NCBI GenBank assembly: GCA_965219445.1
Contig: CBDCNQ010000003.1
Coordinates: 96,001 to 160,000, forward strand
Direction: 5' to 3'
DNA: 64,000 bases
Source: Longimicrobiales bacterium
Lineage (GTDB): Bacteria; Gemmatimonadota; Gemmatimonadetes; Longimicrobiales; Gaopeijiaceae
The notes beneath the pieces were generated by a model that was not told where the DNA came from, did no database searches, and worked only from the letters and a program-made list of their open reading frames with translations. Positions 1 to 64,000 of this stretch are shown in pieces; position 1 is the stretch's first letter, and each line of letters opens with the position of its first letter. The position numbers and the translations under genes were made by a program.

Positions 1-570
1 GAACACGACCCGCGGATTGTACTCCGTCGGCAGGGGCTGCGTGGGGCCGCGCCACGAGAGCGTATGCGTATAGACGCAGCTGAGGTTGCTGCTGCAGGCT
101 CCCGCGTTCGCCGAGGCGTCCATGGAGAGCTCCAACGAGGCCAGCTGGGTCTCCCGGCCAAATTCTCGCGCCAGGAGCTGATCCATCGAAACGTCGGCGA
201 AGATTTCAGTCTCGGTGCGCCCGCCCTGAGGAATGCCAGTCAGGAACGATCCGGAAGCACCTGCGTGGATCTGGACCCAGTTCGCTCTGACTCCCGAAAG
301 AACCAGCATCTGATCCCGAAATGGCTCCAGGGGCTCGAGAATCGGTGTGAGACCGAAATCTCGCCCCTCCCCCTTGGGAGACCAGTACTCCATCGCCATC
401 CCGTTCGGTACGTAGAACGTCTGGAACCGATGTACACGCTCGGGCACGGCCTGTCCGCGGAGCCCGAAGGCGGGGAACATCGAGTCGAGGAACGGTAGCG
501 CCAAACTCGCGCCGACGCCCTTTAGAACGGTTCGTCGCGGGAGCGTTTTCCCAGCCAAGATATTCAACAT
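1..570 (-). CDS. DUF1552 family protein, runs off the left edge of the window
   Basis: Not in ORF track. Manual translation from ATG 570 (GGAGGG RBS) gives MLNILAGKTLPRRTVLKGVGASLALPFLDSMFPA...FYVPNGM...SMDQLLA...SLELS...CSSNLSCVYTHTLSW. Lies directly downstream of the DUF1592 gene, the usual pairing. Confidence 0.9.
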   Translation of the reverse strand, partial: MLNILAGKTLPRRTVLKGVGASLALPFLDSMFPAFGLRGQAVPERVHRFQTFYVPNGMAMEYWSPKGEGRDFGLTPILEPLEPFRDQMLVLSGVRANWVQIHAGASGSFLTGIPQGGRTETEIFADVSMDQLLAREFGRETQLASLELSMDASANAGACSSNLSCVYTHTLSWRGPTQPLPTEYNPRVVF

Positions 571-601
571 ACGTGCCCTCCAAGTGTGTTCTGTTTCCGC
601 C

Positions 602-3163
602 TCAGATCGCTTCTGCGGACCGGCGCATGAGAAAAGCCGGGCTCTTTGCGATTCCAATTACGATCGATGACCAACGGTAGTCGTTGTCTTCGGCGTCGCG
701 TACAATCTGCCGCACGGTTGGCATATCGAAGTACTCGAGTGGACGCCCCAGCGCGTATGACATGAGCTTCTCGGTTACCGTGCCGACGAACTGCTCATCA
801 TAGTCGAGTAGGAGTGCCCTCAGCGACCGCACCCCATTCAGCTCTACACCGCTCGGCCAGGTTCCAGCGTTATCCACCGGACCACCTCTCTCATCGGTGA
901 CCCGCCACTGTCCCACGGCATCGAACTCCTCTAGGGCGAACCCAAGGGGATCCATAAGCGTATGGCAGCTGGCGCATAAAGGATCGGCTCGGTGCTGTTC
1001 CAGTCGCGCCCGGATGCCAAGAGCCTCCGCGTCCGCACTCTGGTCCAGGCTGGTGTCCACGTTGGCCGGCGGCGGTGGCGGATCCGCGCCCAGGATATTG
1101 TCCAGAAGCCACTTGCCTCTCAACACGGGCGACGTGCGGTCCGGGTACGCGGTTATGGCCATCAGCCCCCCGTGCGCGAGCAGTCCGCCCCGCTGATCGG
1201 GATTCGGAAGCGTGATTCGGCGAGGGCGGCTACCGTATACACCCGGGATCCCGTAGAACCTCGCTAATCGCTCATTTGCGTACGTGTAGTCAGCGCTCAA
1301 CAGCTCCGGAATGGGCCGATCCTCCCTCAGACTGTTGGCGATGAACATTTCGGTCTCCTGTTGGAATGCTTCCAGGAGACTGTCGTCGAAATCGGGATAT
1401 TTGAGGGGATCGGCGAGCTTCTCGGGAAGTAGGCGAAGGTTGAGCCACTGAGCTGCAAACCCGTCGACGAGCGCGTCGACGGCTCGTGGATCCGCCAACA
1501 TCCTTCGAACCTGTTCCTCGAGCACCGCGGGGTCGGTCAAGCGCCCCTCTTCCGCCAACTCGAGCAAGCCCTCGTCGGGGATACTGCTCCACAGGAAGAA
1601 GGACAGCCGGGAGGCAACTGTCACATCGTCGAGAGCATAGACTTCACCGGGCTCGATTCCGGTCGGCGCAGGATAGATACGGAAGATAAACTCAGGATCG
1701 ACCACGAGTCGCTCCAACGCGAGCTGGATCCCGGAGTCGAAGCTCCCCCCCTCCGAGCGACCCTGGCGGAAGAACTGGAGCAGTACCTCCAGGTCCTGGT
1801 CTTTGGTGGGACGGCGATAGGCCCGCCGGGCCATCCGCGAGAGGATCTGCGTGGCACAGGCCTCTTCTTCCGCGCCTGGCTCGGGACGGCACACGAAAAT
1901 TTCGTTCCGGCTGGGGGTGTCCGCGGCAGTGCCGGTGATCGCATAGGGGCCCGCGATCTGAACCGACTCTACGCTGGCCTGGTCCATGTAGATCTGATCG
2001 TTCGTCAGAACCCTCCCTCTCTGACGCGGCTGCGGAAGCAATTCCGGCTCCCACTGCTCTCTGACGAACGAAACGCCGACCACGTGAGGTCCGGCCGAGA
2101 CCGTGAGGCGGACCTCCAGATGGGCGTCTCCGGTCGTCTGCATATATTCTTCCCACTCGGGAGCACCCGCTGAACCCGGCTCCCCCGCGCCGGCGTAGCT
2201 GGCGGGCGCGGGCCTGAACTCGGTGGCTCCCCCGCCCACGGTGAACCTATCGAGGAGAGCTTCGTCGAGCCTGACGTCCAGCTGTTGCTGCCATCCCATG
2301 CCCATCAGGTAGTCTTGGTACTGCCTGCGGAGCAGGATCTTGATCAGGTATTCTCCATCAGCAGGAAAATCGTAGCGAACGGCAATGCCGCCCCGTGACC
2401 CGAAAGGGAGGTTTTCACTTTGACGCTGGTCCTGCACGACGTGGAGCGGGACCCTGAAGGTTTCCACGCCTGGAGCCGTGGGAGGGAGGCCCGTCGCAAG
2501 ACGGGTCACCTGCCGCGCCAGGGACATGTATCGCTCCATATGCGTCGTCGTGATGGAGAGGGCGTCGGCGTAATTGTCGAAGCTGCCGTCCGCCGTCTCG
2601 TCACCCGGAAGAAGCGACCTTACATCCAAGTCGAGCCCGAATAGGTCGTTGATGGCGTTGTTGTACTCCAGGCGGTTGAGACGGTGGATCGGATTGGTCC
2701 TGCCCGGGTGGGGCCCGGCCTCCGAGGCCGCCTTGTCGAGTTCCGTCTCCAGCCAGCTCGCCGCGAAGTCATACTCGGCCTGCTCGGGCCTCCGCACGCC
2801 ACCCGGTGGCATCGTGCCGGTTCGCAGCTTACGGATTACCGCCTCCCAAGTACTGGCCGCCGCGCCGGGGTTTTCGACGTCCACTACGTCGAGCGCCAGT
2901 CCACCGGTGACACGCCTCTCGTTGTGACATCTGACGCAGTACGTGTCCAGGATCTCACGGAGCTCCTCCGGGTCCGCCTGAGCCGGGTTGGACCGAGCCG
3001 GGTTCCATGTAGCCGGAGCGGTGAACGCAAGGTCGGCCGAAGTAGTGTGCGCGCCGATCACTGTCATCGCGCCCCCACCCACGAGAAGGAGCGCGGCCAG
3101 CGAGGCGTGCCCGGCCCTGGAGGATCTACGGGGGGTGGGAAGCATGTTACTCGTCATGATCAC
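602..3163 (-). CDS. Planctomycete-type cytochrome c protein with DUF1587/1595/1592/1588/1585 domains
   Basis: CVRCH and CASCH heme motifs, HRLNRLEYNNAI, ASRLSFFLWSSIPD, RTSPVLRGKW, KLMSYALGR; signal peptide. Confidence 0.92.
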   Translation of the reverse strand: MIMTSNMLPTPRRSSRAGHASLAALLLVGGGAMTVIGAHTTSADLAFTAPATWNPARSNPAQADPEELREILDTYCVRCHNERRVTGGLALDVVDVENPGAAASTWEAVIRKLRTGTMPPGGVRRPEQAEYDFAASWLETELDKAASEAGPHPGRTNPIHRLNRLEYNNAINDLFGLDLDVRSLLPGDETADGSFDNYADALSITTTHMERYMSLARQVTRLATGLPPTAPGVETFRVPLHVVQDQRQSENLPFGSRGGIAVRYDFPADGEYLIKILLRRQYQDYLMGMGWQQQLDVRLDEALLDRFTVGGGATEFRPAPASYAGAGEPGSAGAPEWEEYMQTTGDAHLEVRLTVSAGPHVVGVSFVREQWEPELLPQPRQRGRVLTNDQIYMDQASVESVQIAGPYAITGTAADTPSRNEIFVCRPEPGAEEEACATQILSRMARRAYRRPTKDQDLEVLLQFFRQGRSEGGSFDSGIQLALERLVVDPEFIFRIYPAPTGIEPGEVYALDDVTVASRLSFFLWSSIPDEGLLELAEEGRLTDPAVLEEQVRRMLADPRAVDALVDGFAAQWLNLRLLPEKLADPLKYPDFDDSLLEAFQQETEMFIANSLREDRPIPELLSADYTYANERLARFYGIPGVYGSRPRRITLPNPDQRGGLLAHGGLMAITAYPDRTSPVLRGKWLLDNILGADPPPPPANVDTSLDQSADAEALGIRARLEQHRADPLCASCHTLMDPLGFALEEFDAVGQWRVTDERGGPVDNAGTWPSGVELNGVRSLRALLLDYDEQFVGTVTEKLMSYALGRPLEYFDMPTVRQIVRDAEDNDYRWSSIVIGIAKSPAFLMRRSAEAI

Positions 3164-3407
3164 GAGCGTGTGATTCGATTCGCTTCACTTCTTCGTGGGC
3201 GTGATCCAGCCTCAGCGCTCGATTCCTCGCTCGGATATCACCGGTGGCGCGACTCCGTGTTTGGTCCGAACTCACGGAGGATATCGACATGAGCTTTTCG
3301 ACGTCTTGGCTGCCGCACGAGGGACATTCAGAGACAGGCGATGAATTCAGCACAAGAACCTCGAACTCATCCCTGCAAGCTGAACAACGAAACTCGAAAA
3401 TCGGCAT
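3147..3407 (-). CDS. FmdB-family zinc-ribbon protein
   Basis: MPIFEFRCSAC...FE...CPSCGS..VEKLMS; GGAGGT RBS before ATG 3407. Confidence 0.88.
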   Translation of the reverse strand: MPIFEFRCSACRDEFEVLVLNSSPVSECPSCGSQDVEKLMSISSVSSDQTRSRATGDIRARNRALRLDHAHEEVKRIESHARDHDE

Positions 3408-3716
3408 CCTACCTCCAGGTGCCCTCTTTGCCCCAAAATAACGGCCGAGACCCCCATGTTCCAAAAAGTCGGTCCCCGCTCCCGTCCCTGACCGTGCGGA
3501 TCGACGGGAAGATGCGGCCAATCGGGATGCGATATCATACGTCAACCTACGCGGCAAGCAAGTGCAGACGTATGGTCGACTTAAGCCCCCCCGCGCATGT
3601 ACGCGAGCCCCCCCCACGCGTGTACGCGCGCGCGCCCTTTGCTCTTTCTACGACGTCGTGATATTCTACGGGTTGAAGTTGTGGCTCACCTGTAACGGGT
3701 AGGAGGGAGTGGCATC

Positions 3717-5264
3717 ATGAGCAGAAATCGTATGCAGACCAGGCTCGGAGCGTTGCTACGACGGGGTCTCGGGGTGTTGCCGATGTTGGCTGCGGTCGGC
3801 CTTATTTCTCTGGTCCCCGCCTCGGTCTCTGCGTGGGACGCGAGCCCTCAAGTGCCCGACGCGTTCACCCAAACGCGCACCGGGGCCGAATATCCGGTGA
3901 CGGTGACTCTGGTTCCCAATCCGAGGACGGACCTCACGTACGCAAGGGACGTAGCGCCGATCATCCAGCAGAGCTGCGAGAGATGCCATATGCCGGGCAA
4001 TGTGTCCCCGATGGTGCTCCAGACTTACGAGCAGGTGAAGCTATACGCGCCGCTAATCCGCGACCGGGTGATCAGGCGGCAGATGCCGCCCTGGCCCATC
4101 GACAGGACGGTCGGGATCATGGAGTTCAAGAACGACCCGTCCCTGAGTGACGAGGAGATCAGGACGATCGTGGATTGGGTGGATGCGGGCGCGCCGCTCG
4201 GCGATCCGGCGGACCTGCCCGAGCCGATGGTGTGGCCCGATGGAGTAGAGTGGGAGTTCAAGGCGGACCTGGGGCCGCCGGACATGGTGCTCCAGTCGCC
4301 CTTATACAAGGTGGTGGCCAACGGGATGGACCAGTGGCCCACTCCGATCACGCCGCTCGAAGAGGTGCAGATTGAAGGAGAGCCTCTCACCCAGGATCGG
4401 TGGATCAAGGCCGTTGAGGTCCGACCGCACAACGTCGAGGCTCGGTATGTCTTCCACCACGCCAATCCCGGCCTCATCATGCCCGGGGAGATCGTTGATC
4501 CGATGGAACCGGAGTCGGGGAGGGTCAAGTTCATCGATTCAGCGGTCGGGACCACGGGCCGGATCTTTCCCGACAACCAGGGCCGGATGATCCGGCCGGG
4601 ATCGAGCGTTAGTTGGAGCCTGCATTACTTTCCGTACACCCACGACATCGATGCCGCGCTACAAGTCGCTGTCTGGTACTACCCTGTGGGGTATGAGCCG
4701 GAGTTCTACAGCATGGGCGACGTCAATATGCAGACCAGCATGACCTCGTACACCGGTGAATTCAGTCCACGAAGCGGAGCGCGGGACAGTAGCGGTCGGC
4801 TCCACAGTCACTCGGATATTCTCATTCCCCCGAACAGCGTCACCACCCTGAAGGGGGTCCACAAGTTGGACCGGCCCGCCATGATGCACAGCATCCGGGG
4901 GCATATGCACTTGCTCGGGAAGTATCAGATTGTCGAAGCGATCTATCCCGACGGCAGGTGGGAACTCATCAGCAAGCTCAATTGGGATCACAGCTGGCAC
5001 ACGCTGTTCCTGTACGAGGACCACGTGGCGCCGTTGTTCCCCACGGGAACCGTGCTTCTTCTGAGCTCGACGTTCGACAACACGGTCGAAAACCCGCACA
5101 ATCAAGACCCGGATCAGTGGATCACCGGGGGAGACCGGAGCGTCGACGAGATGGGACATATCCGCCTCGGCCTCACATATTTTGAGAGCGAGGAGGACTT
5201 CCAGAGGATGGTCGAGGAACGGGAGCGTACTCTGGCTACGATGCCCACGGTCGATCAGCCGTAG
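3717..5264 (+). CDS. Cytochrome c / PHM-like copper monooxygenase fusion (A1)
   Basis: Signal peptide, DVAPIIQQSCERCH, MPPW; Cu-ligand-like VFHH, SLHY, GHMHLLG, DEMGH. Confidence 0.75.
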   Translation: MSRNRMQTRLGALLRRGLGVLPMLAAVGLISLVPASVSAWDASPQVPDAFTQTRTGAEYPVTVTLVPNPRTDLTYARDVAPIIQQSCERCHMPGNVSPMVLQTYEQVKLYAPLIRDRVIRRQMPPWPIDRTVGIMEFKNDPSLSDEEIRTIVDWVDAGAPLGDPADLPEPMVWPDGVEWEFKADLGPPDMVLQSPLYKVVANGMDQWPTPITPLEEVQIEGEPLTQDRWIKAVEVRPHNVEARYVFHHANPGLIMPGEIVDPMEPESGRVKFIDSAVGTTGRIFPDNQGRMIRPGSSVSWSLHYFPYTHDIDAALQVAVWYYPVGYEPEFYSMGDVNMQTSMTSYTGEFSPRSGARDSSGRLHSHSDILIPPNSVTTLKGVHKLDRPAMMHSIRGHMHLLGKYQIVEAIYPDGRWELISKLNWDHSWHTLFLYEDHVAPLFPTGTVLLLSSTFDNTVENPHNQDPDQWITGGDRSVDEMGHIRLGLTYFESEEDFQRMVEERERTLATMPTVDQP

Positions 5265-5295
5265 TCGAAGAACCGTAGTAGGTAGTGGTAGGAGA

Positions 5296-5331
5296 GCCCG
5301 GCCTGCGCCCCGCACGGGGCGCAGGCCGGGC
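5296..5331. repeat. Perfect 16-bp GC hairpin between A1 and B1
   Basis: GCCCGGCCTGCGCCCC-GCAC-GGGGCGCAGGCCGGGC; no U-tract. Confidence 0.8.
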
Positions 5332-5396
5332 ACAGCTTGGGGAACGAGGGACCCTCACGCCGAATAGAGTACGCCGAATAAAGGACGAGGCAGCCG

Positions 5397-6329
5397 ATGA
5401 GATCGCGACACTTTTCCCCGACAGGAGTCCTGCTCGCTGGGATGTTTGTGCTTGGCTCGATGTCTCTCGAGGCGCAGCAGTGGGAAGAAAAAATTCCGGG
5501 CAATGCGGGTGAGTGGAACGTACGGATGCTGCGCCCCACGGGGCAGCCCGTGATCCCCATTTTTGACGGCTGGGTTTCCGAGGACGACGGCTCGGCAACC
5601 CTGTGCCTCGGATACTTCAACATGAATTTCGACGAAGCCCTGGAAATTCCGCTCGGGCCGAACAACTACATCGAGCCCGCCCGCTTCAACGGAATTCAAC
5701 CGACGTATTTCAATCCCGTGCCGATGCGTGCCGGCAACAAGCAGCGACACTATTGTGTCATGACCGTGAACGTGTTCCAGGGGGACGCTGAGCCCATCGT
5801 CTGGCACCTTGGACGTGACTATAAGGACTACTCGGTTCCCGCCCACTCGGGAGCGCAGCATTTCCGCGTCAACGACATTTTCTTCCCCACGGATCGAGCT
5901 GATCGGGGAGGATCCATGGCACCGCTCGTCCGGTTCGTCGAGCCGGCGGGGCCGGAGGGAATAGGCAAGGGCCTTCTTGGCGGGAAAAGGGTCGGGCCTG
6001 TCAACGCTACGGTCGGCGAGCCGCTGCCCCTCACCCTGGCCGTGAGCCAGCCGAGCCCAGAGGACTACCCCGAGGTCGCGCCCTACACGGGTGAGCCAAA
6101 GAGCTTCGAGGTAACTTGGCAGAAGTACTCTGGACCTCCTGACATCCTTGGAATCGTGACCTTCAGCGAGAACGTGTTCGAGGTCGGGCCGGGGGAAGGG
6201 ATCGCCGAGACGACCGCTCTGTTCCGGGAACCCGGCGACTACGTGCTACTTGTGCAGGTTCTCGGCGGCGGATACGACAACCAGTGTTGCTGGACGAACG
6301 GTTATGTGGAGGTGACGGTCTCCCCGTAG
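5397..6329 (+). CDS. Secreted partner protein of the monooxygenase (B1), with Ig/PKD-like C-terminus
   Basis: FDGW, GYFNMN, IPLGPNN, QPTYF, FREPGDYVL, CCWTNGYVEVTV; homologous to B2-B4. Confidence 0.8.
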   Translation: MRSRHFSPTGVLLAGMFVLGSMSLEAQQWEEKIPGNAGEWNVRMLRPTGQPVIPIFDGWVSEDDGSATLCLGYFNMNFDEALEIPLGPNNYIEPARFNGIQPTYFNPVPMRAGNKQRHYCVMTVNVFQGDAEPIVWHLGRDYKDYSVPAHSGAQHFRVNDIFFPTDRADRGGSMAPLVRFVEPAGPEGIGKGLLGGKRVGPVNATVGEPLPLTLAVSQPSPEDYPEVAPYTGEPKSFEVTWQKYSGPPDILGIVTFSENVFEVGPGEGIAETTALFREPGDYVLLVQVLGGGYDNQCCWTNGYVEVTVSP

Positions 6330-6385
6330 CGCGAAGTCGTTCTTACTCGGTCGCGGCCCTCAACCCCCGGCGCGCTTCCGTCGGC

Positions 6386-6550
6386 TCACATCCCAGAGAC
6401 CGGCACCATTCCCGTCATAGTGAACTTCTGGGCTCGAGCGCCCACGTTGACTTCCGCCGTGTACAGGTTGCCGTCCGGATCAGCGACCATGTCATGTAGG
6501 ATGTGAGGGCAACGTGTACATGATCCACGACCGTGGCGAAGGCCAAGCTG
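6386..6550 (-). pseudogene. 3' remnant of an NHL/PAL-like gene
   Basis: HILHDMVADPDGNLYTAEVNVGARAQKF resembles the C-terminus of 11744..13240 (HWVHVVSIDSQGNLYTGEVDTGQRIQKF). The 5' boundary is approximate. Confidence 0.7.
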
Positions 6551-6722
6551 GGCTGGACACTCGTTTCTCCCTTGACGCTCTCTTGGCACGGCTCCTATTC
6601 TGTTGGACCGCGTCCGGGAGATGATCGAAGTCGTGATCGCAATGGCTTCTCTACGTGAAGTGGTGAGGACGATTTTGTGAGGATGAGGAACATTTTTTGA
6701 GGGTATAGTCCCTTCTGATCTC

Positions 6723-8801
6723 ATGAGGAATGAAATGGAGATGGCCAGACGTAATGCACCGCGGCTCAGGCAGAGAGCGAACGGATTGTATCGTGCCCTG
6801 GGGTTCAGCGTTCTGCTGGCGGCACCGGCATCCCTCGTCGCGCAGAGTGCACCTGGGACGGCGAACGGAGAGTGGCGATATCTGGGTGGGGACGCCGCCC
6901 ATACCCGGTATTCGCCCCTGGACCAGATCGACGCCAGTAACTTCGAGGATCTGGAGATCGCGTGGATCTGGCGGGCGGACAACTTCGGCCCCACGGTCGA
7001 CTATGCGTTCAAGTCCACACCAAGCTTCGTCGACGGGATGCTCTTCACTGCGGTGAGCGAGCGGCGGCAGGTGGCTGCCATCGATCCTGCTACGGGTGAA
7101 ACCCTTTGGGTCTTCCGCGAGCCCAACACGTTGCGGTGGGAACGCTCCATGCGGCAGAACTATGGAAAGGGAGTGACGTACGCAGAGGTCGATGGCCGCG
7201 GGGTCGTCTATATCACCACGCCCGGTTTCTTCCTTCACGCGCTCGACGCCAAGACGGGGCGGCCGCTGGAAGGATTCGGAAGGCCCGTTCCGATCGAAGG
7301 CTTTCCTGAGACGGGGGTTGTGGATCCCCTGGAAGATCTCGTGAGGGACTGGCTACCCTTTGAGGAGCTCGGCCAGCAGTTCGACCATTATGCGGGAATT
7401 CCCCGGGAAATTGGAATGATCACCGCTTCGGCGCCGCCCATCGTGGTGAACGACGTGATCGTGGTGGGTAATTCCCACGAGCAGGGTTACAACCAGACAC
7501 GGGTCGAGAACGTGCCGGGTGACATCATGGGCTACGATGCCCGGACCGGTGAGTTTCTGTGGAAATTCCACGTCATCCCGAGGCCCGGCGAATTCGGGCA
7601 CGAAACGTGGGAGAACGGCTCATGGCTTACCGCTGGGGACGTCTCGTCGTGGGCCCCCATGTCGGCGGATCCCGAGCGGGGCCTCGTATATATCCCCACC
7701 AATCCACCGACAATAGACTTTTATGGCGGCTTCCGCCCGGGAGACAACCTCTTCGGCACTAGTGTCATCGCCCTGGACGTCCAGACCGGGGAACGGGTAT
7801 GGCATTTCCAGACTGTTCATCACGACATCTGGAATTTCGACAATCCCACGGCCCCGATCCTGCTGGACGTGACGATAGACGGAGAGCCGACTCCGATCGT
7901 CGTCCAGACCACGAAGCAGGGCTGGGCCTACACCTTCAACCGGGAGACCGGCGAGCCGATTTGGCCCATCGAGGAACGCCCGGTGCCGCAGTCTGAGGTT
8001 CCGGGTGAGCAACTGTCTCCTACTCAGCCATTTCCCACGTGGCCGCTGGCGTACGAAGAGCAGGGGCTCACCGAGGACGACCTGATCGATTTCACGCCCG
8101 AGCTCCGTTTAGATGCACTGGGGATCATTCAGAACTACCGGATCGGACCCATCTTCAACCCGCCGATCCAGATGGGCCATCCGTCCGGCCTGCGCTCGTT
8201 CGTCAGCTGCCCGTCGGGTGCGACCAACATCCCCGGTCCGACGTCCGCCGATCCGGAGACCGGGATTCTCTATGTGTCGTCCAACAAGGGGTGTCGGTCC
8301 GAGAGGCTCGTTCCCGGCCGCGATATCGATGAACCCGACGACATCATGACCACTGGCTCGACCTACTCGGACTTTGCCGTCCTCGATCGTGGAGACTTCA
8401 GGGGCCCTCAAGGCCTCCCGATCCACAAGCCTCCTTACGGCCGGATCACGGCCATCGACATGAACACAGGGGAGCACCTGTGGTGGATCCCCAACGGGGA
8501 CACACCCGAGCGAATCAGGAACCACCCTGCGCTGCAGGGGGTGGACCTGCCCAACACCGGCCAGACTTCGAAAGCCATCACGATGGTCACGAGGACGCTG
8601 CTCTTCACTGCCGAGGGTGGTGGAGGCGAGCCCCGTCTCCATGCCGTGGACAAGCAGACTGGCGAACGACTGGGGACCGTCGATCTGCCGGCCGCGGGCC
8701 AATACGGCATGATGACCTACATGCACGAAGGGAAGCAGTACGTTGTGGTGCAGACCGGCGGAAGGACCCCTGGAGCACTGGTGGCACTGCGGCTGCCGTA
8801 A
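6723..8801 (+). CDS. PQQ-dependent dehydrogenase, glucose/quinate-DH-like, secreted
   Basis: WRYLGGD..TRYSPLDQI, DNLFGTSVIALD, WHFQTVHHDIWNFD, SPTQPFP, MTYMHEGKQYVV; start may be 6735 or 6741. Confidence 0.9.
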   Translation: MRNEMEMARRNAPRLRQRANGLYRALGFSVLLAAPASLVAQSAPGTANGEWRYLGGDAAHTRYSPLDQIDASNFEDLEIAWIWRADNFGPTVDYAFKSTPSFVDGMLFTAVSERRQVAAIDPATGETLWVFREPNTLRWERSMRQNYGKGVTYAEVDGRGVVYITTPGFFLHALDAKTGRPLEGFGRPVPIEGFPETGVVDPLEDLVRDWLPFEELGQQFDHYAGIPREIGMITASAPPIVVNDVIVVGNSHEQGYNQTRVENVPGDIMGYDARTGEFLWKFHVIPRPGEFGHETWENGSWLTAGDVSSWAPMSADPERGLVYIPTNPPTIDFYGGFRPGDNLFGTSVIALDVQTGERVWHFQTVHHDIWNFDNPTAPILLDVTIDGEPTPIVVQTTKQGWAYTFNRETGEPIWPIEERPVPQSEVPGEQLSPTQPFPTWPLAYEEQGLTEDDLIDFTPELRLDALGIIQNYRIGPIFNPPIQMGHPSGLRSFVSCPSGATNIPGPTSADPETGILYVSSNKGCRSERLVPGRDIDEPDDIMTTGSTYSDFAVLDRGDFRGPQGLPIHKPPYGRITAIDMNTGEHLWWIPNGDTPERIRNHPALQGVDLPNTGQTSKAITMVTRTLLFTAEGGGGEPRLHAVDKQTGERLGTVDLPAAGQYGMMTYMHEGKQYVVVQTGGRTPGALVALRLP

Positions 8802-8821
8802 TTGTCATAGTTCGTCTCGGC

Positions 8822-8923
8822 GTCCTGCGTGTGCGAGTGGATAACTTCAACCCCCTCGACAGCACGCCCGGAGACCGGTGTTGCTGGACGAACGGGTACT
8901 TGAGCGTAACCGTATCTCGTTAG
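8822..8923 (+). pseudogene. Orphan 3' tail of a B-type partner gene
   Basis: VLRVRVDNFNPLDSTPGDRCCWTNGYLSVTVSR* versus B2 VIRVQAVD...HCCWTNRYLSVSVTE*. Confidence 0.8.
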
Positions 8924-8988
8924 CGGACGTTCAGAAGCCGTGCCAATGGCTCACTAGCGGACGTTCAGAAGCCGAGCCAATAACTCAC
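8921..8988. repeat. 34-bp tandem duplication (3 mismatches) covering the DUF5916 gene end
   Basis: tagcggacgttcagaagccgtgccaatggctcac / tagcggacgttcagaagccgagccaataactcac. Confidence 0.9.
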
Positions 8989-11691
8989 TTTGAGCGCGAA
9001 AAAATTGTCGCCGGAAGTCGCGAATGAACCGAACAGGTCACCCGGGCTAGCGCGGTCGCCGACCTCTTTGAGACCCGATCGATCCTGCTGCCAAACGACG
9101 AAGAGGGTGCTCCCAGGGCGCCACTCCCAGCGGATGACGGTGGTGCTGCGGAAAGAGCGCAGGTTGAAGTTCGGATTTGTGAGGACGAAGGTGTCGGCAC
9201 CGTCGTTGACCCGGTAATCCCCGTCCGGCAGACGCGCGATCGTCGTACCGTCCGTGCCGTACGTTCGGAGCATCCGGCTGCGTGGCTTAGGTAGCTCCCC
9301 AAGGTCGTAATAGCGCCCGCTGGCCGCGAACGGCTGGGCGTAAAGATCCAGGGTGAGATCCGGCTTGAGCGTGTAGCTCACCCGTGCCTCCATGGCGAGC
9401 GTCGTACGATCGATGAAGCCGAAGATGTACCGGCTGCCGAACGTGACAGGCGCCCCGCCCGCCCGCGTCGTCACATACTGTCTCGCATTCACCTCACGTT
9501 CGTATGAGGGTCTGAATGACAGCTGCCAGCGTGGACCCGGGACCATAGCGACGCTTCCTTCGACGCTCCCCGTCCACCCTCCCCAGTCGTCCCGTCCGTA
9601 CTGTAAAGCCCCACTCCACCGGGTCCGGTCCGTGGAGCTGTTTTCGAGGTCGATCGACGCCGACCATCCCTGCTCTGTTCCAACCGACGGACCTCCCCTC
9701 GTGAGGCGATGATCCTGAGCACGTGTGCTGAACTGTGCCGATACGCGTGTCGTCCAGAAGTTGGTCCACGTCAGTGCGGCACTGGAGTTCAATCTCGTGT
9801 TTTGGCGCTCGCCACCATAATTCCATTCGAAGCTCGGACCGACCCTGAAACGATAGCTTCTGAGCAGTGCTCCAGGTTGGGTCTCACGATACGTCAGTCC
9901 CCCCGAGGCCGTGATCCCATCGCCCGCGCCCAGACGCCCCATGTCGTTTAAAGCGAGTTCGGGCGTTTCGGAGTCGGAGGAGATATCCCAAAGCCAGTGC
10001 GTGCCGCTGATCTTTCGGGCCAGCAGCGTGGTCTTGGCTCCGAACATGCTCCGTCGGCTCGGGTCCACTTCCACATGAGTGGCGTCGGGCCGTTGAAGAT
10101 AACGCTCTCTCCCGCGCTGAGCGCTCAGGATGGCTTCTTTGCTTCCATCGATGCGGGTGACACCTCCGCTGATGGAAACTTCGTACGCACCTCCGCCGAG
10201 CCGCAACAGGGCCTCGCCCCCCACCATAAACGCATGGCGGCGCAGAAGTCCTGTCAAAGGATCACCGCGTTCGAGGTCGCGTTGAACGCCCGTCGCCATG
10301 AGGCTCGCTGTCGATCCAGCGGCCCCGAACTCCTGTTGGATCCGTACAAGGCCGTACAGGGTTCGAGGTGTGACACGTACTTCATCGAACGTTCCGGATG
10401 CGAGGTCGAAGGTTTGCGCGTACTCCGCCCCTGTGACTGCTCCCAAAACGCCCAACGACGTACCGGAGGGGAGTCGGCCGGTCAGCTTGGCAGCTCCCAG
10501 GATGGTCGTAACGCCTGGGACCTTGGCGAAGTCGCCCGCCGCCGTCCCTTGCGGAGGTGCTCCGATCCGCCGCGAATGGAAATAATTGGTCGTTGGACCG
10601 TTGATCAGACCGCTTCCTTCGATGAAGAACGGACGTCGCTCGGGAAAGATAGTCTCGCGGTCGGTCAGGTTGACGACGGCTGGATCCACCTCGACCTGTC
10701 CGAAGTCCGGTGTCACCGTGGCATCCAGCGTCAGATTGGGCCCGACTCCCATCTTGAAGTCTGCCCCGATGCGCCCCTCCAGGTTGAGCTCGTCGACAAA
10801 TGGATTCGCAGGGTCAGTATTGCCCCGGAGCGTTGAGCCGCCGGCGACGTAGGGCAGCACCTCGAGTCGGCCGCTCTGGTCGATCGCCTGGATTCCCCGA
10901 AGTTCGCCAAAGCGTGAAGCCCAAAAGTCCTCCGTTCGAGGCACGACCACCCAGTAGTCGTCCTCGTTCTGAGACGGAATCCAGCGGTGGATGTTCAAGC
11001 CCCAGGTCTGCTCGCGCCCCTCATTGAATCGCAGTTGTGTAAATGGAATCCACATCTCGGCGGTCCATCCCTGCGAATCGATCGTCACCGACGCCTCCCA
11101 AACCGGATCGAATCGCTGATCGATGGTCGCTTCAGTGTCGGAGAGGTGATAGTGGTCGAGCCGTACCCCCGAGGCCGTCACGCCAAACGTGTACGCCGTG
11201 CGACGGTCGAGGTACGTATCCAGCGAGATGAGGATGTACTCGGCGAGCTGCGCATCGCTTTGCCGACTCGTAACGAATGGCCCGCCGCGACGATCATTGC
11301 CGCCACCTTGAGCACCGGATCGTCGTTGCGCAGTATAGGGGCTATCTCGCCGGCCGAGTGGCGCCCGGATGCCTGAGGGGCCCGCGCCGCTGTACATGCG
11401 GGCACCGACATAGAGCGCGTCGTCGTCGTAGACGAACCGGACTTCGGTGCGATCGGTTGGAGGCGCTCCTTCAATCGGTTCCTTTTGGACGAAGTCGCCA
11501 ACCGGGGTAGCCAAGGCCCACACACCTTCATCGAGACGTCCGTCGACCCGAATCGAATCCGAGGGCACGCGGGTGGCCGTCGCTTGCTTGCGGTCGTCCA
11601 CGGACGCCACTTGGGCGGCCGTGGACGAAGCCGTTACGAGCGAAGCGGACAGGATCAAGGCGAAACGACGCGCAGCAACTAACTCGTTCAA
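8965..11691 (-). CDS. DUF5916 / CBM9-like outer-membrane protein
   Basis: DGRLDE..W, GWTAEMWIPF..LRF, PDFGQVEVD, FPERRPFFIEG; C-terminal KVSYWLGF. Confidence 0.85.
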   Translation of the reverse strand: MNELVAARRFALILSASLVTASSTAAQVASVDDRKQATATRVPSDSIRVDGRLDEGVWALATPVGDFVQKEPIEGAPPTDRTEVRFVYDDDALYVGARMYSGAGPSGIRAPLGRRDSPYTAQRRSGAQGGGNDRRGGPFVTSRQSDAQLAEYILISLDTYLDRRTAYTFGVTASGVRLDHYHLSDTEATIDQRFDPVWEASVTIDSQGWTAEMWIPFTQLRFNEGREQTWGLNIHRWIPSQNEDDYWVVVPRTEDFWASRFGELRGIQAIDQSGRLEVLPYVAGGSTLRGNTDPANPFVDELNLEGRIGADFKMGVGPNLTLDATVTPDFGQVEVDPAVVNLTDRETIFPERRPFFIEGSGLINGPTTNYFHSRRIGAPPQGTAAGDFAKVPGVTTILGAAKLTGRLPSGTSLGVLGAVTGAEYAQTFDLASGTFDEVRVTPRTLYGLVRIQQEFGAAGSTASLMATGVQRDLERGDPLTGLLRRHAFMVGGEALLRLGGGAYEVSISGGVTRIDGSKEAILSAQRGRERYLQRPDATHVEVDPSRRSMFGAKTTLLARKISGTHWLWDISSDSETPELALNDMGRLGAGDGITASGGLTYRETQPGALLRSYRFRVGPSFEWNYGGERQNTRLNSSAALTWTNFWTTRVSAQFSTRAQDHRLTRGGPSVGTEQGWSASIDLENSSTDRTRWSGALQYGRDDWGGWTGSVEGSVAMVPGPRWQLSFRPSYEREVNARQYVTTRAGGAPVTFGSRYIFGFIDRTTLAMEARVSYTLKPDLTLDLYAQPFAASGRYYDLGELPKPRSRMLRTYGTDGTTIARLPDGDYRVNDGADTFVLTNPNFNLRSFRSTTVIRWEWRPGSTLFVVWQQDRSGLKEVGDRASPGDLFGSFATSGDNFFALKVSYWLGF

Positions 11692-11743
11692 GACAGCGAC
11701 TGCACTCGCCCCAGCCCGATTCGGTGGGCCTGTCGCGAAAGCA

Positions 11744-13240
11744 TCATCGATTCAGGCTATACAAACCCACATCCGCGTTACCGGTGCCACTGCATCCTGT
11801 CTCTTCCCCATAACGCAGGAACTTCTGGATCCGCTGGCCCGTGTCGACCTCTCCGGTATAGAGGTTCCCCTGCGAATCGATGCTGACGACATGGACCCAG
11901 TGGAATTCGCCGATCTGGCGGCCCGAGCGTCCGATACGGTCCAGTTCGTGCAGGTTTTCCCGGTTGAGGATGTAGATCGTGCCGTTAGCCAGGTCTTCCA
12001 CGTAGAGGCAGGTCTGCCCTGGATCGGTGGAGAAGTTCACCGCCCCCGAAGTGCCACTCGCCGTATGCGGCGCAATGTGGACCTCACCGACGAAGCCGCA
12101 CACGCCGGGCTCCGCGTTGGGGTTGCTGCACACTTCGCCGACTTGGTTCACGTCGAATATCTGCACACGGTTGTTGCCCCGATCGCAGGCATACAACAGT
12201 CCGTCGACGCTGAGTTTCGCACAGTGGAGCGGGCTCCGGAAAAACCGTGGCTTCATGTTGCCGGACTGATAGTCGGCACTCCACGGGCCGGCGTCGTAGG
12301 GGTCGATATCCGTGCCATCGGGATCATCCACTGGGTTCTGACCATACGCGCCGAAGTGACCCACGTATTGGCCCGTCTCTGCCTCGACGATCAAAATGCG
12401 TCGATTTCCATAGCCGTCCGCGATGTAAAGGAGATTCGTCTCCGGGTCGACCGTCATGTCCGCCACCAGATAAGGCTGCGGAGTCCCGTTGGGTCCGCCA
12501 CTGATGTTCTCGCTGTCCGGACCTTCCATTCCGGCATGGCCGATCTGATAAATAAACTCGCCGTCTGCCGTAAACTTCAAGACGTGTGAATCGTCCCCGA
12601 AGGTTGCCGCCCACGGAAAGTCGCCAAAGAAATTCTGCCCATTTCCAGAGATGTAGACGAAATCATTGTGGTCTACGAAGATGCCGTGCTCGCGGGCCGG
12701 CCAGGAACAGCCATCCTCCTCGCGGCAATTCTCTTCGAGAAAGCCTGGGTCGGCCGGGCCACCCCACGCGTCCAGCAGATTCCCCGCCGGGTCGAACTTG
12801 AGGACCGAAGGTGCCGGAACGCAGCAGCCGGCACGTTGGTCGGCAAAAGGCCTGGGATGTCCCAAACCGCTCACCGGGACGCCGTTTTCGTTCATACCAG
12901 CGATGCCCAAGCCGGCGGCGGCGCTTGCGTCGAGCGCTCGAGGCCGGTGGTACACCCAGATGTTGTCGTGCTGATCGACGAACAGACCACCGATTTGGCT
13001 CACTCGCCAGTTGTTCGGCAGGGGCTTTGGCCAGCCCGCATCCACGACGAAGCTCGGGGCAGATCCGCCCTCGGGAACACGGGGGGTCGTCCGTTGTGCC
13101 AGGCGCTCAAATGCGCCGCTCATATCGAGTGCGGCCACCGCGTCGACCGCGCCATCCATTCCACGTTCCGAGTCGGCGCACCCGGTTGAAAGAGCACAGC
13201 CCAGTAGGGTGGCCATGGCTGCGTATTTGAGGTGCTTCAT
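11744..13240 (-). CDS. NHL-repeat lipoprotein, PAL (peptidyl-alpha-hydroxyglycine lyase)-like
   Basis: Lipobox LSTGC; WPKPLPNNW, YHRP, EHGIFVD, ADGYGNRR, LHCA, CDRGNNRVQIF, HWVHVV. Confidence 0.8.
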   Translation of the reverse strand: MKHLKYAAMATLLGCALSTGCADSERGMDGAVDAVAALDMSGAFERLAQRTTPRVPEGGSAPSFVVDAGWPKPLPNNWRVSQIGGLFVDQHDNIWVYHRPRALDASAAAGLGIAGMNENGVPVSGLGHPRPFADQRAGCCVPAPSVLKFDPAGNLLDAWGGPADPGFLEENCREEDGCSWPAREHGIFVDHNDFVYISGNGQNFFGDFPWAATFGDDSHVLKFTADGEFIYQIGHAGMEGPDSENISGGPNGTPQPYLVADMTVDPETNLLYIADGYGNRRILIVEAETGQYVGHFGAYGQNPVDDPDGTDIDPYDAGPWSADYQSGNMKPRFFRSPLHCAKLSVDGLLYACDRGNNRVQIFDVNQVGEVCSNPNAEPGVCGFVGEVHIAPHTASGTSGAVNFSTDPGQTCLYVEDLANGTIYILNRENLHELDRIGRSGRQIGEFHWVHVVSIDSQGNLYTGEVDTGQRIQKFLRYGEETGCSGTGNADVGLYSLNR

Positions 13241-13481
13241 ATTTCCCCCGCTGTGTTCGATCGTCGTCTATTGGACTTCTTCGAAGAAGTCGTCTGCCGT
13301 CGCTAGCGCACGAAAACCTGTCATCATGGCCGGGTCGCCCTTCTCTCGCAACACTCCCCGGCCCTGCTGCGATGCGTTAGAAATCACCTCCCACAACCTG
13401 GACCGTGTGGTCAGTCCGGCTAAGTTTCTCAACGATTGACTTCCTCAACGATCCACACGTTCGAATGCGGGAGGGCCCGTA

Positions 13482-13961
13482 ATGAGTAGTGTGAATTTGA
13501 ATCATTCTTTGGTTACGGTCTCGCTCCCGCTGGTCTGGGCTCTCGCCCTGACGGCGTGTGGCTCGGTCCAGCAGCCGGAGACTATTGCCCCTTCTCCCGG
13601 CTCGTCACAGCCCGAGGTTGCCACGCCTGCCGGCACCTCGGTATTGGACGGTGTCTTCACGGAACGGCAAGCCACTCGGGGCGAGACGAGGTTCGGGCAA
13701 GTGTGTGCGGGCTGCCACAGAATCAACGAATTCGCTGGCGGCAGGTTTAGAGTCGTTTGGGTGGGCCGCACGGTAGGGGACCTCTTTCAGACGATTTCGA
13801 CACTGATGCCCGAAGACAACCCGGGTAGCTTGAGCCCCGAGGAATATGCCGCCATCGTCGGATACATATTGAGGGAGAACCGCTATCCGGCGGGCGATGC
13901 AGACCTGGCGGCCGACGCGTCTGCGCTACAAGACATACCCATCGAGGCACCCGGCGCGTAG
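13482..13961 (+). CDS. Monoheme cytochrome c lipoprotein
   Basis: Lipobox LTAC; DGVFTERQATRG, CAGCH, MPEDNPGSL. Confidence 0.85.
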   Translation: MSSVNLNHSLVTVSLPLVWALALTACGSVQQPETIAPSPGSSQPEVATPAGTSVLDGVFTERQATRGETRFGQVCAGCHRINEFAGGRFRVVWVGRTVGDLFQTISTLMPEDNPGSLSPEEYAAIVGYILRENRYPAGDADLAADASALQDIPIEAPGA

Positions 13962-14011
13962 CGTCCGCACGAGAAGTCCACCTCGCCTCCGCCGTCGATA
14001 CGTCCGACTCC

Positions 14012-14050
14012 CTAACGGGTGACGGTCACCTCAACGTAGCCGTCAACCCA
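14012..14050 (-). pseudogene. Second orphan 3' tail of a B-type partner gene
   Basis: WVDGYVEVTVTR* versus B1 WTNGYVEVTVSP*; short, so less certain. Confidence 0.55.
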
Positions 14051-14156
14051 CCCTCGAGTTGCCGGTCCCGGCACAGTAAGGCATGATGACGCACTCGCAC
14101 GAAGGCGACGACGGGCCGTGCGCGCGTAATGGCCCGAACCTGGGTAAGGAGAGATC

Positions 14157-14732
14157 ATGAAAACAGTAATGTTATTGGTCCCGGCGTTTGCCGGGACCTT
14201 CATCCTCGGTCGTTTGGTGGGGCAGGAGGTACAGACATTTTGCGACGAATGTGAGTCGACGTATGTCGGCGTCGAGGAAATCCGAGAGTACCTCGAGGTC
14301 GCGAGTGCCGATCAACAGGTTCGATCGGTGGACGTCGGGGAGGCACAGGTGCAGGTCGCCATTTCCCATCGGGGGAGATTGACGGAACCGGGAGGCGTCG
14401 CCGAGCACGACCTCGTCACCGAGGTCTACTATGTGATCAGCGGATCCGGGACGAACGTGACGGGTTCCGATCTGGTCAATGCAAGGCCGAGACCCCCTGA
14501 TAACCGTGCCGTGCAATTTCTTAACGGACCGGGCCACAACGCCACCGAGATCCGGAATGGCACGACCAACGAGCTAAAGGCGGGTGACATCCTTGTAATC
14601 CCTGCCGGTACCGGTCACCAGTTCACAAGGATCGATGATCACATCAGGTACGTGATGATCCGGGTCGATCCCCGCAAGGTGGTTCCGTTGATGGACGAGG
14701 CGGATTCGAGAGCATACCTGAGGAACCGTTAG
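14157..14732 (+). CDS. Secreted cupin-domain protein
   Basis: AEHDLVTEVYYVISGSG and LKAGDILVIPAGTGHQF cupin motifs; AAGGAG RBS. Confidence 0.85.
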   Translation: MKTVMLLVPAFAGTFILGRLVGQEVQTFCDECESTYVGVEEIREYLEVASADQQVRSVDVGEAQVQVAISHRGRLTEPGGVAEHDLVTEVYYVISGSGTNVTGSDLVNARPRPPDNRAVQFLNGPGHNATEIRNGTTNELKAGDILVIPAGTGHQFTRIDDHIRYVMIRVDPRKVVPLMDEADSRAYLRNR

Positions 14733-14777
14733 CTATCCCCTCGCCCTCGTGCTTGGGGTGCCCGTGGAACGGTGGGC

Positions 14778-15254
14778 CTATGGCCTGAACCGCTCGTACT
14801 TCGACACGCTCTGCCGGGAAAGGTCGTTGGCGTAAATGTTGCCCTCGAAATCCACGCCCACGAACTCGATGCCGGCGCCCCCCGCCGACGCGTAGTTGGG
14901 TATGAAGGCGGTCACCCACCCGCTTTTCGCGTCGCCGATTCGTATACCCTGCTCCCATCCAGGGTTGTCTCGCCATGCGGGGCGCTCCAACCCCGACAAG
15001 CCGTCGACCACATAGAGGACATCGTCACGATCGATGAAGAGGCCGCTCGGCTTTCCGAATTGCGTCCATATCGTGAGGAGATTGCCTCCCTGGTCGAAGA
15101 TCTGTATCCGACTGTTGCCTCGATCCGCGACGAAGAGCCGGCCCGCGGAGTCCATCGCAAGGCCATGCGGATCATCAAACCGGCCCGCTTCCTTGCTTTC
15201 TGAACCGACACCCCCACCCACCTGGAGAAGAAACTTGCCGTCGGGCGAGAACAT
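14778..15254 (-). pseudogene. 5'-truncated NHL-repeat protein
   Basis: Starts mid-blade (MFSPDGKFL); FDDPHGLAMD, ADRGNSRIQIF, QFGKPSGL; too short for a full propeller. Confidence 0.7.
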
Positions 15255-15340
15255 GAGCTGCTTCCACCCTTCGTGCAGATACCTGATCTACGAGAAATTC
15301 GCAACGGGTGGCGCCGCGACCAGCGGAGCAGCGGGCCCGC

Positions 15341-16933
15341 CTACTGTAGGCCGGTGCTCTCCAGGAAGCTACGTGCCTCTTGGAACCCGGCGAACGACTC
15401 GCGGCCTGCCCACACGTCGGTCAGCTTCTCGTAGGCCTCGGCAGCCATCTCATGGTTACCGGTCTTGGCGTATGCCCGAGCGAGACCGAGCAATGACCGC
15501 GGACGGTTCGGCATGCGAACGAGTGAAGTCTCGAATTTCTCGATCGCATCGGCGGGCCGGTCCAAGTCGAGCAGGATCTCACCGTAAAGCTCATGGACGG
15601 GTTTCACCGGTGAGGCGGCACCTCGCGGAGCTGGTCCCTCCTCGACAATCGCCTGCGCCTCGTCCATGAGGCGGGTTGCCACGCTTCCATGTCCCATATC
15701 GGCATGGAGCAACGCACCGACCTCCTTCGCCATGATGTTGGCGTTCCGGTCTCCATTCGGACCCCGCTCAGCCATCTCCTTGAGCGCGGCTTCGGCCTGC
15801 GCAACAGTCGCCTGGTCACCCGTACGCGCGGCGCTCATCCCCGTCGCAAGAAGCTCGTGCATCGACGATTCGCCCGTGATCGGGCGAACCTCCCACTCCT
15901 CCGTCTCGACGATGTAGCGAGCCTTCACCAGCGGGACCGTGTTGGACGCTCGGGCCTGGCCCGGTGCCCCTCTCGGGCCGCCCTCGAGGAAGCCTCCCTC
16001 GAAGGCCATGCTCTCGAGCCGATCGATCCACTTTCTCGCCTTGGCGTAATCCCCGAGCTGCAGGTCTCCGTACTGGCCCCAGTCCAGCGGGTGAACCGCA
16101 TCTCCCATGGGGTCGTCCGGCCTCCACAACTCTCTCGCGGCGGTGTAGGCGGACTCGTTGTTGCCCGAGACCCGGTCCCACATGCCGTGCTGAATGAAGA
16201 TGTGCGTCGGCATGTGCCTCGCGTGGGCAACCGCGGGAGCGATCTCGGAAAAGCGGTACGCGGCCTCCAGCGAGAGCGGAGCGAGCATGGGATTGTCGAA
16301 GGCGTGGATCGTATAATGAGCGGCACCCGGATGGTCCGGGTTGTGCTCGAACAGATTCAAGGAGATGGTGCCGGCCCTTACGTTGAGCCGCTGCGTCAGG
16401 TCGCGCGTCGCGGTGGAGGCGCTCAGCGTCGAGAGCGCGTAGAACGCCGCTACCTCGGTATCGTCGGGGTACCGCTCGTACAGCCGGCTCATCGCGTCCA
16501 TGTAGCCTACCGTGCGGTCTGCTCGGTCACCCTCTCCCCAGAGGATCTCCACGGCGCTCAGAAAGCCCTTCTCACGCGCGGTGGGCGCCTTGGCCAGTCG
16601 CTCGACTCGGGTGGGAGCCAACCGCTCGAGGGCTCTTCGCGGGTTCGCCGGGTCCATCTGCGAGTTCAGGGGGTGGTTGTACGCGAGGGACTCGCCCCAG
16701 TACGCCATCGCGAAGTCCGGGTGGCTCTCCTGAGCCGCATGGAACTCGTCGCGGGCCTGTATCCAACCGAAGCTGTGCAGAAAGGCTACCCCCCGGAGGA
16801 AGTGTTGCTGCGCTTCACCCGATACGGATGTAGGGAACTCGAATGAGCCCACGTTCTCGAACTGTGCTTGGGCGGGTCTCGCACCCGGCACGAGTAGACC
16901 TGCGATCAGCAGAAGGGCGGGTGCACGAGTCAT
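15341..16933 (-). CDS. Secreted TPR-like protein
   Basis: Signal peptide, GVAFLHSF, FAMAYWG, HPGAAHYTIH, HARHMPTHIF, PNRPRSLLGLARA. Confidence 0.8.
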   Translation of the reverse strand: MTRAPALLLIAGLLVPGARPAQAQFENVGSFEFPTSVSGEAQQHFLRGVAFLHSFGWIQARDEFHAAQESHPDFAMAYWGESLAYNHPLNSQMDPANPRRALERLAPTRVERLAKAPTAREKGFLSAVEILWGEGDRADRTVGYMDAMSRLYERYPDDTEVAAFYALSTLSASTATRDLTQRLNVRAGTISLNLFEHNPDHPGAAHYTIHAFDNPMLAPLSLEAAYRFSEIAPAVAHARHMPTHIFIQHGMWDRVSGNNESAYTAARELWRPDDPMGDAVHPLDWGQYGDLQLGDYAKARKWIDRLESMAFEGGFLEGGPRGAPGQARASNTVPLVKARYIVETEEWEVRPITGESSMHELLATGMSAARTGDQATVAQAEAALKEMAERGPNGDRNANIMAKEVGALLHADMGHGSVATRLMDEAQAIVEEGPAPRGAASPVKPVHELYGEILLDLDRPADAIEKFETSLVRMPNRPRSLLGLARAYAKTGNHEMAAEAYEKLTDVWAGRESFAGFQEARSFLESTGLQ

Positions 16934-16961
16934 CAGTCTCTCCTCAGAAAATGAGTTCTAG

Positions 16962-17966
16962 CTAGTTCTGGAGCTTTTGAAGCATCCGCTCGGAGGTGCG
17001 CTGGAACGAGGAATGCACGAAGGGGCTAGAGAGCTGTTCCTGGGCGGTTTCGAGCGCTCGGCTGAAGGACTCGATGGCGGCTACCGAGTCCCGCGGGGCA
17101 TCTCCGCCAAGGAAGTCTAGCCCGTAGTAAGCTTGCAGGCCGCCGAGCACGTCGAGCCCGGCGTCTGAAAAGAACTCGGGATCCAGATCGTACCCGGAGC
17201 CGAGGTTCGAGAACCACTCCCGAGCGTCGTCGTCGTCCTCCTCGACGCCCTCTCCGATTGCGTGGATCATCCCTAGTCGCAAGACAGCCCAGGAGCTGTC
17301 TCCACCATCCGCGGCCAGCCGATACAATTCGATGCTGTCGCCGTAGCGCGATCGATCGTCCGTGTCCGTGTATAGGTCGGCGAGTGCCTCCGCCGAAAGA
17401 TGGTGTCCCTGGGCCAGGCCCAACTCGAACCAGCGACGGGCCGCTTCGCGATCCAAGTCGATCCCCGCTAGCGGGAGGAAAATCCTCCCGGATAAGACCT
17501 GCCCCGCTCTCCATTGCGCTTCAGCTGCTCCGAGCTCCGCCGCCCGCATGACCAGCCGCATGGCTTCACTCGGGTCCGTGCTGAGCATCAGGGTGGATAG
17601 CGAGAGCATGGAGGGGATGTGATCCTGTTCCGCCGCACGCGCGTACCACTCCATGGCTATCTGGTAATCAACGGGGACATCATCAGCACCAACCACGTGC
17701 AGTCGACCATACTCGTACTGCGCGTCCGCGTCGCCCTGGTCCGCGGCAGCGGCCAACGCCTCGATACGTGCCGAGGAAGCCCCGGCTTGGGCAATCAGGG
17801 GGAGAGTCCACAGCCCGGAGGCGAGTAAGGATGCCGAGAGCGTGCAGCCCAGTATTAGGATTTTCAGAAGCCGGTCACTCCTGGGCCCGGAGTCGTTGCC
17901 TCTCCGCTCCGTCAGGGGTGCTTCCAGCGCGGCGGGCTTTCCAGGCGACCTGGTCACGCGTCCCAA
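16962..17966 (-). CDS. Sel1-repeat protein
   Basis: AADQGDADAQYEYG, WYARAAEQ, LGMIHAIGEGVEED; start uncertain. Confidence 0.8.
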   Translation of the reverse strand: MGRVTRSPGKPAALEAPLTERRGNDSGPRSDRLLKILILGCTLSASLLASGLWTLPLIAQAGASSARIEALAAAADQGDADAQYEYGRLHVVGADDVPVDYQIAMEWYARAAEQDHIPSMLSLSTLMLSTDPSEAMRLVMRAAELGAAEAQWRAGQVLSGRIFLPLAGIDLDREAARRWFELGLAQGHHLSAEALADLYTDTDDRSRYGDSIELYRLAADGGDSSWAVLRLGMIHAIGEGVEEDDDDAREWFSNLGSGYDLDPEFFSDAGLDVLGGLQAYYGLDFLGGDAPRDSVAAIESFSRALETAQEQLSSPFVHSSFQRTSERMLQKLQN

Positions 17967-19180
17967 ACGAAATTGCGAGTGAGATCGATGCTCCTTTGAT
18001 AGAGGCTCGCATCCACATTTCTGCCGTAGCAGATGATGGGCACCGTTGCTTCGTGCCTCGAGCCGTGTGAGCGGATATCCACTTCGTCGCGGATCACTCC
18101 CCCAAGGTCGCCAAAGACCACGTCTCGTTCGCCAAGGAGAAAGATGTCGCCGATGCGATCGGGGTGGAGGTGGAACTGGTTGGCCGCCTCGCGCTTATTG
18201 TAAATCTCTTCCACTCCTGAGACTCCCCTCAGAAGCGCGAACGCGTCTTCAAGGATGCCCTCGTGCTCTAGGTAGACGTAGCCGGCACCTCCGAGGTTTT
18301 GGTGGTGGACGACGTAGCGATCTCTGATGATCGGTACGACCTCAGCCTCGATGCCGTTCGAGGCCAGAAGGAGACCGATGTCGATGGCGGTCCGTTTAGG
18401 CGACATGCCATGATCCGCCGTCAGATAAACCTCTAGGTCTGAGTGGTCATTCAAGATCTGGCCTAGCAAATCATCCAGACTATTAAGGTGGGCCAGCGAA
18501 CGCTCGTCCGAGGGCGGGTAGGTGTGCATCATGTAGTCCGTTGTCACCAAGTAGACCAGTTGACACTCGCCCTCCTTTAGGAAATGGCGCGCGGCTCGAA
18601 AGGTCCAGAAATTGATGTCAGGAGAGTAGACATCTTGTTGGGGCCCGATCGGGTCCAGTAACTCCCGAGTCGGGCGCTCAGCAGCGACGGCCAGGTCGGC
18701 GCTTCGAGATAAGAACATCAACTTCTCCTTGGAAGTCACGAAGCCGGTCTTGATCCCCCGACTCTTGGCCTTGTCAAAGATCGTGGGGCGGAGCAAGAAC
18801 TCCTCGGACTCCATGAAAGTCCCAGCGCGCGAGGCTCGGTCATAGAAGTAGTTCCCAGTAATGCCATGGTCCTCCGGCAATGACTCCGTCAGGATGGACG
18901 TGTTATTCACGTTGGTCACCGAAGGGATGATACCCGCTCCTTCAACGTACAGGCCGGCTTCTATCATTCGCTTCAGATTCGGCATGTCACTCTGCTGCAG
19001 ATAGTCAGGGCCGAAGCCGTCGAGGCAGACGAACAGGACCTTGCGGTCCTCGGGCCAGGGGGCGGCCTGGTCTAGGTCCCATAGAGGAGAAAAGTCTCCC
19101 GCACCGGCCGTCAGAAGGCACCCGGCAGATCCCCTCAGAAACGCTCTCCGGTCGATTCGGTTCTGATTTTTCCGGCTCAT
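17954..19180 (-). CDS. phnA: Phosphonoacetate hydrolase-like alkaline phosphatase-superfamily protein with Tat signal
   Basis: VCLDG, PSVTNVNN, HGITGNYF, TTDYMMH, TADHGM, RSHG; N-terminal DRRAFL. Confidence 0.7.
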   Translation of the reverse strand: MSRKNQNRIDRRAFLRGSAGCLLTAGAGDFSPLWDLDQAAPWPEDRKVLFVCLDGFGPDYLQQSDMPNLKRMIEAGLYVEGAGIIPSVTNVNNTSILTESLPEDHGITGNYFYDRASRAGTFMESEEFLLRPTIFDKAKSRGIKTGFVTSKEKLMFLSRSADLAVAAERPTRELLDPIGPQQDVYSPDINFWTFRAARHFLKEGECQLVYLVTTDYMMHTYPPSDERSLAHLNSLDDLLGQILNDHSDLEVYLTADHGMSPKRTAIDIGLLLASNGIEAEVVPIIRDRYVVHHQNLGGAGYVYLEHEGILEDAFALLRGVSGVEEIYNKREAANQFHLHPDRIGDIFLLGERDVVFGDLGGVIRDEVDIRSHGSRHEATVPIICYGRNVDASLYQRSIDLTRNFVWDA

Positions 19181-19205
19181 GGTGTTACACCTCGTGTTTG
19201 GGGTC

Positions 19206-20564
19206 CTAGGCAGGTGACAGCATCGCTGTGTTCAGGGTCACTGAATATAGTTCGCGGCCCGCCGCATTCTGAAACTGGGCGACGAGAGTCGCGGGCGTCA
19301 AAGTCGTATCCACGGTGATGAGGAGAAAAGCGTGCGGCTCACCCGAGTCGTGTACCAATGCCGGATGTGGCGCATTCGCGGTGTCGATCACGCCCCCATG
19401 CACGGGCGACGTGACGAGTTCCGTGAGTGGATATCCGGCGATCTCAGTCGTCTCATATCGTAGGACACGGGTCCGATGAATATCTCCCCCGGCCAGCACG
19501 ACCCCGGGGATTCTCTCTTCTCCAATAAAGCGAAAAAGTGCTTCTCGCTCGTGCGGATAGGTTCCCCAGTGATCAAGTTTACCGGGTCGCACTGCCCCAT
19601 TCCATATCATCCCGGACACCAACAATTTGAAGGGGGCCGTCGATGCGCTCAGTTCCTGGCGCAGCCAATCCCACTGTCGCCTACCGAGCAACGTGGGTTG
19701 GCCAGACGCAAATGGCGAGGGCTCGGTAGCTGCAAAATATCGAGCGTCGAGCAGGAACACTTCGATGCCGCCCCGCCGAAACTTGGTGTAGATTCCCTGG
19801 TTGTCCTCTCCGTACGACGGATTGGCGTGATACTCGATGAAGGCCCGGCGCGAATTATCCTTTCCGTCGAGTCGCCCGTTGGTGTCATTCGCTCCGAAAT
19901 CGTGGTCGTCCCATGTGGCATAGAGGGGCCTTGTTCGCAGCAGACTGGCGAAGTCGGGGACCGCCGCGAATTCGCTGTATCGGGTTCGCTGAACGTCCAG
20001 CACCGTCGAATCGATATAGGGTGTATCCCCCAAGAGCACGACGGCGTCGGGGTCCGAGGCGGACATTCGACGCCACACCGCGGACGACCCGGGATCCTCG
20101 CGTGCACACGATCCCAGCGCCAACCTGGTAAGCGTCGGCGCTTCCTGGCTCGAGGGGGTCACAAAGAAAGTGTCCTCGTCGCCCAAAATCGACTGTCCCT
20201 GAAAGGTGATCTCGTAACTGTATCTCCTTTCGGCCTGAAGCCCGCTCACTCGCCAGACGACGCACCGATCGTTTTCGGCTACTGCCTCTGCCGTCGCGCC
20301 GAACTCCTCGCCCTCATCGATTCCACGAGCAGTGAGGCGATAGGTCCCCGGCATTGAACACTTGGCCCACACCCTAGCGCTGGTCGGGGTCAGGTCGCCG
20401 ACGAACGGCCCGTGGGAAAGGCCAGATTGGGCGGAACGGGTCGTTTTGGTGGCCCCGTAGGCGGCCACCGACCCACCGGTCAGGGCGGCTGCGATGCGCC
20501 GGCCCATAGCGGAAACGCCCGCCACGGCTGAACCGAGGAGAAAACCTCTTCGTGTCGGAGTCAT
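19206..20564 (-). CDS. phoD: Alkaline phosphatase D family protein, Tat-exported
   Basis: TRRGFL, GSC, LLGDTPY, WDDHD, LLDARY, GDIH. Confidence 0.88.
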   Translation of the reverse strand: MTPTRRGFLLGSAVAGVSAMGRRIAAALTGGSVAAYGATKTTRSAQSGLSHGPFVGDLTPTSARVWAKCSMPGTYRLTARGIDEGEEFGATAEAVAENDRCVVWRVSGLQAERRYSYEITFQGQSILGDEDTFFVTPSSQEAPTLTRLALGSCAREDPGSSAVWRRMSASDPDAVVLLGDTPYIDSTVLDVQRTRYSEFAAVPDFASLLRTRPLYATWDDHDFGANDTNGRLDGKDNSRRAFIEYHANPSYGEDNQGIYTKFRRGGIEVFLLDARYFAATEPSPFASGQPTLLGRRQWDWLRQELSASTAPFKLLVSGMIWNGAVRPGKLDHWGTYPHEREALFRFIGEERIPGVVLAGGDIHRTRVLRYETTEIAGYPLTELVTSPVHGGVIDTANAPHPALVHDSGEPHAFLLITVDTTLTPATLVAQFQNAAGRELYSVTLNTAMLSPA

Positions 20565-20590
20565 GGAAAAACCCTCCTAGATTGATCTGG

Positions 20591-22033
20591 TTAACCTGCC
20601 GCTTGGCACTGGGCCTCCCAACGGGCCCGCATCGCGGGCCGGTCGATCTCATCACCTCTGAGGTAGACCCGGGAGATCCTCCGAGTATTCCGGATGTCGT
20701 CCAGCGGATTGGCATCGAGCACGACGAAGTCCGCGGACTTTCCTTCCGCCACGGAGCCGAGGTCATCACGCCCCAGCAACTGGGCGCCCGCACTGGTCGC
20801 TGCCACGATCGCTTCGTGGGGGGTCATCCCGACCCATTTCACGTAGGACTCCAGCTCCATGTGGCTTCCCCATCCCAGGATCCGGTTCCCCCCGGCATCG
20901 TGGCTTCCCAGCGCGAAACGCACCCCCGCCTCGAAAAAGGTCCTCGCATTTTCGCCGCGGATTCCGCCCGTGGGAGACGACCCCGTCCCGCGGCTCTCGA
21001 ACTGCCGGCCCCAGCTGTCGAGAAACGCGGGGCACTTGATCGCCTGGAGGAGTGGATCGTCGAGCCAATCCGGACGCTGTCCCGCGCCCCGCTGTCCCGC
21101 GCCGCCTCTGCCGGCCGGAGTGAGGACGGGGAGGTACCAGAGATCAGGCCGTTCCTCGAGTAACGTCAACAGCTCCTCGTCGGCGGGCACATCCGCGATC
21201 GGGTGGGTCCACATGTCCACCCCAGCACGTAGGAGGTCTTTCAACTCCGGCACGGTCTTGACGTGGGCCATGATGCGCAGGCCGTGCCTGTGAGCCTCGG
21301 CGACGGCGGCTTTGGAGATGTCCGGAGTCAGTACGAAGGGTCCCTTGCGTCCGGGGACCTGGAAGCCGTCCCGGTCCTCGACCCAGAGCTTCACGAAGGG
21401 GACGTCGTGCTCGGCCAGTTCCCGGACAGCCACCTCGGCCATCCACGGAGTGAAGATGGCATAGGGAGTATCATTTCTCGCGGCCACGATAGGTCCGGTC
21501 CCCGGCCAGGCCAAGCCCCGACCGACTGTCTCGAATCGAGCCCCGGTAAAAGACGGCTGTTCCGAATCCTCTCGCATATGCCACACCCACTCATCCGGCG
21601 GATCGGACCCGAGGCTTACCGTGATGGCATGTCCCGTGTACGCATACCGTTCCAGGTGGTCGATGAGGTTCGCGCGCGTGTAGTTCTCCTTCAACTGGGT
21701 GTTTTCCGGCACCCTCTCGTACCCGACGTGGCTGTGGATATCGACGAACGTCGGCATGACCGTCTTGCCGGTCAGGTCGATGCGGACCGCGCCGTCTGGA
21801 GCCTCGATCTCGCCCGCCCTGCCGACCATCGCGAACCTGGTCCCCTCGACGAGGAACGCGGAGTTCTCGACTGGCGTGCTGCCGTCGCCTACGACGAGTC
21901 GGGCGCCCTCGAACAACGTCACGCTCTCTCTGCCGGAGAGCTGGCTCTCACCGCTTTCCAGTGAGCAGGCCACCACCAGGCCTGCGAGGGCGGCTGTCAA
22001 AAGACTCCGGGGCGCGTTTGTCGGACGGCACAT
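20591..22033 (-). CDS. Amidohydrolase family lipoprotein
   Basis: DIHSHVG, VKLWVED, EGKSADFVVLDANPLDDI; lipobox VVAC; GGGAGG RBS before ATG 22033. Confidence 0.85.
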   Translation of the reverse strand: MCRPTNAPRSLLTAALAGLVVACSLESGESQLSGRESVTLFEGARLVVGDGSTPVENSAFLVEGTRFAMVGRAGEIEAPDGAVRIDLTGKTVMPTFVDIHSHVGYERVPENTQLKENYTRANLIDHLERYAYTGHAITVSLGSDPPDEWVWHMREDSEQPSFTGARFETVGRGLAWPGTGPIVAARNDTPYAIFTPWMAEVAVRELAEHDVPFVKLWVEDRDGFQVPGRKGPFVLTPDISKAAVAEAHRHGLRIMAHVKTVPELKDLLRAGVDMWTHPIADVPADEELLTLLEERPDLWYLPVLTPAGRGGAGQRGAGQRPDWLDDPLLQAIKCPAFLDSWGRQFESRGTGSSPTGGIRGENARTFFEAGVRFALGSHDAGGNRILGWGSHMELESYVKWVGMTPHEAIVAATSAGAQLLGRDDLGSVAEGKSADFVVLDANPLDDIRNTRRISRVYLRGDEIDRPAMRARWEAQCQAAG

Positions 22034-22129
22034 GCGAACCTCCCAAGTCATCAATCTGATCATGCTCCAGCCGCCCATATCATAGATTCCGGCGATGTTA
22101 TCGTCTAGTGGTTCCACCGCCACAGTCCG

Positions 22130-23486
22130 TTACATAGAGCCGGCCATGAACGTGGCCCTCAGCGCCTCGCGATCGACTTCCTCTCCCCTCAGATACACCT
22201 GAGAGATCTCCCGTGTGTTGTTGATGTCGTCCAGAGGGTTGGCGTCCAGTACCACGAAATCGGCACTCTTTCCCGGTGCCACCATCCCGAGCTGATCGAG
22301 CCCGAGAATCTCGGCATTGGTCCGAGTCGCCGCGACAATCGCCTCCATAGGACTGAGCCCACAGCTCACCATGTCCCTCAACTCTGTGTGTGCGGTCCAG
22401 GCGACGCTCGTTCCCGAGTCCGTCCCCATCCCGATGATCATACCCGCTTCGTGATTCCTCCCCAGGTTGCGGCACTGAAGCTGAAAATTATCGTTCAGCC
22501 CGCCGGCTCCCGAAGCCGCCCTTCTCTCGATCTGGTCCCGCATCCTCTCGATCTCGTCCGGCAGCAGTGACTCGCTCAGCCACGGGAGGTCTTCCAGGAT
22601 CAAGGGGTTGCCCGGCAGATTCGGGATGGTCCAGACTTCGGGGTATTGCCTGACCAACGTCATGTATTCCTCATCGATGTCCCTATCACGCACCGTGTGG
22701 GCAAAGCCGTCGACGCCGGCCCGCAGGATGTCCTTGGCGTCCGCGAGGGCGCTCGTTGTTCCGACGTGCGCGACGACCCGCATTCCGTTCGCGTGCGCTT
22801 GGTCGACGATCGCCCGTAGCACGTTCGGCTCAACTTTCGGTACTCGGCCCCCTCTGTCGTCGACCCACACCTTCACGAGATCCACGTTGTTGGCATGCAG
22901 CTCCTGGACGGCGGCCCTGCCCTCAGCTTCGGTCATCGCGCCCCGAGGAATCCCGAGACGATACTCTGACGGGGGGCCCGCCATTGGGGTCCCAGCGATC
23001 CCGCGACCGGACGTCAGAAAGAGCGCCGCGTTCGGGATCACCTCTTCGCGTAACTCGAACGCGAGCTCCTCATCATACTCGAGGCCCAGGCTCATCGAGG
23101 CTGCCACGCCGTGGTACGCTGACCGTTCCAGATGATCGATGAGGTTCTCACGCGTGTAATTGTCTTTACTGTTCGTGCGTTCCCTTACGTTCGTGAGCCC
23201 GATGTGGTTGTGAGCATCGATCAATGCCGGGATCACTGTTTTGCCCGTCAGGTCCACCTGAACCGAACCTTCAGGGGGCTCGGCCTCACCCTGTCGGCCG
23301 ACCCAGGTGAACCGGTCGCCCTCGAGAAGGAATGCAGCATTCTCGATGGGTGCGTTGCCATCACCGACGATGAGCCGCGCACCTTCGAACCAGAGCGCAC
23401 CGGTGGTGTCCGACGGCCCGGCGTCCGGAGGAACAGGCCACGGAAAACACCAGCAAGCTGTACGAGAGAATCCTCGAATGTGACAC
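22130..23486 (-). pseudogene. Amidohydrolase lipoprotein paralog, frameshifted just after the signal peptide
   Basis: GTG 23486 (AAGGG RBS) gives MSHSRILSYSLLVFSVAC in a different frame from the body (DAHNHIG, GTDSG, PGKSADFVVLD); shift near 23428. Confidence 0.7.
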
Positions 23487-23736
23487 GATACCCTTCCCTT
23501 GGACGAACGGCGTGGGGCACGGCGAACATAGGACGTCGCGTCTCGTTTCCACAACTCGCCTCACGTCCTACGCCGATCCGTGTCTGGCATGGGCGTCAGG
23601 CGCGGCCTATACTTCTGATCCGCCGTACCACGGAAGACTCTCCCGCCGCGGGCCGGGCGCGCCCTTCGCCGGGTGGCCCTCCGGGTGACGAGGACATCCA
23701 TTCCGTCATGGGCACCAGAGCCCAGAGGAGCGAACC

Positions 23737-24180
23737 ATGGCAGCCAGGAAGAAGTTCTTATTCGCTTGCGTGGCGACCGTTTTTGGAGCGGGTTTCATGG
23801 TGGGAAGCACGGTGCGAGGCACACAAGCTGTTCAAGCACAGTCCGCCATGCGCGTCTTCGAGCTGAGAACCTATACGGCTCCCGAGGGCAAGCTGGTCAA
23901 CCTTCAAGCCCGGTTCCGCGATCACACGACGCGCCTGTTCGAACGACACGGGATAACGAACATCGGTTACTGGACCCCACAGGACGCACCGACATCGTCG
24001 AATACCCTGGTCTACATTATCTCGCACAGGAGCCGCGAAGCGGCCGAGGCGAGCTGGGCGAACTTCCGAAACGACCCTGAGTGGCAGCGGGTCAGCCGCG
24101 AGTCCCAGGTGGACGGGCGGATCGTAAGCAATGTGGAGTCAATATTCCTCGATCCGACGGACTATTCCCCCATGAAGTGA
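23737..24180 (+). CDS. NIPSNAP family protein with signal peptide
   Basis: FELRTY, RFRDHT..LFERHG, F.NDPEW, PTDYSP. Confidence 0.9.
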   Translation: MAARKKFLFACVATVFGAGFMVGSTVRGTQAVQAQSAMRVFELRTYTAPEGKLVNLQARFRDHTTRLFERHGITNIGYWTPQDAPTSSNTLVYIISHRSREAAEASWANFRNDPEWQRVSRESQVDGRIVSNVESIFLDPTDYSPMK

Positions 24181-24244
24181 TGCGGGCTGACACCCGCATA
24201 GAATCCCAGGACACGAACGGTAAATCCCCGGAAAGGAGCAGACG

Positions 24245-25060
24245 ATGACCCGCTTTGGCAAGATTCTATCGACCCTCACGTTCGCGGGAGTGGCATTGGC
24301 GTTGGGGTGCGGGACGGAGGGCGCTCGGGATGTCTCGGACGCCAACGCCGCGCAGGCCTCCGGGTCGATGTCGGCTCAGCAAACTGGCGGCGGTCCGTAC
24401 CCGGCCGCGCCCTATCTCTCGGAGCTGGAGGGGACCCTTCTCTTCGGGGACATCTGGGAGCGTCCCGGACTCTCCCGACGTGACCGCAGTCTGGTGACGG
24501 TAGCGGTAACACAGGCTCTCTACCGCACTGAGGAATTACGGGAGTATTTGGGCCGGGCGCTCGACAACGGCGTGACTCGAGAGGAGATCGCCGAGCTCAT
24601 GACTCACGTAACCATGTACTCCGGTTGGCCGACGGGATCCAATGCATCTCGTGTGGCGATCGATGTGTACGAAAGGCGTGGTCTGGACTTTCCCCCGCCG
24701 GCCGATCCGGTGACCCTAGACGTAGACCTGCGTGGGCGGCGCCCCGGGTATCCAGCTATCCCCTATCTCTCGGCCCTGACCAGGACCGTCCTGTTTGACG
24801 AGTCGGACGGCGTTTGGACTCGTCCAGGCTTGTCACCAAGGGACCGCAGCATGATCACGATCTCGGTAGGCCAGGCGCTGTACGCAACGGACCAACTGCG
24901 GGGACACCTGGGACGGGCACTGAACAACGGGCTGACACAGGAGGAAATCCAAGAGGTCATTACGCACGTCACCTTCTACGCGGGGTGGCCAACGGGATCC
25001 AACGCCGCTCGGGTCGCAGCGGAGGTGTTTGAGGAGCGCGGTCTGCCCCTTGGGCAATAA
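24245..25060 (+). CDS. Two-domain carboxymuconolactone decarboxylase-family lipoprotein
   Basis: W.RPGLS.RDRS...ALxNG.T.EEI...H...Y.GWP occurs twice; lipobox ALGC. Confidence 0.85.
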   Translation: MTRFGKILSTLTFAGVALALGCGTEGARDVSDANAAQASGSMSAQQTGGGPYPAAPYLSELEGTLLFGDIWERPGLSRRDRSLVTVAVTQALYRTEELREYLGRALDNGVTREEIAELMTHVTMYSGWPTGSNASRVAIDVYERRGLDFPPPADPVTLDVDLRGRRPGYPAIPYLSALTRTVLFDESDGVWTRPGLSPRDRSMITISVGQALYATDQLRGHLGRALNNGLTQEEIQEVITHVTFYAGWPTGSNAARVAAEVFEERGLPLGQ

Positions 25061-25094
25061 GAGCGCCCTTCTAGACCACCGTCAGGAGGCATGA

Positions 25095-27329
25095 ATGGAT
25101 CACATTCGGAAGAGGTGGGAGACTGCCCGCAGCGGCGGCCGGGCGCTCACCCTCCTTTCTTTGGGTCTCGCCTTGTCCCCAAATAGCGCCACGGCGCAGG
25201 GGGTGAGTAGCGCACGCCAAGCCCCGTATACCCTGGAGCAGGCAGCGACGGGTGCGCAGGTCTACGAGACGGCGTGCGCGGCATGTCACCTTTCGGGTCT
25301 GCAGGGTTCGTCCGAGGCTCCGGAACTGGCAGGCCGAAACTTCCGGAACCAATGGGGAGACCGTCCGGTAGGGGACCTTCTTACGTACGCAAGGCGGACG
25401 ATGCCCCCAGCAGCTCCCGGGTCCATCAGTGATGAAGAGTACGTGGCTGTGGTGGCGTACCTTATGCGATCCAATGGCGCGAGCCAGGACGAGGAATCCT
25501 TAACTTTCTCCACGCAGGGCCTGGCTCTTCGGGCGGAGGGCACGTTGGCCGGCGCTGGGGATGCTCCGGGGGCGGCCGGCATCCGGCCGGCCCCCGGTCG
25601 CCTCGGCACGATCCCCTCCGCTCAGGGCGTGGCGCGAGCGCCCGAGGTGATCGGCCGACTCTACGAGACTCCAACCTCCAGGACCGAGACGTTTGTTTCA
25701 GTAGATAGGTTCGATCCGGTTTCGGATGCTGAACTCCTTTCCCCACCTCCCGGTGATTGGCTTCACTGGCGCGGGAATCCAAGCTCCTGGGGATACAGCC
25801 GTCTCGACCAGATCAATACACAGAACGTCCAAGATCTCCAGCTCGCTTGGGTCTGGCAGATGGAGGTCGACGAACTGAGGGGTTGGCAGGGTCCTTTGGT
25901 CCGGGACGGGATCCTCTTCCTGAGCAATCCAAGGAACGTCGTCCAAGCGCTCGACGCGACGGACGGAACCCTGCTCTGGGAGTATCAGCGCCGATTTCCG
26001 GATGCCGACAGCGGGATAAACCTCCGGACTCTCGCGATCTGGGAAGACCTGATCTTCGTTGCGACTCGCGACGCCCACATGGTGGCTCTGGATGCGCGGA
26101 CGGGGGGGCTGCGCTGGGAGACACGGCTTGCCGACTCGCGTCAGGGATACACGAACAGCACCGGGCCGATTGTCGCGGGCGGAAAGGTGATCAACGGGAT
26201 AAATGGGTGCCAACGCTACTTCGAAGAGACCTGCTTCATCACAGCCCATGACGCCCGAACCGGCGTGGAGCTCTGGCGCACTCATACAGTGGCCCGTCCG
26301 GGCGAGCCGGGGGGGGACACCTGGGGTGACCTCCGCACGGGGTTGCGGGGTGGGGGAGACGTCTGGAACGGGGGGAGCTGGGATCCGAATCTGAATCTCG
26401 TGTACTTCGGCGTGGCCCAAGCCAAGCCCTGGGTTGCGGCGAGCCGGGGACTCACGGCGGCCGACTCGGCCCTCTACACCAACTCGACGCTGGCGCTCGA
26501 CGCCGACGACGGGCGGATCGTGTGGTACCGCCAGCACGTGCCGGGCGAAAGCCTAGACCTGGATGAAGGGATGGATCAGGTGTTGGTGGACGTCGAGGGG
26601 GTGCCGACGTTGCTGACGATGGGGAAGTACGGGATCCTATGGAAGCTCGACCGGAGGGACGGGTCGTTCTTGGGGCTCAAGGATTCCGGCATCCAGAACG
26701 CTTTTGCAGACGTGGACCCTGAGACGGGGGCTGTGCGCTACCGGGACGATATTCAACGTGCGCGCACCGGCGACTGGATCTCTGTGTGCCCCTCGACGGC
26801 CGGTGCTCACAACTGGCACTCCAGCTCCTATCACCCGGACACGCGCCTGCTGGTAATCCCGATGGGCCAGAGCTGCATGGAGATCGCCGGCCGAGAGGCC
26901 GTGCTCGAAGAGGGCTTGGGTGGCGCGGGAGCGAGCAGGGTCTACATGGAGATGCCGGGCACGAACGGGCGCTTCGGGAAGCTCGCGGCCTACCACGTAG
27001 AGACCATGGAGGAAGTTTGGAGTGTGGAGCAAAGGGCACCGTTCCTTACCGCTGCTCTCACGACGGCCGGCGGGCTCGCGTTCGCCGGGGGTTACGACCG
27101 GTGGATTCGCGCCTACGACGTGGAGGCTGGGCGGGTCCTGTGGGAAAGCCGATTGGGCAGCCCGGTGGGAGGTTATCCGATCACGTACGAGGTGGACGGG
27201 GTACAGTACCTGGCAGTGGCTACGGCTACGGGCGGGGGCACGGCCCATCGGATCGGCATCTTCCTCACTCCTGAGTTTCGGATCCGCGAGAATAACGCGC
27301 TCTACGTCTTTAGATTGGGTGCGCCCTGA
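25095..27329 (+). CDS. N-terminal cytochrome c fused to a PQQ-dependent dehydrogenase
   Basis: CAACH and [44 protein letters not shown]. Confidence 0.88.
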
Positions 27330-27517
27330 GCCGTGAGCCTAAGTGGGCTACCTCCATTGGGATGGTTGGGTGCCGGGTCCGGCGGGTGTAGGGGCTCGCC
27401 ATACAGCATCTTGTGAATACATGACGTGTCCTTATAGTATGGGTTTGTGCTTAGTAGTATGGGTAGATAAGCGGAGATGATTCTCACCGTTCGACGGAGA
27501 GCAAGGAGGCCAGGGCC

Positions 27518-28984
27518 ATGAAGAGCGGAATCGGCAGGTTCCAGCGGAGTTCGAGGGCGCTCGGGGGGTTAGGATTGTTTACGTTGGTCATCGGGGCCGT
27601 TATGGCCGCCTATCCTGGGCCTGCTTCTGGACAGCACTCCGACGGCCTCGTCACCTTCACGAGAGACGTGGCGCCGATCCTCCAGAATAAGTGCCAGACA
27701 TGCCATCGCGACGGTTCGATCGGGCCGAGGCCATGGACCACCTTTGAGGAGGTTCGCCCCTTCGCAGCGTTGATCAAGCACCGGGTGGTCACGCGGCAGA
27801 TGCCGCCCTGGCCGATGGACAAGACCGTTGGGATCCAGGAATTCAAGAACGACATCTCCCTAAGTGAAGAAGAGATCGGGACGATTGCTGAATGGGTTGA
27901 TTCCGGAGCGCCGATGGGGGATCCGGCGGACATGCCGGCACCGATCGATTGGGCGGCCTTTGAGGACTCTTGGCGGTACGAAGAGCATTTCGGTCGCCCG
28001 CCGGATATCGTGGTTGCTTCACCCAGGTATTTGGTGCCCGCGAACGAGTTGGATCACTGGCCTAGCCTCACGACGGACATACCGGGGCTTACGGATGCTC
28101 GGTGGATTCAGGGCGTTGAACTCAGGCCAGCGGACGCTGAAACACGGTATGTCTTTCACCACGCCAATCCCTCCATCATACAGGATGGGGGGAACGTTTC
28201 CACCGGGCATTCGGCGGCGGGAACGGTGGGATATATCTTCCCCGACGATACCGGACAGCGCCTTCTTCCGGATGCGAAACTCCGATTCGGTATGCACCTC
28301 TTCCCGATCGACAGGGACGTGAATGCCTCTTTGGTCCTCGGATTTTGGCTATATCCGGAGGGCGAGGTCCCGGAGTTTGCGACCCCAGGCGAAGTCCTAC
28401 ACGAGGCTAGCCAGAGTACGGGGTTCGGCCACGAGGTCACCTCAACGATGGGATTTGGCCCCGATCGTGGGAATGGGGGAGGAAGAGGCGGCGCGAGTAG
28501 CGATCCCCAATTCCCGCGTCAGGTGGATCTCCTGATCCCTCCGCACAGCACGGCAACCTTCCGCGGGGTTTACGTCATGGACAGGCCCGCCCGGATTCAC
28601 AGCCTCCGCGGGCATATGCACCTGCGAGGAAAGTACCAGATAATTGAGGCGATATACCCAGACGGTCGGTGGGAGGTGATCAACAAGCTCAATTGGCACC
28701 ACGGGTGGCAGACCGCCTTCCTCTACGAAGATCACGTGATGCCCCTGCTGCCCAAGGGCACCGTGCTCATGGTCACCAACGTGTTCGACAACACCGCGGA
28801 CAATCCGCACAATCCTGACCCCAATCAATGGGTCGTAAGGGGGGACCGAACGGTCGACGAAATGACCCACTCTCGAATCGGCATGACCTACTTCGATAAT
28901 GAAGAGGACTTCGAGAGACTGGTCCGAGAGCGGGCACAGCTCTTGGCCGAAAGAGAGAGCCAGGGGCCACTAGCGGGGGGGTAG
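27518..28984 (+). CDS. Cytochrome c / PHM-like copper monooxygenase fusion (A2)
   Basis: CQTCH, MPPW, VFHH, GMHL, GHMHLRG, DEMTH. Confidence 0.75.
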   Translation: MKSGIGRFQRSSRALGGLGLFTLVIGAVMAAYPGPASGQHSDGLVTFTRDVAPILQNKCQTCHRDGSIGPRPWTTFEEVRPFAALIKHRVVTRQMPPWPMDKTVGIQEFKNDISLSEEEIGTIAEWVDSGAPMGDPADMPAPIDWAAFEDSWRYEEHFGRPPDIVVASPRYLVPANELDHWPSLTTDIPGLTDARWIQGVELRPADAETRYVFHHANPSIIQDGGNVSTGHSAAGTVGYIFPDDTGQRLLPDAKLRFGMHLFPIDRDVNASLVLGFWLYPEGEVPEFATPGEVLHEASQSTGFGHEVTSTMGFGPDRGNGGGRGGASSDPQFPRQVDLLIPPHSTATFRGVYVMDRPARIHSLRGHMHLRGKYQIIEAIYPDGRWEVINKLNWHHGWQTAFLYEDHVMPLLPKGTVLMVTNVFDNTADNPHNPDPNQWVVRGDRTVDEMTHSRIGMTYFDNEEDFERLVRERAQLLAERESQGPLAGG

Positions 28985-28993
28985 AGCGACCTG

Positions 28994-29881
28994 ATGGGAT
29001 CGAGGTGTTTGGTGGGGGTTACCGTTCTCGCTGTTGGGCTGTCCGCAGCGGGGCCGCAACCTCTGGATGCGCAGGACAACCCGGCGTATGAGCCCGTGCA
29101 GGACCGGGTTCCGGGCACGGCCGGGGATTTGATGCTACGGAACCTGCGGCCATCCGGCCAGCCCATCATCCCTCTCTTTGATGGTTGGTTCCGGAACCCT
29201 GACGCTACCGTGGACTTGTGCTTCGGATACCACAATCTGAACACGGCTGAGGACGTTCAGATTCCACTGGGGTCCGACAACTTCATCGAGCCAGCTCGCT
29301 TCGACGCTGTTCAGCCGACCCACTTCGATCAGGTACCGGACATATACAGACGGCGCTTCTGCGTCTTCACGGTGCATCTGGACGACCTTGCCGACGCACC
29401 CGACGTGGTATGGACACTCCGGATTGGAGGCCGGGCCTACTCTGTTCCCGGGTCCAGCTCACAGCTCTACCGAATGGACGAGATCCAGCAGTCTTCCAGG
29501 GGGAATAGCGCACCCTTGGTCCGATTTGACGATGAGGGGCACAGAGGCCGAGCGACGATGATGGATGGGGAGACCGCCACCGCGAGGGTGGGCGATCCGC
29601 TGCCGCTGTCCATTTCGGTGAGTGATCCAGAGGGGATCCCGCTCGGGAGAACGCGGATTATCTGGGCCAAACATCAAGGGCCTGGCAACGTGACGTTCAG
29701 CGAGGAAGAGATCGAGGTGGTCGAGGAGGGGGTGCGCTTCACGCTCACCAGCACCGCGACCTTCAGCGAGGCCGGGGATTATGTGATCCGCGTGCAAGCT
29801 GTCGACTGGGATCTGGGCAACGCGTTTGGCTTCCACTGCTGCTGGACGAACCGCTACTTGAGCGTCTCTGTTACCGAGTAG
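28994..29881 (+). CDS. Secreted partner protein (B2)
   Basis: FDGW, CFGYHNLN, IPLGSDNF, QPTHF, CCWTNRY. Confidence 0.8.
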   Translation: MGSRCLVGVTVLAVGLSAAGPQPLDAQDNPAYEPVQDRVPGTAGDLMLRNLRPSGQPIIPLFDGWFRNPDATVDLCFGYHNLNTAEDVQIPLGSDNFIEPARFDAVQPTHFDQVPDIYRRRFCVFTVHLDDLADAPDVVWTLRIGGRAYSVPGSSSQLYRMDEIQQSSRGNSAPLVRFDDEGHRGRATMMDGETATARVGDPLPLSISVSDPEGIPLGRTRIIWAKHQGPGNVTFSEEEIEVVEEGVRFTLTSTATFSEAGDYVIRVQAVDWDLGNAFGFHCCWTNRYLSVSVTE

Positions 29882-29941
29882 TTGGCCGTACATCGCGCCT
29901 CGTGTGCCGCCGTCCAGCCTTTCGGGCGTCGAGGGGCGGGA

Positions 29942-31030
29942 TCAAAGCACGGCCCCTTCGGCCTGTTCCTTTTCGAGCCGGAGCTGCGCTGCCCGGGCGC
30001 ATCCCTGCATGACCTGGAAGTAGCGCTGCACCCACTCCTCCCCGACTTCATAGGGGTGGGGGCCGTCCCCACGCGCGGCGAGCATCCGGTTCCGGTTGAC
30101 CGCGTTGTCGAACTCGGAGTGGTTCGAGAGGAGCACGGTCGCCCCAGTGGCGGCGGCCTGCTCGGCGATATGCTGCTGTGACTCTATATAGCTCTGGAAG
30201 TTTTCGATGCCCGGATCCGGCGTGTTATTCACGAAGTTGAAAGCGGTGCCGCCCGAGTAGGCCACGTTCACCGGGCTACCCTCGTCGAAGACGGTGAATG
30301 TGTACGACAGGGTGCCGGGCGTGTGTCCAGGGGTCTCCCAGATCGTGACGGTGGTGTTGCCGAGCGTGAGCTCCATGCCGTCGGTCCCCGCGATCCCACG
30401 CGTCGGGGCCATGGTGGCATAACGGTTCGGGTAGGTCTCTACGAGGTCCCAGTCCGCACCGCCCATGACCACCTGGGCACCGTACCGGTCCTGCAGGATT
30501 TGAGCACCACCGATGTGGTCACCATGGGCGTGGGAGATGATGACGTATCGGATGTCTTCGGGATCGAGGCCGAGCCGTTCCAGCCCGCCGATGATCAATT
30601 CCTCGGAGTTATACGGGTAGACCGTGTCGATGATGATGATGCCTTCGCTCGTAGTCAGGGCCCACGACGTGTGAATCTTGCCGCCGACGAAGTAGAGATT
30701 GTCGAAGACTTTGGCGGCGTCCGCGTACCAGAGCTCGCACGCGGGAATGTTGGTGGGGTCTCTGACGTAACGTGGCAGGTTGTCGCTGGTGTTTACACCG
30801 CCACTCGCCGGAAGCAGACAGATCCGGTTCAGTGTCCCGAGGAACTCGAAACCCGCCGCACTCTTGGCCGATCGTAGTGCGGCTTCAATCTCCGTGTCGA
30901 AGTCCCTTGGAGGTGGGTTGTTCTGCGCGACCCCTCTTGTAGGAGCTGAGCCGGCGATGATCGAGATGGTTACAAGGGTCCTCACCATACGCAAACTCAT
31001 CATGCTTCTCCTCGACATCGCCCACGCCAA
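29942..31030 (-). CDS. Secreted metallo-beta-lactamase-fold hydrolase (subclass B3-like)
   Basis: VFDNLYFVG, HAHGDHIGG, TPGHTPG, SNH; start may be downstream. Confidence 0.85.
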   Translation of the reverse strand: MAWAMSRRSMMSLRMVRTLVTISIIAGSAPTRGVAQNNPPPRDFDTEIEAALRSAKSAAGFEFLGTLNRICLLPASGGVNTSDNLPRYVRDPTNIPACELWYADAAKVFDNLYFVGGKIHTSWALTTSEGIIIIDTVYPYNSEELIIGGLERLGLDPEDIRYVIISHAHGDHIGGAQILQDRYGAQVVMGGADWDLVETYPNRYATMAPTRGIAGTDGMELTLGNTTVTIWETPGHTPGTLSYTFTVFDEGSPVNVAYSGGTAFNFVNNTPDPGIENFQSYIESQQHIAEQAAATGATVLLSNHSEFDNAVNRNRMLAARGDGPHPYEVGEEWVQRYFQVMQGCARAAQLRLEKEQAEGAVL

Positions 31031-31267
31031 CTGTGTTTGGCTCCGACGTCAACCTCGTGGGCCAGCTCGCTCCCAGCAAGATCGATCGCGGTCAGCTCCT
31101 CCCGTCTTTGAGAGGCCCGGATTCGAGTTGACAACGAGGAAAGCTACCCCAACAATCCATCGCTCGAATCAACCCACTTTGGAGATCCCCATGACGCTGC
31201 AGCCAATGTAGCAGCGGCCGCCCGAGGGCGCGTTGAAAGGCTTGCCCTGGCGGTATTGAAGGACAGC

Positions 31268-31519
31268 ATGGTGAACTTCGACATTTTCGGAACGCAAGAT
31301 GAGCTGGATGGCCACTTGGGCCCTGAGCTTAGTGACACGGAGTGGGTCTTCTGCCCGTACTGCGGGGAGTCGAGCGAGTTGCTAGTCGATCGGGCCGGCG
31401 GCGCGGTTCAGGAGTACGTCCATGACTGCGAGGTCTGCTGTCAGCCCTGGCTCGTGCGCGTGAAGGTCGACGGGGAAGGCTATGCCTCCGTTTCGGTGAC
31501 AACGCTCGACGACGAGTAG
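31268..31519 (+). CDS. CPXCG-motif cysteine-rich protein
   Basis: CPYCGE...QEYVHDCEVCCQP. Confidence 0.88.
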   Translation: MVNFDIFGTQDELDGHLGPELSDTEWVFCPYCGESSELLVDRAGGAVQEYVHDCEVCCQPWLVRVKVDGEGYASVSVTTLDDE

Positions 31520-31535
31520 CCGCACGCCAGTCGAA

Positions 31536-32327
31536 CTAGTCGGCCTCCAGTAGTCGATCCACGTCCTTTTCCGCCTCCAGGCGAAGCGCCTCGTCTGTGA
31601 GCCGCTGCAACTGCTCATCCCGGTCGTAGAGGGTCTCCAGCCACTCGGAGACGTCGTCGGACGGGATCTCATCAACGATCGCGGAATCGTCCGCGAACGA
31701 CGAGATATCGGCGAGGGCGTTCGCGGTCCGTCTCGCACTGATCCACTCCCGAATGCGGATGATGGTCACCGCGAGTCGAAACACCGACGGGTCCATCGCC
31801 TTCGTCTTTGCGGTGAAGAGCCCTTCGTACCCCGGCATGCCCGCCTTCCATCGCTTGTTCAGCGCCGAGCCAGCCCTCGTGTATCGGTAGAGCTCCTGGT
31901 CGATGGCCGCCAGCTGGGCATCATTGAGGTTCTCGTCTGCAAGACGCAGGGCAACCGGAACCCAGCCGTTCTGCCAACGCGCGACTTCGATTTCTTTCAA
32001 ACGCTGCAGAGCCGGCTGGGCCTTTCGACTTATCTGCTCTCCTCCCTTCTCGATGGCCGCCCTCTGGTCCGGTGTCAATTTCGGCTTGTGATAGCCCGTC
32101 AAATCCCCCTCCAGGGTCGCGAGCTTCTGCCATTCATTCTGCACTTTGTCGATGACCTTCCAGACCTCGGCTTCGGCGGGACGTAGCGATCGGCCCCGCG
32201 GTGAGATTCTGAGGTACACGAGCACACGACCCCACAGACTGGTCGGCAATCCGCAGCCAGGGCAGTATTCCTTGCCAATCGAGATGTTGAAGTCGCAGCG
32301 CCAGCTGCGACACCTCCTGTAACCCAT
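31536..32327 (-). CDS. Hypothetical protein: zinc ribbon plus helical domain
   Basis: ATG 32327 with GGGGGA RBS; C-x4-C...CPGCG, then helical sequence. Confidence 0.6.
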   Translation of the reverse strand: MGYRRCRSWRCDFNISIGKEYCPGCGLPTSLWGRVLVYLRISPRGRSLRPAEAEVWKVIDKVQNEWQKLATLEGDLTGYHKPKLTPDQRAAIEKGGEQISRKAQPALQRLKEIEVARWQNGWVPVALRLADENLNDAQLAAIDQELYRYTRAGSALNKRWKAGMPGYEGLFTAKTKAMDPSVFRLAVTIIRIREWISARRTANALADISSFADDSAIVDEIPSDDVSEWLETLYDRDEQLQRLTDEALRLEAEKDVDRLLEAD

Positions 32328-32348
32328 CGCGTCCCCCCTGGCGATGCG

Positions 32349-32423
32349 ACCCTCGCCCAACTCACGCTCGATCGCGTAGCGGCCTTCGAGGGGCGCGTTG
32401 CGGCGGGATGTGGTATCGGGCAT
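32349..32423 (-). pseudogene. N-terminal remnant of a Ser/Thr protein kinase
   Basis: MPDTTSRRNAPLEGRYAIERELGEG stops inside the Gly-rich loop. Confidence 0.7.
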
Positions 32424-32467
32424 GGCGGACAAGATGGGTTTAAGGGGTGTGCGGCTGCAAGCGCGGC

Positions 32468-32932
32468 CTATTGGAACTCTACCTCCGTAGTGATCTCGAT
32501 CGCTCCCTTGAGGCTCCTGGCTATCGGACACCTGTCTGCGTGCACTTCCAGCACCCGAGCCACGGTCTCGTGCGCCTCCTCGGGCACACTAAGTCTGTAC
32601 CTCACATGGATCCGACGCAGGACGAGGACACCGCCGTCCTTCTCGACTTCACCCACCACCTCGCCGATGAGATCCTCGGGGGTAATCTTTATCTCGCGCG
32701 CTCCCAGCGCGCCGGCAAATGTGCCTGTGAGTCAGCCGCCAGTAGCCGCAACCACGTAGTCGATGGTGGTCGCATGCGGCTCGATCCCCTTCATGTCGGT
32801 GCCATAGTGCTCCGCGATCGCCCCGTGAACACCGAAGAGGACGGGCTCGCTCTCCGCCGGCAGGGTGGCCGAGCGCGTGGGGCCTCCCAAGCGGCGTATC
32901 TCGACTCGGGACTCGTAGGCGACTTCTGACAT
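32468..32932 (-). CDS. OsmC-like protein with in-frame TGA, probable selenocysteine
   Basis: Two same-frame ORFs joined by TGA 32732-32734: DYVVAATGG-U-LTGTF...HADRCPIARSL; AAGGAG RBS. Confidence 0.85.
32696..32712 (-). promoter_or_regulatory. Putative bacterial SECIS hairpin
   Basis: GCGCGCT-GGG-AGCGCGC begins 19 nt 3' of the UGA; G-rich apical loop. Confidence 0.65.
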
Positions 32933-33190
32933 GTCCATCTCCTTGCAAGGCGAAGTAGGATCGAACCGTAAGTAAAAGGAACGTTGATTCAGGCGGAAGG
33001 ATATCGCGCGACCCTGGACCGAGTCCACAGCCATCCACTTCTACTCCTAGCAAGTGCCGGCGGAAGTGAGCACGAGCGAATTTACGGATGAGTCACTATT
33101 ATGCTCCCACAGCTTTGGGAGCACGACTCAGCGCGTGTCCACTCGCGTTGGTCTATCCGTCGCTCATCCGTTGCCAAGAAAGGATCGGAT

Positions 33191-33988
33191 ATGTTGCACA
33201 AGAATCTTCCCTTGGGAGTCATGGGGGTCCTCATCGCCGGGTTGACGGGTGGCTTGGCCACCGGCCTTGCCGCGCAGGCGAACCCCTTCACCGACGTACC
33301 GGACGTGCGAGCCGGCCAGCAGCTGTTCGACAGACAATGCTCGGTCTGCCACGGCGAGGGCGCGGCGGGCGGAGAGGTTGGTCCGGATTTGACGACCGGT
33401 GATTTTCGGCGCGCGAGCACCGACGCTGGCCTGTTCAACGTGATCTCGGAGGGCATACCGAACACCGCGATGATGGGGCTCAATGCGACGTGGACCGATC
33501 AGTCCGTCTGGCAGATGGTGGCATACCTCCGCTCCGTGTCGGGCGGCGTGCGCGTTGCGGTGGCCGGCAACGCCTCGGCTGGGGAGCGTCTGTTTCGCGG
33601 GAGGGGCGACTGCAGCGGTTGCCATGTGATCGACGGCGAGGGTGGCCGACAGGGCCCCGAGCTTTCGACCATCGGCGATCGCCGTTCACCCGACGAGCTC
33701 CTCTCGGATCTGGTCGATCCCGATGAAAGTGTGCAGCCGCGCTGGTGGACCATGCGTGTGACGCATCGGGCCGGCACGCGGGTCGAGGGCCTGAGGATGA
33801 ACGAGGGCACGTACTCGGTCAGAATCCTCGATGCGGACGACAACCTGTGGTCGTTTCTGAAACGAGACCTGCGCGAGAGCGAACGCATAGAGACGTCGTC
33901 CATGCCCGCCTACGCGGGCACGTTGACCGAGGGCGAACTGGAAGATCTCGTCGCGTATCTGTATGGGTTGACCAGGCGAGACCCGTGA
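33191..33988 (+). CDS. Diheme cytochrome c with PVC-type heme-binding domain
   Basis: CSVCH, CSGCH, GPELS.IG, SSMP; directly upstream of a PQQ dehydrogenase. Confidence 0.85.
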   Translation: MLHKNLPLGVMGVLIAGLTGGLATGLAAQANPFTDVPDVRAGQQLFDRQCSVCHGEGAAGGEVGPDLTTGDFRRASTDAGLFNVISEGIPNTAMMGLNATWTDQSVWQMVAYLRSVSGGVRVAVAGNASAGERLFRGRGDCSGCHVIDGEGGRQGPELSTIGDRRSPDELLSDLVDPDESVQPRWWTMRVTHRAGTRVEGLRMNEGTYSVRILDADDNLWSFLKRDLRESERIETSSMPAYAGTLTEGELEDLVAYLYGLTRRDP

Positions 33989-33995
33989 TCGTCCG

Positions 33996-34033
33996 CGCGA
34001 ACGGCTTTCAACGACGCGAACGGCTTTCAACGA
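33996..34033. repeat. Perfect 19-bp tandem duplication
   Basis: cgcgaacggctttcaacga x2, just upstream of the PQQ-DH RBS. Confidence 0.9.
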
Positions 34034-34047
34034 AAAGAGGGAGCGAG

Positions 34048-35700
34048 ATGATGAAACGGTATGCACTTTTCACCCTGTTGTTATTCGCGATCCCGGTGTC
34101 GGCTGCGCAGCAACCGTCGGGACAACCCGCGACCGATGCGATTGCGCCCGCCCCGTCGTTCGTCCCGGTGACCCACGAACGCCTGCTGAATTCCGATGCG
34201 GAGCCAGAGAACTGGCTCATGTACTCGGGCAACTACTTCAGTCAGCGCTACAGTAGGCTGAGCCAGATCGACAACGGGAACGCTGCGCAGCTCGAGATGC
34301 AGTGGGCGTTCCAGCTGGAGGCATTGGACCGAGCCGAGACGACACCCCTCGTCGTCGACGGTGTCATGTACGTGACCGAGTCGCCGAGCAACGTCATCGC
34401 GCTCGATGCACGCACCGGCAGTCAGTACTGGCGCTACAACCACGAGCTGCCCGAGGAGATGAATTACTGCTGCGGTCGGAACAACCGTGGCGTCGCGGTT
34501 CTGGGTGACCGGGTGTACATGACCACGCTGGACGCGCACATCGTCGCCCTCGATGCAAAGACCGGCAGCGTTCTCTGGGATACGGAAGTAGCCGACGAGG
34601 GAACCGGCTACAGCATCACCGGCGCGCCACTCATCGTCGGGGACAAGATCATGACAGGGGTCGGCGGTGGAGAATACGGGATACGCGGGTTCGTCGACGC
34701 GTATGAGGCCGGGACCGGGGAACTCGCGTGGCGACTCTATACCATCCCAGGCCCGGACCATCCTGACAACGTGACGTGGGCGGGTAACTCCTGGCGCACG
34801 GGAGGCTCATCGAGCTGGATGACCGGCTCGTACGATCCCGAGTTGAATCTGGTCTATTGGGGCACTGGCAATCCCGGCCCAGATTGGAACGGCGACGTCA
34901 GGATGGGCGACAACCTGTACTCCGACGCGGTGCTGGCCATCAACCCGGACACCGGTGAGATGGTGTGGTATTTCCAGTTCACGCCCCATGACGTTCATGA
35001 CTGGGACAGCACCCAGATTCCGATCCTTGCCGATTCCGAGTTCGACGGACGGCAGCGTAAGCTGATGCTCTGGCCGAATCGGAACGCGTTCTTCTACGTG
35101 CTCGACCGTGAGACGGGAGAATTCCTGCTCGGCGAGCCCTATGCCAGGCAAACGTGGGCGGAGGGTCTCGACGAAACGGGTCGACCGATCCGCATTCCGA
35201 ACACGTTCCCGAGCTTGGAAGGGACCACCGTATCGCCGTCCATCGGAGGTGGATCGAACTGGTGGTCTCCGAGCTACAGCCCCCGCACCGATCTCGTCTA
35301 CGTCATGGCGTACGACGGCGAGACCACCTACTTCATTCGCGACGAAGAATACGTGGCGGGTGAGCCGTTCCGCGGCGGGGGCGGACAGACACCCCTCCCG
35401 CAGGACCACTACGTGAGTGCCGTGCGGGCCATCTCGCCGCAAACCGCCGAGCGGGTGTGGGAGTATGAAGTGAAGGCGAGATCCACCGCCGGGGTGCTCT
35501 CTACCGCGGGTGACGTCGTCTTTAGCGGAACGATCGATGGCTTCTTCTTCGCGCTGGATGCCGAGACCGGAGAGGAACTCTGGCATATCAATGTCGGCTC
35601 ACGCGTACACGCTGCCCCGATGAGTTACATGGTCGACGGCAAGCAGTACGTGGCGGTCGCAGCGGGCAACGTCCTCTACACATTTGGACTGAGGGACTAG
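34048..35700 (+). CDS. PQQ-dependent alcohol dehydrogenase, methanol/ethanol family
   Basis: CCG..NRG vicinal disulfide, GGEYGIRG, WGTGNPGP, QFTPHDVHDWD. Confidence 0.92.
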   Translation: MMKRYALFTLLLFAIPVSAAQQPSGQPATDAIAPAPSFVPVTHERLLNSDAEPENWLMYSGNYFSQRYSRLSQIDNGNAAQLEMQWAFQLEALDRAETTPLVVDGVMYVTESPSNVIALDARTGSQYWRYNHELPEEMNYCCGRNNRGVAVLGDRVYMTTLDAHIVALDAKTGSVLWDTEVADEGTGYSITGAPLIVGDKIMTGVGGGEYGIRGFVDAYEAGTGELAWRLYTIPGPDHPDNVTWAGNSWRTGGSSSWMTGSYDPELNLVYWGTGNPGPDWNGDVRMGDNLYSDAVLAINPDTGEMVWYFQFTPHDVHDWDSTQIPILADSEFDGRQRKLMLWPNRNAFFYVLDRETGEFLLGEPYARQTWAEGLDETGRPIRIPNTFPSLEGTTVSPSIGGGSNWWSPSYSPRTDLVYVMAYDGETTYFIRDEEYVAGEPFRGGGGQTPLPQDHYVSAVRAISPQTAERVWEYEVKARSTAGVLSTAGDVVFSGTIDGFFFALDAETGEELWHINVGSRVHAAPMSYMVDGKQYVAVAAGNVLYTFGLRD

Positions 35701-35741
35701 CATCGGGGGGGTAGACCACGCGCGGAGCACCTTATCGCCGA

Positions 35742-36683
35742 TCAGTATCCCCTCGCGAGCATGACACCCAGGAAGGTGCCGGCAAGTCCGCCCCCGATCA
35801 TCTGCAACACCGCATTCGTAGCTAGAGGCCGTTCACCGCGATGAAGCATGGGGACGGTCACTCCGCTCAGGAGGCCGATACCGGCCCCAACGAGAACGTC
35901 CGACGGGAAGTGCTGACCGGCCTCGACCCGAAGCGTCGAGGTGGCACCCGCCAACACCCCCCCCAAGAAGCCGACACCAGCCCGCTCGACCCAGCCCGCT
36001 TGGGGCCGTTGCAGTAGGTGGGTCGTCATCCCCAACGCGGCCGCCGCCCAGGCCGACGATGAATGCCCTGACGGCATCGCTTCGAAGGTCCGCTCCGTCG
36101 AGACGTCGTAGCTGAGATGGTTCGGACGTTGACTCGCTGGTAGATAGGCGAATGGGCGGGCCCGGCCGACCGTTGTCTTGCCGAGCCACGTGAGACCCTG
36201 CGAGATGAGAATCGTCTCGGCGTAAACGAGGGTGCTGCGGCCGAAGCCGTGCCAACGCTCACCTTCTTGCCCGGTGGCAAGAGCCAACGCCAGCGGAAAG
36301 ACGAGGGAGGCGTTCCGTGTCCAGTCACTGGCCCGATCGGCCCTCCGGTTAAGGTTGCCTACGACATCTCGGTCCATGGACCATGCGATCTCGTTTGGAT
36401 CGAATCCCTGTGGCGGCACATCGAGCTGATCGACCGGGACCAGGAGCCCTGAGACCAGAAGCCCCGCGCCCCCTCCCGAGAGGGTGATCTCACGCCCTTT
36501 CCGAAGATCGGGATACGAGTAGCTGGGTTGGATCGAGAGTGAGTCGGTGCCGGGCGTCAGCTGTCCTCGCGCTACCGCGGGGACGCACACGGCGGGTAAC
36601 AACAGCGCCGTCCCGAGGTGTCGAACCGAGCGTGTGAATCGAGACGGCTCGTTCACTCGTTGCTTAATCTTCGTGAAGCGCAA
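35742..36683 (-). CDS. PAP2-family phosphatase
   Basis: K....R.RP, PSGHSS, R..AGQHFPSDV. Confidence 0.88.
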   Translation of the reverse strand: MRFTKIKQRVNEPSRFTRSVRHLGTALLLPAVCVPAVARGQLTPGTDSLSIQPSYSYPDLRKGREITLSGGGAGLLVSGLLVPVDQLDVPPQGFDPNEIAWSMDRDVVGNLNRRADRASDWTRNASLVFPLALALATGQEGERWHGFGRSTLVYAETILISQGLTWLGKTTVGRARPFAYLPASQRPNHLSYDVSTERTFEAMPSGHSSSAWAAAALGMTTHLLQRPQAGWVERAGVGFLGGVLAGATSTLRVEAGQHFPSDVLVGAGIGLLSGVTVPMLHRGERPLATNAVLQMIGGGLAGTFLGVMLARGY

Positions 36684-36713
36684 GCATGCCTCCGGGTGGT
36701 GGTGTGCGGTCCC

Positions 36714-39019
36714 TCAAAGCCTGAACAACCGATTGATCTTCACAACCAGACCGCGGTCGCGAAGCTGGGTGAAACGGTCGGGCGCCAGCGGGTCAGTGTC
36801 CCGGTCCTCAGAGTAGACCACGAAGAGTTCGCTCCCCGGACTGTACTCCCAGCGGAACCGGAGATTCGTGCTGAACGAGTCTTCACTGGAGCTGTACTGT
36901 AGCAGCCCGCTGAAGAACATCCGTGGCGTGAAGGTATACGTGAACCGTGTTCTGGCGAGTTGCGTCGTGAAGGAGCCCTCCGGCAGGTCCACCCAGTTGA
37001 ACGAGAGGCTCGGTTCGAGCGACAACTGAGGGGTGACCTCGACACGGCCACGGCTGAGGGACACTGCGGTGTTGTTCCCGGTCCAGAAGCCACCGGTTTG
37101 AACGGTGATCTGGCCGCTGACGGGCCGCTGCGCACCGAATCTGTACGACGCTCGGAAGTTCCTGAAGTCGTACCCCCCCACCGGAATCGTCACGCCGGGC
37201 GAGATGGTGAACGGGCTGGTCAGTAGCTCGTAGTGGTCATTGAAGAAGAAACTGAGTTGGTCACTGTTCTCGAACTCCGACCGAGTAGCAGCTGAGCGTC
37301 ACGTGTTTCGAGCTCTCCACGGTCGGCCGAGGCGATGTGGTCGAAGCTGCCGACCACCACGAAGCGCCTCACCAGATCGATCGATTGGGTTCGCGGACTG
37401 AACCGTGCCGAGGCTGAGTTCCGGCGGAAGTTGTCCCGGGGGACGAATCCGACTTCGGGGATGAACCTGTCCTCGACTACGAGGTAGCCGTAGCGCAGGC
37501 CGTAGCGATCTCCCACATAGTCGAAACGACCCTGGTAGCTGTTGTCCTTGCCGTTCCGTGCCGGGGTCTGCGTGTTCGCGAAGTATCCCGTGAGACTGAA
37601 ATCGTCATGAAAGGCGAGCCTGCCGTCGACACCATAGACCTGGCTGTCCCCGCCACCGACTAGCGACACGGAGCGGTTCGTGAAGATGCCGCCAACTGTA
37701 CTCCGACGCAGAATATCTCTCTTCACCCGGACGACCGTGAAGTTGGTCGACACCGCGCCCGAGGTCGCCTCATCTCCGGTCTGGATGTTGAGCACACCCA
37801 GGTCGAAGGGGCCGACCTTGCCGGTCATGCGGCCGCCGGCCGTGATCGGGATGATCTGCCCCCCTTCGAGACCGATGCGTCGGCTGAAGAAAACCGTCGG
37901 CACACCCTCTCCCCCGCGCCCACCATCACCCCGAGCGAATTCGAAATTTCCACGCCCCTCGAGGAAAAATTCACGCTTTTCAGGAAAGAAGAGACTGAAC
38001 CGAGTCAGGTTGACCTGCTGCTCATCGACTTCAACTTGGGCGAAGTCGGTGTTGAGCGTGAAGTCGGCGGTCAGGTTTTGGGTGAGGCGGTACTTCACGT
38101 CGAGTCCAGCGTCGGCCTCCCCGTCATTTTCGGTCGGCGGACTGGCGTTGAGATCGGTCCTCAACCCCGCGATCCCGTAGGGCTTGATCTCTGCGTCTAT
38201 ACTCAATGGAGGCACCTCGAGGCCCACGAGCGTGGCGGCCTCGGACACGCGCCAGAGTCCGGCGATCACGCTATTCCCGCGAGCCACGGAGATGGGCAGT
38301 GGTGTCAGGTAGGCCGCTTCGTTCCGACGACGAACGATGCGGCGCAGTTGAATGCCCCATATCTGAGTTTCGCCGGGTTGATACCGGAGCGACTTGAACG
38401 GGATCTCGATTTCGACAGTCCAGCCACCCTCGAACCGGCCGGTCCGCATGTCCCAGACAATATTCCAATCGGTGTTCACGTTCCCTTCGTTCGTAATCGC
38501 GAAGTCGGAGTATCCGCCAATCGGTGTCACTAAGAATGCCACTCCGTTCCGCCGGTCATGGAATGTGTCGAGGAGGAATGAGAACGAGTCGTTTTGCCTT
38601 AGCTGGCCGACGTCATGGCGCATTTCGTTCGCCACCCATTCGCTGGGCGGTGCCGACTCGAACGCTCGCGCCGTCACATATAGGCTGCTCTCGTCGAAGA
38701 ACACCCAAGCGTCTGTGCGCTCGCTACCGGGAGCCCCTTCGTCCGAGATCTGCTGGATGAAACCGGTGATCGGGAGCACGGTTTGATACACGATCTCGTC
38801 GAGCTGGCCATCCAGCCGGATCTCTTGGGTCAACCGGGTGGCACGCACTGTGGTCTTGCCTTCAGCGTCCCGGGCCACCACCTCCGGCGCTATGGGCATC
38901 GGCGAAACGACTTGGGCCGCGGCCGGCGCGCCGACCGCGAGGGTGAGGCTGAGAGTGAGGCACAGCGTTACGGATGTCAGTGACGGCTGGTCGAAGCAGC
39001 CTCCTGGTGCAGCGTTCAT
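36714..39019 (-). pseudogene. DUF5916 / CBM9-like protein split by a frameshift near 37285
   Basis: N-part has NTDFAQVEVD and FFPEKREFFLEG. It continues in another frame as SEFENSDQ...PVGGY...VKINRLFRL. ATG 39019 overlaps the lutC stop (ATGA). Confidence 0.8.
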
Positions 39020-39645
39020 GCAGGGGGTTCTTCCGCGTCCGCTCCGAGAATCGCGGCGATGATTCGACCCGGCCCATGAACTCCGGTCACCAGAATCTGG
39101 CCGATGTCGGCCGACTTGCTGGGGCCGGAGTGCAGAGCAAGGGTCGCCGGAAGCTCCTCGTGACACGCTTGTAGCGCCTCCCCCAACGTCGTGCGCACGT
39201 CTCGGGCGAGGACCCAGACGAGGTGGACCGGAGGGAGGATTTGGGATCGGCGGCCTTCCCTCGAGGAAAGAAGGAGCGAGCCGGTCTGAGCCGCGGCCCC
39301 AACCGCCGCCGACACGCCCAGCGCCGCTTCCGAGGGTGGAGCCGTCGGGAGCGCTGGCTGGAGAGCATCGGGTACTCCCACGCAGACGGACACGCTCTCG
39401 AATCCGCTCGCGAACTCTTCCAACCACCCGCGGGCGGCCTCCTCGTCGACGAGCCGGACGACCTCCCCCCCCGCTGCCCGAAGGCGATTCTCAAACGCCC
39501 CGACGGGGTCGGCGCTGCCCGCGGCCCCGAACGGCCCCGGTGGCTCTGCGGCCGTCGGAAGCGCACCGGGGTGCGAGACCGGTTCCTGATCCCGGTTCGC
39601 CTCCCTGACACGGCTCAGGATGCGCTCTCTCGGGTCTGGGCTCAC
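39016..39645 (-). CDS. lutC: Lactate utilization protein C (LUD domain)
   Basis: GTG start MSPDPRERILSRV; AQTGS, PPVHL, SGPSKSADI....GVHGP. Confidence 0.88.
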   Translation of the reverse strand: MSPDPRERILSRVREANRDQEPVSHPGALPTAAEPPGPFGAAGSADPVGAFENRLRAAGGEVVRLVDEEAARGWLEEFASGFESVSVCVGVPDALQPALPTAPPSEAALGVSAAVGAAAQTGSLLLSSREGRRSQILPPVHLVWVLARDVRTTLGEALQACHEELPATLALHSGPSKSADIGQILVTGVHGPGRIIAAILGADAEEPPA

Positions 39646-39670
39646 TCGATGAGCTCTCTCTCGTCTCTGC

Positions 39671-41065
39671 TCACTCGATCCCCTCGTCCCAGAGTTCACG
39701 GAAGGTCGGACCGTCCGCCCGAGGTGCTTCACGGCCAATGCTCCACTCCTTGAGCAGCGGCAGGCGGCGGACCACCCATTCCGGGAAAAGTCCCGCCATC
39801 CTCCCTGCCCACCCGAAGAGTCGGGATCTCGTCGCGGCGGAGGTCAGGAGGCCCAGCGCCGAACGTTCCACATCGCTGGTGAGTCCGCGTTCGACCGCCC
39901 GTTGGCGCCAGACATGCAGCAGATCCGGGATCGGGATTCGGACCGGGCATACGTCGGCACACGCTCCGCATGCGGAGGAGGCGAAGGGCAGCGGCAGCGT
40001 CTCCTCCAGGCCAACCAGCCCGGGGGCTATGACGGCGCCGATCGGTCCGGAATAGACGTAGCCGTACGCGTGCCCGCCCGTCTGCCGGTACACGGGGCAG
40101 ATGTTCAGACACGCCCCGCAGCGTACACAGCGCAGCGCTTCCCAGACCTCGGGATCCGCAAGCAATCGGGTGCGTCCGTTGTCCACCAGCACAACGTGCA
40201 GTTCCTCCGGTCCGTCTGGTTCATCCGCGGTCGAGCCTCCGGGGCCCTGGATGATCGAGACGAAGGTCCCCACCGGCTGTCCGGTTGCCGACTTGGCAGT
40301 GACTTGGAGGAAAGTCGAGAGATCGGCCCATCTGGGGAGCACCTTCTCGATCCCGACAAGCGCCACGTGGATCCGTGGAACCGAGGTCGACAGCCGGATG
40401 TTGCCCTCGTTCTCGATCAACGCGATCGAGCCGGTCTCCGCAACCAGGAAATTACCTCCGCTGACTCCCAGCTCGGCCGTGAGGAACTTATCCCGCAGGA
40501 ACTCCCTGGCGGCTTCTGCGAGGCGCTCCGGTGACGCATCGAGGGGCGTCCCCAGCCGCTCGTGGAAAATCACCCGTGTGTCGTCGAGGCTCTTGTGAAT
40601 GGAAGGGCCGACGATGTGGCTGGGTGGCTCGCCGAGGAGCTGGATGATGTATTCGCCGAGATCGGTCTCGAACACCTCCACGCCGCAGGATTCCAAGAAG
40701 TGGTTGAGCCCGAGTTCTTCGCTGAGCATGCTCTTGGCCTTCACCACCCTCCGAACTCCGTGTTCGCGCAAAATGCGCTCGAAGATCTCGTTTACGTCCG
40801 AAGCCGTCTCGGCCCAGTGGACATGGGCTCCCCGCTCGACGAGCCGTGTCTCTGCCTCTTCGAGATAGTCCGCAAGATGGGTGAGTGCGTGGCTCTTCAC
40901 CCGCTCGGCCCAGCTGCTCAAAGCGCTCACGTCGCACTCGGCGAAGGCAACGCGTCGATTGTCCACGAACGTTCGCGTTGCGGCCGTGACGGCCTCCCGT
41001 GCCTCTGGGGTCTCCGTAATGATATGGCGCGCCCGAGCGCGGTAATCGCGGCTATGCACCTCCAT
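39671..41065 (-). CDS. lutB: Lactate utilization protein B (Fe-S)
   Basis: KAKSM.SEE, ETDLGEYI, PSHIV, NEGN, CVRCGACLNICPVY, CGACADVCPV. Confidence 0.93.
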   Translation of the reverse strand: MEVHSRDYRARARHIITETPEAREAVTAATRTFVDNRRVAFAECDVSALSSWAERVKSHALTHLADYLEEAETRLVERGAHVHWAETASDVNEIFERILREHGVRRVVKAKSMLSEELGLNHFLESCGVEVFETDLGEYIIQLLGEPPSHIVGPSIHKSLDDTRVIFHERLGTPLDASPERLAEAAREFLRDKFLTAELGVSGGNFLVAETGSIALIENEGNIRLSTSVPRIHVALVGIEKVLPRWADLSTFLQVTAKSATGQPVGTFVSIIQGPGGSTADEPDGPEELHVVLVDNGRTRLLADPEVWEALRCVRCGACLNICPVYRQTGGHAYGYVYSGPIGAVIAPGLVGLEETLPLPFASSACGACADVCPVRIPIPDLLHVWRQRAVERGLTSDVERSALGLLTSAATRSRLFGWAGRMAGLFPEWVVRRLPLLKEWSIGREAPRADGPTFRELWDEGIE

Positions 41066-41756
41066 TGCGAGCCTCCCAAAGGGCCGAAGCCAAGGACTGG
41101 AAGCGGATGCGCTTGCTTCGGCGTCGGGCGCGACCGTCGAGATGGAGCAGGCATCCGCCGTCGGCCGATACGACGGTCTCCACATCGGGGAGCGTGTCCA
41201 GCTTCCGGTCAGCCATGGCGACCGACACCTCGGGAGCCTTCACCGAGAAGAGTCCTCCGAACCCACAGCACTCCTGATCCATCTCCCACGGGACGACCGC
41301 AGCGCCTGCGGACTCGAGAAGCCCCAGGAGCTGCTCTTCCACCCCGAGCTCTCGAAGTGCGTGGCAACCGTGATGGTAGGCCAGGCGACGGCCCTCGAGA
41401 CCACGTCCGAGCTCGGTGACCTCGAGGACGTCCACGAGGAACTCGGCCAGTTCGTAGGAGCGCTCGGCCACTATGGGAGATTCGAGGAGACGAGGGTATG
41501 TGCAGCGCAGCATCGCGGTGCAGCTTCCCGACGGGAGGACCACATAATCCGCATCGGCGAAAACCTCGGCGGTGTGAGCAGCCATTGCACGAGCTTGAGG
41601 CACGTGGCCCGCGTTCCACGCCGGCTGGCCACAGCACGTCTGACCCTTGGGAAAATCGACTTCGACGTCCAACGAGCGGAGTAGCCGAACAGCATCGGCG
41701 GCCGCGTCCGCGAAAAAACGGTCACCGAGACAGGTGACGAAGAGAGAGACTCGCAT
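41052..41756 (-). CDS. lutA: Lactate utilization protein A (CCG domains)
   Basis: LFVTCL, QTCCGQP, PSGSC, YHHGCH, ECCGFGG.F. Confidence 0.92.
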   Translation of the reverse strand: MRVSLFVTCLGDRFFADAAADAVRLLRSLDVEVDFPKGQTCCGQPAWNAGHVPQARAMAAHTAEVFADADYVVLPSGSCTAMLRCTYPRLLESPIVAERSYELAEFLVDVLEVTELGRGLEGRRLAYHHGCHALRELGVEEQLLGLLESAGAAVVPWEMDQECCGFGGLFSVKAPEVSVAMADRKLDTLPDVETVVSADGGCLLHLDGRARRRSKRIRFQSLASALWEARNGGA

Positions 41757-42087
41757 GGGGACTTGTGCGTCCAGAGGCTAGGGTCCTGTACCCGCCAGTT
41801 CCGCGGCCGCACTCCGGACTCGGGACTCGGGGTTCGACCAACATAGGATCCGACCAATAATAGGAAAGGCGGGGTCCGATCCGTCGACGTGGCCGCAACC
41901 GACGATCTCAACAGTTTGGCGTAGACAACACCTATCCTTATGCGTAGCATGTCCAAGCAGTGGATCGGATTCAACGCAGCTTGTGTCGGAGACAAGCCTT
42001 GTGTTGCGGATCTTCCGGAAATTCTGATCCCGAGGCCATCTGAGCGGTCCTCGGGCCTGTAATCACCGGTCAAACGGAGGTCAACTC

Positions 42088-42648
42088 ATGAAGCGCATCC
42101 TTATCGCCGTCCTCGGCCTGCTGACGTTTTCGGCCGGTGCGGACGCACAGAGCATGGCACAAACGATCGAGCGCGCCCTACTGGCCGCGCCTGCGCGGGC
42201 CCGGGAGGACGCTACGGTCATCAGATGGAATGCCGACCACACGTATCGGACCCTCAAAGAGGGCTCGAGCCAGTTGGTCTGCTACGACCGATCCGGAGAT
42301 CCCGGCCAGCCGGCGTTCGCTGTGGCCTGCACAGCCAGCGGGAACCTGGACAGAATCGCACAAAACCGGCGGTTTGCGGCAGAGGGCGGAGACCGGGCGG
42401 GGTCTCGCGCGATGGTGGCCGCCGCCGCCGAGAATGGCACACGAGTCCCACCCGTCTTTGGGTCGGCGTGGATGGATCTGGGCGGCGACAGTCGGGCGAG
42501 CGCTCGGCCCCACACGACAATCGCTATGCCGGGCGCAACCGAAGCGAGTTCCGGCTTTCCTGAGAGTCGCGCGGGTGGTGGTGCTTTCATCATGGCTGCC
42601 GGCACTTCGGAGGCCCACCTGATGGTGCCCTACATCGTGGCGCCCTAG
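42088..42648 (+). CDS. Secreted hypothetical protein
   Basis: GGAGG RBS, signal peptide, ALLAAP, AGTSEAHLMVP. Confidence 0.75.
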   Translation: MKRILIAVLGLLTFSAGADAQSMAQTIERALLAAPARAREDATVIRWNADHTYRTLKEGSSQLVCYDRSGDPGQPAFAVACTASGNLDRIAQNRRFAAEGGDRAGSRAMVAAAAENGTRVPPVFGSAWMDLGGDSRASARPHTTIAMPGATEASSGFPESRAGGGAFIMAAGTSEAHLMVPYIVAP

Positions 42649-42692
42649 AGCAAGTGGTCAGTGTCGCCGGCAGGTAGGAGCGCCGGTACGTC

Positions 42693-42731
42693 AAAAACGG
42701 GGCAAGGCCGATGCGGCCGTGCCCCGTTTTT
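42693..42731. terminator. Bidirectional intrinsic terminator
   Basis: AAAAACGGGGCA-AGGCCG..CGGCCG-TGCCCCGTTTTT. Confidence 0.85.
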
Positions 42732-43000
42732 GCGTCAAATCGTCCTAAAACCCTCGCTAGCCCGCCTTTAAAAGGTGTGCTCGATCGCCGAAATTTCTTA
42801 TCTTGGAATCAAGTGGCCGAGTGACGTGTGTATGTTCCGTTCGCCATCAGCGGCCGTAGCGTGTTTCGGGGCGGATCTTCTCCGTTTCTCCGTTGTCCCG
42901 ATTTACAGCTTGACTTTGATGTAACGCGAGGTGCGTCTTGAGCTTGCGAATTCTTGCCCATCGCGGACCGAGTCAGGGCGCTCGGAAGGTGGGGCTCTAC

Positions 43001-45277
43001 ATGGCCTTGGTGATGGGGTTGGTCCTCGTCATCGTGCCGGGGAAGGTAGCCGGCCAGGCCGAGGCCGACGGGCAGGGTCAGTATGACCCCACCTCCGTGG
43101 ACGATAGGACCGTGGCACACGCGGGCATGGTTCCCGGTCGACCGACGGTCTGGCCCACTCGCACCGATACGCCTCCGGTTATCGATGGCCGCCTCGACGA
43201 TGAAATGTGGAGATCGGCGGCCCTGATCACTGAATTCGTGCAGCAGGCTCCCCTCGATGGTGCGCCCGCGACGGAGAAGACCGAGGTCTACGTCGCATAC
43301 GACTCGAGAAACATCTACTTCGCTTTCTATGCGCACTATGAGGACCCGTCGATCATGCGAGCGAACCGGGTAGACCGAGACCAAGCGCCCATGGACGATC
43401 TCATGACAGTCTACTTCGACACGTTCATGGACCAACAGAGAGGGTACGACTTCGACGTCAACGGCTACGGGGTGCAAGGCGACGGTATCATCAGCGCGGG
43501 TGGTCGCGGCGGGCCGATTCCGCGAGCGGATCGGTCGTGGGACGCGCTGTTCGATAGTGGCGGTCAGATCGTGGAGGACGGATTTACGGCGGAGATGGCG
43601 ATCCCCTTCAAGAGCCTGCGATACCCGAGCCGGGAGCGTGACATACCGCATCGGTGGGGCTTCCAGATCGTTCGCGAGGTAAAAAGCAAGGATCGGGAGA
43701 ACCAGGTCTGGGCGCCGATGTCTCGCGACGAGTCGAGCTTCTTTGCACAGATGGGCGTTCTGGAGGGCATGGTCAACCTCTCCAGCAGCCGAAATATCGA
43801 GATTCTCCCTACGTTCACGACCATCGAGCACGGCACGATCGACGAGACGGTTCCGGGATTCGCCCACACGGCCACCGATCCGGACGCCGGCGTCAACGTC
43901 AAGTACGGTGTCACGTCGAACCTGACTGCGGACTTTACGGTGAACCCGGACTTCTCACAGATCGAATCGGATCGAGCCCAGATCGAGGTCAACCAGCGGT
44001 TTCCGCTGTTCTTCCCCGAGCTACGGCCCTTCTTCTTAGAGGGCGCGGAAATGTTCGACGTTCCCGGGCGGGTGAGGTTCGTCCACACCAGGACGATTGT
44101 CGATCCCGACTACGGCGCCAAGCTGACCGGTAAGATCGGGGCGATGTCAATCGGGGTGATGGCGGCCAACGACGCCGCGCCCGGAAAGGTGGAGGACGAG
44201 CTGGATCCTGCTTTCGATCGCTCGGCCCAAACGTTCATCGGGCGGGCCAGGTACGATCTGTATGCGGAGTCGAACATCGGTGCCATCTTCACCGATAGGG
44301 AGTTTTTGGACGGATACAGCCGGCTTCTCGGAGTCGACGGCAATTTCCGCATGAGCCCGACCATCGCAGGGGCGATCCGCGGGTTCGGCGCTTGGAATGT
44401 CGACAGTGACGGGGCGGAGCGGCGTAACGGGCACGTGCTCGACGCCAGACTGCGCCAGAATGGCAGGAATGTGGACTGGTTTGCGTCGGCCTACGAGATC
44501 ACTCCGAACTTCGCCACCGACGTCGGATTCGTGCGGCGCACGGATGAGAGGCGGCTCAACGGTAACATAGGATACCGCTTCTGGCCGAATGGTCGAATCG
44601 TCAACTGGGGTCCCCGGATCCGAGTCATGCAGAACTGGGATTTCGACGGCGACGTCCAGGACGAACGTCTCGGTCTCAGCCTCAACTTCTCGCTTGCCGG
44701 CAACATTGGCTTGGGGGGGAATTATGATCGGGAGATGGAGCGGTTCGGCGGGATAGACTTCAATAAGACGAGGTTTTCTGCACGAGCCAACGTGAATAGC
44801 CGTTCATATTCGTTCGGCGGGAACTTCGGTGTGGGGGATGAGATCCTCTTCACTAGCGATCCGCAGTTAGGTCACGAGTTCCGTTGGAGCGTCAACGGTC
44901 AGGTGCGGCCCACGACGAGTCTCTCCACGCGCCTCAGCCTGAACGCGACCCGGTTGACGGTGGATGGCGTCCAGGAGTTCGACGTGAAGATCCTGCGTGC
45001 CACCAGCACCTATCAGGCCACCGAGAAGTTGGGCTTCCGAAACATCACGGAGTTCAACTCGCTGGATAGAGAGCTCGACTTCAACCTGCTAGCCACCTAT
45101 CGGATCAACGCCGGCACCGTCTTCTTTGTCGGCTACGATGACCACTACCAGCAGGCCGATCTCATCGAAGGGGACCGGGACGGCGACGGAATCGACGAGC
45201 GGCTCTTCTTCACGAAAGATCTACGCCGCACGAATCGCGCGATCTTCGTGAAGCTTCAGTACCTGCTTCGTTACTGA
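43001..45277 (+). CDS. DUF5916 / CBM9-like outer-membrane protein
   Basis: PVIDGRLDD, AEMAIPFKSLRY, NPDFSQIESD, FPELRPFFLEG, KLQYLLRY; start uncertain (42938 or 43001). Confidence 0.85.
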   Translation: MALVMGLVLVIVPGKVAGQAEADGQGQYDPTSVDDRTVAHAGMVPGRPTVWPTRTDTPPVIDGRLDDEMWRSAALITEFVQQAPLDGAPATEKTEVYVAYDSRNIYFAFYAHYEDPSIMRANRVDRDQAPMDDLMTVYFDTFMDQQRGYDFDVNGYGVQGDGIISAGGRGGPIPRADRSWDALFDSGGQIVEDGFTAEMAIPFKSLRYPSRERDIPHRWGFQIVREVKSKDRENQVWAPMSRDESSFFAQMGVLEGMVNLSSSRNIEILPTFTTIEHGTIDETVPGFAHTATDPDAGVNVKYGVTSNLTADFTVNPDFSQIESDRAQIEVNQRFPLFFPELRPFFLEGAEMFDVPGRVRFVHTRTIVDPDYGAKLTGKIGAMSIGVMAANDAAPGKVEDELDPAFDRSAQTFIGRARYDLYAESNIGAIFTDREFLDGYSRLLGVDGNFRMSPTIAGAIRGFGAWNVDSDGAERRNGHVLDARLRQNGRNVDWFASAYEITPNFATDVGFVRRTDERRLNGNIGYRFWPNGRIVNWGPRIRVMQNWDFDGDVQDERLGLSLNFSLAGNIGLGGNYDREMERFGGIDFNKTRFSARANVNSRSYSFGGNFGVGDEILFTSDPQLGHEFRWSVNGQVRPTTSLSTRLSLNATRLTVDGVQEFDVKILRATSTYQATEKLGFRNITEFNSLDRELDFNLLATYRINAGTVFFVGYDDHYQQADLIEGDRDGDGIDERLFFTKDLRRTNRAIFVKLQYLLRY

Positions 45278-45467
45278 GGGCGGGCGCGGGGGATCCTTCG
45301 TACGCCTGGACGGAGTCCGCGGCTACCGGATTGCGGCCTCGTTTCCCAATCTCATTCGTGGAAGCTGCGCGACTCGCGCATCCGCACTGCGCTTGACTAC
45401 CCGTTGACAGAGCCCTAGAAATCACTCCGCCCGGAGGATCTCGCTGAAGGGCGCCCGCGGGAGGACG

Positions 45468-47795
45468 ATGAATCAGATACGGCCAATGAAGGATTGGGGA
45501 CGTGAAATGAGGATTTCACGTGCGGTCCGGTGGATGGGTCTGTGGGCGCTCGGGGCTCTGATCCCCTCGCCCTCTGCTGCCCAGTACCGCCATCCAGTCG
45601 ACGCCGAGATGATACAGTCGGTGATGCCCGCAGCCGACAGTTTTTCCGTGAAGAGGGGCCTCCCACCCGTATACACCGCGTACGGCACCGGCTCGGATGG
45701 ATCGCCAGGGAACGTGATCGGTTACGTGTACCTGACTGCGAACGTACCGCCCGCAGTTTACGGCTACAGCAGCCGGATCGATGTGCTGGTGGGGATGGAT
45801 CTGCTGGGGCAGATCACGGGCATGCACATCGTCGACTACCGCGAATCGCTCAGCAGCTCCCATGGGGACTTTCTGAGAGGCGTCGGCCTCGAGGAGCAAG
45901 TGCTCGGCAAGCACATCGCCGAGTCATTCCAAGTCGGGAGGGATTTGCACGGCGTCAGCGGTGCATCGATATCCGCCCGAGCCATGTACCGCGGTGTCCG
46001 CAACTCTGCCCGCCGGGTGGCGCTCGCTTACCTGCAGGCTAACGAAACGTACGCGCCCCCGACCGATGCGGCGCTCGAGGATCTCACGTGGATGCAGATG
46101 ATTTCGACCGGCTATATCCGAACGATGCCGATCGAGAGGTTCAACGCGGTGGGCTTGGAGCTTTCATTCGCGTATATGGGGGATGAGGCGCTCGGAGGCC
46201 TTCTGATGGGCCCGGTGAGGTACCAAGACGTAGCCTCGCGTGTGGCTGGCTTGGCTGAGGACGATCACGCGATGTTCGTCGGTATCGACGGAAGCGCCGT
46301 CTCCGGATTCCGCAGCAACGCGCTCTCGATCCGCCAAGAAGAAGAAGTTTATCGGGTACCGAGTAGGCAAGTGATCTTCCTGGGAACGCCGTGGGAGGGC
46401 AAGGCGGCCGACCAGGTCGTATACACGCTGATCATGCGGATGGACAGCGCAGTCGATCTCGAGAAACCCTTCACTGTTGTCTACGATGACGGGACCGGCG
46501 GTGACTTCAGCGCGGACTACGCTATCCCGGCGGAGGTGCTGGCGTCCGTCGGCGAGCGAGCCGCTGCGGTGAGGTTGGCCGCTGGGGAGTCGACCGACGC
46601 AGAATCGACCGCGGCGGAGTCGACCGACGCAGAATCAACCGCGGTGGAGCTGACCGAGACGGAATCGGCTGTTGCGGAGGCCGCCGGCTCGGAAGACGGA
46701 GCGGCCTCCGTGAGCGAGCCGGCCTCCGCAGCACCGTCCGCCCCCGCGGAACCGGTCGCGGCAGAGGCGACCGCGGTGGAGGGAGCTGTCGAGGAGCCGA
46801 ACGGAGCGTCCTCGCTGCCCGGTGAGCTGATCGTGCCGGAAGGGGCTCTTGATTTGACGTCGGACGGCCCGCCCGAGGGCGCATCTGCCGGCTTGCCGGC
46901 GCTCCAGGGCATCGCGGAACTGGATTTTTCCGCCTTCGAGGATTTCGAGGATGAGACGGCTCTGTCTCGGTTGTTGCTCGAGACCCAATGGGCTCCTGTC
47001 ATTCGTTTGGTTCTCCTACTGGCTTTGGTGTTGTACGCCTTCTTCGCGAAGAATGAATGGGTACGGGGTGTCACTCTCGCTGTGACCCTCATCTACCTGG
47101 GATTCTTCGACGGTGGCTTCCTGTCCGTCTCGCATATCGCCAGTGGATTTGCCGTGGGTCCGGCTATCTACGTCAGGGATCTGGCGTTGCTGATCATGAT
47201 TGGCTTCACGGTGATCACGACTCTGCTTTGGGGCCGAGTGTTCTGCGGTTTTCTCTGCCCATTTGGAGTCCTGCAGGATCTGATCACACGTATCGTGCCG
47301 CGCCGTCTCCAGCGTGCATTCCCCCAGCGGATCCACGACCGAGCGCTCTACCTCAAATACGGGATACTGCTTCTGATTGTCGGCTTGGCGGCCGCCCCCG
47401 CGCATATCGGAGTGTACCAGTACTTCGAGCCCTTCGGGACGGTGTTCTACCTGAGTACCTCGCCGTTGTTGTGGAGTATCGCCGGTGGATTTCTTGTAGC
47501 GTCGGCCGTGGTCCCGCGGTTTTACTGTCGGTACGCGTGCCCGCTGGGTGCCGCCTTGGGCGTCGTTTCCTACCTGTCGATCTTCCGGATCAGACGTGTC
47601 GAGCAGTGCGTCCCATGCAAGGTGTGTGAAATCGCATGTCCTACCGGCGCGGTGCGTGGGCCCGAGATCGACTTCAAGGAGTGCGTCCGGTGTAACATCT
47701 GCGAGATCAAGTTGTTGACGAAGGCGGGGGTGTGTCGACACAGCATGGATGTCGTTCGAACCCGGCTGGTTCAGCTGGAAACCTCGGCTCGGTAG
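45468..47795 (+). CDS. NosR/NirI-like FMN-binding and 4Fe-4S membrane electron-transfer protein
   Basis: GYSSRI.VLVG, GVSGASIS flavinylation motif, GRVFCGFLCPFG, RFYCRYACPLGA, two ferredoxin Cys motifs. Confidence 0.85.
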   Translation: MNQIRPMKDWGREMRISRAVRWMGLWALGALIPSPSAAQYRHPVDAEMIQSVMPAADSFSVKRGLPPVYTAYGTGSDGSPGNVIGYVYLTANVPPAVYGYSSRIDVLVGMDLLGQITGMHIVDYRESLSSSHGDFLRGVGLEEQVLGKHIAESFQVGRDLHGVSGASISARAMYRGVRNSARRVALAYLQANETYAPPTDAALEDLTWMQMISTGYIRTMPIERFNAVGLELSFAYMGDEALGGLLMGPVRYQDVASRVAGLAEDDHAMFVGIDGSAVSGFRSNALSIRQEEEVYRVPSRQVIFLGTPWEGKAADQVVYTLIMRMDSAVDLEKPFTVVYDDGTGGDFSADYAIPAEVLASVGERAAAVRLAAGESTDAESTAAESTDAESTAVELTETESAVAEAAGSEDGAASVSEPASAAPSAPAEPVAAEATAVEGAVEEPNGASSLPGELIVPEGALDLTSDGPPEGASAGLPALQGIAELDFSAFEDFEDETALSRLLLETQWAPVIRLVLLLALVLYAFFAKNEWVRGVTLAVTLIYLGFFDGGFLSVSHIASGFAVGPAIYVRDLALLIMIGFTVITTLLWGRVFCGFLCPFGVLQDLITRIVPRRLQRAFPQRIHDRALYLKYGILLLIVGLAAAPAHIGVYQYFEPFGTVFYLSTSPLLWSIAGGFLVASAVVPRFYCRYACPLGAALGVVSYLSIFRIRRVEQCVPCKVCEIACPTGAVRGPEIDFKECVRCNICEIKLLTKAGVCRHSMDVVRTRLVQLETSAR
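46586..46675 (+). repeat. 30-bp coding tandem repeat (ESTDAESTAA; two near-perfect copies and one degenerate) in an acidic linker
   Basis: ggagtcgaccgacgcagaatc(g/a)accgcgg. Confidence 0.85.
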
Positions 47796-47804
47796 GAGGC
47801 TCCA

Positions 47805-48839
47805 ATGTCCGACGCATCCGGTCGTGCCCTTCCAAGGCGCCAGGTTCTGCGGATCACAGCAGCGGTGGGCGCGTCCGCCGTGCTCGGCGGAGGACTGCTC
47901 AGAGTCGCCCTGGAGCGTGCAGGACTGCACCAGGTGCGCCGGACACGCACCCAGATGGGCACGCTGGTCACCATTTCCGCCGTGCACCCGGACGCCGAGG
48001 CCGCACGAACGATGGTGGCCACCACGTTCGATGAGATCGAGCGGCTGGAGAGCTTGCTGAGCCGTTACCGCACTGGCACCCCTGTATGGAAGCTCAACGA
48101 GACCGGGGTGGTTCGCTCTCCGCCTGGGGAGGTCCTCGAAGTGTTTCGGAAGGGAGTCGAATACTCGGCTCTGAGCGCGGGGGCGTTCGACATGACGATC
48201 GCTCCCCTGCTCAATCTCTACAATTCGAGCTTTTCCGAGACGGGAGCCGCACCGCCTCGAGAAGAGGTCCGGCGGGCTCTCGCGCTCGTCGGATTCCAGC
48301 ATGTCCACGTGAGTGACAGCGAGATCGCCTTCGGGAAGGCGGGAATGGCGGTGACGCTCGACGGGATCGCTAAGGGATACATCGTGGACCAGGCCGTCGA
48401 GGTTCTCCGGAAGCAGGGCGCCACGAGGGTGCTGGTAAACGCCGGTGGCGATATTGCGTCGTCGGGTGAGAGCCTCGGAGGGGACGCGTGGAGGATTGGG
48501 CTTCAGGACCCGCGCGTTGCTGATGGAAGCCTTGGAGTTCTGCTGCTGCGAGGCGAGTCTGTCGCCACCTCCGGAGACTATGTGCACTACCTCACGCCCG
48601 ACATGAGCCTGCACCATATCCTCGACCCCCGGACCGGGTCGTCGCCCGAAAACACAAGTGGGGTCTCCGTGGTGGCTCCGTCCGCGATGGCCGCGGATGC
48701 GTTGTCGACCGCTGCCCTGGTGCTGGGCCCCGGGGAGGGGATGGAGCTCCTCGACCGTCTCGACGGAATCGAGGGGATGATCGTTACGAAGGACCAGACG
48801 GTCCTGAGTTCGAGAGGGCTGAGAAAATACACCACGTGA
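47805..48839 (+). CDS. apbE: FAD:protein FMN transferase with Tat-like signal
   Basis: QMGT, GAFDMT, LDGIAKGY, NAGGD, ATSGDY, HHILDPRTG, ADALST. Confidence 0.93.
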   Translation: MSDASGRALPRRQVLRITAAVGASAVLGGGLLRVALERAGLHQVRRTRTQMGTLVTISAVHPDAEAARTMVATTFDEIERLESLLSRYRTGTPVWKLNETGVVRSPPGEVLEVFRKGVEYSALSAGAFDMTIAPLLNLYNSSFSETGAAPPREEVRRALALVGFQHVHVSDSEIAFGKAGMAVTLDGIAKGYIVDQAVEVLRKQGATRVLVNAGGDIASSGESLGGDAWRIGLQDPRVADGSLGVLLLRGESVATSGDYVHYLTPDMSLHHILDPRTGSSPENTSGVSVVAPSAMAADALSTAALVLGPGEGMELLDRLDGIEGMIVTKDQTVLSSRGLRKYTT

Positions 48840-48951
48840 GGGCATCTCCGGTACTATTTTGAATAGGTGCCTATGAATTAGGTGCACCTTCGTTCGGACT
48901 CGTGTGTCGAGCCGCCGGGGGTATCCGATCCGGTACGATGAGGAACAGAGG

Positions 48952-49815
48952 ATGACGGAGGTGGGCAAGAGCCGATTGCGCAGGGGCGCCCTCATAACGT
49001 TTGGGGTGATGGCCGTCGTGTCCGTGGCGGCCCGTGTCTCGGTTGCACAGACGATCGACCAACGCCTGAGCGCCTCTCGTGGGTCGTCCGGAGGCACTGA
49101 GGGTTTTGTGGACCCCTCCGGGCGGGCCTTCACTTTCTGCCGAGTCGCCTACCGCCAAGTGCGCCGCGAGCCGAATGGGCAAGGCTGGCGCACGGACTAT
49201 CCGGATGCCGACCGGAACCTCATGCTCCGGCTCTCCCAACTCACGACGACGCCGATCCGGACGACCCCAGAGGGGCACCCCGACCATATCATCGTGCAGC
49301 TCACCGATGATGCCATCTTTCAGTGCCCGTTCGTCTTCATGTCCGACGTGGGGACAATGGCAATGAACCCTGAGGAGGCGGAGCGTCTCCGCGAATACCT
49401 CCTGCGGGGAGGGTTTCTTTGGGTCGACGACTTCTGGGGTGACTTTGCATGGGATGCCTGGGTTGAAGAGCTCGGCAAGGCGCTTCCGCCGGCCGAATAT
49501 CCGATCGCGGACATCCCCCCCGGCGATATAATCTTCAACGCGCTATACAACGTGTACGACGTGCCACAGGTGCCTTCTATTCAATTTTGGCGCCGGAGCG
49601 GCGGGAAAACGTCGGAGCGGGGCTCCGGCAGTGCCGTCCCGCATCTGAGAGGTGTGCGGGACGAGCAGGGGCGGATCATCGTCCTGATGTCCCATAACAC
49701 CGACGTCGCCGACGGCTGGGAGAGAGAGGGGGAGGACGAAGAGTTCTTCTTCGAGTTTTCTCCCAAGTCCTACGCGCTCGGGATCAACATCGTCTTGTAC
49801 GCGCTGACCCACTAG
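48952..49815 (+). CDS. DUF4159 domain protein
   Basis: W.TDYPDADRN, LREYLLRGGFLWVDDFWG, HNTDVADGWE, GINIVLYALTH. Confidence 0.88.
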   Translation: MTEVGKSRLRRGALITFGVMAVVSVAARVSVAQTIDQRLSASRGSSGGTEGFVDPSGRAFTFCRVAYRQVRREPNGQGWRTDYPDADRNLMLRLSQLTTTPIRTTPEGHPDHIIVQLTDDAIFQCPFVFMSDVGTMAMNPEEAERLREYLLRGGFLWVDDFWGDFAWDAWVEELGKALPPAEYPIADIPPGDIIFNALYNVYDVPQVPSIQFWRRSGGKTSERGSGSAVPHLRGVRDEQGRIIVLMSHNTDVADGWEREGEDEEFFFEFSPKSYALGINIVLYALTH

Positions 49816-51452
49816 CCTTTGGCCGCGCCTCGGCGTTTGAGTTCCTCCTCGAACGCGACCAGCTCGAACTCGTCCTCGAACCCGGTCCGGTCGGGCGAGG
49901 GGAGGTAGGCGGTCAGGTCGACCTCACCAGCCAACTCGCGGTCGAAGGCGGCTTGCTCCCGGTCGGACGCCTCTCCCTCTGAATCCGCGCTGGAGTACAC
50001 TACGTCACCGAGTTCGGCATTCTCGAGCTTGAGTCGTCGCCGCACCGTCTCGCTGGCTAGGAACTGCTTCCGAATGGCCGGGAAGGAGAACCGAAGGGAA
50101 CTGCCTCCCGTGGACGATGCCTCCGCTGTGGACGACGGGACCGGACCGGACGGCCCGACTTCGCTGGACGACACGTCCGCATCGAACTCGGCAGCGAGCT
50201 GGTGAAGCGCCGCCTCGACCTCCGATGGATCTACGATCCGATCCTTCATCTTGGCCTGCACGTACGTGGTCGCCGCCTCGGCCGTGATGGAGCCGCCCCC
50301 CGCCAGCGCCTGTCGGTATACGAGTCCCAGGACCAACCGCCGCACATTACGGGCCTGACGGGCGCGGTTTTCCTTCCGGACGCTGATGACACGGAGGAGC
50401 GGGACCGAGAAGAAGAGGACGCTGAATACGACGGGAATGAGGACCAGACCCACAAACGCAGCGGTGCCTCCAATGCCGAGCTGGGGGAAGATGAACCACG
50501 GTGCCGTGGCGCCTGCCGTCAGCGTGAACCCGTTCATGCCGATGATGACCGCGTCGTGCTTTTTTTCGTTTCCCGTAAGCTCGAGGGGGTACTCCATCCG
50601 CATCCACGCCGGGTTCGGTTCCCGGGCTGTCACAGGTCCGTGGGCGCTCGTCATGAGCTCGGGAAATGCGTAGACAAGCTCGCCATCCGGGGACACGGTC
50701 GGCTCCCCAGCGTACGATCCCAGGAGCCGTCCCATTTCCTCCTCCGCCTCCGGCAGCGCGAGTGCCGTGTGTTCAACGAGTTCGGCGGTCGTGAGGGCCC
50801 CCCGCCGCGCGCGGATGAGGCGCAGTGTGCTGCGGTCGAGTTGCTTCCTGGTGGGCTTCGGTCGATCGGGCCCGAAAACAAACGCGAAGACCTTCTTGTA
50901 GAACGGAGGCCGGCTGTCTTTTTCGAGCGTCGCCTCCCAGCGGCGCCCGTAGTAGGGACTGCCCAGTCGCCAGCGCGGCGTCCAGATGTAGTACCAAAGC
51001 CAGAAGCTCGGGAAATGAAAGTGTCCGTGATGCCGGCCCGCGCCGCGCCCCCAGCTTCCGCCACTCCGCCGGTCTCCACCCCTGGACATCATCGCGACGA
51101 TCGCCGCGATGACCAGGGTCACGAAGACCACGAAATAGACGACGAGCATCGTAACGATCCATGCCTTGAATGCCCCGGTGAGCACCCTCTTGGCCGCGGC
51201 CTTGACCCGCTGGATCGTCGGGACCCGATCCCGTCGGATCAGCTTACGGTCGAAGAGGTAGACCACCTCTCCCGACTCGGATACCTCGAGATGCCCTTGG
51301 TGAGACTCCAAGAGGCTCTTGAGGGTGCCCTCGACTTCGTCCCGCGGTAAGCCCACGCTGGAGACGACATCTCCGAGGGTACCCCGCCCGCCAAGGGAAC
51401 GGAGGGCCTTGAGGACATCGGGTTGTGCTTCGGCGGTCGCGATGCTGTTCAC
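49812..51452 (-). CDS. Conserved membrane protein resembling the plant At5g03900-like family
   Basis: GHLEVSESGEVVYLF, VFAFVFG, G.P.VSPDGELVY.FPEL; TM segments; family link from memory. Confidence 0.65.
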   Translation of the reverse strand: MNSIATAEAQPDVLKALRSLGGRGTLGDVVSSVGLPRDEVEGTLKSLLESHQGHLEVSESGEVVYLFDRKLIRRDRVPTIQRVKAAAKRVLTGAFKAWIVTMLVVYFVVFVTLVIAAIVAMMSRGGDRRSGGSWGRGAGRHHGHFHFPSFWLWYYIWTPRWRLGSPYYGRRWEATLEKDSRPPFYKKVFAFVFGPDRPKPTRKQLDRSTLRLIRARRGALTTAELVEHTALALPEAEEEMGRLLGSYAGEPTVSPDGELVYAFPELMTSAHGPVTAREPNPAWMRMEYPLELTGNEKKHDAVIIGMNGFTLTAGATAPWFIFPQLGIGGTAAFVGLVLIPVVFSVLFFSVPLLRVISVRKENRARQARNVRRLVLGLVYRQALAGGGSITAEAATTYVQAKMKDRIVDPSEVEAALHQLAAEFDADVSSSEVGPSGPVPSSTAEASSTGGSSLRFSFPAIRKQFLASETVRRRLKLENAELGDVVYSSADSEGEASDREQAAFDRELAGEVDLTAYLPSPDRTGFEDEFELVAFEEELKRRGAAKG

Positions 51453-51634
51453 GCTGACCTCACCTGCCGGTTGTCGAGGGCCACGCCCTCCGGGTGTCGT
51501 AGATGAAAGCCCCACTCCTCCTAAGGAGATCCATGAGGGAGGAGGATGGTACTGGCCGTCGCATCAGGGTTCAAGGTGACGAGGTAGAGATACGTTGTTC
51601 TCGGCTACTCATACAGGTAGACTAAGTACACAAA

Positions 51635-52014
<380 letters not shown>

Positions 52015-52020
52015 GCCGTT

Positions 52021-52094
<74 letters not shown>

Positions 52095-52097
52095 CTG

Positions 52098-52134
52098 AAA
52101 ACGACCCCGGAGCTTCTGCCTCGGGGTCGTTTTT
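52098..52134 (+). terminator. Intrinsic terminator of the rnpB-tRNA unit
   Basis: AAAACGACCCCG...CGGGGTCGTTTTT. Confidence 0.85.
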
Positions 52135-52571
52135 AACGCGGCTGGTTCGGATTCTTCCTGAGGTTCGAGCCGAGGCGGAGATGTGCAGTTCCGCGCAGCG
52201 GATCTGAATGCCGACCGCCGAGACGAGCGAGGAGGCCCAACGGGCCCCCGCAGCTCCATCCTGTCGGGCGTGGCGGGCATAACCAAGCTCCGCGCTCTTT
52301 CCGCACTGCGACGCTTTCTCGTTTCGCCAGTTGAGGTAACGGTCGATCTCCGCCCTGGCCTCTCCGCTCAGCGGTGTGATGAACAGGAGCCGCCGCCTTA
52401 CCGGCGCCGCTTTCTAATGGTCCCAAAGATCTGGCGTAAGGTCGACCGATCCAGATATTCTGTGCGCGTGTATACGTTCGATGCTTAGCCCGTTACACGG
52501 CGAAAAGTGTCGAATAAAAGGAGTTACAGAGCCCTCTCAGACACCCGGCCGAGGCTGGATTCGTGAGCGAA

Positions 52572-52940
52572 TCACGCGGCTAGTGCTTCCTCATCGAGGT
52601 TTCCGGAAGCCAAGGCCAGCAATCTATCAAACACTTCGTCTTCGGGGGCGATGAAGTCGAGTCCGTTGAGGCCAAGAAAGATGACGGCGGCCAAAAACGA
52701 GATCCGCTTGTTTCCGTCTCGGAAGGGGTGACTGGAGCAAATTCCGAAAGCGTAGTCGGCAGCGAGCCGGGCCAGGTCCGACTCCGGCTCATAGGTCCAT
52801 CTCTGCCTTGCCCGGGCTAGGGCTGACTCCAGGGCATTCTCGTCGCGGATGCCCATCAGACCGCCGTGTTCGCGAATCTGGTCGAGATGGACGGCCTCAA
52901 TGACAAGCCGGGGAACCCACCGGGGCTCCGGCTGAGTCAC
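52572..52940 (-). CDS. doc: Death-on-curing (Fic/Doc) toxin; C-terminus probably clipped by a 1-bp deletion
   Basis: HGG..GIRD...LESAL, HPFRDGNKR; ends LAA*, and one extra G would give LAAWIRSRIQ. Confidence 0.88.
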   Translation of the reverse strand: MTQPEPRWVPRLVIEAVHLDQIREHGGLMGIRDENALESALARARQRWTYEPESDLARLAADYAFGICSSHPFRDGNKRISFLAAVIFLGLNGLDFIAPEDEVFDRLLALASGNLDEEALAA

Positions 52941-53164
52941 TTCGCGAGTTCTCTAAGAGCCCCCTGGTACCGTTTCTGAGCCTCGGCCGCGATTGCGAGC
53001 CCTTCCTCTACCGCTGGATTGTAGGGGCTGAGCAGAATCCCGTCTGCCGTCTCAACGGCAAGCACTTCGTCTCCCGCCTCAAGGTGGAGGCGCTCCGCCA
53101 TCTCCTTGGGCAGTGTGGCCCCGACAGATCCCCCCATTCTGCGTAATCTCACATTTCGAACCAT
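52937..53164 (-). CDS. AbrB/MazE-family antitoxin
   Basis: LRRMGGSVGATLPKE...L.L..GD; C-terminal RY..ALRELAK; 4-nt overlap with doc. Confidence 0.88.
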   Translation of the reverse strand: MVRNVRLRRMGGSVGATLPKEMAERLHLEAGDEVLAVETADGILLSPYNPAVEEGLAIAAEAQKRYQGALRELAK

Positions 53165-53178
53165 GGTATTCCTCCGAA

Positions 53179-53196
53179 GTAGCACCTTAATGCTAC
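53179..53196. promoter_or_regulatory. Palindromic putative TA operator
   Basis: GTAGCA-N6-TGCTAC just upstream of the antitoxin RBS. Confidence 0.5.
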
Positions 53197-53232
53197 CGGG
53201 TTTGAGGTTGGGTCAATAGGTGTGTAAATGTT

Positions 53233-54477
53233 TCAGGCGGCGTTTTTCCGCTGTTGGGTTGAGACGGGCTTTCCGTCTTCGAACTTTCTTCCTTCAAATA
53301 CGTCCTTGAGGAGGTGAGGAGCGTCGAGCCTTCTGAAGCGCTTCTCCGCCACCAAGAGCAGCTTCCAGATCAGCGCCGTAGCGCTCTCGACCCGCTTGAA
53401 GCGCTTCGCCGCCGTTGTCCTGAGCCGTACTGCGGCAAAGGGGCTCTCGACCACGTTCGTCGTGCGTAGATGCTTCCAGTGGTCCTCGGGGAAGTCGTAG
53501 AACGCCACCATCCGCTCCCAGTCGTCCTCGAGTACATCCACCGCCTTCGGATACCACGGTCTGTAGCGCCTGGCGAACGCCTCACGGGCCTTCAGCGCCT
53601 CGGACCGCCTCGGTGCGTAGACCACGGTCCTGAGAAGGTCCTTCGCCTCGCTCTGCTCCCGCTGAGGCAGCCGGTCCAGCACGTTCCTCATCTTGTGGTT
53701 CCAGCACCGTTGCTCGCCCGCCTCAGGCCATACCTGCCGTACTGCGCCCCAGATCGCCGCGTTGCCGTCCGCCATCAAAAGCCGGGGCGCCTCGATGCCG
53801 CGTGCCTTCAGATCCCGCAACACCTCGGACCAGGACTCGACCGACTCTCGGTAGCCCGATCTCAGGGCCAACACCTCCTTCGTACCATCTCGCATCGCAC
53901 CGAGAACCACCAGCAGCGCTGCCTTGTCCCGCTCGAGCCCCGCCTTCACGTAGATCCCGTCCGCCCAGACGTAGACGACCTCACGGTCGGCCAGCGAGCG
54001 CTTCGACCATTCCTCGAATTTCCTTGTCCATCCCGCCCGCAGCCGCCAAATCGAAGACTTCGACAACGGGGCCCCCTCGCCCAGCAGGCCCCGCATCGCC
54101 AGCTCGAAGTCTCCCTCCGCCAGCCCGTGCAGATACAGCTCCGGAAGCAGAGCACCCACCTCCTTCGTCCGTCGTGCGAACAACGGCAACACCCGACTCT
54201 CGAACCGCTCCTCAATGCCTCGAACCCGGGGCCGTCGGAGCATGATCGTGCCCGAGCTCATCGCCAGCCGCCGAGCCTTGCCGTAGCCGTTGCGGTAGCC
54301 TGGCGCCGGGTCTACGACCGTCTTCCGCTCCGACTTCTCCCGGCCGAGCAACTCCGTCACTTCCTCCTCCAGAATCCGCTGGACCATCTCCTGGGCCTTC
54401 TCACGAACCAGCGCTTCCAAGCACTCCCACGTCGGCGTGCTGGACTCACTCTCGGGTCCCACCATATTCTTCCTCAC
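53233..54477 (-). CDS. IS256 transposase
   Basis: YRNGY, WADGIY, ADG, QRCWNHK.RN, RTTNVVES.F. Confidence 0.95.
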   Translation of the reverse strand: MRKNMVGPESESSTPTWECLEALVREKAQEMVQRILEEEVTELLGREKSERKTVVDPAPGYRNGYGKARRLAMSSGTIMLRRPRVRGIEERFESRVLPLFARRTKEVGALLPELYLHGLAEGDFELAMRGLLGEGAPLSKSSIWRLRAGWTRKFEEWSKRSLADREVVYVWADGIYVKAGLERDKAALLVVLGAMRDGTKEVLALRSGYRESVESWSEVLRDLKARGIEAPRLLMADGNAAIWGAVRQVWPEAGEQRCWNHKMRNVLDRLPQREQSEAKDLLRTVVYAPRRSEALKAREAFARRYRPWYPKAVDVLEDDWERMVAFYDFPEDHWKHLRTTNVVESPFAAVRLRTTAAKRFKRVESATALIWKLLLVAEKRFRRLDAPHLLKDVFEGRKFEDGKPVSTQQRKNAA

Positions 54478-54744
54478 GAGGCATCGTTCCTTTCCCCCGG
54501 GCGCTCACCCGGGATTCGCTGGTTAACTTCTTACTACCTAGCGGAAAGGTACGTCGCCTCTTTTTTTACACACCCTTCTATGGGGCTGGCGGTCAAGACG
54601 CACCTTCCCCACGCGCCGTCGGCTCATTTTTTGACCGTCGGCGTCCGCATGGTTTGGATTGCCCGGTCGACGACTCAGGGTGGGGAGGGGTGCGCTCGCA
54701 GGGTCCGCATCGCAGTCCGGAAGACGTTCACAGCCGTCGCGTTC

Positions 54745-54960
54745 TCCGCTCTGGAGCGGGAACCATCCTTCTATCTGGGACTCTGTGGCCCATCGCTTCG
54801 TTCGGCTCTCCAGGGGTGCATAGCCTTTGAGTGGGGGCTTGGGCTCTCTGCCCCGGCCCACGGTGTGTATGGATGCTGTCCCCTGTAACCGGTTCGCTTC
54901 CGTTTCGTCGGACCCCATGTTGTGACCGCTTTCGACCCCACGCTCGCCGATCCCGGCCCG
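54745..54960 (-). ncRNA. Putative bridge/seek RNA; boundaries approximate
   Basis: Target guides TACACACC (54862-69) and TCAAAGG (54824-30) flank one stem. Donor guides GATG (54791-94) and ATAGAAGG (54767-74) flank a second stem. Confidence 0.75.
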
Positions 54961-54962
54961 GT

Positions 54963-56018
54963 TTACTCCGTCGCTTCCAGTCTCTTGGGGTCGTACGCTT
55001 CGCCCGTGCGCCACACCGCTAGCACGATCGAGGCGAGCTGACGCGCGATCGTCAGCTTCGCCAGATTCGGCTTCGTGCCCCCCTCCAGGAGTCGCTCGTA
55101 GTGGCGGTACAAGGGTTCGTTTTCGGCCCGACCGATCACCGTCGTCGCCGCGCCCTTGAACACACGCTTCAGCGTGTGGTTGAAGTTCCGATTCAGCCCC
55201 CGCGTCTGCTGTACCGGTTCCCTTACCCACCGCCCACCCGGACCCCGCACCCAGTCCGACGAGCTCCGCATCACGACGCCCAGTCCGCAGTACGCCCAGA
55301 ACCTGCTCCGGCTCTGGAACCGGTACGGCGTCACCACCACCGGCAGGAGCTCCGCCGTCCGGATCGGACCCAGACCCGGGCACGTCTTCAGCACATGCCA
55401 CTCTCGATGCTTGCGTGCTTCCGCCAGCAAGGCCTTCTCGGCCTTCGCCCTCAATGCCACGAGTGCGTCGTGCTCCTCGTACAGCAACCCGGCCGTCGTC
55501 CTGCTCGCTTCCGGCAGCTTGGCCAACCACTCCTCCCGGTCGCGCTTCAAGTAGACCGAGCGCCCCGCGCCGTAGGCCACTCCTCTCGAGCGCAGCACGC
55601 TCTTGAGCCGGTTCTTCACCCGCACCGTGTCGCCGACCAGGAAGTCGTAGCTCTTCGCCCGTTCCCCCAGCCGCCTGAACTGGCCCCGGTTCTTGTAGAC
55701 CCTCGTCTCCAGTGATCCGATCCGCAGCTTCTCCGCCAGGGCAAACGCGTCCAGCTTGTCGGTCTTCGGGCCCCGGCTCTTGCCGACCCCCGCCACCGTT
55801 AGCTCCTCCACGTGCGGCTCCAGCACCTCGTACAGCCACCCCGACAGCGTCCCTTCTTCCAGGCACAAGTGCCGGTTCCTCGGAATCCCTCGCAGCACCT
55901 CGATCAGCGCCCGCGCGTTCGTCTCCACCACCTGCGAGCCCAAGCGCTTGCCGCTGGGGCCTACAATCCCCAGCGTGCAGCTCGACGCGTGTGCGTCGAG
56001 TCCGATATATCTCTCCAT
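54963..56018 (-). CDS. IS110 DEDD recombinase
   Basis: YIGLDAH, LEEG, KTDKLDA, PGLGP, YCGL....RSSS; AGGAG RBS. Confidence 0.95.
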   Translation of the reverse strand: MERYIGLDAHASSCTLGIVGPSGKRLGSQVVETNARALIEVLRGIPRNRHLCLEEGTLSGWLYEVLEPHVEELTVAGVGKSRGPKTDKLDAFALAEKLRIGSLETRVYKNRGQFRRLGERAKSYDFLVGDTVRVKNRLKSVLRSRGVAYGAGRSVYLKRDREEWLAKLPEASRTTAGLLYEEHDALVALRAKAEKALLAEARKHREWHVLKTCPGLGPIRTAELLPVVVTPYRFQSRSRFWAYCGLGVVMRSSSDWVRGPGGRWVREPVQQTRGLNRNFNHTLKRVFKGAATTVIGRAENEPLYRHYERLLEGGTKPNLAKLTIARQLASIVLAVWRTGEAYDPKRLEATE

Positions 56019-56179
56019 CGGCGTTCTCCTCTTGGATAGGTGGGTTGCTTCCTTGCGCGAACAATGATGAACGCGCACCCGTTCCCGGAGGAGAACGCCT
56101 CTTCGTCTTCGGGCTGCTTCGCTGCTGATCGGTACCGGTAGCGGTCGCCATGCCCCTATGATGCCTTTGATCCTAGCTC

Positions 56180-57099
56180 GGCACGGCAGCGACTCAACCC
56201 TATCCCCTAGGCGATGCCTTCGTTACTCAAACACTCGATATACCCCCGGAGGGTTATCGGCTCACAAACAATGGCGCCATTTTTACGCCCTTCTGGGAAG
56301 AACCGGTATTGCTACGCCGCAGCGAAGCCAATTGGCCACCTAGCACCGTGGATCCGGGGAAAGGGGTGATGTACATCTGCGCCGGAGAAAGGCAGACCGC
56401 CTACTCCGCTATAGAAGACATCGAGCAACCGGATTCCGGTAACCGTTACACGGCCGGGAGCATGCGGCACGCTCCCCTCATTACCGGAGTTGTGGCTGCT
56501 ATGGACTTGCGCACGAATCGCAGGCTGTGGGCTCAGCGCTGGCCCGGCCGATGTTACAGCGGACTGGTGACGACGGCCGGCGACCTGCTGTTTGCCGGCC
56601 GAAACGACGGCCGCCTTACTGCGATGGATTCCCGTGACGGGACCAAACTGTGGGAATTCATGACCGACGCGGGAGTCAATGCTCCCCCCGCTGTTTTCGA
56701 GCACGACGGCAAGCAATACGTTGCCGTATTTTCTGCGGGTAATCTGCTAGCCCGATCCAATCGTGGCGACAGCATGTGGTTGTTTACATTGCTGGAGGAT
56801 GATCAAGAAGGGGCTGGTGCCCAGGGGCTGGTAAATGCTCCTACTGCCAATCCGGTAGGGCAAAGATTGTTCCAGATACCTGTCAATTTTGCCACGGGGG
56901 CCGTGGCGAGGGAGGCCACAGTGGCATGCCGCTGGAAGGACTGGGAGCATTCAGTACCAGCTATGTGGCGAACATCATTACCAACGGACAGAACAACATG
57001 CCGGCTTTCTCGTCGATGTTTTCCGCTGGGCAGATCAGGGCGGTGGCAGAACATGTAAGAACGTTAAATCCTGATATACCCAATCGGAACAGTCGATAG
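56180..57099 (+). pseudogene. 5'-truncated, frameshifted quinohemoprotein (PQQ ADH with C-terminal cytochrome c)
   Basis: In frame from the IS256 end (TAATQPYP...IFTPFW...NWPP...DGKQYVAV). CQFCH...NMPAF lies in a shifted frame after about 56875. Confidence 0.82.
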
Positions 57100-57160
57100 C
57101 CCGCCGCGCTTTGCGGCCAAATCCCCCTATTTCCAGCGCCCACGAGCGCCCGACTCATAT

Positions 57161-57203
57161 CTGATAAGCGTGAGGTCGGTAGTTCGAGTCTACCCAGGCC
57201 CAC
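57161..57203 (+). other. 3' half of tRNA-Ile(GAT), att-site-like remnant
   Basis: CTGATAAGCGTGAGGTCGGTAGTTCGAGTCTACCCAGGCCCAC begins at the anticodon loop; the 5' half is absent. Confidence 0.8.
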
Positions 57204-57514
57204 TTTTTAAGTATTAGCCCCGCCGGCCCTTATGGCCTTCGGGTCTTTGCTGTATCAGAAAAGGTATGAGGGCAATATCACCGGCTGTAGCACGAGGCGG
57301 GTTTTCAGGGCGGCTGTCGTGAGTCCCTGCGTCGTTTTCAGGCGATGTGCCGCGCAAAATAAAGCGCGAGGCGCAGCAGAACGGCGTGAGCCCTTCAGTC
57401 TGGGCTTGCGTGGCTCGTGGATGGCTTATTAGAGTCACGCTGTTGGGATTAGTAGAATCACGCTGTTTGGATTATGTGTCAGGCTTTGTCACTCTTCACG
57501 ACAACGGGGTGATT

Positions 57515-59044
57515 ATGATGAGCACCGCCTATCTGTTGGGGGCTCGGACGCGCTGGATTTCCGTGTTTGTGGGGGTAACTGCAGGCGCTGCCGCGTCGGC
57601 GCTGAGCGCCCAGATGCCTCTGCGCAACGGCAACGTCGTGAACAAGGAACCGTATCTGTTCTCGGCGGAAGACTTCGGCATCGACCCAGACGATGTCACC
57701 TTCACGAAGGATATCGCGCCCATCCTTCAACGGAGCTGCCAGGACTGCCACCACCCCGGGGGCGGAGCGCCCATGTCGCTGATCACCTACGAGGACGTGC
57801 GGTCCTGGGCCCCGATGATCAAGCGTCGGACCGCCATCCGGGACCGGATGGGGGCCATGCCGCCCTGGTTCATCGAGAAGAACATCGGGGTCCAAAGATT
57901 CAAGAACGACCCCTCCCTCAGTAACGAAGAGCTTGCCAAGATCCAGGCATGGGTGGACGGAGGATCTCCCCAGGGTGATCCGGCCGACATGCCGCCGGCG
58001 CGTCAGTTCGCTGAGTTCGGTGAGTGGATGAACGGGGAACCGGACCTGGTGCTGAGGTCGAGGGACGTGACCATGCCTGCTGTGGGGGCCGATTGGTGGG
58101 GAGATATTGGCCTTGTGCCGACGGGGCTCACGGAAGACCGGTATGTCAAGGCCGTTGAGGTCCGGGAGATCAACGACCTCCCCCCGGACGCGGCAGGCGG
58201 CACCGTGGGCGGACGATATATGTGGCACCACATGACGTATGGGGCTGGGGTTTTGAACGAGGATGCAAGCGCTATCCTTCGCGAAACCCGGCAGGGCTTT
58301 CCCATTCATGAGGTTGGGCGCAACGCCGACGTCATGCCGGACGAGGCCGGCCTGCTTTTGGCGGCGAATTCTGCTCTGGATCTCCGGGCGGCCCATCTTC
58401 ACCCAAATGGTGTCCGGGAGACCACAGGGCACCTTGAATTCGGCTTCAAATTCTTCCCGGAAGGATACAAGCCGACTTATGCGCGAACACAAGGGGCGGG
58501 TGCCCGAAACAGCGTTGACGTTGACGCAATCCCGAATCGAAGCGGTCAGGAAATGCGCTCGTGGATCGTGATGGAAGAGCACACCATGATGGTCGCCTTT
58601 GAGCCACACATGCACGCGCCGGGCGTGCGGATGTGCCTAGAGGCGGTCTGGGGTCAAACAAACTATACGATCAACTGTGCGGGCTACGATCACAACTGGG
58701 TGAAGCAGTATTTATACGAGGAGGGTTACGAGCCTTTGCTGCCGAAGGGTACCATTGTCCATCTCGTTGGTTGGCTGGACACCACGCCTGCAAACACGAA
58801 CATTGCGGACCCAAGAAACTTTTCTGGGGCCGGTCGGCGTTCGGTCGCCAACATGTTCAATGATCTTGGCTGGACAGTCAAACTCACCGACGAGCAGTTC
58901 CTGGCCGAGATGGCCAAGCGACGAGAGAGAATGAGGGACAGGAACGACTTCGATATCGGGTGTCCGCTGTGTTGGGGCGTGTGGCAGGAGGATTTCGGCG
59001 ACATGGAGAGCATGCCGACGACGGAAGGAGGCACCCCCCGATGA
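57515..59044 (+). CDS. Cytochrome c / PHM-like copper monooxygenase fusion (A3)
   Basis: CQDCH, MPPW, MWHH, AHLH, PHMHAPG, ANMF; C-terminal GCPLC. Confidence 0.75.
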   Translation: MMSTAYLLGARTRWISVFVGVTAGAAASALSAQMPLRNGNVVNKEPYLFSAEDFGIDPDDVTFTKDIAPILQRSCQDCHHPGGGAPMSLITYEDVRSWAPMIKRRTAIRDRMGAMPPWFIEKNIGVQRFKNDPSLSNEELAKIQAWVDGGSPQGDPADMPPARQFAEFGEWMNGEPDLVLRSRDVTMPAVGADWWGDIGLVPTGLTEDRYVKAVEVREINDLPPDAAGGTVGGRYMWHHMTYGAGVLNEDASAILRETRQGFPIHEVGRNADVMPDEAGLLLAANSALDLRAAHLHPNGVRETTGHLEFGFKFFPEGYKPTYARTQGAGARNSVDVDAIPNRSGQEMRSWIVMEEHTMMVAFEPHMHAPGVRMCLEAVWGQTNYTINCAGYDHNWVKQYLYEEGYEPLLPKGTIVHLVGWLDTTPANTNIADPRNFSGAGRRSVANMFNDLGWTVKLTDEQFLAEMAKRRERMRDRNDFDIGCPLCWGVWQEDFGDMESMPTTEGGTPR

Positions 59045-60036
59045 GGATGATTGTTGGAGCTCTCTGGTCTGGACGCCTGTGTCTTGTTGGCTCCTTGTCT
59101 GTCCTGTTGCTGTTCCAGGCAACCGACGCCCAGCAGCAGAGGCCCGAATTCATGTACCTGGGGGGCCAGAGCCTGTTTCCGACGTTCGAGGGATGGTGGC
59201 AGAACGAGGACGGGTCCTTCGAGTTGTTCTTCGGGTACATGAACTACAACTGGGAGCAGGAATTCGACGTCCCGATCGGTCCCGACAATTACCTCGCCTT
59301 CGTGGAGCCGGGGCGGCTCGACGACCTCGAGCGGGAGGCCTACGACCCGGAAGTGGCGGACCAGGGGCAGCCGGCGCACTTCTACCCGCGACGCACTTCC
59401 TTCCAGTTCACCCTTCGCGCGCCCGAAGATCTCGGCGACAGGGAGGTAGTCTGGACTCTCACGGCCAATGGAGAGACACACCGCACGTATGGCTCGCTCG
59501 CCAGCAGTTATTCGATTGACAAGCAGACGATCTCAACCGAAGTCGGAGGGGCCTTTGGCAGCCTCAACTCCGCACTCCGCACCAATATTCCTGCGGAGCT
59601 CGAGGTCCAAGGGGACAAGCATCGGGAGATAAGGGTAGGAGAGCCGCTGAAGCTGGTCGCGTTCGCCAACGATCCCGACAACCTGCCAGGCAGACAAGAG
59701 TTTCGAAGACGTCCACACTCACTGGAAGAGCTGTTTCGGCCCATTCCAGGGACGAACGTTCATAGCGGACCAGGCTTGCGGTTGTCGTGGATAGTCTACC
59801 GAGGTCCCTCATCGCACGTGAGCTTCGATCCCGTGCAGATGAAGACGTGGATGGACACGCGGCTCTACGCGAACTCCCCGTGGTCACCGCCCTTCGTCAT
59901 TCCTGAGCCGCCTTCAGACGGCAGGTGGGTGACTCGAGTGACCTTTGAGGAGCCGGGAGAGTACGTGCTCCGTGCGGTTGCTAGCGACGGCTCCTTGTTC
60001 ACCTACGAGAACCTGATGGTCACCGCGACGCGCTGA
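59041..60036 (+). CDS. Secreted partner protein (B3)
   Basis: FEGW, FFGYMNYN, VPIGPDN, GQPAHF, FEEPGEYVLR; ATGA overlap with A3. Confidence 0.8.
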   Translation: MRMIVGALWSGRLCLVGSLSVLLLFQATDAQQQRPEFMYLGGQSLFPTFEGWWQNEDGSFELFFGYMNYNWEQEFDVPIGPDNYLAFVEPGRLDDLEREAYDPEVADQGQPAHFYPRRTSFQFTLRAPEDLGDREVVWTLTANGETHRTYGSLASSYSIDKQTISTEVGGAFGSLNSALRTNIPAELEVQGDKHREIRVGEPLKLVAFANDPDNLPGRQEFRRRPHSLEELFRPIPGTNVHSGPGLRLSWIVYRGPSSHVSFDPVQMKTWMDTRLYANSPWSPPFVIPEPPSDGRWVTRVTFEEPGEYVLRAVASDGSLFTYENLMVTATR

Positions 60037-60078
60037 TATGACTTGTAGGTCGAGCAAGCGCATTGTGAAGGAGAAGCC

Positions 60079-61584
60079 ATGAGAGGAGAAGCCATGATTG
60101 GTCCCAGCCGCTGGATCGCCGGTCTCGTCGCCCTGGTCGCTGCTGCTGTAGCGCCCGTGGGAGTTGGCGCCCAATCGGCGGCGGTGCCTTCGGACGAAGC
60201 CGAAGTGACCTTCACCGGGGACATCGCTCCCATTCTCCAGGAGAACTGTGTGCGCTGCCACCGGGACGGAGGGGTGGCGCCGATGTCGCTAGAGACATAC
60301 GAGAACGCAAAGCCCTTTTCTCCATTGATCAAGTACCGGACGGGCATTCGGGACCGTGCGGGGGCGATGCCGCCGTTCTACCTCGAGCGGAATATCGGCA
60401 TCCAGGACTACCGGGACGTGCTCGGGTTGAGCGACGAAGAGATCGCCAAGATCGCGACCTGGGTGGACAACGGCGCACCCCAGGGAGATCCGGAGGACAT
60501 GCCGCCGCCTCGGGAATTCGATGACGACGATGGCTGGGCCTTCGAGCCGGACGTGGTGGTGAAGACCAAACCTTTCACCATGGGACCCGATGAGCCCGAC
60601 ATGTTCATCCATATCCCGGGGCCGGAGCCCGGACGTTTGCCCATCCCGATCGAGGAAGATCGGTACGTGGCCGCCGTCCAGGTCAGGGAGGTCAATGACG
60701 TGCCCGTGGACTACCGATCGCCGTCGTCGACGGGCGGGAGATTTATCGCTCACCACCTGACCTATTCCACGGCGGTGCCCGGGGAAGAGCGAGATGGAAT
60801 CGGGACCTGGCCCGTTCACGAACTCGGTCGAAATGCGGACATCTTCCCCCCGAACGAGGGCCGGCTGCTGCGAGCAGGCTCGGAGATCAGGAGCAGCTCG
60901 CTGCATCTCTCTTCGAACGGGAGAGAGACCACAGCTCACCTGGAGATCGCCTACAAGTTCCATCCGAAGGACTACCAGCCCCCGTACGCTTCGCCGATCC
61001 GGGTGAACCGCTACGGTGCGGGCATGGCGCACGATATCGAGGCGGGCAAGGCCGACAACACGTTGACCCGCAGCTGGGTACTCGAGAAGCACACGAAGCT
61101 TCTGTCCTCCGAGGCCCACCTTCATGCGGCCGGATACCGAATGTGCCTGGAGTCGATCTGGGGCAACTTCGAGGAGACCCTCTGGTGTATCGGCTACGAC
61201 CACAACTGGGTCAGGAACTACTGGTATGGAGAGGACGCCGCGCCCCTGCTGCCCAAAGGCACGATCCTGAGAGTCACAGCCGAGCTGAACAACACGGAGG
61301 GTAATGCGAACGTCACCGATCCGAGGAATTGGTCGGGACCGGGCAGCATCACCAGGTCCAACATGTTCCACCTCTTCTCCGTAGAGGTCACGCTCAGCGA
61401 CGAGGAATTCAAGCAGCAGATGGCCGATCGGGTAGAGAACCTCGAGCTGGGGCCCAACGATTGGGTCATCGGCTGTCCGTTGTGCAAGGCTACGATACCG
61501 CCGCCGCCGCCCAAGCCGGCTGGCATGATGGACGCCGACACGGAACGAGTGGCGGGAGCAGCCTCGCAAAAAGAAGTCAGGTAA
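60079..61584 (+). CDS. Cytochrome c / PHM-like copper monooxygenase fusion (A4)
   Basis: CVRCH, MPPF, IAHH, SLHL, AHLHAAG, SNMF, GCPLC; duplicated RBS+ATG (aggagaagccatga x2). Confidence 0.75.
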   Translation: MRGEAMIGPSRWIAGLVALVAAAVAPVGVGAQSAAVPSDEAEVTFTGDIAPILQENCVRCHRDGGVAPMSLETYENAKPFSPLIKYRTGIRDRAGAMPPFYLERNIGIQDYRDVLGLSDEEIAKIATWVDNGAPQGDPEDMPPPREFDDDDGWAFEPDVVVKTKPFTMGPDEPDMFIHIPGPEPGRLPIPIEEDRYVAAVQVREVNDVPVDYRSPSSTGGRFIAHHLTYSTAVPGEERDGIGTWPVHELGRNADIFPPNEGRLLRAGSEIRSSSLHLSSNGRETTAHLEIAYKFHPKDYQPPYASPIRVNRYGAGMAHDIEAGKADNTLTRSWVLEKHTKLLSSEAHLHAAGYRMCLESIWGNFEETLWCIGYDHNWVRNYWYGEDAAPLLPKGTILRVTAELNNTEGNANVTDPRNWSGPGSITRSNMFHLFSVEVTLSDEEFKQQMADRVENLELGPNDWVIGCPLCKATIPPPPPKPAGMMDADTERVAGAASQKEVR

Positions 61585-62499
61585 ATGATGTGGGCTTGGG
61601 TCGTGGCGTTGGCGATTCTGCTGATCCCTCAGGGAGCCGATGGCCAGGACGGGCTCACCTTTTTGAAGGGCCAGACAATCTCACCGGTCTTCGTCGGGTG
61701 GCAGGACAATCCGGATGGCTCCTACAACCTCTGGTTCGGATACATGAACCGGAACTGGGAGGAAATGCCCGAGATCCCGGTGGGACCCGACAACCACTTC
61801 TCGCCCGGGCCGGCCGATCGGGGGCAGCCCACCTATTTCCTTCCGCGCTTCAACCGTTTCGTCTTCAAGGTGCAGGTGCCGCCCGACTTCGGTGATCAGG
61901 AACTCGTGTGGACGCTCCGGGCCCAGGGAGAGGCGTATGGGTCGCTCAACCGGGAATACCATCTGGATCACCGGATGTACCAGGCCCAACGGGGAGTCTA
62001 CGGAGGAGGCGGCTTTCGCGACGGGGCGGATGAGAACACCGCCCCGGATCTCGAGGTGGACGGAGAAGAGGTACGAAGGGTCAAGGTAGGCGAGCCACTG
62101 ACGTTGGTGGCGCACGTCAGCGATGACGGATCTCTGGCCCGCACCGACAATACGTTGCCCGTCACCGAGGATGGAGAGCTGGACCTGGAGAGGGCGTTGG
62201 CACTGAAGCCCACCAGCCACACGATGGGCACCCATTTTGCCCTGACCCTCTCCTGGTGGGTCTACCGGGGCAACGGCAACGCGGTGGCGTTCGATCCCGA
62301 CCAGGTGAAGACGTGGTGGGATACGAGGCCCTTCCAGTCCCGGTGGTCACTGTATTGGGTCCCGCCGGAGGAGCCGGAGGACGGGACTTGGGTGACTCGG
62401 GTCACCTTCCACGAGCCGGGTACCTACGTGCTCCGTAGCCGGGCGGATGACGGAGGCTTGTTTACGGACCACGAATTGACGGTCCACGTGACCCGGTGA
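61585..62499 (+). CDS. Secreted partner protein (B4)
   Basis: FVGW, WFGYMNRN, IPVGPDN, GQPTYF, FHEPGTYVLR. Confidence 0.8.
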   Translation: MMWAWVVALAILLIPQGADGQDGLTFLKGQTISPVFVGWQDNPDGSYNLWFGYMNRNWEEMPEIPVGPDNHFSPGPADRGQPTYFLPRFNRFVFKVQVPPDFGDQELVWTLRAQGEAYGSLNREYHLDHRMYQAQRGVYGGGGFRDGADENTAPDLEVDGEEVRRVKVGEPLTLVAHVSDDGSLARTDNTLPVTEDGELDLERALALKPTSHTMGTHFALTLSWWVYRGNGNAVAFDPDQVKTWWDTRPFQSRWSLYWVPPEEPEDGTWVTRVTFHEPGTYVLRSRADDGGLFTDHELTVHVTR

Positions 62500-62601
62500 C
62501 AACGTCGCCACCTGAGACGCCACCCGAGACACCTGCTCACCGCGAGCCAGCCCTCCCGCTCATCCCATCACGCTTGAATCCCAAACGCCAGCACTTTCAT
62601 A

Positions 62602-64000
62602 TTAATTCCCCATCCGCTGGCGAAGCTCCTCGAACCAGTTCTGGACGATCTGGACCTGCCTCAGCCTCGACGGGTCGCTCTTGACCATCACGAAGCGCCC
62701 ATCCGGCCCGACATCCCAGTTGATGAACTGAGAGAAGTCGTAGCCACTGGCATCGAAAAGTTCTCGGGGAGGACCGGACGAGAAGGTGGGAGAGGTGCTA
62801 ACCTCGACTGCCAAAATGCGGGTGCCACTCCGATAGAATATCTCGCGCCCGTCCTTGGACCACTTCCCCTCCACACCGCCGCCAATGGAGACGGAGTGGC
62901 GGGGTCCGGGACCCGGAAACGGCCTGACGTAAACCTCCCTGGCGCCCGACACGTTGGAGTAGTACGCGACCCAGCGTCCGTCGGGTGAGAAGTTGGGAGC
63001 GGACTCGGAAGCCGGCGTAGCGAGAAACGGTGCTGAAGATCCGTCGACGAGGTTGATGACAGCCAGATCCGAGCCGTTTTCCGGGTGGATCTCGTTCACC
63101 ATGATGTGATCATCAATCGACCAGGAGGGCTGGTATTGCGGCAGAGGCCGGGCGGACGCTAACTGCGGCCCGCCGCCCTCGCGCCAACGTATCCAGTGCA
63201 GATCGCCACCGAAGGAAAACCCCAACCGCTCACCATCAGGTGCCCAGGCTAGACTCGGATGATGTCCGTCGGTCGTGAGGGGTTCCGCGCTTCCCCTCTG
63301 CAGGTCCACCATCCAGACATCAGAGGGACGGGGATCCACGATCACAGCCACCCGGTTTCCGTCAGGAGAGACGCGCGGCCAACGATAGCCTCGCGCCTCG
63401 ACCGGGATCCGCTCCTCTGAACCATCGCGAGCGACGAGCCAGAGAGACCGCTCGAAGCCTCCGGCGACATAAGCCAGCGTTCCCGTTTCCGATACGGCGA
63501 AGGCGGCTGCACTGCCGCCAGGACCACGAAACACACCTTCGAGGACCGGGACCTCCGCACCGTTTACCTCCAAGCGGTCGATGTCGAACGGCACGGCTCG
63601 TATCCGCTCTTCGCCCGCATGGAAGAGGAGATGACCAGTCGGGACATAACGCGCCTGTGTCCCATTGAACAAGAACCGCACCTCTCCGGTCCCAAGATCG
63701 AGAACACCCGTTCCCCCGATGACGCTCACCAGTGCATGCTCGCCATCCGGAAGGTGGTGCGGCCACCGTGGCTGCCCCCCCCGATCGCAGTAGAATCAGC
63801 ACCGGCTCGACCTGTTTGGTCGACCTGGGTGAGCCCAAGCGGCACGGGGTCTCCGCCTGCCATCGGTACGCGATACAGGCTGGGCCCTGCCGCGAATAGG
63901 ATCGTGTTGTCGGCTCCCCAGCTCGCTCCACGGGTCTCTCCAGATGGCAAGGGAGTGATGGTGATCGGAGCCCCACCGGATACCGAGACCCTCTGTAGCT
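62602..64000 (-). CDS. C-terminal TolB/PD40 beta-propeller, probably of a Ser/Thr kinase; partial, with a frameshift at a G8 run
   Basis: PRVSPDG, FSPDGRWVAY.S..SG..EVYV, VQNWFEELR; frame changes at 63775-63782. Confidence 0.75.

Follow-up and report, generated by a model that had tools for sequence, protein, structure and literature searches.

The principle of RNA-guided recombination was established in 2024, and the described systems closest to the one reported here are IS621, the IS1111 group and ISEc21. In PMC11208160, PMC11208158 and PMC13626964, IS621 combines a two-loop RNA and a recombinase with DEDD and serine residues with a CT core, in which the T is near-invariant (PMC11208158), and a handshake base beside that core. 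The IS1111 group (ISEc11, ISKpn4, ISPa11), as portrayed in PMC11187229 and PMC11208160, has a long 3′ non-coding region, a top-strand guide placed 5′ of the bottom-strand guide, 7 bp on the left and 3 bp on the right beyond perfect or near-perfect subterminal repeats of 11–13 bp, a predicted junction promoter and natural reprogramming among relatives; some IS110-group members also have a 3′ non-coding region, according to PMC11187229. ISEc21, in that paper a further IS110 element with an RNA guide, goes to the transposase gene of a different insertion-sequence family, IS3; its RNA is a 5′ one and the guide order is reversed. Terminal repeats of other mobile elements are targeted by IS4321/IS5075 (Tn21 terminal repeats) and by IS1383 (IS1384 inverted repeats), as titles cited in PMC11208160 indicate, and a copy-out model is outlined in 10.1101/2025.10.25.684509. 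Our literature searches, made outside ISfinder and subscription journals, brought up no description of IS256 repeats as a site for IS110-family elements.

The window analysed here, a 64,000-nt stretch of a Longimicrobiales genome, carries on its minus strand an IS110-family element (Table 1) whose recombinase, judged by comparison with its relatives, very likely follows an RNA guide to the left end of an IS256-family element. An earlier note, made from the window alone, had proposed a readable RNA-guided recombinase of the IS110 family programmed against an IS256 end, and the homologous loci strongly support that proposal. We hold with high confidence that the element is fixed at one position of the IS256 left inverted repeat (IRL), likely via bridge-RNA-guided recombination at a 2-nt AG core. 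Repeat-targeting by IS110-family elements is already known from IS4321/IS5075 and IS1383, and IS256 ends extend it; in contrast to those cases, the target here is the IS256 left repeat, at one end only and between predicted transposase half-sites. The element shares with the IS1111 group the long 3′ non-coding region, the guide order, the 7 bp and 3 bp beyond the subterminal repeats, the predicted junction promoter and the natural reprogramming, but its subterminal repeats are gapped and imperfect. With IS621 it shares a predicted two-loop RNA, the DEDD and serine residues, the CT core and a likely handshake base beside it, whereas its RNA lies 3′ of the gene, a single donor guide covaries and the 5′ target guide is found in three registers. 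ISEc21 resembles it in being directed at another insertion-sequence family, but differs in hitting a gene, in the 5′ place of its RNA and in the order of its guides. The value of the locus lies in a well-resolved natural system, since sequence alone gives the core, the two target guides, a donor guide, an off-target insertion, a filled/empty allele pair and 43 differently programmed 5′ guides, and in a recombinase clade less than 28% identical to any match in a plasmid collection. Two questions become testable, natural guide rewriting and the escape of targeted elements by core change, and we rate the record of natural reprogramming as being of above-average value.

Table 1. Features of the IS110-family element and of the interrupted IS256-family element, in window coordinates
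Feature	Position	Strand	Basis
IS110-family element including both AG cores	54575..56166	-	junctions of 24 copies, allele pair, core length
Recombinase gene, 351 aa	54963..56018	-	Pfam domains, conservation in 109 homolog segments
Left subterminal inverted repeat, imperfect	56147..56159	-	begins 7 bp in, core counted
Right subterminal inverted repeat, imperfect	54580..54590	-	3 bp from core
-35-like TTGACC	54591..54596	-	sequence
Target-binding loop, predicted	54812..54884	-	fold, 60-sequence consensus with compensatory pairs
5′ target guide ATACACACCG	54861..54870	-	predicted pairing: top strand, inner IRL half
3′ target guide ACTCAAAGG	54824..54832	-	predicted pairing: bottom strand, core plus outer IRL half
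Donor-binding loop with 3′ hairpin, predicted	54746..54810	-	alignment
3′ donor guide ATAGAAG	54774-54768	-	equals right-end 7-mer at 70/75 loci
5′ strand of donor loop, GAAGC-GATG	54799-54791	-	without covariation
IS256-family transposase gene, 414 aa	53233..54477	-	PF00872; NF033543 at 295 bits, exceeding the cut-off
IS256 right inverted repeat, unoccupied	53204..53230	-	sequence, census of repeats
IS256 IRL, outer 15 bp	56165..56179	-	common to 23 filled copies
IS256 IRL, inner part with TGTAAA motif	54557..54574	-	motif as described in PMC7780238

The mobile unit measures 1,590 bp (1,588 bp core to core), with a left end of 146 bp 5′ of the recombinase gene and a right end of 386 bp, including the long non-coding region, 3′ of it. 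The recombinase carries the two domains by which the IS110 family is broadly recognized, PF01548 (RuvC-like DEDD, 39.3 bits) and PF02371 (Tnp, 32.5 bits), both above the Pfam cut-off. Alignment with IS621 assigns putative DEDD/Ser roles to D8, E54/E55, D87, D90 and S253; among 109 homolog segments, whose coverage varies by position, D8 is conserved in 104, E54 and E55 in 108, D87 and D90 in 109 and S253 in 107. The serine sits within GLGxVMRSSS (GLG[IV]VMRSS[SA] in homologs), which replaces GL-P----SG; the IS1111 group has the GL-P----S/TG motif and the present recombinase does not. Against the NF033542 equivalog the protein scores 112.8 bits over residues 4–340, below the cut-off of 140, and by this measure its clade is divergent. 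Its nearest relatives, at 95–100% protein identity, come from Longimicrobiales assemblies, the top match in the plasmid collection is 27.6% identical, and the match to the IS621 protein is marginal (E 0.019). The IS1111 label given in the earlier note holds for the layout of the element and fails for the protein sequence, as the recombinase gave no alignment with IS5075, the single IS1111-type reference compared (E 0.093). No group label emerged from the plasmid search (ISGdi15-like match) or from the look-up in published supplements, and an Rfam search of the element matched no family. We place the element in the IS110 family broadly and not in IS1111; it may be one of the IS110-group members with a 3′ non-coding region.

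The interrupted element has a Mutator-type DDE transposase, TGTAAA inverted repeats and, at part of its copies, 8–9 bp duplications, as expected of the IS256 family. Removal of the IS110-family element restores a left repeat that can be aligned with the right repeat, so the insertion lies inside IRL, at bp 14-15 counted from its tip. The left junction, GGATCA-AAGG-CATCAT (56167-56164), and the right junction, CCATAG-AAGG-GTGTGTAA (54577-54574), read as first proposed. The empty target deduced from them was recovered both as an uninterrupted exact repeat in eight other genomes (G043, G175, G242, G274, G294, G330, G241, G341) and as an empty allele of a filled site. In this allele pair (L164 empty, L016 filled) the left flank and repeat are identical over 245/245 bp and break exactly after AG, with 96.5% identity over 1,515 bp on the IS256 side. 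Insertion is precise, occurs in a single orientation and adds one core copy with no true duplication. The inner IRL also runs directly into the outer IRL at 54577 in contigs of 7/7 non-RNA read runs.

The census of this genome (G000) returned 24 left junctions with 96.7–100% identity, together with one 83% relic, and 23 of the 24 follow the outer IRL, the single exception being C2:336726. The 24 full right junctions lead into the inner IRL in 21 cases, into the inner IRL and a group II intron in one, to the off-target site in one and into an internal tandem duplication in one. Flanks of other copies, to which the earlier note had looked for a decision, bear out its reading: 23/24 share one site, and where relatives have different guides, their sites differ to match. 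IS256 left ends number 28 (23 filled, 5 empty), while all 29 right repeats are intact and none is occupied. As had been noted, the right repeat is unoccupied and reads ATAG over positions 13-16. Its bp 14-15 are thus TA, and the AG one base inward matches only 1/6 guide positions, which likely explains why this repeat is spared. The off-target site at C2:336726 matches the 3′ target guide at 9/9 positions, from which we conclude that this guide reaches into what had been taken for a stem.

No perfect 14-nt empty target remains in this genome. The five empty IRLs read TCAGAAGG, TCGAAGG, TCAAGG, TCAGAGG and GTGAGT over the guide-read stretch, and all five differ within it, in or beside the last bases of the outer 15 bp. 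The variants TCAGAAGG, TCGAAGG and TCAAGG could be scars of imprecise excision or recombination, since the left flank joined to the last right-end bases yields each of them. Escape of IS256 through an end taken from the IS110 right end was considered and set aside, as no copy in G000 has such a structure. Only 9/24 IS256 copies with both ends retain their own 8–9 bp duplication, and the flanks of the window copy pair with those at C3:165138 and C4:1221680; both observations point to frequent rearrangement between copies, or to misassembly. In G000 the target duplications have changed places in two cycles of three copies each (C3:152179, C3:162158 and C4:1221680; C4:199262, C4:326794 and C5:654041), each with one scarred empty IRL, possibly reflecting recombination between junctions of different copies. 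The group II intron-like element, called by eye from its ends and RT-like motifs, spans 1,900 bp at G000 C4:1169767-1171666 and has 13 copies; the one in a filled IRL lies three bases from the IS110 junction, and with 1/13 copies in IRL the intron was dismissed as a second IRL specialist. The isolated left end of 83% identity, at G000 C2:661602, adjoins a GGATAG-type site and is perhaps a relic of a relative with the ancestral guides.

Junctions of relatives define the core as 2 nt, AG (CT on the opposite strand), where the four bases common to both junctions of the window copy had suggested AAGG/CCTT. The first core base is A at 63/64 left and 79/79 right junctions and the second is mostly G, while the base preceding AG at the 64 left junctions varies (T 36, A 19, C 7, G 2), as does the base following AG at 79 right junctions (G 55, C 10, A 9, T 5), which excludes the four-base core. 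At left junctions a G follows the core in 64/64 cases, a count to be read with the left-end search pattern, which requires or favours G. Being constant on the left and variable on the right, this post-core G would be a donor base outside the core. The target loop has GC after its AG, and this GC could pair with the post-core G after strand exchange, by analogy with the IS621 handshake guides; the last G of the 3′ target guide is likely the handshake position. One right junction, that of L002, has three extra bases, through an imprecise insertion or a slip.

Guides were compared with their DNA sites in a set of 157 fetched loci, 16 more and the window, of which 163 had a usable recombinase match and 115 a parsable target loop; the latter included 64 loci with a left junction and 80 with a right one. 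For the target tests we retained guide spacings of 24–55 nt and dropped L052 for a wrong end call. The 3′ target guide matches its own left flank at 4.45/6 non-core positions on average, against 2.21 +/- 0.19 when shuffled (30 distinct guides), and the 5′ target guide matches its own right flank at 5.66/7 against 3.09 +/- 0.17 (43 guides), scored in real and shuffled data alike as the best of three registers. Neither value is reached in 20000 shuffles, which ignore relatedness. Of 37 matches at ≥6/7, the three registers of the 5′ guide account for 19, 9 and 9. The stretches proposed as guides, TACACACC (54869-54862), TCAAAGG (54830-54824) and ATAGAAGG (54774-54767), are present as described, and the proposed check across homologs came out in their favour, both target guides and the 3′ donor guide changing with their DNA sites. 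The strand assignment needs correcting: TACACACC is the bottom-strand sequence and hence pairs with the top strand. For the window itself, 16/3000 dinucleotide shuffles of the 384-nt non-coding region give a top-strand match of at least 7 nt together with a bottom-strand match of at least 8 nt, and two unoccupied genomic sites score 11/13, the same as IRL, so match counts alone are insufficient.

These data make it extremely improbable that protein or DNA structure picks the site and that the non-coding matches are coincidental: at about 80% identity the sites of the recombinases differ in step with their guides, and at 69% identity there is a recombinase that shares both guides and site with the present element. 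Such a mechanism would suit the unremarkable fold of the single sequence, and 10.64898/2026.03.19.712850 reports that target structure raises the specificity of ISPpu10.

The donor loop differs in layout from the earlier proposal and reads GA-TGGG...CCCA-G-ATAGAAGG, with GATG overlapping the supposed stem by two bases and an extra G. Two donor guides had been proposed. The 3′ one stands, for the right-end 7-mer, located independently of the RNA, equals it at 70/75 loci across 11 guide sequences. GATG was rejected: it pairs with the left end in 27/46 distinct elements, shows no covariation and varies opposite a left end that reads CATC in 46/46. A lineage outside these 46 elements (L179 and L183) has AATG opposite CATT, yet AATG occurs with CATC in 13/46. 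The position-equivalent GAAGC matches at 4/5 bases in 45/46 elements, one having GAGGC, with both sides near-invariant.

That the 11 donor-guide 7-mers follow the right end, with 70/75 exact, inside a conserved second loop weighs against the seekRNA model, in which the RNA would guide the target only and the protein would recognize donor ends mainly via the subterminal repeats, the ATAGAAG match being secondary. We regard this model as rather unlikely, while acknowledging that just one donor strand covaries, that the left and right arms of the gapped subterminal repeats covary as well (mean score 7.77/12 against 6.76 shuffled, 26 pairs), and that short seekRNAs are described as enough for ISEc11 and ISEc21 in PMC11187229.

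Support for the RNA structure comes from the alignment and not from a single-sequence fold, because the window sequence alone shows no signal: the fold of 54745-54960, suggested earlier as a check, is no more stable than its shuffles (z +0.65). In an alignment of 60 of 76 distinct scaffolds, the consensus forms two internal-loop domains with the guides unpaired. Scaffold cells are paired in 94.1% of cases against 84.3% in shuffled and at most 51.9% in slid controls, 17/32 pairs are compensatory, and the covariation of 0.335 compares with 0.164 after shuffling and no more than 0.098 after sliding.

Several copies show rearrangements around this region. The last ~500 bp, comprising the whole bridge-RNA region, is tandemly duplicated at G000 C5:1612733-1613241 and in L237, the right end being joined to gene-internal sites (window 55081, 55055), twice over in L237. 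These duplications resemble ISPpu9 modular circles and could transfer guides among elements. A gene-less donor-loop fragment lies at G000 C5:1023334-1023423 and recurs as loose ends in runs X1, X5, X10, X12 and X14.

Taking the preferred bridge-RNA reading, the following sequence of events may be proposed. Circle formation would join TTGACC to CATCAT (56163-56158) at a predicted spacing of 17 bp, making a promoter and creating the donor site; in the linear element no promoter-like site was found. RNA from the 3′ non-coding region would then fold into a target loop and a donor loop. As the covariation suggests, the two target guides would divide IRL between them, the 5′ one reading the top strand in the inner half and the 3′ one the bottom strand across the outer half and core, while the final 7 nt of the right end would be read by the 3′ donor guide. 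By analogy with IS621, the DEDD/Ser recombinase would exchange strands at the core, with the post-core G as handshake base. Beyond the subterminal repeats the ends consist of 7 bp on the left (AG+GCATC) and 3 bp on the right (AGA), the core being counted on the left. Promoter spacing across homologs was discounted as evidence, as the search pattern itself fixed the 17 bp. Contig sets of eight read runs, of a kind that drops rare forms, contained no circle joint. RNA run X20 gave a single 286-nt contig within the gene at depth 2.4 and none on the non-coding region; this contig does not count as a sign of expression.

In most relatives the guides are directed at a GGATAG / G(A/C)A(A/T)TYCAA-type site, the commonest target of the clade, which often precedes a G+C-rich run (L010, L013, L014, L079, L085, L090, L118 and others). 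Recombinases of about 80% identity occupy different sites, each tracking its own guides. Guides of the IS256 type are confined to the window clade and, at 69% identity, L092/L094. L094 is likewise inserted in IRL, ahead of an IS256 gene, and L092, which may be chimeric, combines IS256-type guides with an ancestral-type left flank and has no right junction. In a quick tree the two sets are each nested among relatives with ancestral guides, and a constraint uniting both IS256-guide sets is rejected (p-AU 4.5e-8, 16 proteins), the constrained group being defined by guide sequence but named after tree inspection. On this sequence evidence, two distinct recombinase lineages have guides that read IS256. 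They differ in the hairpin that separates the guides, which makes a swap of the whole loop unlikely and leaves convergence or short conversion as sources of the shared guides.

Further guide changes accompany IS256 ends in other genomes. L235, a G242 variant whose 3′ guide is altered, abuts right-repeat sequence, which that guide matches at 7/9 positions against 3/9 for IRL; the other junction of L235 is not IS256, and the seven perfect IRLs of that genome are empty. In G241 a second guide variant occurs alongside an IRL variant and pairing is not restored; with 7/9 matches before and after, Watson-Crick compensation is ruled out and the changes are correlated only. G175 carries a relative with different guides and has kept perfect empty IRLs.

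Occupancy differs among genomes. Expressed as IS110 left ends / perfect empty IRLs of all empty IRLs, it is 5 / 0 of 10 in G199, 2 / 0 of 2 in G082, 6 / 1 of 3 in G330, 5 / 1 of 1 in G241, 7 / 5 of 5 in G274, 1 / 46 of 48 in G294 and 1 / 7 of 8 in G242 (variant guide); in G175, with its other-guide relative, 3 of 40 empty IRLs are perfect. Perfect ends are depleted in only part of these genomes, and G294 (1 copy, 46 perfect empty) and G274 (7 and 5) rule out that saturation is universal. The left flank of the only G294 copy is identical to that of G000 C2:603187 over 200/200 positions, which suggests recent arrival on a transferred segment. The other 37/40 empty IRLs of G175 are an AA core variant, and 8 in G199 have AT; escape of IS256 by such changes is a hypothesis, because the AA variant has amplified where no IS256-guided element was found.

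Eleven of the 16 full composites have identical IS256 bodies, yet no two of these eleven share an IS110 sequence (mean 12 substitutions), a pattern that fits separate insertions better than copying of the composite. An old single insertion amplified as a composite, with the IS256 transposase moving IS110 and IS256 as one unit bounded by the outer 15 bp of IRL and by the right repeat, is improbable in our view, though gene conversion could mimic the diversity. Seven filled copies have 8–9 bp duplications around the whole composite, as such amplification would produce, but these duplications are expected under either reading. One filled site is common to G000 and G294, and PMC7780238 reports that junctions of the IS256-family element ISCth4 with the outer 14 bp of the left repeat are active in vitro. 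Conversely, the element is also found in IS256 subtypes 81–90% identical to that of the window, one filled site has an empty allele, and amplification would leave the guide covariation unexplained.

The effect on IS256 can be judged from ISCth4, whose transposase, in the same report, binds bp 1-12 and bp 14-25 separately. By analogy, splitting IRL at bp 14-15, an ISCth4-type half-site boundary, would separate two transposase-binding half-sites and probably hamper IS256. A complete block is not assured, as ISCth4 junctions with half of the left repeat (outer 14 bp) still integrate in vitro according to PMC7780238. IS256 copies may provide neutral landing pads. A larger scenario, which we advance as a tentative possibility, is that a separate bridge-recombinase clade was reprogrammed twice independently onto IRL, with both guides exchanged while each lineage kept its own scaffold, and that it spreads until intact ends are exhausted, leaving core-variant or scarred survivors. 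If true, it would constitute a readable RNA-guided arms race of parasite on parasite and a natural record of guide rewriting, perhaps copied from the target.

Two neighbouring features of the window were also recorded. A gene pair for a MazE-type antitoxin and a Fic/Doc protein lies directly after the IS256-family element (52572-53185), and an RNase P RNA gene is followed by a tRNA gene at 51635-52094.
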